DNA of 24,699 nt. Origin: a virus. Within the stretch, counting starts at the first letter, position 1, and every line of letters starts with the position of its first letter. Below, piece after piece: positions 1-24,699 of this stretch. The stretch spans positions 1 through 24,699 of the IMG/VR virus record IMGVR_UViG_3300045988_176129. One strand, given 5' to 3'. The notes under the pieces are model-generated. The model was not told where the DNA came from. It saw nothing but the letters and a program-made list of their open reading frames with translations, and ran no database searches. The translations under genes were made by a program, and so were the position numbers.

Positions 1-612
1 AGGAAGGGTATATCCAGTTTCTGGATAAATTTGAGACACAGTCATCATATCTACCAAACCGACTCCTGCACCATTAGCATCAATTACTATTATTTTAGCT
101 CTATACTTATAATATAATTTCTTTATTTTAATAGCCTGAGTTTCAAAATGCTCAGCATCAATAGTATAAAGATTTACTAAACTTTTTATTGAAGTTCCTT
201 GCGGTTGTGGTGTTACCTTGATTACACATATCTCAGTTTTATCTCCCTTTCGACCAACATCAACCCCAAGAACATAATAAGCAGTTTTTCCACTTCTTCC
301 GCTATACTCATACTCAGGTTGACTTAGAACTCTATGTTTATCAAACTTTTCTGCTGAGAAAAAGGCATTTTCAGAATCTCCACTCCATTCAGACTCATAC
401 TCCCTAGCAAAACTAGCATCATTGTATGTACCATCTAATTTTAACTCTTCTATAAAACTACGTTGGAGAAGTTTTTCTTTAACTGGGATTCTCCATGTAC
501 CGCCCATAACAATAGCTTCAGAAGGCTCAATAATCTGCTGAATAAGCAACTGAATAAGTTTAGCATATGCAAAACTGTTTTTCCAGCCTGCTGTTGTTCC
601 TTTGTATTCCAT
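1..612 (-). CDS. terL: terminase large subunit, 3' exon (nuclease domain), partial: C-terminus lies beyond window start
   Basis: Minus-strand ORF open from ~624 to position 1 (MEYKGTTAGW...YYVLGVDVGRKGD...IVIDANGAGVG), RNase-H-like terminase nuclease motifs. Continues the ATPase exon at 1731-2378. Exact 5' exon boundary (612-627) uncertain. Confidence 0.65.
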   Translation of the reverse strand, partial: MEYKGTTAGWKNSFAYAKLIQLLIQQIIEPSEAIVMGGTWRIPVKEKLLQRSFIEELKLDGTYNDASFAREYESEWSGDSENAFFSAEKFDKHRVLSQPEYEYSGRSGKTAYYVLGVDVGRKGDKTEICVIKVTPQPQGTSIKSLVNLYTIDAEHFETQAIKIKKLYYKYRAKIIVIDANGAGVGLVDMMTVSQIYPETGYTLP

Positions 613-1730
613 GTGATTCGCTAAGTCACATGCGTTCTCTTATGAACTGCTATATATTTCTATATAGAGTAGACTATATCTTCACCCTAAGATTAGGGGC
701 CCACCACTTCCACAACCATCGCTTGTTGTGTACTCTCTTTCGAGATAGTCGTTGAACCTTCCTTTTATAAAAGGCTTGGCTGCTGATTACCTTCAACATT
801 ACTTGTAAGGCTTCCCAGCAATTCAATGGGTTTTCTGCTATTGATTACTCAATAGTGATGCTAATACACTTTTTTGTTCATCAGTTAAATTTTGATAAGA
901 TAAATAATAATCTTTATAACTTTGATTTTTTCTAATGCATTCTAATGTATTTCTACTTTTTACTCCTACAAAATTTGCCATTTCATTAAGTGGAATAATC
1001 TTGTTTTCATAATTATATAAAATTAAATGCACTTGCTGCTCAGTTAAATGTCTTTTAGACTTTATTATTGTAGAATAAGCTTTCTTTTCAATAAGATTTT
1101 GACTTTCACAAAAAATTTTATATATCTCTTGCTTTTCTTCTATTGAAAGCTTTTCATATTCTTCTTTATATTGGGAGTGATTTTCTCCTCTTTTTATTCT
1201 ACTAATAGTTGTCCTAGATACATCATATATATCTGATAATACTTGTCCAGGTCTTGACATAAACTCAAGAACAGCTAATATATTAAAAATATCTGTTTGG
1301 GTTAATTTTGAGCCTCCATTACTAGCTCCAAAATTTCCACCCTCATTTTGATTATAACCATTTCTATAACTATCATATTTTTTTATATAATATTTTTCTT
1401 TTTCTCCAATTTCCTTTTCAGTGCAATCCCCTGAAAATTCTATTGTAAAATCAAAGTTCTCAAAACCATAAATATTATACTCTTTTTGAAGAAAATGATT
1501 ATCGTGAGTGCCTCTTCTTAAATCCCCAAAATGACGACATCTTCTTCTAATTATATTATTAGTTAATCCTATATAAATTTTATGATTTATCTTATTTTCA
1601 ATTTTGTATATATAATATTGCATAATATCATCCTTTCTATTCTTTTTGATATTATACTTAAAAATAAAATACAAAAAATTGTAACGTTTTGACCAAAAAA
1701 ATTAACATATATTTGACTTTTATTTACTCT
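613..1730 (-). mobile_element. candidate group I intron carrying a GIY-YIG homing endonuclease ORF, inserted between the terminase ATPase and nuclease domains
   Basis: TerL reading frame is broken by ~1.1 kb. The HEG has its own RBS and start. About 225 nt (613-837) and ~70-110 nt (1624-1730) of non-coding flank could form the ribozyme core. Boundaries are approximate. Confidence 0.5.
838..1623 (-). CDS. GIY-YIG family homing endonuclease (I-TevI-like) with C-terminal DNA-binding region
   Basis: N-terminus MQYYIYKIENKINHKIYIGLTNN...RRRCRHF is a textbook GIY-X10-YIG motif. ATG at 1623 is preceded by AAAGGATGA SD. The six-frame track extends to a TTG at 1674. Confidence 0.85.
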   Translation of the reverse strand: MQYYIYKIENKINHKIYIGLTNNIIRRRCRHFGDLRRGTHDNHFLQKEYNIYGFENFDFTIEFSGDCTEKEIGEKEKYYIKKYDSYRNGYNQNEGGNFGASNGGSKLTQTDIFNILAVLEFMSRPGQVLSDIYDVSRTTISRIKRGENHSQYKEEYEKLSIEEKQEIYKIFCESQNLIEKKAYSTIIKSKRHLTEQQVHLILYNYENKIIPLNEMANFVGVKSRNTLECIRKNQSYKDYYLSYQNLTDEQKSVLASLLSNQ

Positions 1731-2378
1731 CTCTTCATCTATTCTTTCCCCACCTGGCAGCTTCCTAGATACATTCATCGTAGGAATAATTACCTCATTC
1801 AATAAGGTTTCATCTATTAAGATAACCTCTTCCATAAGTCCACCAGTAGCACGCTTACCACGAGAATTTTGACTTGCCGCAATAATATCAAGTTTACTTT
1901 CATTTTTAAATTTATATTCAACTTCATTCTTAGATGCTTTTGAAGCACCTCTACTCCAGTCAATTTCATTTTTAAGACCAGGAATAAGCTTGCATAATTC
2001 TTCTGCCTTTTCTCTTGCGATTCCCGCAGCTTGCTCTTTTCCGCCGGTAGTTACGAATAAATGGCTTCCAGGATACAGTATACAACGAAGCATTAGAATT
2101 AAAACTGACAGAAAGCTCTTACTATAAGCTCTTGGAAACGTAGCATACGCATATCTATGTCGCATTACACCACGTAAAAATACTCTTTGATAAAAGAAAA
2201 GATGGAAATTTTCAGGGTTATCCCCACAAAGAAAATCTACAAACATATCTGGATATTCTCGCCAATAAGCTACATATTTTCTTAAAGTAGGAATTTGTGC
2301 TTTAATTCTTTCTTCAGATAAACCAACTTTTTTACCACCAAAAGAAAGGGAGAGTTCCATTAGTTCTTGTAATGCCAA
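1731..2378 (-). CDS. terL: terminase large subunit, 5' exon (ATPase domain)
   Basis: Deviant Walker A PRAYSKS and Walker B VILIDE typical of TerL. Start is TTG at 2378 with AAGGGAG SD and overlaps the upstream stop; an alternative ATG lies at 2360. Homology ends near ...GGERIDEE (~1731). The ORF stays open to 1587 but that stretch is intronic. Confidence 0.65.
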
Positions 2379-2379
2379 A

Positions 2380-3561
2380 TTATCTTTCTCCCTTCATAAT
2401 TTTATCATCCTCTTCTTTTTGAGATTCTATCTCATTATAAAATTCAGCATGATCCTCATTCTCCAAAATTAATTCTTCATCCTCATCTAATTCATTGTTT
2501 TCTTGCTCATTCATCTCTTTCTGAATCTGTATCTTTTTAATAGAATCTTCTATCTGTTGTCCAAAACCTAAATCTTGGGTAACTAATTTATATAAATAAT
2601 TTTCCATATCCTTTAAAGTTAAATCTACTATATCTTGTGGAACATCTGCTAAGGTTGGTGGGATAAAACCTCCATCTCTTTCACACATAGCAACCAACTC
2701 ACCAACAGAATCTACAAAATTATTTTTATCTTCTTTATTCTGAGCCGCGGTAAATTTTGCTGTCTTTCTAAGAGTTTCAGCAACTTTAACTAGCTTTTGA
2801 AATCCTTCAATATCTCCATTATCAATAGCCTGATTAGCTTTAAGATTAGTTTTACATAAGAATATCAAAGTATTCATAGTATCAGCATCTTGAATATCAA
2901 AAGAATGCATCATCTCTTGATAATCCTTTTCTAACAATAGCCATTCATTAGGGGTGTATAATCTTCCCCATTTTAATGCTAATGCTTTCTTATCATCCTC
3001 TGTTAAATCTGCCGCGGGGTTCACTTCTTCTTCAGATATAAAATTACCTTCATTATACATATTAGAAGAACCTACCGCATCTGCGGATGCCCCATACTTA
3101 TAAGCATCATTTTGAGACTCAGCACTCATCCAGGTTTTATATTCAGCCTCAGAAATCTTTCCAGCTTCATAATCCGCCTTTATTTGAGCTTCATATTGTT
3201 CTCTTTCCGCCTGAATTTTTAGCTTATTATCCAAATATTCTTTTTGTAATTTTTCTGTATCATCCCAGTTATACTCTTTCCATTGTCCAAGTCGCATCTT
3301 AGAGAAATATTTACCAATAACAGACATGCCATTCATCTTTACTGGATCTTTTGCAAAAGCCTTATCTCTTAATGTATTCCACTCTTGTTCAATATAAGGG
3401 AAATTGGCCTCTTTGAGAATCCATATAAAAGTCTCAGGTTTAAAATTATCTATATGCATGGTAAGACATTTTTTACAAAGCGTAAAATAGGTTTTATCTT
3501 TCTTTTGATAGAATTGTGTTTCTACCATCTTCTTACCACATTTTTCACATATTCTGTCCAT
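2380..3561 (-). CDS. zinc-ribbon (CxxC...CxxC) acidic coiled-coil protein; possible terminase small subunit / packaging accessory protein
   Basis: 393-aa ORF with AAAGGAGGTG SD and N-terminal CEKCGKK...CKKC ribbon. Lies immediately upstream of and overlapping terL. The TerS assignment is positional only. Confidence 0.6.
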   Translation of the reverse strand: MDRICEKCGKKMVETQFYQKKDKTYFTLCKKCLTMHIDNFKPETFIWILKEANFPYIEQEWNTLRDKAFAKDPVKMNGMSVIGKYFSKMRLGQWKEYNWDDTEKLQKEYLDNKLKIQAEREQYEAQIKADYEAGKISEAEYKTWMSAESQNDAYKYGASADAVGSSNMYNEGNFISEEEVNPAADLTEDDKKALALKWGRLYTPNEWLLLEKDYQEMMHSFDIQDADTMNTLIFLCKTNLKANQAIDNGDIEGFQKLVKVAETLRKTAKFTAAQNKEDKNNFVDSVGELVAMCERDGGFIPPTLADVPQDIVDLTLKDMENYLYKLVTQDLGFGQQIEDSIKKIQIQKEMNEQENNELDEDEELILENEDHAEFYNEIESQKEEDDKIMKGER

Positions 3562-3620
3562 ATTTTCACCTCCTTTATATAGATAATTATTTATATAGCA
3601 TTAAATAAAATTATTTTGCC

Positions 3621-4709
3621 CTATTTTTTATTCCTGCATTCCTTACAAATAGAATACCATCCATCTTTACTTCCTTTATTAGTAGAAAAGAAAAGCTTGT
3701 GAGCTAACTTTATTTCTCCACAGCGAGAACAGCGCTTCCATTTTCCATATTCTTTTTCTGTATAATACCAATTTAAAAAATCTTTTTGTGCTTGTAATGC
3801 AATAATTTTTGGGATTTTATTTCTCCAGAGACTAGATAAATATTCCATAGAATGTTTAACTCCATGGTCTACTTCTAGCTGTTTTTGAATTTCAAGATTT
3901 GACTTACCATCAATTTTGTATATAACTAAATCATAATATAAAGGATATTTTTCTTTTAATGAACTTTCAACTAAATTATCTAAATCTTCTAATAAATACC
4001 AAGAGTCTCCCCAAAATCCGCCCCATGAATCTTCTTTTAATTTAGAATAATTACACAATAGGGCAGAAATATGTTCCCAATTAAAAAATGAAATTAGCCC
4101 ATCTGAATGCGGCATACCTTCCGCATCTATACTAAGCTTTTCCCCAAAATCAATCTTTCTAAAAGATTTAATTACATTTAAACAATACATTGGTGGTTTT
4201 ATTTCATTTCTAATAACATATTGTTCTTTATACATTTCTATTAACTGTTGTTTTAATAAATATTTTTTCTTTCCTGTTTCTCTTGATATCTGCTCTTTTA
4301 CTTTATCTATAGCTTCTTTTTTTGCCCTTAGTTCAGGCATTTCTTCATAGTCTCTTGGGGTGATTTTCATTTTTGGAGTAAGAATAATATTTTTATTTTC
4401 ACTATCGGTCATCATATTAAATAACCCATCTTCCCCATTTTCAAGTTTAGAAACTAATCCTTGATAAGATGTTTCATGCTTGTTTATTGTGACTAATCTA
4501 TTGTCTGTCATTAAGTCCTTTTCTTTTTTTCTCTCTTCTCTGTCTGCCAAAAGAATATAGTCACTTAATATTGTTAAATATCTAGGTGTAAGTTTCACGG
4601 GATCGATTTCCGCGCATATTTTTTTTACTAATTCAACTCTTTCTACAGAATTAAGAGAGTAATCTAATTTAAATTCCTTTTGTTGATTATCAACATTATT
4701 TTCTTCCAT
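3621..4709 (-). CDS. hypothetical protein with C-terminal zinc ribbon (CSRCG...CKEC)
   Basis: 362-aa ORF with AAGGAG SD. First gene after the minus-strand promoter at 4759-4788. Confidence 0.65.
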   Translation of the reverse strand: MEENNVDNQQKEFKLDYSLNSVERVELVKKICAEIDPVKLTPRYLTILSDYILLADREERKKEKDLMTDNRLVTINKHETSYQGLVSKLENGEDGLFNMMTDSENKNIILTPKMKITPRDYEEMPELRAKKEAIDKVKEQISRETGKKKYLLKQQLIEMYKEQYVIRNEIKPPMYCLNVIKSFRKIDFGEKLSIDAEGMPHSDGLISFFNWEHISALLCNYSKLKEDSWGGFWGDSWYLLEDLDNLVESSLKEKYPLYYDLVIYKIDGKSNLEIQKQLEVDHGVKHSMEYLSSLWRNKIPKIIALQAQKDFLNWYYTEKEYGKWKRCSRCGEIKLAHKLFFSTNKGSKDGWYSICKECRNKK

Positions 4710-4758
4710 GCTTTACTCCTTAAATTCTTTTTGGATAGTTTTATCTATCTCTATATTT

Positions 4759-4788
4759 AGTATAGCAAAAATTTTTTAGTTTGTCAAA
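4759..4788 (-). promoter_or_regulatory. sigma-70-type promoter (minus strand) for the 4709->1 operon
   Basis: rc TTGACA (4783-88), 18-nt spacer, rc TATACT (4759-64). Confidence 0.5.
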
Positions 4789-4812
4789 TTTTTTTGGTCA
4801 AAAGTGTTAAGA

Positions 4813-4841
4813 TTGACAAATAAAATATTTTTTGTTATAAT
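4813..4841 (+). promoter_or_regulatory. sigma-70-type promoter for the 4867-7622 operon
   Basis: TTGACA 4813-18, 17-nt spacer, TATAAT 4836-41, then AAAGGAG SD and ATG 4867. Confidence 0.6.
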
Positions 4842-4866
4842 TTATATATAGAATAAAGGAGAAAAT

Positions 4867-5184
4867 ATGAGAATATTGATTGTGGGATTTCAAGAGTATG
4901 AGACTCTTGATAAGATGATGCAAAAGCTAATAGAAAATGGGCAATGTTATATCTTTACTGTATTGTGCGGCGGTTGTGAATATAGTGAAGAAAAGAGTCT
5001 AGCTGAACAGTGGGCGATAAATAATGGCGCACCCATTGAATATGTATATGAAAAAGATGTGGATAAGCTTGTCGATAAAATAACGAAATCCGCCGATTAC
5101 CTAGTCGCGCAATCAGGCTCATATTTTTCAGATTGGATTATTAGAAAGATGAAATACATAGAAAAACACGGAAGCGTGATTTAA
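4867..5184 (+). CDS. SLOG/DUF2493-like (YspA-like Rossmann) protein
   Basis: MRILIVGFQEY...CYIFTVLCGG...AEQWAINNGAPIEY matches the DUF2493 pattern (vlvcGgRdf...vvhGGa.GAD.lA..WA...g.p). Assigned by recollection, not a search. Confidence 0.55.
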   Translation: MRILIVGFQEYETLDKMMQKLIENGQCYIFTVLCGGCEYSEEKSLAEQWAINNGAPIEYVYEKDVDKLVDKITKSADYLVAQSGSYFSDWIIRKMKYIEKHGSVI

Positions 5185-5193
5185 GGAGGGAAT

Positions 5194-5472
5194 ATGTTTC
5201 AAATAATAGCTACAATTATAGTAGGATATCTTATATTGGTTGCTTGTCAGTTAGCATATCTCATTTCTGCAAAAGAAGAAGATACTTTATTTGATACTTA
5301 TAAACATGTTTTTAGTTTTAAAATTTTATATAAAGAAACAAATTTAAATGAGTTAGGAGTAATATTATATCTTTTAATACAGATAATATTGTTCCTTCCA
5401 GCTGCAGCCGCATATTTTATTTATTGGTTATGTCATAAAAAGGAGAGGTTAAATGGTTTATCAAGGAAGTAA
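5194..5472 (+). CDS. small membrane protein (2 TM)
   Basis: GGAGGG SD; hydrophobic segments. Confidence 0.55.
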   Translation: MFQIIATIIVGYLILVACQLAYLISAKEEDTLFDTYKHVFSFKILYKETNLNELGVILYLLIQIILFLPAAAAYFIYWLCHKKERLNGLSRK

Positions 5473-6175
5473 AAATAGATTAACAAAATATATTGTTCCA
5501 ATAATACAAAAGGAAATAGATGAAAATAATATAACTACGTATATAGAGCCTTTTGTTGGAGGAGCTAATGTTATTGATAAAATTAGCTGTGAAAATAGGA
5601 TTGGCTCTGATATTAATGAAGAGCTAATCTCATTATTGAGATATATTCAAAAGGATAATAATATTTCTATTGCTCCGTCAGAATGTAGTTTTGAGCATTA
5701 TGCGGAAGTTAGAGAAGCTAGAAAGTTAAAAACCGAGAAATTTTCTAAGGAATATACTGCTTTAATTGGCTTTTGTGCAAGTTATGGCGGACGCTATTTT
5801 GATGGTGGATATGGTAGAGATGCTAAAGGTGGTAGAAGTATCTATGCAGAAAGATTAAAAAATTTAAAAGAACAAGCGCCGCATTTAGATGGAATAGAAT
5901 TTAAAAGCGGAGACTATCGGCAGTATGAAAGCACGAAATTCGCATTATTTTATATGGATCCACCATATAAGGGAACTAAACAATATTCTACCAAGTTTAT
6001 AAATTATGATGAATTTTATGATTTTTGTAGGAATTTAAGTAAAAACAATATTGTTTTAATTAGTGAATATAATATGCCGCCTGATTTTAAATGTATTTGG
6101 GAGAAAGAAAGAACTGTAAAGCAAGATGTGAATAAGAAAGGAATGAAAGCAACAGAAAAGTTGTTTATGATATAA
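5453..6175 (+). CDS. dam: DNA N6-adenine methyltransferase, Dam/D12 class
   Basis: YQGSKNRL N-terminus, motif I EPFVGGANV (FxGxG), catalytic DPPY tetrad at 5947-5958. GGAGAGG SD. Overlaps the upstream ORF by 20 nt. Confidence 0.85.
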   Translation: MVYQGSKNRLTKYIVPIIQKEIDENNITTYIEPFVGGANVIDKISCENRIGSDINEELISLLRYIQKDNNISIAPSECSFEHYAEVREARKLKTEKFSKEYTALIGFCASYGGRYFDGGYGRDAKGGRSIYAERLKNLKEQAPHLDGIEFKSGDYRQYESTKFALFYMDPPYKGTKQYSTKFINYDEFYDFCRNLSKNNIVLISEYNMPPDFKCIWEKERTVKQDVNKKGMKATEKLFMI

Positions 6176-6176
6176 T

Positions 6177-6368
6177 ATGTTATTAGATATTACAGACAAA
6201 GAATTAATTCATTATTTAAATTTAATAGATAATAAAGGCATAGAAAAAGATTTGTGTCATTGGAAACGTGATATTAAAAAAAGAATAAAAAAAGGATATA
6301 TAGAAAATAAGCATGATGAATTAGTCTATTGGTGTATAGGAATTTCCGATGGTTGGATAAAATATTAA
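6177..6368 (+). CDS. hypothetical protein (63 aa)
   Basis: ATG 1 nt after the dam stop, possible translational coupling; weak SD. Confidence 0.45.
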   Translation: MLLDITDKELIHYLNLIDNKGIEKDLCHWKRDIKKRIKKGYIENKHDELVYWCIGISDGWIKY

Positions 6369-6381
6369 GGGGGTTGCCGCA

Positions 6382-6669
6382 ATGAAGAAGATTATAATTA
6401 TGTTAGGAATAATAATGTGTTTTAGTTTAACTGGATGCACCAATACTCAAGAAGGACTAAAGGATTATAATATCCATTCTCATTTAATATCAATAGATGG
6501 AGAGAATGATTTATACTATTATTCTACTACACATATTATATATGTAGTATTTAATGAAGGTAGTAACTATCGCGGGTATGGATATATGGCGCCTTATTAT
6601 TCAGAGAATGGAAAATTGTGTGTATATGATGTTCAAAAGAAAGAGATAATAGAATTGGAGGATAAGTAG
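6382..6669 (+). CDS. putative lipoprotein
   Basis: Signal peptide MKKIIIMLGIIMCFSLTGC with lipobox LTG|C; GGGGG SD. Confidence 0.65.
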   Translation: MKKIIIMLGIIMCFSLTGCTNTQEGLKDYNIHSHLISIDGENDLYYYSTTHIIYVVFNEGSNYRGYGYMAPYYSENGKLCVYDVQKKEIIELEDK

Positions 6670-6670
6670 A

Positions 6671-6838
6671 ATGGAATATTTAAACGCGGCAGACATGAAG
6701 AAGGGCTATTATGGTATAACGGTTGAAATGCTACCTATCCTTGTTAAGGAACTTAAAAATATGGGATATGAAATAACATTTAAGTCAGATAAATTAGAGA
6801 GAAGTGGAAGTGGAATAATAATAAGTTGGAGGAAATAA
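6671..6838 (+). CDS. hypothetical small protein (55 aa)
   Basis: GGAGGA SD 8 nt upstream. Starts 2 nt after the previous stop. Not in the ORF track (<60 aa). Confidence 0.5.
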   Translation: MEYLNAADMKKGYYGITVEMLPILVKELKNMGYEITFKSDKLERSGSGIIISWRK

Positions 6839-6840
6839 AA

Positions 6841-7062
6841 ATGTTTACAGTTACTTTTCCGCTTGATATAGGAACAGAAGTTGAATTGAGTGATGGTAGC
6901 CGCGGTACGGTTGCCGCATATGGAAGCGTAAGGGGAGAAAATAATTTTAGTGTTTGGGTATCTGGAATAGGAGAGTTGTGGTGCGGAGAATATATTTTAG
7001 GAACTGAGGAAGATAGAAACGACCCTAATAAAAAGTTCTATTGTTTTGAAATAAAGGAGTAA
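6841..7062 (+). CDS. hypothetical protein (73 aa)
   Basis: GGAGGA SD 8 nt before ATG 6841. The track start 6826 sits inside the SD. Confidence 0.6.
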   Translation: MFTVTFPLDIGTEVELSDGSRGTVAAYGSVRGENNFSVWVSGIGELWCGEYILGTEEDRNDPNKKFYCFEIKE

Positions 7063-7065
7063 AGT

Positions 7066-7338
7066 ATGCTCAGGGAAATGGTGGAAGAAGAAATAAGAGA
7101 GTATAAGAAAAAGAAAAAAGAGTTTTATGACAATCCTTTACATTGGAATAATAATATGCGGAGGAGGCATGGCTTACCTGTATTAAGAGGTAAAGTAAAT
7201 AAATATCGTTTAAAGAGATGCTCTGGTTTTCATCCTACCGCAGAACTTTTTTATTTATTCGATGATGTTGTTTCAAAAGAAGTAGAGAGAAATTTAGAAA
7301 ACTATTTTAATTTTTTTGCGGAAATAAAGGAGATATAA
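7066..7338 (+). CDS. hypothetical basic protein (90 aa)
   Basis: AAAGGAG SD; tightly packed in operon. Confidence 0.6.
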   Translation: MLREMVEEEIREYKKKKKEFYDNPLHWNNNMRRRHGLPVLRGKVNKYRLKRCSGFHPTAELFYLFDDVVSKEVERNLENYFNFFAEIKEI

Positions 7339-7340
7339 TA

Positions 7341-7622
7341 ATGGTAAAAATAGATACATCATATGGAAAATTTTCTGTTGAAAAATCAGATGGAAATATA
7401 ATAAAAGCTAAAGATATACATGAATTAATAGACATATTACTTCCAGAATCAACAGACAATCCCACGACACAAGTTGTTACATATGTAAGTGATGAGGATG
7501 CGCTTGCTGACGCAACTGATTTAACTGTATTGGCGGCATTATGTTGTTGGGGCAATCGGTTATATAAAGGAGATAACATTAAATTGACAATAACTGCGGA
7601 ATATTGTCCTGAAGATAAATGA
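7341..7622 (+). CDS. hypothetical acidic protein (93 aa)
   Basis: AAAGGAGA SD; last gene before the 1.1-kb non-coding region. Confidence 0.6.
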   Translation: MVKIDTSYGKFSVEKSDGNIIKAKDIHELIDILLPESTDNPTTQVVTYVSDEDALADATDLTVLAALCCWGNRLYKGDNIKLTITAEYCPEDK

Positions 7623-8010
7623 TTGGGGTATTAGATTGAAAATTAATTTGGAATGTATATTTTTTCCGTCTTTGTGAATTGAAAAATGATTTGGAATGTT
7701 GGTGTGGGTGCTAAACCCCTTTTCTCAGATTTAATTTTTAAAAATCCCGAAACTATACCCCCGCCTTAATATTTTTGCAACAGAGAAAAAATTCTCTGAG
7801 TATATTGCTAGTTAGGTGAAAAAATTTTGCGAGCACTGTCTGTAGCACCGACCTATCGAAGCGTTGTGAGATCATTTATTAGGCGGGCAAAGAAGATATA
7901 AAGAAGAGTTATATCAAAGATAATAAGAGATATAAAGAAATAATTTTTATATCATTTTTCTTTTGATTACATAATGCGTCGTCTCGGTGACAACGGAGCC
8001 GAGCCGATTT

Positions 8011-8160
8011 TACGTTAGTAGTTAGGCTTAACTAATTTTAGTTGCATACGGCTAACTCTAGTTAGTTCTGACTAACTCCTGTTAGGCTGAACTAACTCAG
8101 GTTCGTCTTAGCTAACCTTGGTTAGACTGAACTAACTTCTGTTAATCACCGCTAACCTCT
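8011..8160. repeat. tandem array of ~7 degenerate ~20-21-bp direct repeats (GTTAGGCTGAACTAACTCnn)
   Basis: Visible periodicity: agttaggcttaactaatttt / agttgcatacggctaactct / agttagttctgactaactcct / gttaggctgaactaactcag / gttcgtcttagctaaccttg / gttagactgaactaacttct / gttaatcaccgctaacctct. Confidence 0.65.
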
Positions 8161-8180
8161 GGGGTGGGCGGGTGGGGGAG
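8161..8180 (+). other. G-quadruplex-type G-tract (GGGGTGGGCGGGTGGGGG), copy 1 of 5
   Basis: Four or more G3-5 runs with 1-nt loops in a 30% GC background. Same relative position as the tracts at 9469, 10669, 11381 and 12786. Confidence 0.6.
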
Positions 8181-8190
8181 GCTTGGGATA

Positions 8191-8219
8191 ATTATACCAC
8201 AAATCTATCTTTTTGTCAA
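8191..8219 (-). promoter_or_regulatory. leftward extended -10 sigma-70 promoter, cassette copy 1
   Basis: rc TTGACA (8214-19), 17-nt spacer, rc TGGTATAAT (8191-99). Confidence 0.5.
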
Positions 8220-8267
8220 GTAGTAATTTTTCACAAAAATAAAAAATTTTTTTGTGCATTTTGCCTA

Positions 8268-8296
8268 TTGACATGGGCGCATTTTTGTGCTATAAT
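8268..8296 (+). promoter_or_regulatory. sigma-70 promoter with no downstream ORF (putative ~450-nt ncRNA 8303-8750)
   Basis: TTGACA 8268-73, 17-nt spacer, TGcTATAAT 8291-96. No SD/ORF before the terminator at ~8715-8752. Confidence 0.5.
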
Positions 8297-8316
8297 TAAA
8301 ATGATATTAAAATGAT

Positions 8317-8351
8317 ACTTTAGCACGTTAAAGTGTCATCACTGCAAAGCG
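8317..8351. repeat. conserved ~35-nt hairpin element (ACTTTAG-CACG-TTAAAGT + GTYATCACTGNRAAGCG), copy a
   Basis: Family also at 8527-8562, 8607-8640, 8683-8703, 9421-9456, 10628-10663, 12725-12760 and 20699-20733. The stem covaries through G-U pairs. Confidence 0.6.
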
Positions 8352-8375
8352 AAAGACTAAGTTAAAATCCGTTTA

Positions 8376-8405
8376 ATTATACCACACAGTCGTATGGTTT
8401 GTCAA
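8376..8405 (-). promoter_or_regulatory. leftward sigma-70 promoter, cassette copy 2 (faces the plus promoter at 8268 across element a)
   Basis: rc TTGACA (8400-05), 18-nt spacer, rc TATAAT (8376-81). Confidence 0.45.
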
Positions 8406-8430
8406 TAGTAAAATGCAAAAAAAATTGCAC

Positions 8431-8462
8431 AAATTTTAATTTCCCATTTTGTGCAATCTGCA
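8431..8462. promoter_or_regulatory. operator-like inverted repeat TTGCACAA-N16-TTGTGCAA
   Basis: Perfect 8-bp arms. A member of the TGCACAA motif family enriched in intergenic DNA. Confidence 0.45.
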
Positions 8463-8479
8463 CAACGAACAAGTGTTTG

Positions 8480-8690
8480 GTTAGCCTTAACTAACTGTCC
8501 AAACAAACGTTCGGTTAGGCAAGACTAACTTTAGTGCGTTAAAGTGCTATCACTTTGCAGTGAACGTGTGGTCGGTTAGGTAAGACTAACTCAAGTTAGG
8601 AGAGGCTAACTTTAGCACACTAAAGTGATGCAGTAGCAAAGAGTTAGTTAAGACTAATTTAAGTTAGTTCAGACTAACATTAACACTTTA
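8480..8690. repeat. second cluster of GTTAG..GACTAACT iteron-like repeats interleaved with three copies of the 35-nt element
   Basis: ggttagccttaactaact / cggttaggcaagactaact / cggttaggtaagactaactc / agttagttaagactaatt / agttagttcagactaac. Confidence 0.55.
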
Positions 8691-8714
8691 ATGTGTTAAA
8701 GTGTTAATACAAAA

Positions 8715-8752
8715 GAGTAGCACAAAGAACACCTGTTCTCTGTGCTTTTTTC
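8715..8752. terminator. bidirectional rho-independent terminator
   Basis: Hairpin GCACAAAGAACACC/TGTTCTCTGTGC followed by TTTTTTCTTTTAT on plus; T-rich on minus as well. Confidence 0.5.
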
Positions 8753-8754
8753 TT

Positions 8755-8880
8755 TTATTTGTTCAATGATTCAATAATCGTAAAACCTGCCATTTCCGCA
8801 TGTCTTATTTCTTCTGTTGTCATTTCTGTTTTTCCTATTGTGCTATTGTTTAATTTTACTATTACTTTTCTCATGGCCAT
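8755..8880 (-). CDS. hypothetical small protein (41 aa) on minus strand inside the early region
   Basis: AAGGAAAGG SD plus its own minus promoter (8910-8938). MAMRKVIVKLNNSTIGKTEMTTEEIRHAEMAGFTIIESLNK. Not in the track (<60 aa). Confidence 0.4.
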   Translation of the reverse strand: MAMRKVIVKLNNSTIGKTEMTTEEIRHAEMAGFTIIESLNK

Positions 8881-8909
8881 CACCAATTCCTTTCCTTATC
8901 TTTATACTA

Positions 8910-8938
8910 ATAATACATCAAAGCCAAACAAAAGTCAA
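8910..8938 (-). promoter_or_regulatory. sigma-70 promoter (minus) for the 8880->8755 gene
   Basis: rc TTGACT (8933-38), 17-nt spacer, rc TATTAT (8910-15). Divergent from the plus promoter at 8981. Confidence 0.45.
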
Positions 8939-8980
8939 TAGTTTTTTACAAAAAAAATAAAAAATATTTTTAAAAAAGTA

Positions 8981-9009
8981 TTGACAAATTGTTAGTTATC
9001 TGGTATTAT
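8981..9009 (+). promoter_or_regulatory. sigma-70 promoter
   Basis: TTGACA 8981-86, 17-nt spacer, TATTAT 9004-09. Confidence 0.5.
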
Positions 9010-9047
9010 TAGATTACAAGGTAAGGAAAGAGAGGAAAGAAACAAAA

Positions 9048-9119
9048 GTGGAGGAACTTATTCAGTGGCAAAGAGAGTTAGGTATTAGTGAGGAACAGAT
9101 AAAAATTAACATGAGGTGA
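9048..9119 (+). CDS. possible GTG-initiated micro-ORF (23 aa, MEELIQWQRELGISEEQIKINMR)
   Basis: Only ORF downstream of promoter 8981. SD AGAGAGG is 11-12 nt from the GTG, which is weak. Confidence 0.2.
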   Translation: MEELIQWQRELGISEEQIKINMR

Positions 9120-9157
9120 TAATTCAATACTAGATGATGAAATAATAAAAATAAGTG

Positions 9158-9186
9158 TTGACAAATGAAGTATTAGATGTTATAAT
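9158..9186 (+). promoter_or_regulatory. sigma-70 promoter
   Basis: TTGACA 9158-63, 17-nt spacer, TATAAT 9181-86. Confidence 0.55.
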
Positions 9187-9239
9187 AAATATATAATAAA
9201 GGAAAGGAAACCCCACCAAAGGGGTAAAGGTAAAAGATT

Positions 9240-9377
9240 ATGAAAACACCAAAAACAAGAGGATTTTATGAGTTCAAAGATGGTACAGTGGTTTGGTTTG
9301 CTGGATTAAGTGCTAGTGAGCAGAGAAAAGAGATTGCTAAGCATGGCGCAATCATAAAGTTTACACATACTAACTAA
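9240..9377 (+). CDS. hypothetical small protein (45 aa)
   Basis: Leader AAAGGAAAGG-hairpin(CCCC/GGGG)-AAAGGTAAAAGATT-ATG. MKTPKTRGFYEFKDGTVVWFAGLSASEQRKEIAKHGAIIKFTHTN. Followed by a terminator. Confidence 0.5.
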   Translation: MKTPKTRGFYEFKDGTVVWFAGLSASEQRKEIAKHGAIIKFTHTN

Positions 9378-9380
9378 AAA

Positions 9381-9410
9381 TGGGGGCGGTCGCTAAACCG
9401 CTCCTTTTAT
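9381..9410. terminator. rho-independent terminator (bidirectional)
   Basis: GGGGCGG-tcgctaaa-CCGCTCC with a G-U pair, then TTTTAT. The minus strand also has ATTTTTAG after the stem. Confidence 0.55.
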
Positions 9411-9468
9411 CTACCCTTGCCGCTTTAGCACGTTGAAGTGTTATCGCTTCACAGCGTCGCACCCCAGT

Positions 9469-9488
9469 ATTGGGCGGGTGGGTGGGTT
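9469..9488 (+). other. G-quadruplex-type G-tract (GGGCGGGTGGGTGGG), copy 2
   Basis: Preceded by a CCCC-agtatt-GGG mini-hairpin. Confidence 0.55.
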
Positions 9489-9497
9489 ATATATAAT

Positions 9498-9526
9498 ATT
9501 ATACCACATTTTCGTCCAGTTGTCAA
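9498..9526 (-). promoter_or_regulatory. leftward extended -10 promoter, cassette copy 3
   Basis: rc TTGACA (9521-26), 17-nt spacer, rc TGGTATAAT (9498-9506). Confidence 0.5.
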
Positions 9527-9649
9527 GAGTAAAAATTCACAAAAGTAAAGAAAATTTTTTGTAACTATTGCACATTGACTTCTAATGTCAATGGCAAAAA
9601 TAGCCAAAGATCTGCCGCACATTTTATGCAACTTTTTTATCAAAAATAG

Positions 9650-9678
9650 TTGACATGTAATAATTCTTTTGTTATAAT
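9650..9678 (+). promoter_or_regulatory. sigma-70 promoter
   Basis: TTGACA 9650-55, 17-nt spacer, TATAAT 9673-78. Leader GTATACATAAGATAAAGGAAA is shared with promoter 10858. Confidence 0.55.
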
Positions 9679-9720
9679 GTATACATAAGATAAAGGAAAA
9701 AGAAAGAGAGGTAAAAAATT

Positions 9721-9939
9721 ATGGAATACAGAACAATTACAGCAGAGGATTTATACAACGCATTAGTAGAGGTTTGCGGAGTATCTGAGGAATTTATCAG
9801 TGGGGCAGTTGCCGTTGGTGGATTCACGAAGGAAACAATGCATGATGTAGCCTATTATAAAAGCGGTTATCAAACCGTTGAGGATTGGGTTGACGCTATT
9901 ACCGATGAATTTTTAGAAGAGTTAGAAAAGGAGGACTAA
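9721..9939 (+). CDS. hypothetical acidic protein (72 aa)
   Basis: AGAGAGGTAA SD. Confidence 0.6.
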   Translation: MEYRTITAEDLYNALVEVCGVSEEFISGAVAVGGFTKETMHDVAYYKSGYQTVEDWVDAITDEFLEELEKED

Positions 9940-9943
9940 TACA

Positions 9944-10111
9944 ATGCCTAAATTAAGAGATGAAACATTAAGAGAACAGCTCATGCTTACATTGATTAAA
10001 AAGCGTGGACATGAGGACAGAGAGGTTATCCAGTTTTGCAATCTTTGCGAACTTAAAGAATTAAGCGATAAAACAATAAGAGATATTTTTGATAGGTTGA
10101 TAAAAGAATAG
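9944..10111 (+). CDS. hypothetical small protein (55 aa)
   Basis: GGAGGA SD 9929-34. Not in the track. Confidence 0.5.
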   Translation: MPKLRDETLREQLMLTLIKKRGHEDREVIQFCNLCELKELSDKTIRDIFDRLIKE

Positions 10112-10123
10112 GAGGTATCTATA

Positions 10124-10279
10124 ATGAATGATAAAGAGACATTAAAAGATATTTTTTCAAAAGCAAAAATTGAAATCCTCACCGAAGAAGAGGATTATTT
10201 AGAGATAGCAACAAGGGGTTACAATATTGTTAGCCTTACTTTTGATAAAGATGGAAAATTAACTAAAATTTTTGCTTGA
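10124..10279 (+). CDS. hypothetical small protein (51 aa)
   Basis: GGAGG SD 10111-15. Stop overlaps the -35 of the next promoter. Confidence 0.5.
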   Translation: MNDKETLKDIFSKAKIEILTEEEDYLEIATRGYNIVSLTFDKDGKLTKIFA

Positions 10280-10304
10280 CATTTTATCTCTACTAATGTA
10301 TAAT
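10276..10304 (+). promoter_or_regulatory. sigma-70 promoter
   Basis: TTGACA 10276-81, 17-nt spacer, TATAAT 10299-304. Confidence 0.5.
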
Positions 10305-10339
10305 TAAAGTATCAAAAGAAAAGAGAAGGTACAAAAGTT

Positions 10340-10579
10340 ATGAGAGATTTTTTTAATATTAAGGATGACTACTACAGATTTGAAATCTATGACCTTACTG
10401 CAATTTTAACAATTTTAAATGTTGTGTTCGTGCTCATGGGTTATTGGTGGGCGCCGATATTTGGACTTGTAAACTGTGCAATTTGTTTAACAATGAATGT
10501 TATTAACAGGTTGCACATAAACGCCTATCTTACTCAGGTCGCGTTAATAATTTTAAATGTTTACTTTTTAACCTTGTAG
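10340..10579 (+). CDS. small membrane protein (79 aa, 2 TM)
   Basis: AGAGAAGGTA SD; hydrophobic. Confidence 0.6.
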   Translation: MRDFFNIKDDYYRFEIYDLTAILTILNVVFVLMGYWWAPIFGLVNCAICLTMNVINRLHINAYLTQVALIILNVYFLTL

Positions 10580-10586
10580 TAAAGGG

Positions 10587-10620
10587 GCGGATGCTAATAT
10601 TTTAGCATCTGCTTTTTTTG
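10587..10620 (+). terminator. rho-independent terminator
   Basis: GCGGATGCTAA-tatt-TTAGCATCTGC then TTTTTTTG. Confidence 0.6.
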
Positions 10621-10668
10621 TTTGTTACACTTTAACACGTTAAAGCGTAATCACTGAGAAGCGCAGAA

Positions 10669-10698
10669 GGGGTCCGACTTAGGGTGGTAGGGTGGGTA
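10669..10698 (+). other. G-quadruplex-type G-tract (GGGGtccgacttaGGGTGGTAGGGTGGG), copy 3
   Basis: Same cassette position. Confidence 0.5.
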
Positions 10699-10705
10699 TA
10701 GATAT

Positions 10706-10735
10706 ATTATAACACATTTCTTGCCCAGTTGTCAA
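10706..10735 (-). promoter_or_regulatory. leftward extended -10 promoter, cassette copy 4
   Basis: rc TTGACA (10730-35), 18-nt spacer, rc TGTTATAAT (10706-14). Confidence 0.45.
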
Positions 10736-10857
10736 TAGTTAAAATTCACAAAAATGATTAAATTTTTTGTTACTATTGACTATTGACAAAAAATTACAAT
10801 GTGCAATAGTAACAAAAAACTTAATGCTAATTTATTCAACTTTTTTCTACTTTTTTA

Positions 10858-10886
10858 TTGACTTTTAACGCTTAAAGCCTTATAAT
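10858..10886 (+). promoter_or_regulatory. sigma-70 promoter
   Basis: TTGACT 10858-63, 17-nt spacer, TATAAT 10881-86. Confidence 0.55.
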
Positions 10887-10939
10887 GTATACATAAGATA
10901 AAGGAAAGGAAATCCAATAAGGATTAAAGGTAAAGAATT

Positions 10940-11284
10940 ATGAGAACAGCAAAGGTGATATTTATTTCAGAAGAAGAGAAAAGCATGATTGACAGATTAA
11001 AAAAGGCATATATGGCAACTGATTCAGGTAAAAAGAAAAACGCTAGAATCGGAGTTGTTCTCACTGAGATGTGGTATGAGGATAGTCTCAGTTTCGAGGA
11101 TTTCCAAATAGATGAAATAGACTGGAATATGATAGACGATATATTAACAGCTTATGAAGATGAGCCATTAAGAGATAATGAAGGTTATATCTTTGATAAA
11201 GAAGATATGCTGGATGCATTGGCGGACTTTGACCCGTTAGCAGATTCTAAAATATACCATGATTATAAAATTATGATAATGTAA
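10940..11284 (+). CDS. hypothetical acidic protein (114 aa)
   Basis: Leader AAAGGAAAGG-hairpin(AATCC/GGATT)-AAAGGTAAAGAATT-ATG. Confidence 0.6.
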   Translation: MRTAKVIFISEEEKSMIDRLKKAYMATDSGKKKNARIGVVLTEMWYEDSLSFEDFQIDEIDWNMIDDILTAYEDEPLRDNEGYIFDKEDMLDALADFDPLADSKIYHDYKIMIM

Positions 11285-11288
11285 GAAA

Positions 11289-11320
11289 AAAGGCAAGCAC
11301 TTTTTATGCTTGCCTTTATT
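11289..11320 (+). terminator. rho-independent terminator
   Basis: AGGCAAGC-actttttat-GCTTGCCT then TTATTAT. Confidence 0.55.
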
Positions 11321-11380
11321 ATAGCTTAAAAGTTAGTTGTAACTAACTAAGATTAGACTCGACTAACTCCGGTCTTCTCC
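11321..11380. repeat. third short cluster of GTTAG/ACTAACT iteron-like repeats
   Basis: aagttagttgtaactaactaagattagactcgactaactcc. Confidence 0.45.
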
Positions 11381-11408
11381 GGGGTGGGTGGGAGGGGGAG
11401 GGTGGAGG
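11381..11408 (+). other. G-quadruplex-type G-tract (GGGGTGGGTGGGAGGGGGAGGGTGGAGG), copy 4
   Basis: Same cassette position. The leftward -10 here is degenerate (TTAGCA). Confidence 0.55.
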
Positions 11409-11564
11409 ATAAGTTTAGCACAAATCAGCTTTTTTGTCAATTGGTAAAAATTCACAAAAGTAAAGGAAAATTTTTAGTATTATTGACTATTGTATCTTTT
11501 TGTCAATGTGCAATAGTAACAAAATTTTAAACTTTAATTTGTGCATTTTTTTTCTTCAAAACAC

Positions 11565-11592
11565 TTGCAATTTATAACCAAAGTGATATAAT
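11565..11592 (+). promoter_or_regulatory. sigma-70 promoter
   Basis: TTGCAA 11565-70, 16-nt spacer, TATAAT 11587-92. Confidence 0.5.
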
Positions 11593-11616
11593 AAATAATG
11601 TAAGGAGGCGATAACA

Positions 11617-11730
11617 ATGATAGTAATAATCAATGATACAAAGTTTGGTTTAATGCTAGTTGACTCTGAGACTGGTGAGATATTAGCTGAGGGCAAACAG
11701 GAAATAATAAATTTTATAAAAAGTTGTTGA
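11617..11730 (+). CDS. hypothetical micro-protein (37 aa)
   Basis: AAGGAGG SD. MIVIINDTKFGLMLVDSETGEILAEGKQEIINFIKSC. Confidence 0.4.
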   Translation: MIVIINDTKFGLMLVDSETGEILAEGKQEIINFIKSC

Positions 11731-11755
11731 CAAATAAAGCACAAAGTGATATAAT
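11727..11755 (+). promoter_or_regulatory. sigma-70 promoter
   Basis: TTGACA 11727-32, 17-nt spacer, TATAAT 11750-55. Confidence 0.55.
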
Positions 11756-11809
11756 AAATACAAGATAAAGGAAAGGGAATCCAAAAAAAGGATTTAAAGG
11801 TAAAAAGAT

Positions 11810-11980
11810 ATGAGAAAAATAGTAGTAAAAACAAATGGACAGATAATAATGACAATAGCAACTAGCGGCGTTGCTAAAATAATTCAGATGAACGATACAA
11901 CTTATAGATATACAGATATATGGGGCGATAGTAAGACATTCAAAGTTAGGAAAGGCTCTGAAGTAACTTTGGAAGATTAA
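11810..11980 (+). CDS. hypothetical small protein (56 aa)
   Basis: Leader with AATCC-A7-GGATT hairpin and AAAGGTAAAAAGAT-ATG. Confidence 0.5.
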   Translation: MRKIVVKTNGQIIMTIATSGVAKIIQMNDTTYRYTDIWGDSKTFKVRKGSEVTLED

Positions 11981-12033
11981 AATATATAATTAAGGGGCGG
12001 TTAGTTGATACCGCCCAGGAAGAGGGACATTGT

Positions 12034-12174
12034 ATGACAAAGCAGGAAATACTAGACTATATGGACGATTTTAAGGATGAATATGGAAGCTCATTTACAG
12101 ATTCAAATTTTGAGATAAGCAATATTATAGAAGAAGCATTAGACCTGTATTTTGATACAATAAAGGAGGCATAA
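12034..12174 (+). CDS. hypothetical small acidic protein (46 aa)
   Basis: GGAAGAGGG SD. Preceded by a GGGCGGT/ACCGCCC hairpin that lacks a T-tract. Confidence 0.45.
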   Translation: MTKQEILDYMDDFKDEYGSSFTDSNFEISNIIEEALDLYFDTIKEA

Positions 12175-12175
12175 T

Positions 12176-12298
12176 ATGAGCGCATTTGAGATTAAAAGAG
12201 ATTTAGAGGATGTATATGGCATCCGTCTTTGGGATGGACAGTGTTTGTGGTTTGGTAGTAGAGAAGAAAGAGATATTGCATTCTTGTTAATGCAGTAA
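12176..12298 (+). CDS. hypothetical small protein (40 aa)
   Basis: AAAGGAGG SD 12162-69. Confidence 0.45.
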   Translation: MSAFEIKRDLEDVYGIRLWDGQCLWFGSREERDIAFLLMQ

Positions 12299-12308
12299 GG
12301 AGGATAAT

Positions 12309-12488
12309 ATGGATATAGATGGATTATTATTTTTAGGAAAACCAGAAGATTATGCTATAAATATATTAAGAGAACATCATAGCTATTTCATGCTAGAATC
12401 TCATGGGGATAGCTTTGATTATATCTATTGGGATAAATACAGGTTTGTTTTTATCAATAAAATCTGTACAAAGGTAACATTAAAATAA
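12309..12488 (+). CDS. hypothetical small protein (59 aa)
   Basis: AAGGAGGA SD 12297-304. Confidence 0.5.
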   Translation: MDIDGLLFLGKPEDYAINILREHHSYFMLESHGDSFDYIYWDKYRFVFINKICTKVTLK

Positions 12489-12504
12489 TAAAGGAGCAAT
12501 GAAT

Positions 12505-12681
12505 ATGAAGATTAAAAAAGAAATAGTCATGACTCAAAAAGAGTATGACATGCTTAAAAAGTTAGAAGTCATATTTGAGAATAGCCCTATGTATGATGAC
12601 TGCTCTTTTGGTGATTTTATTTACTCTATAGTAGAAGGAAGCTGCACTGAAAATTATGGTTATGATTTAATAATAGAATAA
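12505..12681 (+). CDS. hypothetical small protein (58 aa)
   Basis: AAGGAG SD 12491-96. The ATG at 12499 is too close to the SD, so 12505 is preferred. Confidence 0.55.
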   Translation: MKIKKEIVMTQKEYDMLKKLEVIFENSPMYDDCSFGDFIYSIVEGSCTENYGYDLIIE

Positions 12682-12686
12682 AATGC

Positions 12687-12716
12687 GGGCGGAGAGACAT
12701 TCTCCGCCTTTTATCT
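12687..12716. terminator. rho-independent terminator
   Basis: GGCGGAGAG-acat-TCTCCGCC then TTTTAT. Confidence 0.6.
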
Positions 12717-12785
12717 GCGGTTATCACTTCACCACGCTAAAGTGTTATTACTGTGAAGCGTGAAGCCTCGACCTTACCCCACTTT

Positions 12786-12801
12786 GGGGTGGGTGGGTGG
12801 G
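12786..12801 (+). other. G-quadruplex-type G-tract (GGGGTGGGTGGGTGGG), copy 5
   Basis: Canonical (G3N1)4. Preceded by CCCC-acttt-GGGG. Confidence 0.6.
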
Positions 12802-12809
12802 CTTAAAAT

Positions 12810-12838
12810 TATTATACCACAGATTACTGTCTTTGTCA
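12810..12838 (-). promoter_or_regulatory. leftward extended -10 promoter, cassette copy 6
   Basis: rc TTGACA (12833-38), 17-nt spacer, rc TGGTATAAT (12810-18). Confidence 0.5.
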
Positions 12839-12886
12839 ATAGATAAATTATCCTAAAATTAAAAAATTTTTTGTGCAATATTTTAC

Positions 12887-12915
12887 TTGACTTTTAATGT
12901 ATTATCACTTATAAT
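12887..12915 (+). promoter_or_regulatory. sigma-70 promoter (first of a tandem pair)
   Basis: TTGACT 12887-92, 17-nt spacer, TATAAT 12910-15. Confidence 0.5.
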
Positions 12916-12919
12916 AAAT

Positions 12920-13020
12920 ATAGAAATTAAAGATAAGACCCCTACAAAGTAGACAAGGTGGGTTAGCTTTTATAACTGGCTTGCTTTGTTGAAAGTAGGG
13001 GCGCATAATGAAAAAATAAG
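12920..13020 (+). ncRNA. candidate structured leader / small RNA between tandem promoters
   Basis: Nested helices CCCCTAC...GTAGGGG, CAAAG...CTTTG and CAAGG...CTTG. No ORF. Confidence 0.25.
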
Positions 13021-13023
13021 TGT

Positions 13024-13052
13024 TGACAAAAGAAAATGAATATGATATAATA
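13024..13052 (+). promoter_or_regulatory. sigma-70 promoter
   Basis: TTGACA 13024-29, 17-nt spacer, TATAAT 13047-52. Confidence 0.55.
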
Positions 13053-13086
13053 AATACATAATAAAGGAAAAGAGAGGTAATAAAGT

Positions 13087-13548
13087 ATGAGAGAGTTTGA
13101 AAAAGTATTGGTATTTGATATGGATGGCACAATAGCTAATCTATATGGAGTAAATAATTGGCTTGAGTCATTGAGAGCGTATGACCCCAGCCCTTATGAA
13201 AAGGCAATGCCCCTATATGACATGGATATGCTTAATTCTATATTACATATCATAAAATCTAAGGGTTGGCATATTGTAGTTACAAGCTGGCTTTCAAAGG
13301 AATCCACCCCTATATATGATAAGGCAGTCCGCAAAGCTAAAAGAGATTGGTTAAAAGAATGGGGCGTCCCATATGATGAAATACATCTTGTAAAGTATGG
13401 AACACCAAAGCATAGAGTAACAAGGTATCCTTTTCAGGTGTTAGTTGATGATAACGCAGATGTGCGGAGTGCATGGCATGGACGCACAATAGATGCAAAC
13501 AAAGATATTATAAACGAACTTATAAAAATAGTTATGGATGAATTTTAG
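13087..13548 (+). CDS. HAD-superfamily hydrolase, 5'(3')-deoxyribonucleotidase-like
   Basis: HAD motif I VFDMDGTIA at the N-terminus. Overall resemblance to the NT5C-type dNMP nucleotidases common in large phages. Confidence 0.6.
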   Translation: MREFEKVLVFDMDGTIANLYGVNNWLESLRAYDPSPYEKAMPLYDMDMLNSILHIIKSKGWHIVVTSWLSKESTPIYDKAVRKAKRDWLKEWGVPYDEIHLVKYGTPKHRVTRYPFQVLVDDNADVRSAWHGRTIDANKDIINELIKIVMDEF

Positions 13549-13597
13549 GCGGAGGGGCATATATGGCCCGCCCCCCAATTAAAAAGGAGGAATATAT

Positions 13598-13915
13598 ATG
13601 AATTTAGAGGATTTTGTAGCAAGTGAATTAAGAAAAACTAAATTTTATGATAAAGATAATAACATGTTTCATCCCTGCGTTTCATTGTTTATAGAAAAAG
13701 ACGCATATATAGAAATGTATATAGAGGATATGATTTCTGTTTTTGTAGGACAGTATGCTTCTAAAAAGCATAAACAGAGTGATTATAAAGTATCTACAGA
13801 GCATGTGTCCGATTCTCCTGGGTTAGATAAATATATAACTTTTATATCATATGCAGAATATGATGGAGAAAAAGTTAATATTGAAGCATTTACTATTGAT
13901 TCTTACTGTTGCTAG
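13598..13915 (+). CDS. hypothetical protein (105 aa)
   Basis: AAAGGAGG SD. Preceded by a GC-rich hairpin at 13549-13585 without a T-tract. Confidence 0.6.
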   Translation: MNLEDFVASELRKTKFYDKDNNMFHPCVSLFIEKDAYIEMYIEDMISVFVGQYASKKHKQSDYKVSTEHVSDSPGLDKYITFISYAEYDGEKVNIEAFTIDSYCC

Positions 13916-13925
13916 GAGGCTATAT

Positions 13926-14150
13926 ATGATGAAAAATTTAAAAACTATATCAATAATTACAATAGTGGTGACAGAAATAATTCACTTTATCCTTGCTATT
14001 GCTTTTGTTGGTATTATGGTAATATTAACTAAATACAGTTTTTCATGGAAAACTGTTATATGTATCTATTTCGTAATAGACTGGATAAAAGGTTTACAGT
14101 ATAGTTATGAGTTATTACGAGTTGGGTTTATTGTTGGCAGGTTTAAATGA
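13926..14150 (+). CDS. small membrane protein (74 aa, 2 TM)
   Basis: AGGAGG SD 13911-16. The track's 13851 start is an upstream in-frame extension. Confidence 0.55.
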   Translation: MMKNLKTISIITIVVTEIIHFILAIAFVGIMVILTKYSFSWKTVICIYFVIDWIKGLQYSYELLRVGFIVGRFK

Positions 14151-14158
14151 AAAAACAC

Positions 14159-14187
14159 TTGACAAATAAAATATAATATGATATGAT
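14159..14187 (+). promoter_or_regulatory. sigma-70 promoter
   Basis: TTGACA 14159-64, 17-nt spacer, TATGAT 14182-87. Confidence 0.5.
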
Positions 14188-14219
14188 AGATATATCAAAT
14201 GAAAGAGAGGTATAATAAT

Positions 14220-14444
14220 ATGAAGATTACAGAAACTAAAAAAGCAACAATAGAAGTTACAGATGAGGAATATCGCACTATTCAGACTTTCTGTAAATGG
14301 TTAAATGATAACTTATGTTGTGAAGATGTATCCTGTGCAGTGCAAGTGTTTGGAGAAGAAGAGCTTCTTATTTTTGAAGGTATATCTCCAACAATGAACA
14401 ATGTTGATATAGAGATTAAAATAAAAAATTTTAATATATCATAA
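14220..14444 (+). CDS. hypothetical protein (74 aa)
   Basis: AGAGAGGTA SD. The track start 14199 has no SD. Confidence 0.55.
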   Translation: MKITETKKATIEVTDEEYRTIQTFCKWLNDNLCCEDVSCAVQVFGEEELLIFEGISPTMNNVDIEIKIKNFNIS

Positions 14445-14475
14445 TAAATATATCAAATGAAAGGAAATAGTGTAT

Positions 14476-14634
14476 ATGACTAAAAATGAATTTATGGATA
14501 GTATTTTAAAAGAGATTGGCTCTTATTATGATGAATGTGAAAATAGTATTTTAAAGGAGATTGAAGAAAATGAGGTTATAGAGACTGCTAGAGATTTTCC
14601 ACGGTCATACATAAATTCTGATGAAAATTTGTAA
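14476..14634 (+). CDS. hypothetical small acidic protein (52 aa)
   Basis: AAAGGAAA SD. Not in the track. Confidence 0.45.
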   Translation: MTKNEFMDSILKEIGSYYDECENSILKEIEENEVIETARDFPRSYINSDENL

Positions 14635-14646
14635 AGCATAAAAATT

Positions 14647-14695
14647 ATGCACAAAAAGCCTGAGGTAGAAAATATCTCAGGCTTTTTGTGCATTT
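14647..14695. terminator. bidirectional terminator / large perfect palindrome
   Basis: TGCACAAAAAGCCTGAGG-tagaaaatat-CCTCAGGCTTTTTGTGCA. Arms carry the TGCACAA motif. T-rich flanks on both strands. Confidence 0.55.
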
Positions 14696-14758
14696 TGACG
14701 AAAAATAGAATCGGCATTTTGCACAAAAGCGTAAATGAAAATTTGTATGAATTGCCTA

Positions 14759-14787
14759 TTGACAAGCACCCCTGTATGTGATATAAT
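14759..14787 (+). promoter_or_regulatory. sigma-70 promoter firing into a GC hairpin
   Basis: TTGACA 14759-64, 17-nt spacer, TATAAT 14782-87. Confidence 0.5.
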
Positions 14788-14790
14788 TGG

Positions 14791-14819
14791 GCGGCGCGTG
14801 CCCTGCCCTTACGCGCCGC
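14791..14819. other. perfect 9-bp GC hairpin (GCGGCGCGT-gccctgccctt-ACGCGCCGC) between convergent promoters
   Basis: Both facing promoters would start transcription inside or adjacent to it. Confidence 0.55.
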
Positions 14820-14822
14820 AAT

Positions 14823-14852
14823 ATTATACCATAGTCCCCTATGGTTTGTCAA
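14823..14852 (-). promoter_or_regulatory. leftward extended -10 promoter, cassette copy 7
   Basis: rc TTGACA (14847-52), 18-nt spacer, rc TGGTATAAT (14823-31). Confidence 0.5.
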
Positions 14853-15067
14853 GACTAATTTTTAAAAAAATTGCACAAATTTTGCGATTCCCGAAAGACT
14901 TTTATTGTGCAAAATGACGAATTTTAACTTTGTGAAATCTGCACAAAACCCGCCCCGCATTTTTAGTTATTTTGCCATATTGTATTTTACCCTCTAATGT
15001 GATATTATAATACTTGTAAGGAAGAGAAAAACAAAAGCAAGCAACCTTAAAGAAAATAAAAAAAGTG

Positions 15068-15096
15068 CTTGACATTCTACTTCCTAGGGTGTATAA
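15068..15096 (+). promoter_or_regulatory. sigma-70 promoter
   Basis: TTGACA 15068-73, 17-nt spacer, TATAAT 15091-96. Confidence 0.55.
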
Positions 15097-15131
15097 TAAA
15101 TACATAATAAAGAAAAGAGAGGTACAACAAC

Positions 15132-16094
15132 ATGAAAAGAAAGTATTATTTAACATTAGACACAGAGACAGCTACAATGCCATTTGTAAAGTATATGGAT
15201 TTAAGTCCAAAGGCAAGACAACAGGTGGCAATAGCAAAGCCCCTTGTATATGATATAGGATGGTGTATCACTACAACTCAGGGAGATGTTATAAAAAAGG
15301 TAAACTATCTTATACAGGAAACATTCTTTGTTCCACAGGTATTTAATACCGCCTATTATAAGAATAAGCGACCTATTTATATGGAGCTTCTTAAAAAAGG
15401 CGAGATTGAAGTTAGAAACTGGAATAATGCTATAGAAGAACTGATAGCCGACCTTGATTTTTGTGATATGGCATGCGCATATAACGCATGTTTTGATTAC
15501 AAGAAGGCTATCCCGTTTACAGAACGTTATATTAAAGCATTATATAGCGACTACTATAATGAATGGGAAGATATGCAGAGAAAATCTGCTGAAAGGATCG
15601 CTGAAGGTGTTGATGAAAGCGAAAATCCAGAATATCTTGACCCTATTTTCCAGATTAGAGGATATGAGTTTCCTATATTGGATTTATGGGGCATGGCTTG
15701 TAAAAGACTTATAAATGTTAATAGATATAAGAAATTCTGTTATGAGAATAACTTGTTTACTAATTCAGCGATGTATTTTAAAACAAGTGCTGAGACAAGT
15801 TTTCAGTATCTCATGGATAATGTGGATTTTATCGAAGACCATACCGCATTATCAGACGCACTTATTGAGAGTGCAATTCTTACAAAGGGATTAAAAAAGG
15901 GTAAAGTTGAGCCAGATATTACAGCTTTCCCTTTTAGGGAGTTAGGTTATACATATTGCAATTGCCCTAAAAAGTATATCCCAAATGTGGCAAGTGCCTT
16001 TGAAGAATACTTAAATAAAAATAGCAATCATCCATCTAACGCATGGTGGACAAGAATTGAAAGTATTTATGAGGGGCTTATGGCTTACTTATAA
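15132..16094 (+). CDS. DEDDh-family 3'-5' exonuclease (DnaQ/RNase T-like)
   Basis: Exo I LTLDTETAT, Exo II AYNACFDYKKA, Exo III HTALSDALIESAIL. AGAGAGGTAC SD. Confidence 0.8.
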   Translation: MKRKYYLTLDTETATMPFVKYMDLSPKARQQVAIAKPLVYDIGWCITTTQGDVIKKVNYLIQETFFVPQVFNTAYYKNKRPIYMELLKKGEIEVRNWNNAIEELIADLDFCDMACAYNACFDYKKAIPFTERYIKALYSDYYNEWEDMQRKSAERIAEGVDESENPEYLDPIFQIRGYEFPILDLWGMACKRLINVNRYKKFCYENNLFTNSAMYFKTSAETSFQYLMDNVDFIEDHTALSDALIESAILTKGLKKGKVEPDITAFPFRELGYTYCNCPKKYIPNVASAFEEYLNKNSNHPSNAWWTRIESIYEGLMAYL

Positions 16095-16152
16095 AATATA
16101 TGGGCGGTGGCTATGGGAAACTTAAAACCATAGTCGCCCCTAAAAATAATAG

Positions 16153-16181
16153 TTGACATGTAAACAATAATTTGGTATAAT
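16153..16181 (+). promoter_or_regulatory. sigma-70 promoter
   Basis: TTGACA 16153-58, 17-nt spacer, TGGTATAAT 16173-81. Confidence 0.55.
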
Positions 16182-16211
16182 GATTATAGAAAATAAAGGA
16201 GGACATAAAAC

Positions 16212-16373
16212 ATGGAAGAAGAAAAGAAAATATACGCAGTTCTACAAGATGGTGAATGTCAGGGAATTTATCTCAATCTTACAGAAAAGGAATATAATCT
16301 TATTTATAAAATATTTTCTATGACAGGCATTCATACGATAGACTTAATAGAAATAGAAATAAGAGAATTTTAA
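16212..16373 (+). CDS. hypothetical small protein (53 aa)
   Basis: AAAGGAGGA SD 16196-204. Confidence 0.5.
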   Translation: MEEEKKIYAVLQDGECQGIYLNLTEKEYNLIYKIFSMTGIHTIDLIEIEIREF

Positions 16374-16381
16374 AAAAGATG

Positions 16382-16410
16382 TTGACATATTATAAGAAAT
16401 ATGTTAATAT
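16382..16410 (+). promoter_or_regulatory. sigma-70 promoter
   Basis: TTGACA 16382-87, 17-nt spacer, TAATAT 16405-10. Confidence 0.45.
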
Positions 16411-16459
16411 ATAAGAGTAGTAAATAACACATAACAAAAAAAAGAAAGGTGGAATTAGT

Positions 16460-16843
16460 ATGACACAGAGAGAAATGTTTAACGCAATGGTAAAGGTAGT
16501 AAATGAGGCTTCAGTAGATACTATTGAGGAGGTAGGATTTTCAAAAGATGAACTTCTTGAGGGCATCAATGCTAGAATAGAGGCTCTTGATAAGAAAAAT
16601 AGTTCATCTTCTAGCAAGCCTACAAAAAAGCAGTTAGAAAACGAAGGTATCTATAATAATATTATAGAGATTATGTCTGATAATGCATCTCGTACTGTTA
16701 GACAGATAACAGACATTTACAATTCAACTTTTGATGCAGATTTGTCAACCAATAGAGTCCAGCCACAGGTAACAAAGGCGGTAAAGAATGGAATTTTTAA
16801 CAGAACTGTTGTGAAAGGTGTCGTATATTTTGTAAGCAAGTAA
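16460..16843 (+). CDS. hypothetical protein, paralog A of the 18083 gene
   Basis: MTQREMFNAMVKV...ARIEALDKK...ENEGIY...QVTKAVKNG...VVKGVVYF is alignable along its length with 18083-18526. Confidence 0.7.
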   Translation: MTQREMFNAMVKVVNEASVDTIEEVGFSKDELLEGINARIEALDKKNSSSSSKPTKKQLENEGIYNNIIEIMSDNASRTVRQITDIYNSTFDADLSTNRVQPQVTKAVKNGIFNRTVVKGVVYFVSK

Positions 16844-16848
16844 TGAAA

Positions 16849-16882
16849 GTGGGGCAAGGGATTGAAAAAATCCTTTGCTCCA
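16849..16882 (+). terminator. 12-bp hairpin with two G-U pairs (GGGGCAAGGGAT-tgaaaaa-ATCCTTTGCTCC), terminator-like
   Basis: No clean T-tract after it, so termination may be partial. Confidence 0.35.
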
Positions 16883-16909
16883 TGAATAAAAATTTAATTG
16901 AGAATCCGC

Positions 16910-16938
16910 TTGACATTGCTTTATTCTTTTGATATAAT
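16910..16938 (+). promoter_or_regulatory. sigma-70 promoter
   Basis: TTGACA 16910-15, 17-nt spacer, TATAAT 16933-38. Confidence 0.55.
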
Positions 16939-16972
16939 AGAGTTATGAAAAAGAGATAAGGAGGTTGTAAAA

Positions 16973-17113
16973 ATGAGCAACAAAGAATATTTTGCATACA
17001 TGGACAAATGGCTTGAGAAAAAGCGCAAAGAATTACAGCCCCCTAAAGTTACGGCGGTTAAAAAGAAGAGAAAAAGGTGGATAAAAAATGAAAGCAATAG
17101 TAATAAGAATTGA
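16973..17113 (+). CDS. possible small basic protein (46 aa, KKKRKRW-rich) overlapping the next gene by 26 nt
   Basis: Strong AAGGAGG SD 16958-64, 8 nt before the ATG. Confidence 0.4.
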   Translation: MSNKEYFAYMDKWLEKKRKELQPPKVTAVKKKRKRWIKNESNSNKN

Positions 17114-17345
17114 TGATGAATATCTTCCCGCAGTCGCAAAAGATTATAAGGCAGCCATTCGGTTTTTAATTGATAAAGGATGGATAGACGAAGAAACAGA
17201 AATTTGGATTGACGAAGAAGATAAATACATAACAATACAGGAGGCAGGTATTAGACTAGAAGATATTAAAAACTATAATAGAGATACTTTTGAAAAATAC
17301 TTTGGATATGATTATGAACTAGTTGACAGAGAACTTGTAGAATAA
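17088..17345 (+). CDS. hypothetical acidic protein (85 aa)
   Basis: GGTGGA SD. Followed by a terminator. Confidence 0.6.
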   Translation: MKAIVIRIDDEYLPAVAKDYKAAIRFLIDKGWIDEETEIWIDEEDKYITIQEAGIRLEDIKNYNRDTFEKYFGYDYELVDRELVE

Positions 17346-17351
17346 AAGTCA

Positions 17352-17388
17352 ATTGGCAAGATGCACAAAATCTTGCCAATTTTTTTAT
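17352..17388. terminator. bidirectional rho-independent terminator with TGCACAA in the loop
   Basis: ATTGGCAAGA-tgcacaaa-TCTTGCCAAT then TTTTTTTAT. The minus strand also has a T-rich flank. Confidence 0.6.
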
Positions 17389-17424
17389 GCATTTTTTTAT
17401 AAAAAAAGACTTGACATTCTGATT

Positions 17425-17457
17425 TGGCGGCGCGCTGACGCTCTTATAGCGCCGCCA
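17425..17457. other. 9-bp GC hairpin (TGGCGGCGC...GCGCCGCCA) just downstream of the leftward promoter
   Basis: Same architecture as 14791-14819. Confidence 0.5.
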
Positions 17458-17458
17458 A

Positions 17459-17488
17459 ATTATACCATACCCTCGTATGGTTTGTCAA
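17459..17488 (-). promoter_or_regulatory. leftward extended -10 promoter, cassette copy 8
   Basis: rc TTGACA (17483-88), 18-nt spacer, rc TGGTATAAT (17459-67). Confidence 0.5.
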
Positions 17489-17618
17489 GACATAAAATAC
17501 AAAAAACTTGCACAAATTTCATAATCCCGAAAGGCTAAATTTCTCTCTATTGCACAAAAGTAAAAATTCTTTGTGCAACATGCACAAAGATTCACTCTCT
17601 CGCCCCCATTTTTTATAC

Positions 17619-17647
17619 TTGCATTTTATAAAAATTTTTGATATAAT
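17619..17647 (+). promoter_or_regulatory. sigma-70 promoter (1 of 4 tandem)
   Basis: TTGCAT 17619-24, 17-nt spacer, TATAAT 17642-47. Confidence 0.45.
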
Positions 17648-17706
17648 TGTATTAAAGATAAGGGATAGAAAATATCTCAAGTCTTAAAAATCTCATAAAA
17701 AAGTTA

Positions 17707-17735
17707 TTGACATGAATAAATATTTATGTTATAAT
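17707..17735 (+). promoter_or_regulatory. sigma-70 promoter (2 of 4 tandem)
   Basis: TTGACA 17707-12, 17-nt spacer, TATAAT 17730-35. Confidence 0.55.
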
Positions 17736-17795
17736 AAAACAAAAGTGAGATTTCAATAAGGACTTAAAAAAATCAATAAGATTTTAAAAAAGTCC

Positions 17796-17824
17796 TTGAC
17801 AAAAAACCAAAAGTATGATATACT
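17796..17824 (+). promoter_or_regulatory. sigma-70 promoter (3 of 4 tandem)
   Basis: TTGACA 17796-801, 17-nt spacer, TATACT 17819-24. Confidence 0.5.
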
Positions 17825-17854
17825 TAATACATAATAAGGAAGGAGGTAAGAAAC

Positions 17855-17875
17855 ATGAGGTCACCGCCTAGATAA
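17855..17875 (+). CDS. 6-codon mini-ORF MRSPPR behind a perfect AGGAGGT SD
   Basis: AAGGAAGGAGGTAAGAAAC-ATG-AGG-TCA-CCG-CCT-AGA-TAA. Possible leader peptide (Pro-Pro stall motif) or decoy. Confidence 0.3.
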   Translation: MRSPPR

Positions 17876-17887
17876 AATAAAAAAAGT

Positions 17888-17916
17888 GTTGACAAAAATT
17901 TAAAAATATGATATAA
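17888..17916 (+). promoter_or_regulatory. sigma-70 promoter (4 of 4 tandem)
   Basis: TTGACA 17888-93, 17-nt spacer, TATAAT 17911-16. Confidence 0.55.
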
Positions 17917-17929
17917 TAAAAATGTAAAA

Positions 17930-18030
17930 AAGATAAGGCTTAAGGCTTCAAAAATGATTTCGACCCTGTGCCTATTCAAACAGGGCTGAATAAGAGGTTT
18001 GAGGTTCAACCCCTTCGCCTTACCAAAAAA
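17930..18030 (+). ncRNA. structured ~100-nt 5' leader with a T-arm-like hairpin and duplicated GGGCTGAAT motif
   Basis: Hairpins CCCTGT-gcctattcaa-ACAGGG and GAGG-TTCAACC-CCTT, ending in ...GCCTTACCA. Not a canonical tRNA by hand folding. Confidence 0.25.
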
Positions 18031-18082
18031 TGTGGGCTGAATGATAACAATAAATTTTAAACATTGAAAGGATGGATGTATT

Positions 18083-18526
18083 ATGACACAGAGAGAGATG
18101 TATAACACAATTAAGAACATTATCACAGGTATTTCAACAGAGGACTTCGAGGCACTTGCCCCAGAGTTTTCAAGAGAAGAGATTGTTGAGGGTATTGATG
18201 CTAGAATTGAGGCACTCAATAAGAAGTCAACAGGTTCAAAGAAGCCTACAAAGACTCAGATTGAGAACGAGGGCATATATGCTAATATTCTTGCGTTTAT
18301 GGCGGATGGTGCGGCTCGTACTAACAAAGCTATTACTGATACCTATAATCTTCTGTATAACACAGAGTATTCTACAAACAAGATTCAGGCTCAGGTAACT
18401 AAGGCTGTCAAGGGTGGCGCGCTTAACAGGGCAGTAGTAAAGGGTGTCGTATATTTCACCATAAATGCTACTCCTACCGCCACAGATGACTCAGCAGAAG
18501 ATATTGTTGATGATGTAGAAGAGTAA
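18083..18526 (+). CDS. hypothetical protein, paralog B of the 16460 gene, with an extra acidic C-terminal tail
   Basis: MTQREMYNTIKNI...ARIEALNKK...ENEGIY...QVTKAVKGG...VVKGVVYF. AAAGGATGGA SD. Confidence 0.7.
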   Translation: MTQREMYNTIKNIITGISTEDFEALAPEFSREEIVEGIDARIEALNKKSTGSKKPTKTQIENEGIYANILAFMADGAARTNKAITDTYNLLYNTEYSTNKIQAQVTKAVKGGALNRAVVKGVVYFTINATPTATDDSAEDIVDDVEE

Positions 18527-18576
18527 TTTTTAATATAGTATAAGGGTGTGAGGGCAACTCCCCTCCGCCCGGAATA

Positions 18577-18653
18577 GCAAGGTTATAAAAATTCGTTTTT
18601 ATAGTGGTTATAATTTTATAATTATAAAAAAGGTTCGACTCCTTTACCTTGCA
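18577..18653 (+). ncRNA. tRNA-like element (possible degenerate or atypical phage tRNA)
   Basis: Perfect 7-bp acceptor stem GCAAGGT/ACCTTGC. Canonical T-arm AAAGG-TTCGACT-CCTTT (G53 T54 T55 C56 R57 A58 ... C61). D arm TAAA/TTTA. The anticodon arm is AT-rich and non-canonical: best fit is an 8-nt loop, and the D-loop has no GG. Confidence 0.3.
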
Positions 18654-18685
18654 TTTAACTAGTTTACTTTTGGATTTCCTTAAAT

Positions 18686-18711
18686 GGGGCGGTCAATACC
18701 TTCACCGCCCC
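18686..18711 (+). other. 8-bp GC hairpin GGGGCGGT-caataccttc-ACCGCCCC without a T-tract
   Basis: Upstream of promoter 18732. Possible processing or partial-termination site. Confidence 0.35.
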
Positions 18712-18731
18712 GCACACCTTAAAAATAGGTG

Positions 18732-18760
18732 TTGACAAATTGAGGTATAGGGTGTATAAT
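18732..18760 (+). promoter_or_regulatory. sigma-70 promoter
   Basis: TTGACA 18732-37, 17-nt spacer, TATAAT 18755-60. Confidence 0.55.
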
Positions 18761-18791
18761 AAGGTATAATCAAAAAAGGATGGTGGTAGTT

Positions 18792-19211
18792 ATGAAAATA
18801 ACAACAACAAAAGGTAAAAGTGTTAATGTAAAAGATAGCGTTATTCAGAAATACATGAACGACTTCTCTCTTACAAAAGAGGACGCTATTCAGATGTATC
18901 TTGAGGATGAAGGCTTCGAGGATAACGAGGATGTAGAAGAAATGACTACAAAAGCCAAAGAAAATAAAGCAGTTATGCATGGCGAGAGTGCTGACAAAGA
19001 CGAACGCAAAGTCACCAACAAGAAACAGTCTAAGCCTAAGACAGTGAAAATCTCAGATACAAAAAAAGAACTTTTTAGTAAAATATCACAGTTTTTGACC
19101 GAAACTTTTGGTGAAAATGCTGAAGTTCTTAAAGAAAATAAGCTGATACAGGTTAAAATTGGTGAAGATATGTTCAAAATAGACATAATTCAGCAGAGAA
19201 AACCAAAGTAA
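18792..19211 (+). CDS. hypothetical charged protein (139 aa)
   Basis: AAAGGATGG SD with 9-nt spacing to ATG 18792. The track start 18780 abuts the SD. Confidence 0.6.
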   Translation: MKITTTKGKSVNVKDSVIQKYMNDFSLTKEDAIQMYLEDEGFEDNEDVEEMTTKAKENKAVMHGESADKDERKVTNKKQSKPKTVKISDTKKELFSKISQFLTETFGENAEVLKENKLIQVKIGEDMFKIDIIQQRKPK

Positions 19212-19243
19212 TTTGGTAAAATTTAACAAATGACCTCTCTTTT

Positions 19244-19287
19244 GAGCGAGTTTTTAGTAAAAAATGCTAAAAATTCGCTCTTTTTTT
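19244..19287 (+). terminator. rho-independent terminator
   Basis: GAGCGAG-25-nt loop-CTCGCTC then TTTTTTT. Confidence 0.45.
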
Positions 19288-19302
19288 GTGCAATTTTTAT
19301 AC

Positions 19303-19331
19303 TTGACAAGAGATAAAAGATATGGTATAAT
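19303..19331 (+). promoter_or_regulatory. sigma-70 promoter firing directly into a GC hairpin plus T-tract
   Basis: TTGACA 19303-08, 17-nt spacer, TGGTATAAT 19323-31. Then GCGGGGCGC...GCGCCCCCGC (19334-62) followed by TTTTAAAAA. Confidence 0.5.
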
Positions 19332-19423
19332 GGGCGGGGCGCGATAGACCGGGCGCCCCCGCTTTTAAAAATCAAGTGTAATTTTGAACAAAAATAAAAT
19401 AATTTTTTGTTTATTTTGTCTAT

Positions 19424-19451
19424 TGATAAAATCCTAAAACATTGTTATAAT
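19424..19451 (+). promoter_or_regulatory. sigma-70 promoter
   Basis: TTGATA 19424-29, 16-nt spacer, TATAAT 19446-51. Confidence 0.45.
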
Positions 19452-19486
19452 GTATTTACAAAGTTAAGGAAAGAGAGGTAACTAAA

Positions 19487-19741
19487 ATGAAAGTATCAAG
19501 AAAAATGAAAGTGCCAAGAAATGAAATGATTAAAATCAGAAAAAATCTTCTCAGACAGATGGATGATTATCTGCGGTCAAGCGTTGATGAAAACATTATC
19601 ATTGATATTTGGTTTGCTGTTGGTCTTGAGGATGGATGGGATAATAATATTTTAACAGAGTATGCAAGTGATGAAGATTTATGGCTGTCTTGCGTTAATG
19701 CTTTTAAAGCCTGTTGTGAAAGAGAAAATATTTTAAAATAA
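19487..19741 (+). CDS. hypothetical protein (84 aa)
   Basis: AGAGAGGTAA SD. Confidence 0.6.
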   Translation: MKVSRKMKVPRNEMIKIRKNLLRQMDDYLRSSVDENIIIDIWFAVGLEDGWDNNILTEYASDEDLWLSCVNAFKACCERENILK

Positions 19742-19747
19742 TGTTTC

Positions 19748-19776
19748 TTGACAAATAGTTGACCATATGGTATAAT
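19748..19776 (+). promoter_or_regulatory. sigma-70 promoter
   Basis: TTGACA 19748-53, 17-nt spacer, TGGTATAAT 19768-76. Confidence 0.55.
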
Positions 19777-19805
19777 AAATATATAAAGAAAGAGAGGTAA
19801 TTGAA

Positions 19806-20144
19806 ATGAAAGATTTTATTATTATGGCAATCGTTATGACAATAGTAGTTGGAGCGCTTTTATCATTTATAATTGTAAATATTTTCGCAGAAAATAGTAA
19901 GTCTATATTAAAAAAGATTATTACTGTAATAATTGCTATTGCTATTGGATGTGGAATAAGTGGATTATTCGCACTGGAAAGAAGGGGTGATGAAGTAGCA
20001 TGGAACAATGGTTATTGTACAGAATGTGAACATCCTTATAGATTCGCTAATACAGAGTATCACAGAAATGCGGGAACTACTTATATTTGGGTTTGTGATA
20101 ATTGTGGAAAAATAATTGAATTGCATAGTAAATATTCAAAATAA
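19806..20144 (+). CDS. membrane protein (2 TM) with C-terminal zinc ribbon (CTEC...CDNC)
   Basis: AGAGAGGTAA SD. Hydrophobic N-terminal half and a Cys4 ribbon. Confidence 0.65.
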   Translation: MKDFIIMAIVMTIVVGALLSFIIVNIFAENSKSILKKIITVIIAIAIGCGISGLFALERRGDEVAWNNGYCTECEHPYRFANTEYHRNAGTTYIWVCDNCGKIIELHSKYSK

Positions 20145-20163
20145 AAAGGAGGAATAAGATATA

Positions 20164-20469
20164 ATGAATATTGAAAATAAAATAAGCGGTTGGAAAATTA
20201 CAGGTTTTGAAACAAAGCCGATTTTTGATAGTCAAATTCTTTCTCTTGAGGAGTGCATGAAAACAATCAAAAAACAGGAAACAATGAATTTTATCCTTGA
20301 TACATTCCGTTTTATTAAAGGAATGAAAGAAGGCGACTGGTTCGCTCTTATTGACCGTGATACGATTATGAAAATTTCTATTATGGAAACAAATTCAAAA
20401 GAAGAAGAACAACTAAAAGAGTATTTTGGCGAAAACTGGATTGAAAATTATTTACGGTTTAATCATTAA
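20164..20469 (+). CDS. hypothetical protein (101 aa)
   Basis: AAGGAGGAA SD. Confidence 0.6.
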   Translation: MNIENKISGWKITGFETKPIFDSQILSLEECMKTIKKQETMNFILDTFRFIKGMKEGDWFALIDRDTIMKISIMETNSKEEEQLKEYFGENWIENYLRFNH

Positions 20470-20483
20470 AGATTGCGGAGAAT

Positions 20484-20516
20484 GATAGAAGAGTAAAATC
20501 TTCTATCATTTTTTTG
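20484..20516 (+). terminator. rho-independent terminator ending the plus-strand early block
   Basis: GATAGAAGA-gtaaaa-TCTTCTATC then ATTTTTTT. Confidence 0.6.
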
Positions 20517-20526
20517 CATTTACCTA

Positions 20527-20555
20527 TTGACAAAAGCAAGAAAGTATGCTAAAAT
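20527..20555 (+). promoter_or_regulatory. sigma-70 promoter firing into a GC hairpin (no ORF)
   Basis: TTGACA 20527-32, 17-nt spacer, TAAAAT 20550-55. Hairpin CGGGCC...GGCCCG at 20558-84. Confidence 0.45.
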
Positions 20556-20586
20556 GTCGGGCCGCGCACGTAGGAGCAGGCCCGCA

Positions 20587-20615
20587 ATTATACCACAAAT
20601 TACACTTCAAGTCAA
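20587..20615 (-). promoter_or_regulatory. leftward extended -10 promoter, cassette copy 9
   Basis: rc TTGACT (20610-15), 17-nt spacer, rc TGGTATAAT (20587-95). Confidence 0.45.
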
Positions 20616-20739
20616 GTTTTTTTCAAAATAAAAATGCACAAATTTTTTGCTATTTTCCCGAAAGTCTTTGTGCAATTTGTACAATGTGATGCGGTAGCAC
20701 TTTAACGCGGTGAAGTGTAACAGTATGAAGTGATAAAGG

Positions 20740-20930
20740 AGCGGAGTCCCCGATAAAAGGTTCTATATGGCTTGGCTTTTGGTTGAAAGGGTTTTGCCTT
20801 ATATGGCTTGGAAAAATGTTGAAAGGCTTATTTGATTGCTGCGCAATCAAAACGCTGAAGATTTGGGGCAAGCCCCAAATCTTATAGATAGTATATATAT
20901 GGGATAGATTTATGTTGAAAGGAGGAGGAG
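20740..20930. repeat. cluster of direct and inverted repeats
   Basis: TATATGGCTTGG...GTTGAAAGG occurs twice plus a third partial copy. Palindromes TTGATTGC-tgc-GCAATCAA and AAGATTTGGGG-caa-GCCCCAAATCTT. Confidence 0.5.
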
Positions 20931-21039
20931 AAAAAGAAGTCTTTTTTTATATTATAACATATATTATATATTATTTCAAATAAGATATACGGAAGACGAA
21001 ATACGAAGAACGGGTAAGGTTAGGCCGGTGGCCACCTCT

Positions 21040-21150
21040 ATCCCTCATTTACATGGTTGGCATCCCTCATTCACATGATTTTATATGATTTACATAATTT
21101 TATCCACTATCCACATAATAACTCTTACCTCTTATCCATTTATATAAATT
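21040..21150. promoter_or_regulatory. DnaA-box-like motifs plus short direct repeats in an AT-rich stretch; candidate origin or regulatory region
   Basis: TTATCCACT (21100-08) and CTATCCACA (21107-15) each match 8/9 of the consensus TTATCCACA. TTATCCATT at 21131-39. CCCTCATTYACATG is repeated twice. Confidence 0.35.
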
Positions 21151-21170
21151 ATCTCTCATATACAAAACAA

Positions 21171-21196
21171 AAGGATATAGTGTTACCTATATCCTT
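21171..21196 (-). terminator. terminator for the minus-strand gene 22005->21187
   Basis: AAGGATATAG-tgttac-CTATATCCTT overlapping the stop. The minus-strand flank is TTGTTTTGT. Confidence 0.45.
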
Positions 21197-22005
21197 AAAC
21201 TATCTACCAATTCTTTTATTGCCCCTAATTGACTTTCAATATTATTTAACTTCTCATCATAAAATAATTCTCTTCTTTGCGGAACTACATCAAACTTATA
21301 AGGGGTTGTTACCCCACCCACATTATATCTAGGTTTAAAATATTCTATAAATATCTTCTCTATATGTGCTAATTCATATCTACTAACACTTTCACTTTCA
21401 AATATAACTCTAAAAGAGATATTTTCTAACCCTATTTCATGCAGCTCTTTATACATAATATTAAAAATACCTTCTTTTATTTTATCTACATGTTCCTTAA
21501 TTCTTATAGTAATAGGTCTACAAGTCATTCCTACATATAACAAATCTTCTCCACAATAAATACCATAAATATATCCTTTATTCTTCCCATCTTCTATCTT
21601 CCCTGCATACATGCCCATCTCAATCTCTACTTCTTCTATATGTGATCTAAGCTCTTCTAAACCATCTCCATATGGAACCAAATGAGCCAACATTTTATAT
21701 ACATGCCCAATTATCATTCCATATTTTCCTCTGGGCACTATCCCCAAAGCCTTAGACAAAAGAATAGGACCAAAAGCCAATAACCAATCTCTAATGTCAT
21801 CCATTCCCTCTTTATAAACAACCTCTTTATTAGAATAATAACCAAAAGCATTCCTTAAATCTACAAAACACTTTTCTTCTTCAAAGCGGAAATGAGTGAA
21901 TCCGTACTCCTCTTGATGTTCATATAAATACTTATATACCGGAATAATATACTCCTTATTTAATATTCCACACTTACCAAAATTTACTGTTTCTACTTCT
22001 TGCAT
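21187..22005 (-). CDS. GIY-YIG domain protein with the nuclease motif in the central/C-terminal half
   Basis: KGYIYGIYCGEDLLYVGMTCRPITIRIKEHV matches GIY-X10-YVG...R...E. The N-terminal 140 aa are unrecognised. Confidence 0.55.
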   Translation of the reverse strand: MQEVETVNFGKCGILNKEYIIPVYKYLYEHQEEYGFTHFRFEEEKCFVDLRNAFGYYSNKEVVYKEGMDDIRDWLLAFGPILLSKALGIVPRGKYGMIIGHVYKMLAHLVPYGDGLEELRSHIEEVEIEMGMYAGKIEDGKNKGYIYGIYCGEDLLYVGMTCRPITIRIKEHVDKIKEGIFNIMYKELHEIGLENISFRVIFESESVSRYELAHIEKIFIEYFKPRYNVGGVTTPYKFDVVPQRRELFYDEKLNNIESQLGAIKELVDSLRI

Positions 22006-22083
22006 CTTATAATCTCCTTTAAAATTATTGTCGGTTTTTCTAAGAAAAATTTTTCGTGAATTGGAGAAGCGAAGCTTCGTAAA

Positions 22084-22363
22084 TTCCGAAAATTTTTCGG
22101 AATATATATATAGAAAAATAAACTGAAAGATTTTCTGAGGATTTTCCGAAGAATTTATTTAATTTTCCGAATTTTTTCTGAAAATTCATTAGATTCTTCG
22201 GAAAAATACTTAATTTTCCGAAATTTTTCTGAAAAAAATTCATTTAATTTTCCGAATTTTTTCTTAATAATTTTCCGAAAAATTTTAATACCCCTATTAA
22301 AATTTAAAAGCCCCTATTTGAACTTTTTCCGGAAATTTTTCTTTTTCAAAAGAATTTTCCGAA
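22084..22363. repeat. array of about 10 TTCCGAA/TTCTGAA-centred palindromes resembling CodY boxes (AATTTTCWGAAAATT)
   Basis: Examples: AATTTTCCGAATTTT, TTTTTTCTGAAAATT (13/15), AATTTTCCGAAATTT (13/15), AATTCCGAAAATTTTTCGGAA, TTTTTCCGGAAATTTTT. Spacing ~22-35 bp. Lies in the 290-bp gap upstream of the 22005 gene start and runs into the 3' end of the next ORF. Confidence 0.6.
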
Positions 22364-22731
22364 TACTCCCCCCTATTTTTCCAACCTGGCTGTTCATAAA
22401 TAGCCTTCTTTTTTTTCTCATCCCAGCCATTTAATTTTGCGATAGTAGGCGCATTATACCCCTCCCCCGCCATTTTCTTTATTATTTCTTGTTCTTCTTC
22501 TGTAAAAATACCAGGTCTTCCAACTTTCTTATATTTTTTATTCATATTATCTATTTGACTTTTGATAGAATTAAAATACCCTTGAACATATCTACTATCA
22601 GTAAGAGCAACTTCTTCCCCATATAAAGCATAAATATTAATTCTATAATTTAATTCTGCAAACTCTTCTACTTTCATGGTATCTTTTACATCATCAAGCC
22701 ATTTTTTTTGTATAGGAAAACTATTTGACAT
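22297..22731 (-). CDS. hypothetical protein with Hin/resolvase-type C-terminal HTH (GRPGIFTEEEQEIIKKMAGEGYNAPTIAKLNGW)
   Basis: 144-aa ORF. Confidence 0.55.
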   Translation of the reverse strand: MSNSFPIQKKWLDDVKDTMKVEEFAELNYRINIYALYGEEVALTDSRYVQGYFNSIKSQIDNMNKKYKKVGRPGIFTEEEQEIIKKMAGEGYNAPTIAKLNGWDEKKKKAIYEQPGWKNRGEYSENSFEKEKFPEKVQIGAFKF

Positions 22732-22733
22732 AA

Positions 22734-22922
22734 TTACTCCTTTCCACGAATCCTCTTAAAATCTTCGTTAAAAGTTTCATCATTTTCAAATATCCACATA
22801 ATTTTATCTTTATAACGCGGATTATCTTGTGTCATAAAAATACTATGTCCCATCCGCACTAATTCCATAGCATAATCAAGCTTATAAATCATTATATACT
22901 TTGGTTCTGTTCTGTTCTGCAC
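22734..22922 (-). CDS. hypothetical protein (62 aa, GTG start)
   Basis: AAGGAG SD 9 nt before the GTG at 22922. Confidence 0.45.
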   Translation of the reverse strand: MQNRTEPKYIMIYKLDYAMELVRMGHSIFMTQDNPRYKDKIMWIFENDETFNEDFKRIRGKE

Positions 22923-22928
22923 TTGCGT

Positions 22929-23087
22929 TTACTCCTTATATTTTATTTCATAATTTGCGGACTTGCCATATCCAATCTTCGTAATAGCAATGCCCTTTTT
23001 TGCGTAAGTCTCTTGTGTTCGTTTAAAGTTTTGTTTAATTGTACTTTCTTTTATTTTTAATTCTTTTGCTAACTCACTAAGAGTCAA
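22929..23087 (-). CDS. small HTH DNA-binding protein (52 aa, TTG start), Xis/AlpA-like regulator
   Basis: GGAGGTG SD 7 nt before the TTG. (M)TLSELAKELKIKESTIKQNFKRTQETYAKKGIAITKIGYGKSANYEIKYKE. Not in the track. Confidence 0.4.
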   Translation of the reverse strand: MTLSELAKELKIKESTIKQNFKRTQETYAKKGIAITKIGYGKSANYEIKYKE

Positions 23088-23132
23088 AATATTTCACCTC
23101 CTTATTACTTACATTATAATATAAAAATTACT

Positions 23133-23151
23133 TTAAACAAATTGTTTAAAC
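23133..23151. promoter_or_regulatory. perfect palindrome TTTAAACAA-A-TTGTTTAAA overlapping the putative -35 of the HTH gene promoter
   Basis: Minus strand reads TTGTTT-16 nt-TATAAT and then GGAGGTG-TTG. An autoregulatory operator is plausible. Confidence 0.35.
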
Positions 23152-23156
23152 TTGAC

Positions 23157-23190
23157 CAAAAAAAATAAGGGGCAAGCCCCTCAAAGAAAC
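23157..23190 (-). terminator. rho-independent terminator for the minus gene 23623->23228
   Basis: Minus strand reads GAGGGGCTTGCCCCTTA then TTTTTTTTGG. Confidence 0.55.
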
Positions 23191-23227
23191 CTACCCCCTA
23201 ATCATTACTAGATCCATTAATCAACCC

Positions 23228-23623
23228 TCATATAATAAATACCGCCCAAGTTAAAATAACCTGTGAAATATGAATCAACTGATCTTGGATAAGATTAATT
23301 ATTTTTTTATTTGCCTTACTATCATCCACTATGCAATGAATTGCCCAATTAAAACAAAACATAAATAAATATATCTTATATGCTAACTCATTTGAATTAA
23401 AGTATAGATAAATTGTTGGAATCAACATAATCATAAAAGTCCAACTAAAAGCATGTTCACACAAAGCCATAATATAATCATTCTTATATAACTCATCTGG
23501 GGTATTACTTTCCCACCATGACTTTTGTTTAGCAGAAGCCAACCATCCCTGCAAATAATAGTCATCCACAATATGACAAAATAACATGCCTAGTAATAAA
23601 ATTATTTTTAAATACATAAGCAT
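23228..23623 (-). CDS. integral membrane protein (4 TM) with duplicated H(I/C)VDD motif
   Basis: 131-aa hydrophobic ORF. HIVDDYY and HCIVDD each sit at a helix end. Confidence 0.6.
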   Translation of the reverse strand: MLMYLKIILLLGMLFCHIVDDYYLQGWLASAKQKSWWESNTPDELYKNDYIMALCEHAFSWTFMIMLIPTIYLYFNSNELAYKIYLFMFCFNWAIHCIVDDSKANKKIINLIQDQLIHISQVILTWAVFII

Positions 23624-23629
23624 TACACC

Positions 23630-23980
23630 CTAACGTTCTATTATACCAGCTTTTCTTCTTTTTCCTCTTTTTATAACGCAGAATCCATGAATAGGCTCAA
23701 TTCCATATGAAGCTTCATCAACTTTCTTAATATCAGGCAACTCCGATTCAAAACCTCTAAAAGCTATCTTTTTATATGAAGGAGCTTTACCAGGGAAAAA
23801 ACCATCATTCCACATATCTAAATACTCATTCAAAGTTTTCTCTTTTAATAAAGAATAATATCTGCTATAATAACGTTCTCCGGGTTGATAACTCTCATAA
23901 ACTTTCATATCCATCACTACATAATAATCATCATCATAAATAATAACATCTCCAATACGCGGAATATACTTCTCCCCCAT
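23630..23980 (-). CDS. hypothetical protein (116 aa)
   Basis: ORF tightly packed with its neighbours. Confidence 0.55.
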   Translation of the reverse strand: MGEKYIPRIGDVIIYDDDYYVVMDMKVYESYQPGERYYSRYYSLLKEKTLNEYLDMWNDGFFPGKAPSYKKIAFRGFESELPDIKKVDEASYGIEPIHGFCVIKRGKRRKAGIIER

Positions 23981-23982
23981 AT

Positions 23983-24249
23983 CTACATCTCCTTTATTTC
24001 TTCCTTAATCTCCGCCTGCCGCCTTTCAATTACTTCAAGCATTGCCGCCTTTAACTCTTTCTCTGTTGTTTTATCAAGAGAATAAAATGATATTGTATCA
24101 AAATATTTAAACCAATCCTCACGATTATTAAAGCCTATTCTTTTTTTAAACATCTGACAGTTAGAAGAATATATTATCTTTCGCATTTTTTCTAACTTAT
24201 TATATGAATCCCACAATTTATTCACTTCACCTATTGCTTCTATCTTCAT
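23983..24249 (-). CDS. hypothetical protein (88 aa)
   Basis: GGAGATG SD. Overlaps the upstream ORF by 4 nt. Confidence 0.55.
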   Translation of the reverse strand: MKIEAIGEVNKLWDSYNKLEKMRKIIYSSNCQMFKKRIGFNNREDWFKYFDTISFYSLDKTTEKELKAAMLEVIERRQAEIKEEIKEM

Positions 24250-24614
24250 CTAAGCTCAACCTCTCCAAATTCCTTAGTATCATCTCTAAATACCTTATAT
24301 CCACAATACTTTGCTAAAATCCCTACTCCAGTATTAAACTCATCAAGAGACTCCTTATTCATAAAAATATAAGGGTCATATCCTTCCTCTGTCTTAAACT
24401 GATTAATCTTTTTATCTAATTTTCTTGTATCTAATCCTTTCCTTGTTATTGAAAAAATCTTCTTCATTTCTTTATTTTCCTCCACTTCATAAAACATTAA
24501 GCCTACATTATTACCTTTATAACCCTCTATCTCTTCACACAACTTATAGCGGCCGCCCCGCTCTATTTCTTCTACCATATTAGACACATTATCCTTAGGC
24601 ACAATAATAAACAT
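24246..24614 (-). CDS. hypothetical protein (122 aa)
   Basis: ORF with an AAAGGGGTG SD region. Confidence 0.55.
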   Translation of the reverse strand: MFIIVPKDNVSNMVEEIERGGRYKLCEEIEGYKGNNVGLMFYEVEENKEMKKIFSITRKGLDTRKLDKKINQFKTEEGYDPYIFMNKESLDEFNTGVGILAKYCGYKVFRDDTKEFGEVELR

Positions 24615-24699
24615 AACTTACACCCCTTTTAAAGAATTTCTTCACTATCCTCGCGATTCAACCCATTCAATAACTCATCTATATCAACCATATCAGCTT

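Follow-up and report, generated by a model that had tools for sequence, protein, structure and literature searches.

The repeats at positions 22084-22363 of the window (the whole stretch of phage DNA analysed here, 24,699 nucleotides) are interpreted, with about even confidence, as iterons for the phage's own 144-aa protein, which combines a DUF6291 N-domain with a resolvase-type HTH domain. The whole would constitute an origin-type nucleoprotein site with an embedded promoter. By sequence comparison, the array belongs to a conserved gut-phage cassette and forms its 3' part. The observed gene order of this cassette is a small wHTH/RHH gene, a 62-aa gene, the gene for the 144-aa protein, the repeat array, a (TA)n/-10-like element, a tiered hairpin, and a variable cargo gene.

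The array is real and is restricted to this locus. All seven exact copies of TTTTCCGAA in the 24.7-kb window lie inside 22142-22363, against 0.42 expected, and none of 100 shuffles reached seven copies. Sites with at most one mismatch from TTCGGAAAA behave similarly, with 16 of 19 falling within 22084-22363. Restriction of the TTCGGAAAA motif to one locus in 24.7 kb fits a single cis site rather than a dispersed regulon or promoter motif. The main array (22131-22363, minus strand) contains about 11 copies of TTCGGAAAA(TTAA) as well as the variants TTCAGAAAA, TCCGGAAAA, and CTCAGAAAA. One of the copies, at 22197-22205, is inverted, and spacings between repeats are 11, 19-23, or longer. The iteron cores are unchanged in six close relatives.

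The initial annotation had described an array of palindromes filling the gap between two minus-strand ORFs, a description that stands only in part. A gap of 291 bp does separate ORFs 21187-22005 and 22297-22731, but the roughly 13 copies, spread across 280 bp, begin about 70 bp inside the 3' end of ORF 22297-22731. A long palindrome is likewise present at 22084-22102 (a perfect 9+1+9 arrangement, TTCCGAAAA-T-TTTTCGGAA, equivalent to two inverted iterons), but the array units are mainly same-orientation repeats of 9-13 nt, reading aTTCGGAAAATTAA on the coding (minus) strand, rather than 15-bp palindromes. TTCAGAAAA often sits 11 nt upstream of a aTTCGGAAAATTAA unit. Three secondary repeats, AATAGGGG, are found on the minus strand of 22279-22377 (at 22291-22298, 22311-22318, and 22370-22377), a pair of which make up a 20-bp tandem, AATAGGGG(T/C)(A/T)TTAAAATTTT. 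Resembling these are the (T/A)AGGGGC repeats that come after the array in a diverged lineage, L135.

A tRNA scan gave no match, the array contains no DnaA boxes, and an Rfam scan of the array returned only sub-threshold miRNA-like hairpin matches due to the inverted repeats. The terminator-like call on the plus strand at 22197-22222 is a by-product of two inverted iterons. The PurBox has the consensus AWWWCCGAACWWT; a PurBox identity for the repeats was dropped, as they read CCGAA(T/A/G) and not CCGAAC.

It had been proposed that the repeats are boxes for the host regulator CodY, tying the downstream gene to GTP and branched-chain amino acid status, or that the array titrates CodY. Scored against AATTTTCWGAAAATT, the low-GC Firmicutes box, the window contains 16 matches with at most three mismatches, 8 of them in the array. 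The individual boxes said to match at 12-13 of 15 positions were found: TTTTTTCTGAAAATT at 22172 and AATTTTCCGAAATTT at 22212 (13/15 each), and AATTTTCCGAATTTT at 22161 and 22246 (12/15). Enrichment in the array also holds against a local first-order Markov model, with 7 observed versus 0.83 expected at up to three mismatches and 3 observed versus 0.15 expected at up to two. As in the CodY box clusters of low-GC Firmicutes, the array has a TTTTC-N-GAAAA core in A/T-rich DNA, three of its boxes reach 13/15, and several overlap at an 11-bp offset. Firmicutes as a group possess CodY, and the nearest recognisable phage relatives, which are distant and at the protein level, infect the Firmicutes Enterococcus, Lactococcus, and Bacillus.

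A host CodY site is nevertheless highly improbable. The best boxes stop at 13/15, and the best falls to 12/15 in six near-identical relatives through a change of TTCAGAAAA to TCCAGAAAA. Each of the seven exact TTTTCCGAA copies has C/G where the CodY box has its central W, and fits the box well in just one half-site. Unlike CodY box clusters, the main copies are C/G-centred, and the repeats are mostly direct and only half-palindromic. Outside the array, the window has no CodY-like box at up to two mismatches. In orthologous arrays the resemblance is not kept: that of L130 contains no CodY-like site at up to three mismatches and that of L133 contains one, versus 0.17 expected, and the motifs used by such arrays (CTACAAAT, AAGAGTA, TTACGAAAA, TTTTCCTAAAA, and TTCTGAGAA) are unrelated. 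The array motif instead varies with the adjacent phage protein, which is unexpected of a host-factor site. CodY may still cross-bind the array DNA in vitro. The case carries a caution, namely that a real statistical enrichment of a host-factor consensus can stem from an unrelated phage-encoded specificity that shares a TTC-N-GAAAA core.

The comparative evidence favours the other possibility raised by the initial annotation, that of origin iterons or a binding array for the adjacent HTH protein (22297-22731). Ten diverged lineages of the DUF6291-HTH gene were compared, mostly on short metagenomic contig fragments. Their proteins are 28-44% identical to the window protein, and they span phages with the standard code, with TAG=Q, and apparently with TGA=W. 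All ten have their own repeat array beginning at or inside the 3' end of the DUF6291-HTH gene. Top 7-mer counts in these arrays are 3-17 versus a shuffle maximum of 3-5; L133 (4 vs 4) and L134, which is truncated (3 vs 3), give marginal support. A CGGAA core is common to the arrays of the window (TTCGGAAAA), P0016 (TTCGGAAAA), P0018 (TTCCGGAAA), and P0005 (AACGGAAT), at 39-44% identity to the window protein. P0019 and P0014, which are 55% identical, both have AAGAGTA, while P0012, P0013, and P0017 have CTACAAAT, TTACGAAAA, and TTCTGAGAA, respectively. The motif TTTTCCTAAAA is also found among the lineages, and the L130 array has CTACAAAT. The repeat motif thus follows the protein clade, the signature of a cognate protein-iteron pair.

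Phage sequences gave no match to the DNA at near identity, nor to the 144-aa and 272-aa proteins by tblastn, and plasmids gave none to P0016 by tblastn. Related-locus searches of viral, genome, and metagenome collections returned no confirmed relatives. The exact composite unit had no match when viral contigs were scanned for it. Scanning contigs for three spaced TTTTCCGAA copies gave at least 119 loci, which were discarded as evidence: they comprise tandem repeats, iterons, and operators of unrelated kinds, with the 9-mer as part of differing units, and none encodes a DUF6291 homologue.

The proposed array binder is encoded on the minus strand at 22297-22731. Its N-domain matches Pfam DUF6291 just above threshold (E 8.5e-7; 29.5 bits versus a cutoff of 27.2), and the literature searched contains no mention of DUF6291. 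Over residues ~61-116, the family profile (A2) matches the DNA-binding domain of gamma-delta/Tn3 resolvase in the PDB (E 1e-4 to 9e-4), the GR(P/K) arm included. Matches to HTH_7/HTH_38 are found in family members, with HTH_7 in 3 of 12 (best E 1.2e-4); the putative recognition helix of the window protein reads KKKKAIYEQ. PHROGs gave no match for the 144-aa protein itself. Residues ~122-144 form a predicted disordered tail that is encoded by array DNA; most homologues stop within ~10 residues of query residue 121, and a conserved aromatic-x-Phe tail ends many family proteins. An AF2 model built from seven sequences has a pLDDT of 70, with the tail below 50, and a Foldseek search of the PDB with this model found nothing significant; the single-sequence AF2 model is poor.

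Domains of the resolvase/Hin type read DNA with an arm in the minor groove and a helix in the major groove, as in structures such as 1GDT. Like those of gamma-delta/Tn3 resolvase and Hin, the putative DNA-binding domain of the 144-aa protein has a GR(P/K) arm followed by a three-helix HTH, and the array sites resemble the half-sites of these enzymes in being a specific pentamer flanked by an A/T tract. Unlike them, the protein gave no match to the serine-recombinase catalytic (Resolvase) domain, having DUF6291 at its N-terminus instead, and the array consists of many phased sites rather than the paired half-sites of a crossover site. We therefore infer that each copy, a specific CGGAA-type pentamer beside an A/T tract, would suit a GRP arm in the minor groove and a recognition helix. 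With copies on roughly one face of the DNA (11 and 21-23 bp spacing), the protein could coat ~280 bp cooperatively via its helical N-domain.

Upstream of this gene lie two small genes that complete the cassette. A strong intrinsic terminator (23166-23200, minus strand; a 16-pair stem and a T-run) closes the preceding genes, which differ among the window and its close relatives L120 and L122, and the cassette starts after it. Its promoter is likely TATAAT at 23118-23113 with TTGTTT 16 nt upstream, a candidate picked by eye and not called by the promoter scan. The first gene (22929-23087, minus strand, TTG start, MTLSELAKELKIKESTIKQNF...) encodes a 52-aa winged-HTH-like protein with weak HTH matches. 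Homologues are found in L141, L134, and L133, and in L129, L131, and L132 the first slot is occupied by an RHH/DUF6290 protein. Since the L129 array motif is that of the window though its first gene encodes an RHH protein and not a wHTH protein, the binder would appear to be the DUF6291-HTH protein rather than the first gene product. The second gene (22734-22922, minus strand) encodes a conserved 62-aa protein (..IYxxxYAxELxxxGH....NP....WxF..; alignment A4), with homologues directly upstream of the DUF6291 gene in L129, L130, L133, L134, L140, and L141. The same slot in L143-L145 is filled by genes of matching size (62-65 aa), the likeness being one of size and place. Equally conserved, the 62-aa protein may itself be the array binder.

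Directly downstream of the main array lies a 22-bp stretch (22101-22122, minus strand) with a single G:C pair and a (TA)5 run, which from its sequence could be a -10-like and/or easily melted element. It includes TATATT at 22106-22101 on the minus strand, and the inverted iteron pair at 22084-22102 is directly downstream of this -10-like element, in an operator-like position. TA-rich runs or TATAAT are present at the corresponding place in L130, L133, L135, L140, and L143. A tiered hairpin or inverted repeat follows (22044-22098, minus strand), whose outer A/U stem consists of iteron sequence; a middle stem comes next, and the apex is GAAGC-TTC-GCTTC (22066-22078). Its predicted fold has a dG of -17.7 and a z of -4.0. 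The same tiered architecture is made from other sequences in L129 (GAACC-TGC-GGTTC, z -4.9) and L140 (GAGC-TTC-GCTC, z -5.4), and L133 has a simpler hairpin (z -5.1). The hairpin tip GCTTCGC occurs once in the window and is found again at the corresponding place in L133, L140, and L144.

These elements bear on the main rival to an origin-type site, a transcriptional operator array. Either by itself or together with the wHTH/RHH and 62-aa proteins, the DUF6291-HTH protein would polymerise on the array and repress or activate a promoter at its 3' end, the hairpin acting as a 5' leader or stabiliser and the site having no replication role. Besides the inverted iteron pair right after TATATT and the stable hairpin of the putative leader, the position of the array fits such control, as the gene immediately after it is co-oriented and has a good RBS in the window, L130, L133, L140, L143, L144, and L145. 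In L135, TTGACA-17-TAGTAT lies within the array, with operator-like repeat sites in the spacer and just downstream. Such site placement and the promoter-like elements suit transcriptional control no less than an origin. However, 10-20 sites over 280-400 bp go far beyond ordinary operator need, the regulated gene is not conserved and is missing in L129 and L135, a sigma-70 promoter scan at a 9/12 threshold made no call in the window, and the N-domain is, by its homology, suggestive of replication initiators. Purely transcriptional control is a serious possibility, though on the unlikely side.

The cargo gene itself (21187-22005, minus strand) encodes a 272-aa protein with a C-terminal GIY-YIG-like domain. 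The GIY-YIG motifs are visible (IYGIY..LLYVGMT..R..EH...E...PRYN), although the match to phrog_5123 is weak (E 2.4e-4) and the Pfam GIY-YIG model gave no match with E relaxed to as much as 1-10. In L130, the protein encoded after the array is 34% identical to the 272-aa protein over 104 aa (E 1e-8). L145 has a short N-terminal-type GIY-YIG ORF in this slot, and in L140 the slot is filled by an unrelated 157-aa gene. No gene comes after the array in L129 or L135, where 580-960 bp of non-coding DNA is found. With the cargo variable or absent while array, TA run, and hairpin are conserved, a cis-acting element fits better than a regulator dedicated to one gene.

The recurrence of GIY-YIG-type genes after the array in three lineages (window, L130, and L145) also suggests a recognition array for other DNA processing, at which the DUF6291-HTH protein would mark a site and recruit a nuclease, such as the GIY-YIG-like neighbour, or packaging machinery; the site could be pac-like, end-generating, homing-related, or centromere-like. 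The aromatic-x-Phe tail could dock a partner, and the sequence-conserved GCTTCGC tip could be a cleavage or target site. Comparable short-repeat arrays are the P1 pac site and parC of plasmid R1. In the ParR-parC system of R1, about ten ~11-bp-phased iterons with an embedded promoter are bound cooperatively by a small protein. The array shares the short iterons at ~11-bp phasing and an embedded promoter-like element, and a cooperative binder is proposed here as well. Unlike ParR-parC, there is no partition NTPase gene nearby, the proposed binder has a different fold, and the array belongs to a large phage whose terminase gene is split by an intron. A TerS/pac reading was dropped, the terminase large-subunit gene being ~20 kb off, on another block. 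The GIY-YIG domain, moreover, is C-terminal in the window and L130, is N-terminal in a short form in L145, and is missing in most lineages, which looks like repeated invasion by homing endonuclease genes and not like a fixed partner. We consider a DNA-processing role improbable.

The case for an origin-type site bound by the phage's own protein is strengthened by a Riemerella phage, in which the canonical DUF6291 domain (E 1e-26) forms the N-terminus of a protein. The same protein contains Phg_2220_C, a domain found at the C-terminal end in Rep_3 plasmid initiators (PMC4490491). This protein matches the PHROGs 'primosomal protein', 'replication initiation', and 'O-like'; its gene comes after Erf/YqaJ and before a DnaB-like helicase gene, and short tandem DNA repeats directly follow the DUF6291-coding part. 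That the canonical domain heads a replication-initiator-like protein beside a helicase gene favours an origin-type site. We infer that in the window the coated array, directly upstream of the TA-run/-10-like element, the inverted iteron pair, and the conserved hairpin, would form a candidate origin of replication, with transcription from its embedded promoter running through the hairpin. The same promoter would also drive whichever cargo gene follows, here that of the GIY-YIG-like nuclease.

A close parallel is oriL of SPP1, where the direct repeats bound by gp38 lie within the gp38 gene itself and adjoin an AT-rich unwinding element (PMC6316719). As in SPP1 and with phage O-type initiators, short direct repeats extend into the 3' part of the gene of a small, putatively DNA-binding protein and neighbour an A/T-rich stretch that may melt easily; the repeats are lineage-specific, and the DUF6291 N-domain is common to an O-like/primosomal-type protein encoded beside a DnaB-like helicase gene. 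In contrast to SPP1 oriL/gp38, the window protein has only 144 aa and a resolvase-type HTH in place of a helicase/loader-recruiting C-domain such as Phg_2220_C. No helicase, primase, polymerase, or loader gene was recognised beside the cassette or among the scanned ORFs of the window. The cassette also adds the wHTH/RHH gene, the 62-aa gene, the embedded promoter-like element, and the conserved tiered hairpin.

Some observations count against an origin. The link to initiators is through the DUF6291 N-domain alone, barely above threshold. The array is close to a point where transcription converges and coincides with the peak of cumulative GC skew, a place where skew logic would not predict an origin. 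A second large repeat array, in the ORF-free 1.6-kb region 7622-9240, is an alternative origin candidate.

A bolder and more doubtful proposal is that the wHTH/RHH, 62-aa, and DUF6291-HTH genes, together with the array, promoter, and GCTTCGC hairpin, represent an undescribed, self-contained, portable origin (or origin-like cis-acting) module of gut phages. Such a module would move between genomes with different genetic codes, have a private protein-iteron specificity in each lineage, and offer its conserved 3' end as a recurrent landing site for GIY-YIG homing endonucleases.

If the iteron reading is true, sequence-specific iteron binding would be the first function for the uncharacterised DUF6291 family. 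A compact cis/trans module would then mark candidate origins or control sites in large gut phages with poor annotation, recoded ones included. The diverged protein-motif pairs provide a natural system for specificity change in resolvase-type HTH domains and could yield orthogonal DNA-binding parts.

Dense repeats fill the 291 bp that separate two minus-strand ORFs, 21187-22005 and 22297-22731, and run about 70 bp into the 3' end of ORF 22297-22731. The 24.7-kb window contains seven copies of TTTTCCGAA, every one within 22142-22363, against an expected 0.42 (a count reached in none of 100 shuffles), and 16 of the 19 window sites matching TTCGGAAAA with at most one mismatch fall in 22084-22363. 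These counts bear out the dense array that the initial annotation placed upstream of a GIY-YIG-like gene. On the coding (minus) strand the unit reads aTTCGGAAAATTAA, often with the variant TTCAGAAAA 11 nt upstream; units start 11, 19-23 or more bp apart and weakly favour a phase of about 10.75 bp. A 9+1+9 palindrome, TTCCGAAAA-T-TTTTCGGAA, lies at the end of the array (22084-22102). A second repeat, AATAGGGG, is present three times at the 5' side on the minus strand (22291-22298, 22311-22318 and 22370-22377), two copies sitting in one 20-bp tandem. Locus L135 has comparable (T/A)AGGGGC repeats after its own array (850-880), and this second repeat may be a site for another cassette protein.

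A short transcription unit, with the array in its downstream part, starts after a strong terminator (23200-23166) and contains, in order, a 52-aa winged-HTH-like gene, a 62-aa gene, a 144-aa gene, the array and a 272-aa gene. Close relatives carry different genes upstream of the terminator, and the unit therefore behaves as a cassette. The GC content of the phage ranges from 26 to 41%, and its recognisable proteins are distant kin of large Firmicutes siphovirus proteins, from Enterococcus EF1-like phages, Lactococcus 949-like phages, Bacillus phages and the gut phage Phass-1; near-identical fragments come from gut metagenomes.

The 144-aa product of 22297-22731 begins with a DUF6291 domain of marginal score; next come a GRPG segment and an HTH of three helices. 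A profile built from 12 family members is similar to the gamma-delta and Tn3 resolvases over their DNA-binding domain (E ~1e-4), and several members match HTH_7 or HTH_38. The DNA-reading module belongs to the resolvase/Hin type; a serine recombinase is ruled out, as the protein has no catalytic domain. In an AlphaFold model (seven sequences, pLDDT 70) the N-domain has three helices and is joined to the HTH by a flexible linker, and the tail is disordered from residue 125 on. Most of the distant homologues stop within about 10 residues of residue 121, so the array-overlapping end of the ORF encodes a non-conserved tail, in which the SEN and FPEK codons are the iteron in frame. Many DUF6291-HTH proteins end, after this tail, in aromatic-x-Phe (FKF, WEF, FNF, FTF, FSF) or Phe alone (DAF); the C-termini compared were those of the window product and P0016, P0019, P0014, P0018 and P0017. 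Such endings could serve a partner protein as a docking motif. The family is small: 1.8 billion proteins gave 17 representatives at E <=1e-3, of which two are long and unrelated, and the literature searched made no mention of DUF6291.

Genomic context was recovered for nine further DUF6291-HTH lineages, mostly on metagenomic fragments of 1-6 kb. All share one layout: a small DNA-binding gene first, the DUF6291-HTH gene later, then 180-960 bp without a called ORF, in which a short-repeat array begins at or just inside the 3' end of the DUF6291-HTH gene. The first gene encodes a wHTH protein, replaced in three loci by an RHH/DUF6290 protein, and a gene of about 62 aa is second in every lineage whose contig spans that position (homology was checked in six). 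The repeats differ between lineages, listed here with protein identities to the window protein, which vary with the alignment method: AAAAATTCGGAAAAC / TTCCGAAAA in about 20 copies (ATTCGGA x17) in L129 (P0016, 34-40%); TTTCCGGAAAT (TCCGGAA x14) in L135 (P0018, 36-39%); AAAACGGAATT, plus AAAACAGAAT and TTAGGAAAA, in L140/141 (P0005, 43%); TTTTCCTAAAAT x11 and some TTCCGAAAA in L143 (P0006, 44%); AATTACGAAAA x11 in L144 (P0013, 35%); a TTCTGAGAA-type repeat in L145 (P0017, 38%); ACTACAAAT (CTACAAA x7) in L130 (P0012, 30-34%); and AAGAGTATT in L133 and L134 (P0019 and P0014, 28-33%), with TCTGGAAAA in L133. In the longer arrays the top 7-mer counts far exceed those of shuffles; in L133, and in L134, which is truncated, the support is marginal.

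We regard this comparison as decisive. The repeat motif tracks the relatedness of the DUF6291-HTH protein. A CGGAA core is kept in the clade of the window protein, P0016, P0018 and P0005, while AAGAGTA is common to P0019 and P0014, which are 55% identical to each other. It is therefore well supported, as far as sequence comparison goes, that the array would be a cognate binding array for a cassette protein. L129 carries the window's motif, yet its first gene encodes an RHH rather than a wHTH protein, which makes the DUF6291-HTH protein the likeliest binder and a better candidate than the first gene product. The 62-aa protein is also a conceivable binder. This agrees with one alternative of the initial annotation, in which the array serves the adjacent HTH protein.

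The preferred proposal there, a cluster of host CodY sites, fares differently. CodY-like boxes are present and enriched (8 of the 16 window matches at <=3 mismatches lie in the array; 7 were observed against 0.83 expected under a local composition model). The motif, though, changes with the phage protein across lineages, which is not expected of a site for a host factor, the L130 array has no CodY-like 15-mers at <=3 mismatches, those in L133 are at background level, and the best box is one match poorer in six close relatives. CodY is thus an unlikely cognate factor, and membership of the window locus in its regulon fails the conservation test. The likeness to CodY boxes stems from a TTC-N-GAAAA core set in A/T-rich DNA.

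Across lineages, the DNA that separates the repeats from the downstream gene shows a TA-rich run or TATAAT-like element, an inverted iteron pair and a tiered hairpin. The window has (TA)5 reading TATATT (22106-22101), and in L135 the element is TTGACA-17-TAGTAT, whose spacer and immediate downstream flank contain iterons. Iteron sequence makes the outer stem of the hairpin, and a short G+C stem closed by a 3-nt loop makes its tip: GAAGC-TTC-GCTTC in the window (22066-22078, minus strand; z -4.0), GAACC-TGC-GGTTC in L129 (z -4.9) and GAGC-TTC-GCTC in L140 (z -5.4), while L133 has an 11-bp stem with a tip as in the window and L140 (z -5.1). GCTTCGC occurs once in the 24.7-kb window, at this tip, and at the equivalent position in L133 (~2350), L140 (~1020) and L144 (~2125). 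The hairpin is followed by GIY-YIG-type genes of differing architecture in the window, L130 and L145, by an unrelated 157-aa gene in L140, by other small genes in L143 and L144, and by no gene in L129 and L135. Since downstream content varies, the conserved unit is the three genes plus array, TA run and hairpin. The nuclease gene has the look of cargo and may reflect repeated insertion of homing endonucleases, and the GIY-YIG genes of differing architecture just downstream of the hairpin suggest that the GCTTCGC position is a recurrent landing site for such enzymes. In the window's 272-aa product, the C-terminal GIY-YIG-like region carries a weak label (phrog_5123, E 2.4e-4), and a Pfam search returned no GIY-YIG match. 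The metagenomic protein P0021 (208 aa), which has a full RF-1 (peptide release factor) domain (E 4e-43), is 81% identical over 28% of this product (21187-22005, minus strand), suggesting a fusion or recombinant neighbour.

Several other features were observed. In L129, a cytosine-free second array of 10-bp period (GAGAAAGTAT / TAGAAAATGG; 1400-1670) follows the iteron array within about 960 bp of non-coding DNA. At 650-911, 838-1674 and 1587-2378 (all minus strand), the window's terminase large-subunit gene (5' exon 1587-2378, phrog_2/phrog_9) is interrupted by a group I intron (Rfam RF00028, 94.7 bits), within which lies an ORF for a GIY-YIG homing endonuclease (Pfam GIY-YIG, E 8e-10). Two genes upstream on the same strand, 3621-4709 encodes a 362-aa protein matching phrog_5767 'sigma factor' (E 5e-43) with a C-terminal HNH/endonuclease-VII-like finger, and a D12-class N6-adenine DNA methyltransferase (5453-6175, plus strand; Pfam E 1.5e-20) lies among small plus-strand genes. 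The 1.6-kb stretch 7622-9240, with 8020-8150 and 8470-8680 of particular note, is without credible ORFs. Its two clusters of GTTAG...CTAAC inverted-repeat units (20-nt period), amid which lie several consensus sigma-70-type promoters (~8269-8297, 8980 and 9158), appear to be a second, different binding array, and the stretch could be an early control region or an alternative origin candidate.

The cassette crosses genetic-code boundaries, as relatives sit in phages that read in-frame TAG as sense (L130 241-1889, with 6 and 16 in-frame TAGs; also L145 1380-1760) and apparently TGA as sense (L133 2395-2643). That cargo varies or is absent argues for a cis-acting element. The main rival to an origin reading is a purely transcriptional operator or upstream-activating array, although the two are compatible. 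The locus is alike to iteron/promoter arrays such as parC and mechanistically to iteron origins with an attached initiator gene (SPP1 oriL, lambda ori). Against an origin count the lack of a helicase-recruiting domain in the 144-aa protein, the feature on which membership of the iteron-origin class fails, the lack of a replication gene adjoining the window cassette, the marginal DUF6291 score, the position of the array at a transcription convergence point and cumulative GC-skew maximum, and the other large repeat array in the ORF-free 1.6-kb region. On the other side, the canonical DUF6291 domain (E 1e-26) is the N-terminus of a 234-aa Riemerella phage protein whose C-domain is Phg_2220_C, that of Rep_3 plasmid initiators and a phage replication protein (PMC4490491, PMC7924643). 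This protein matches PHROGs annotated primosomal, replication-initiation and O-like, and its gene lies between Erf/YqaJ and a DnaB-like helicase gene. A second protein of DUF6291 + Phg_2220_C type is encoded downstream of YqaJ and RusA genes in a fecal phage, and in both genes short tandem DNA repeats lie just after the DUF6291-coding part. SPP1 gp38 likewise binds direct repeats within its own gene, beside an A/T-rich unwinding element (PMC6316719). Given these replication-linked proteins, the gp38 precedent and the variable or absent cargo, we favour the array as a putative origin-type nucleoprotein site, a role inferred from sequence.
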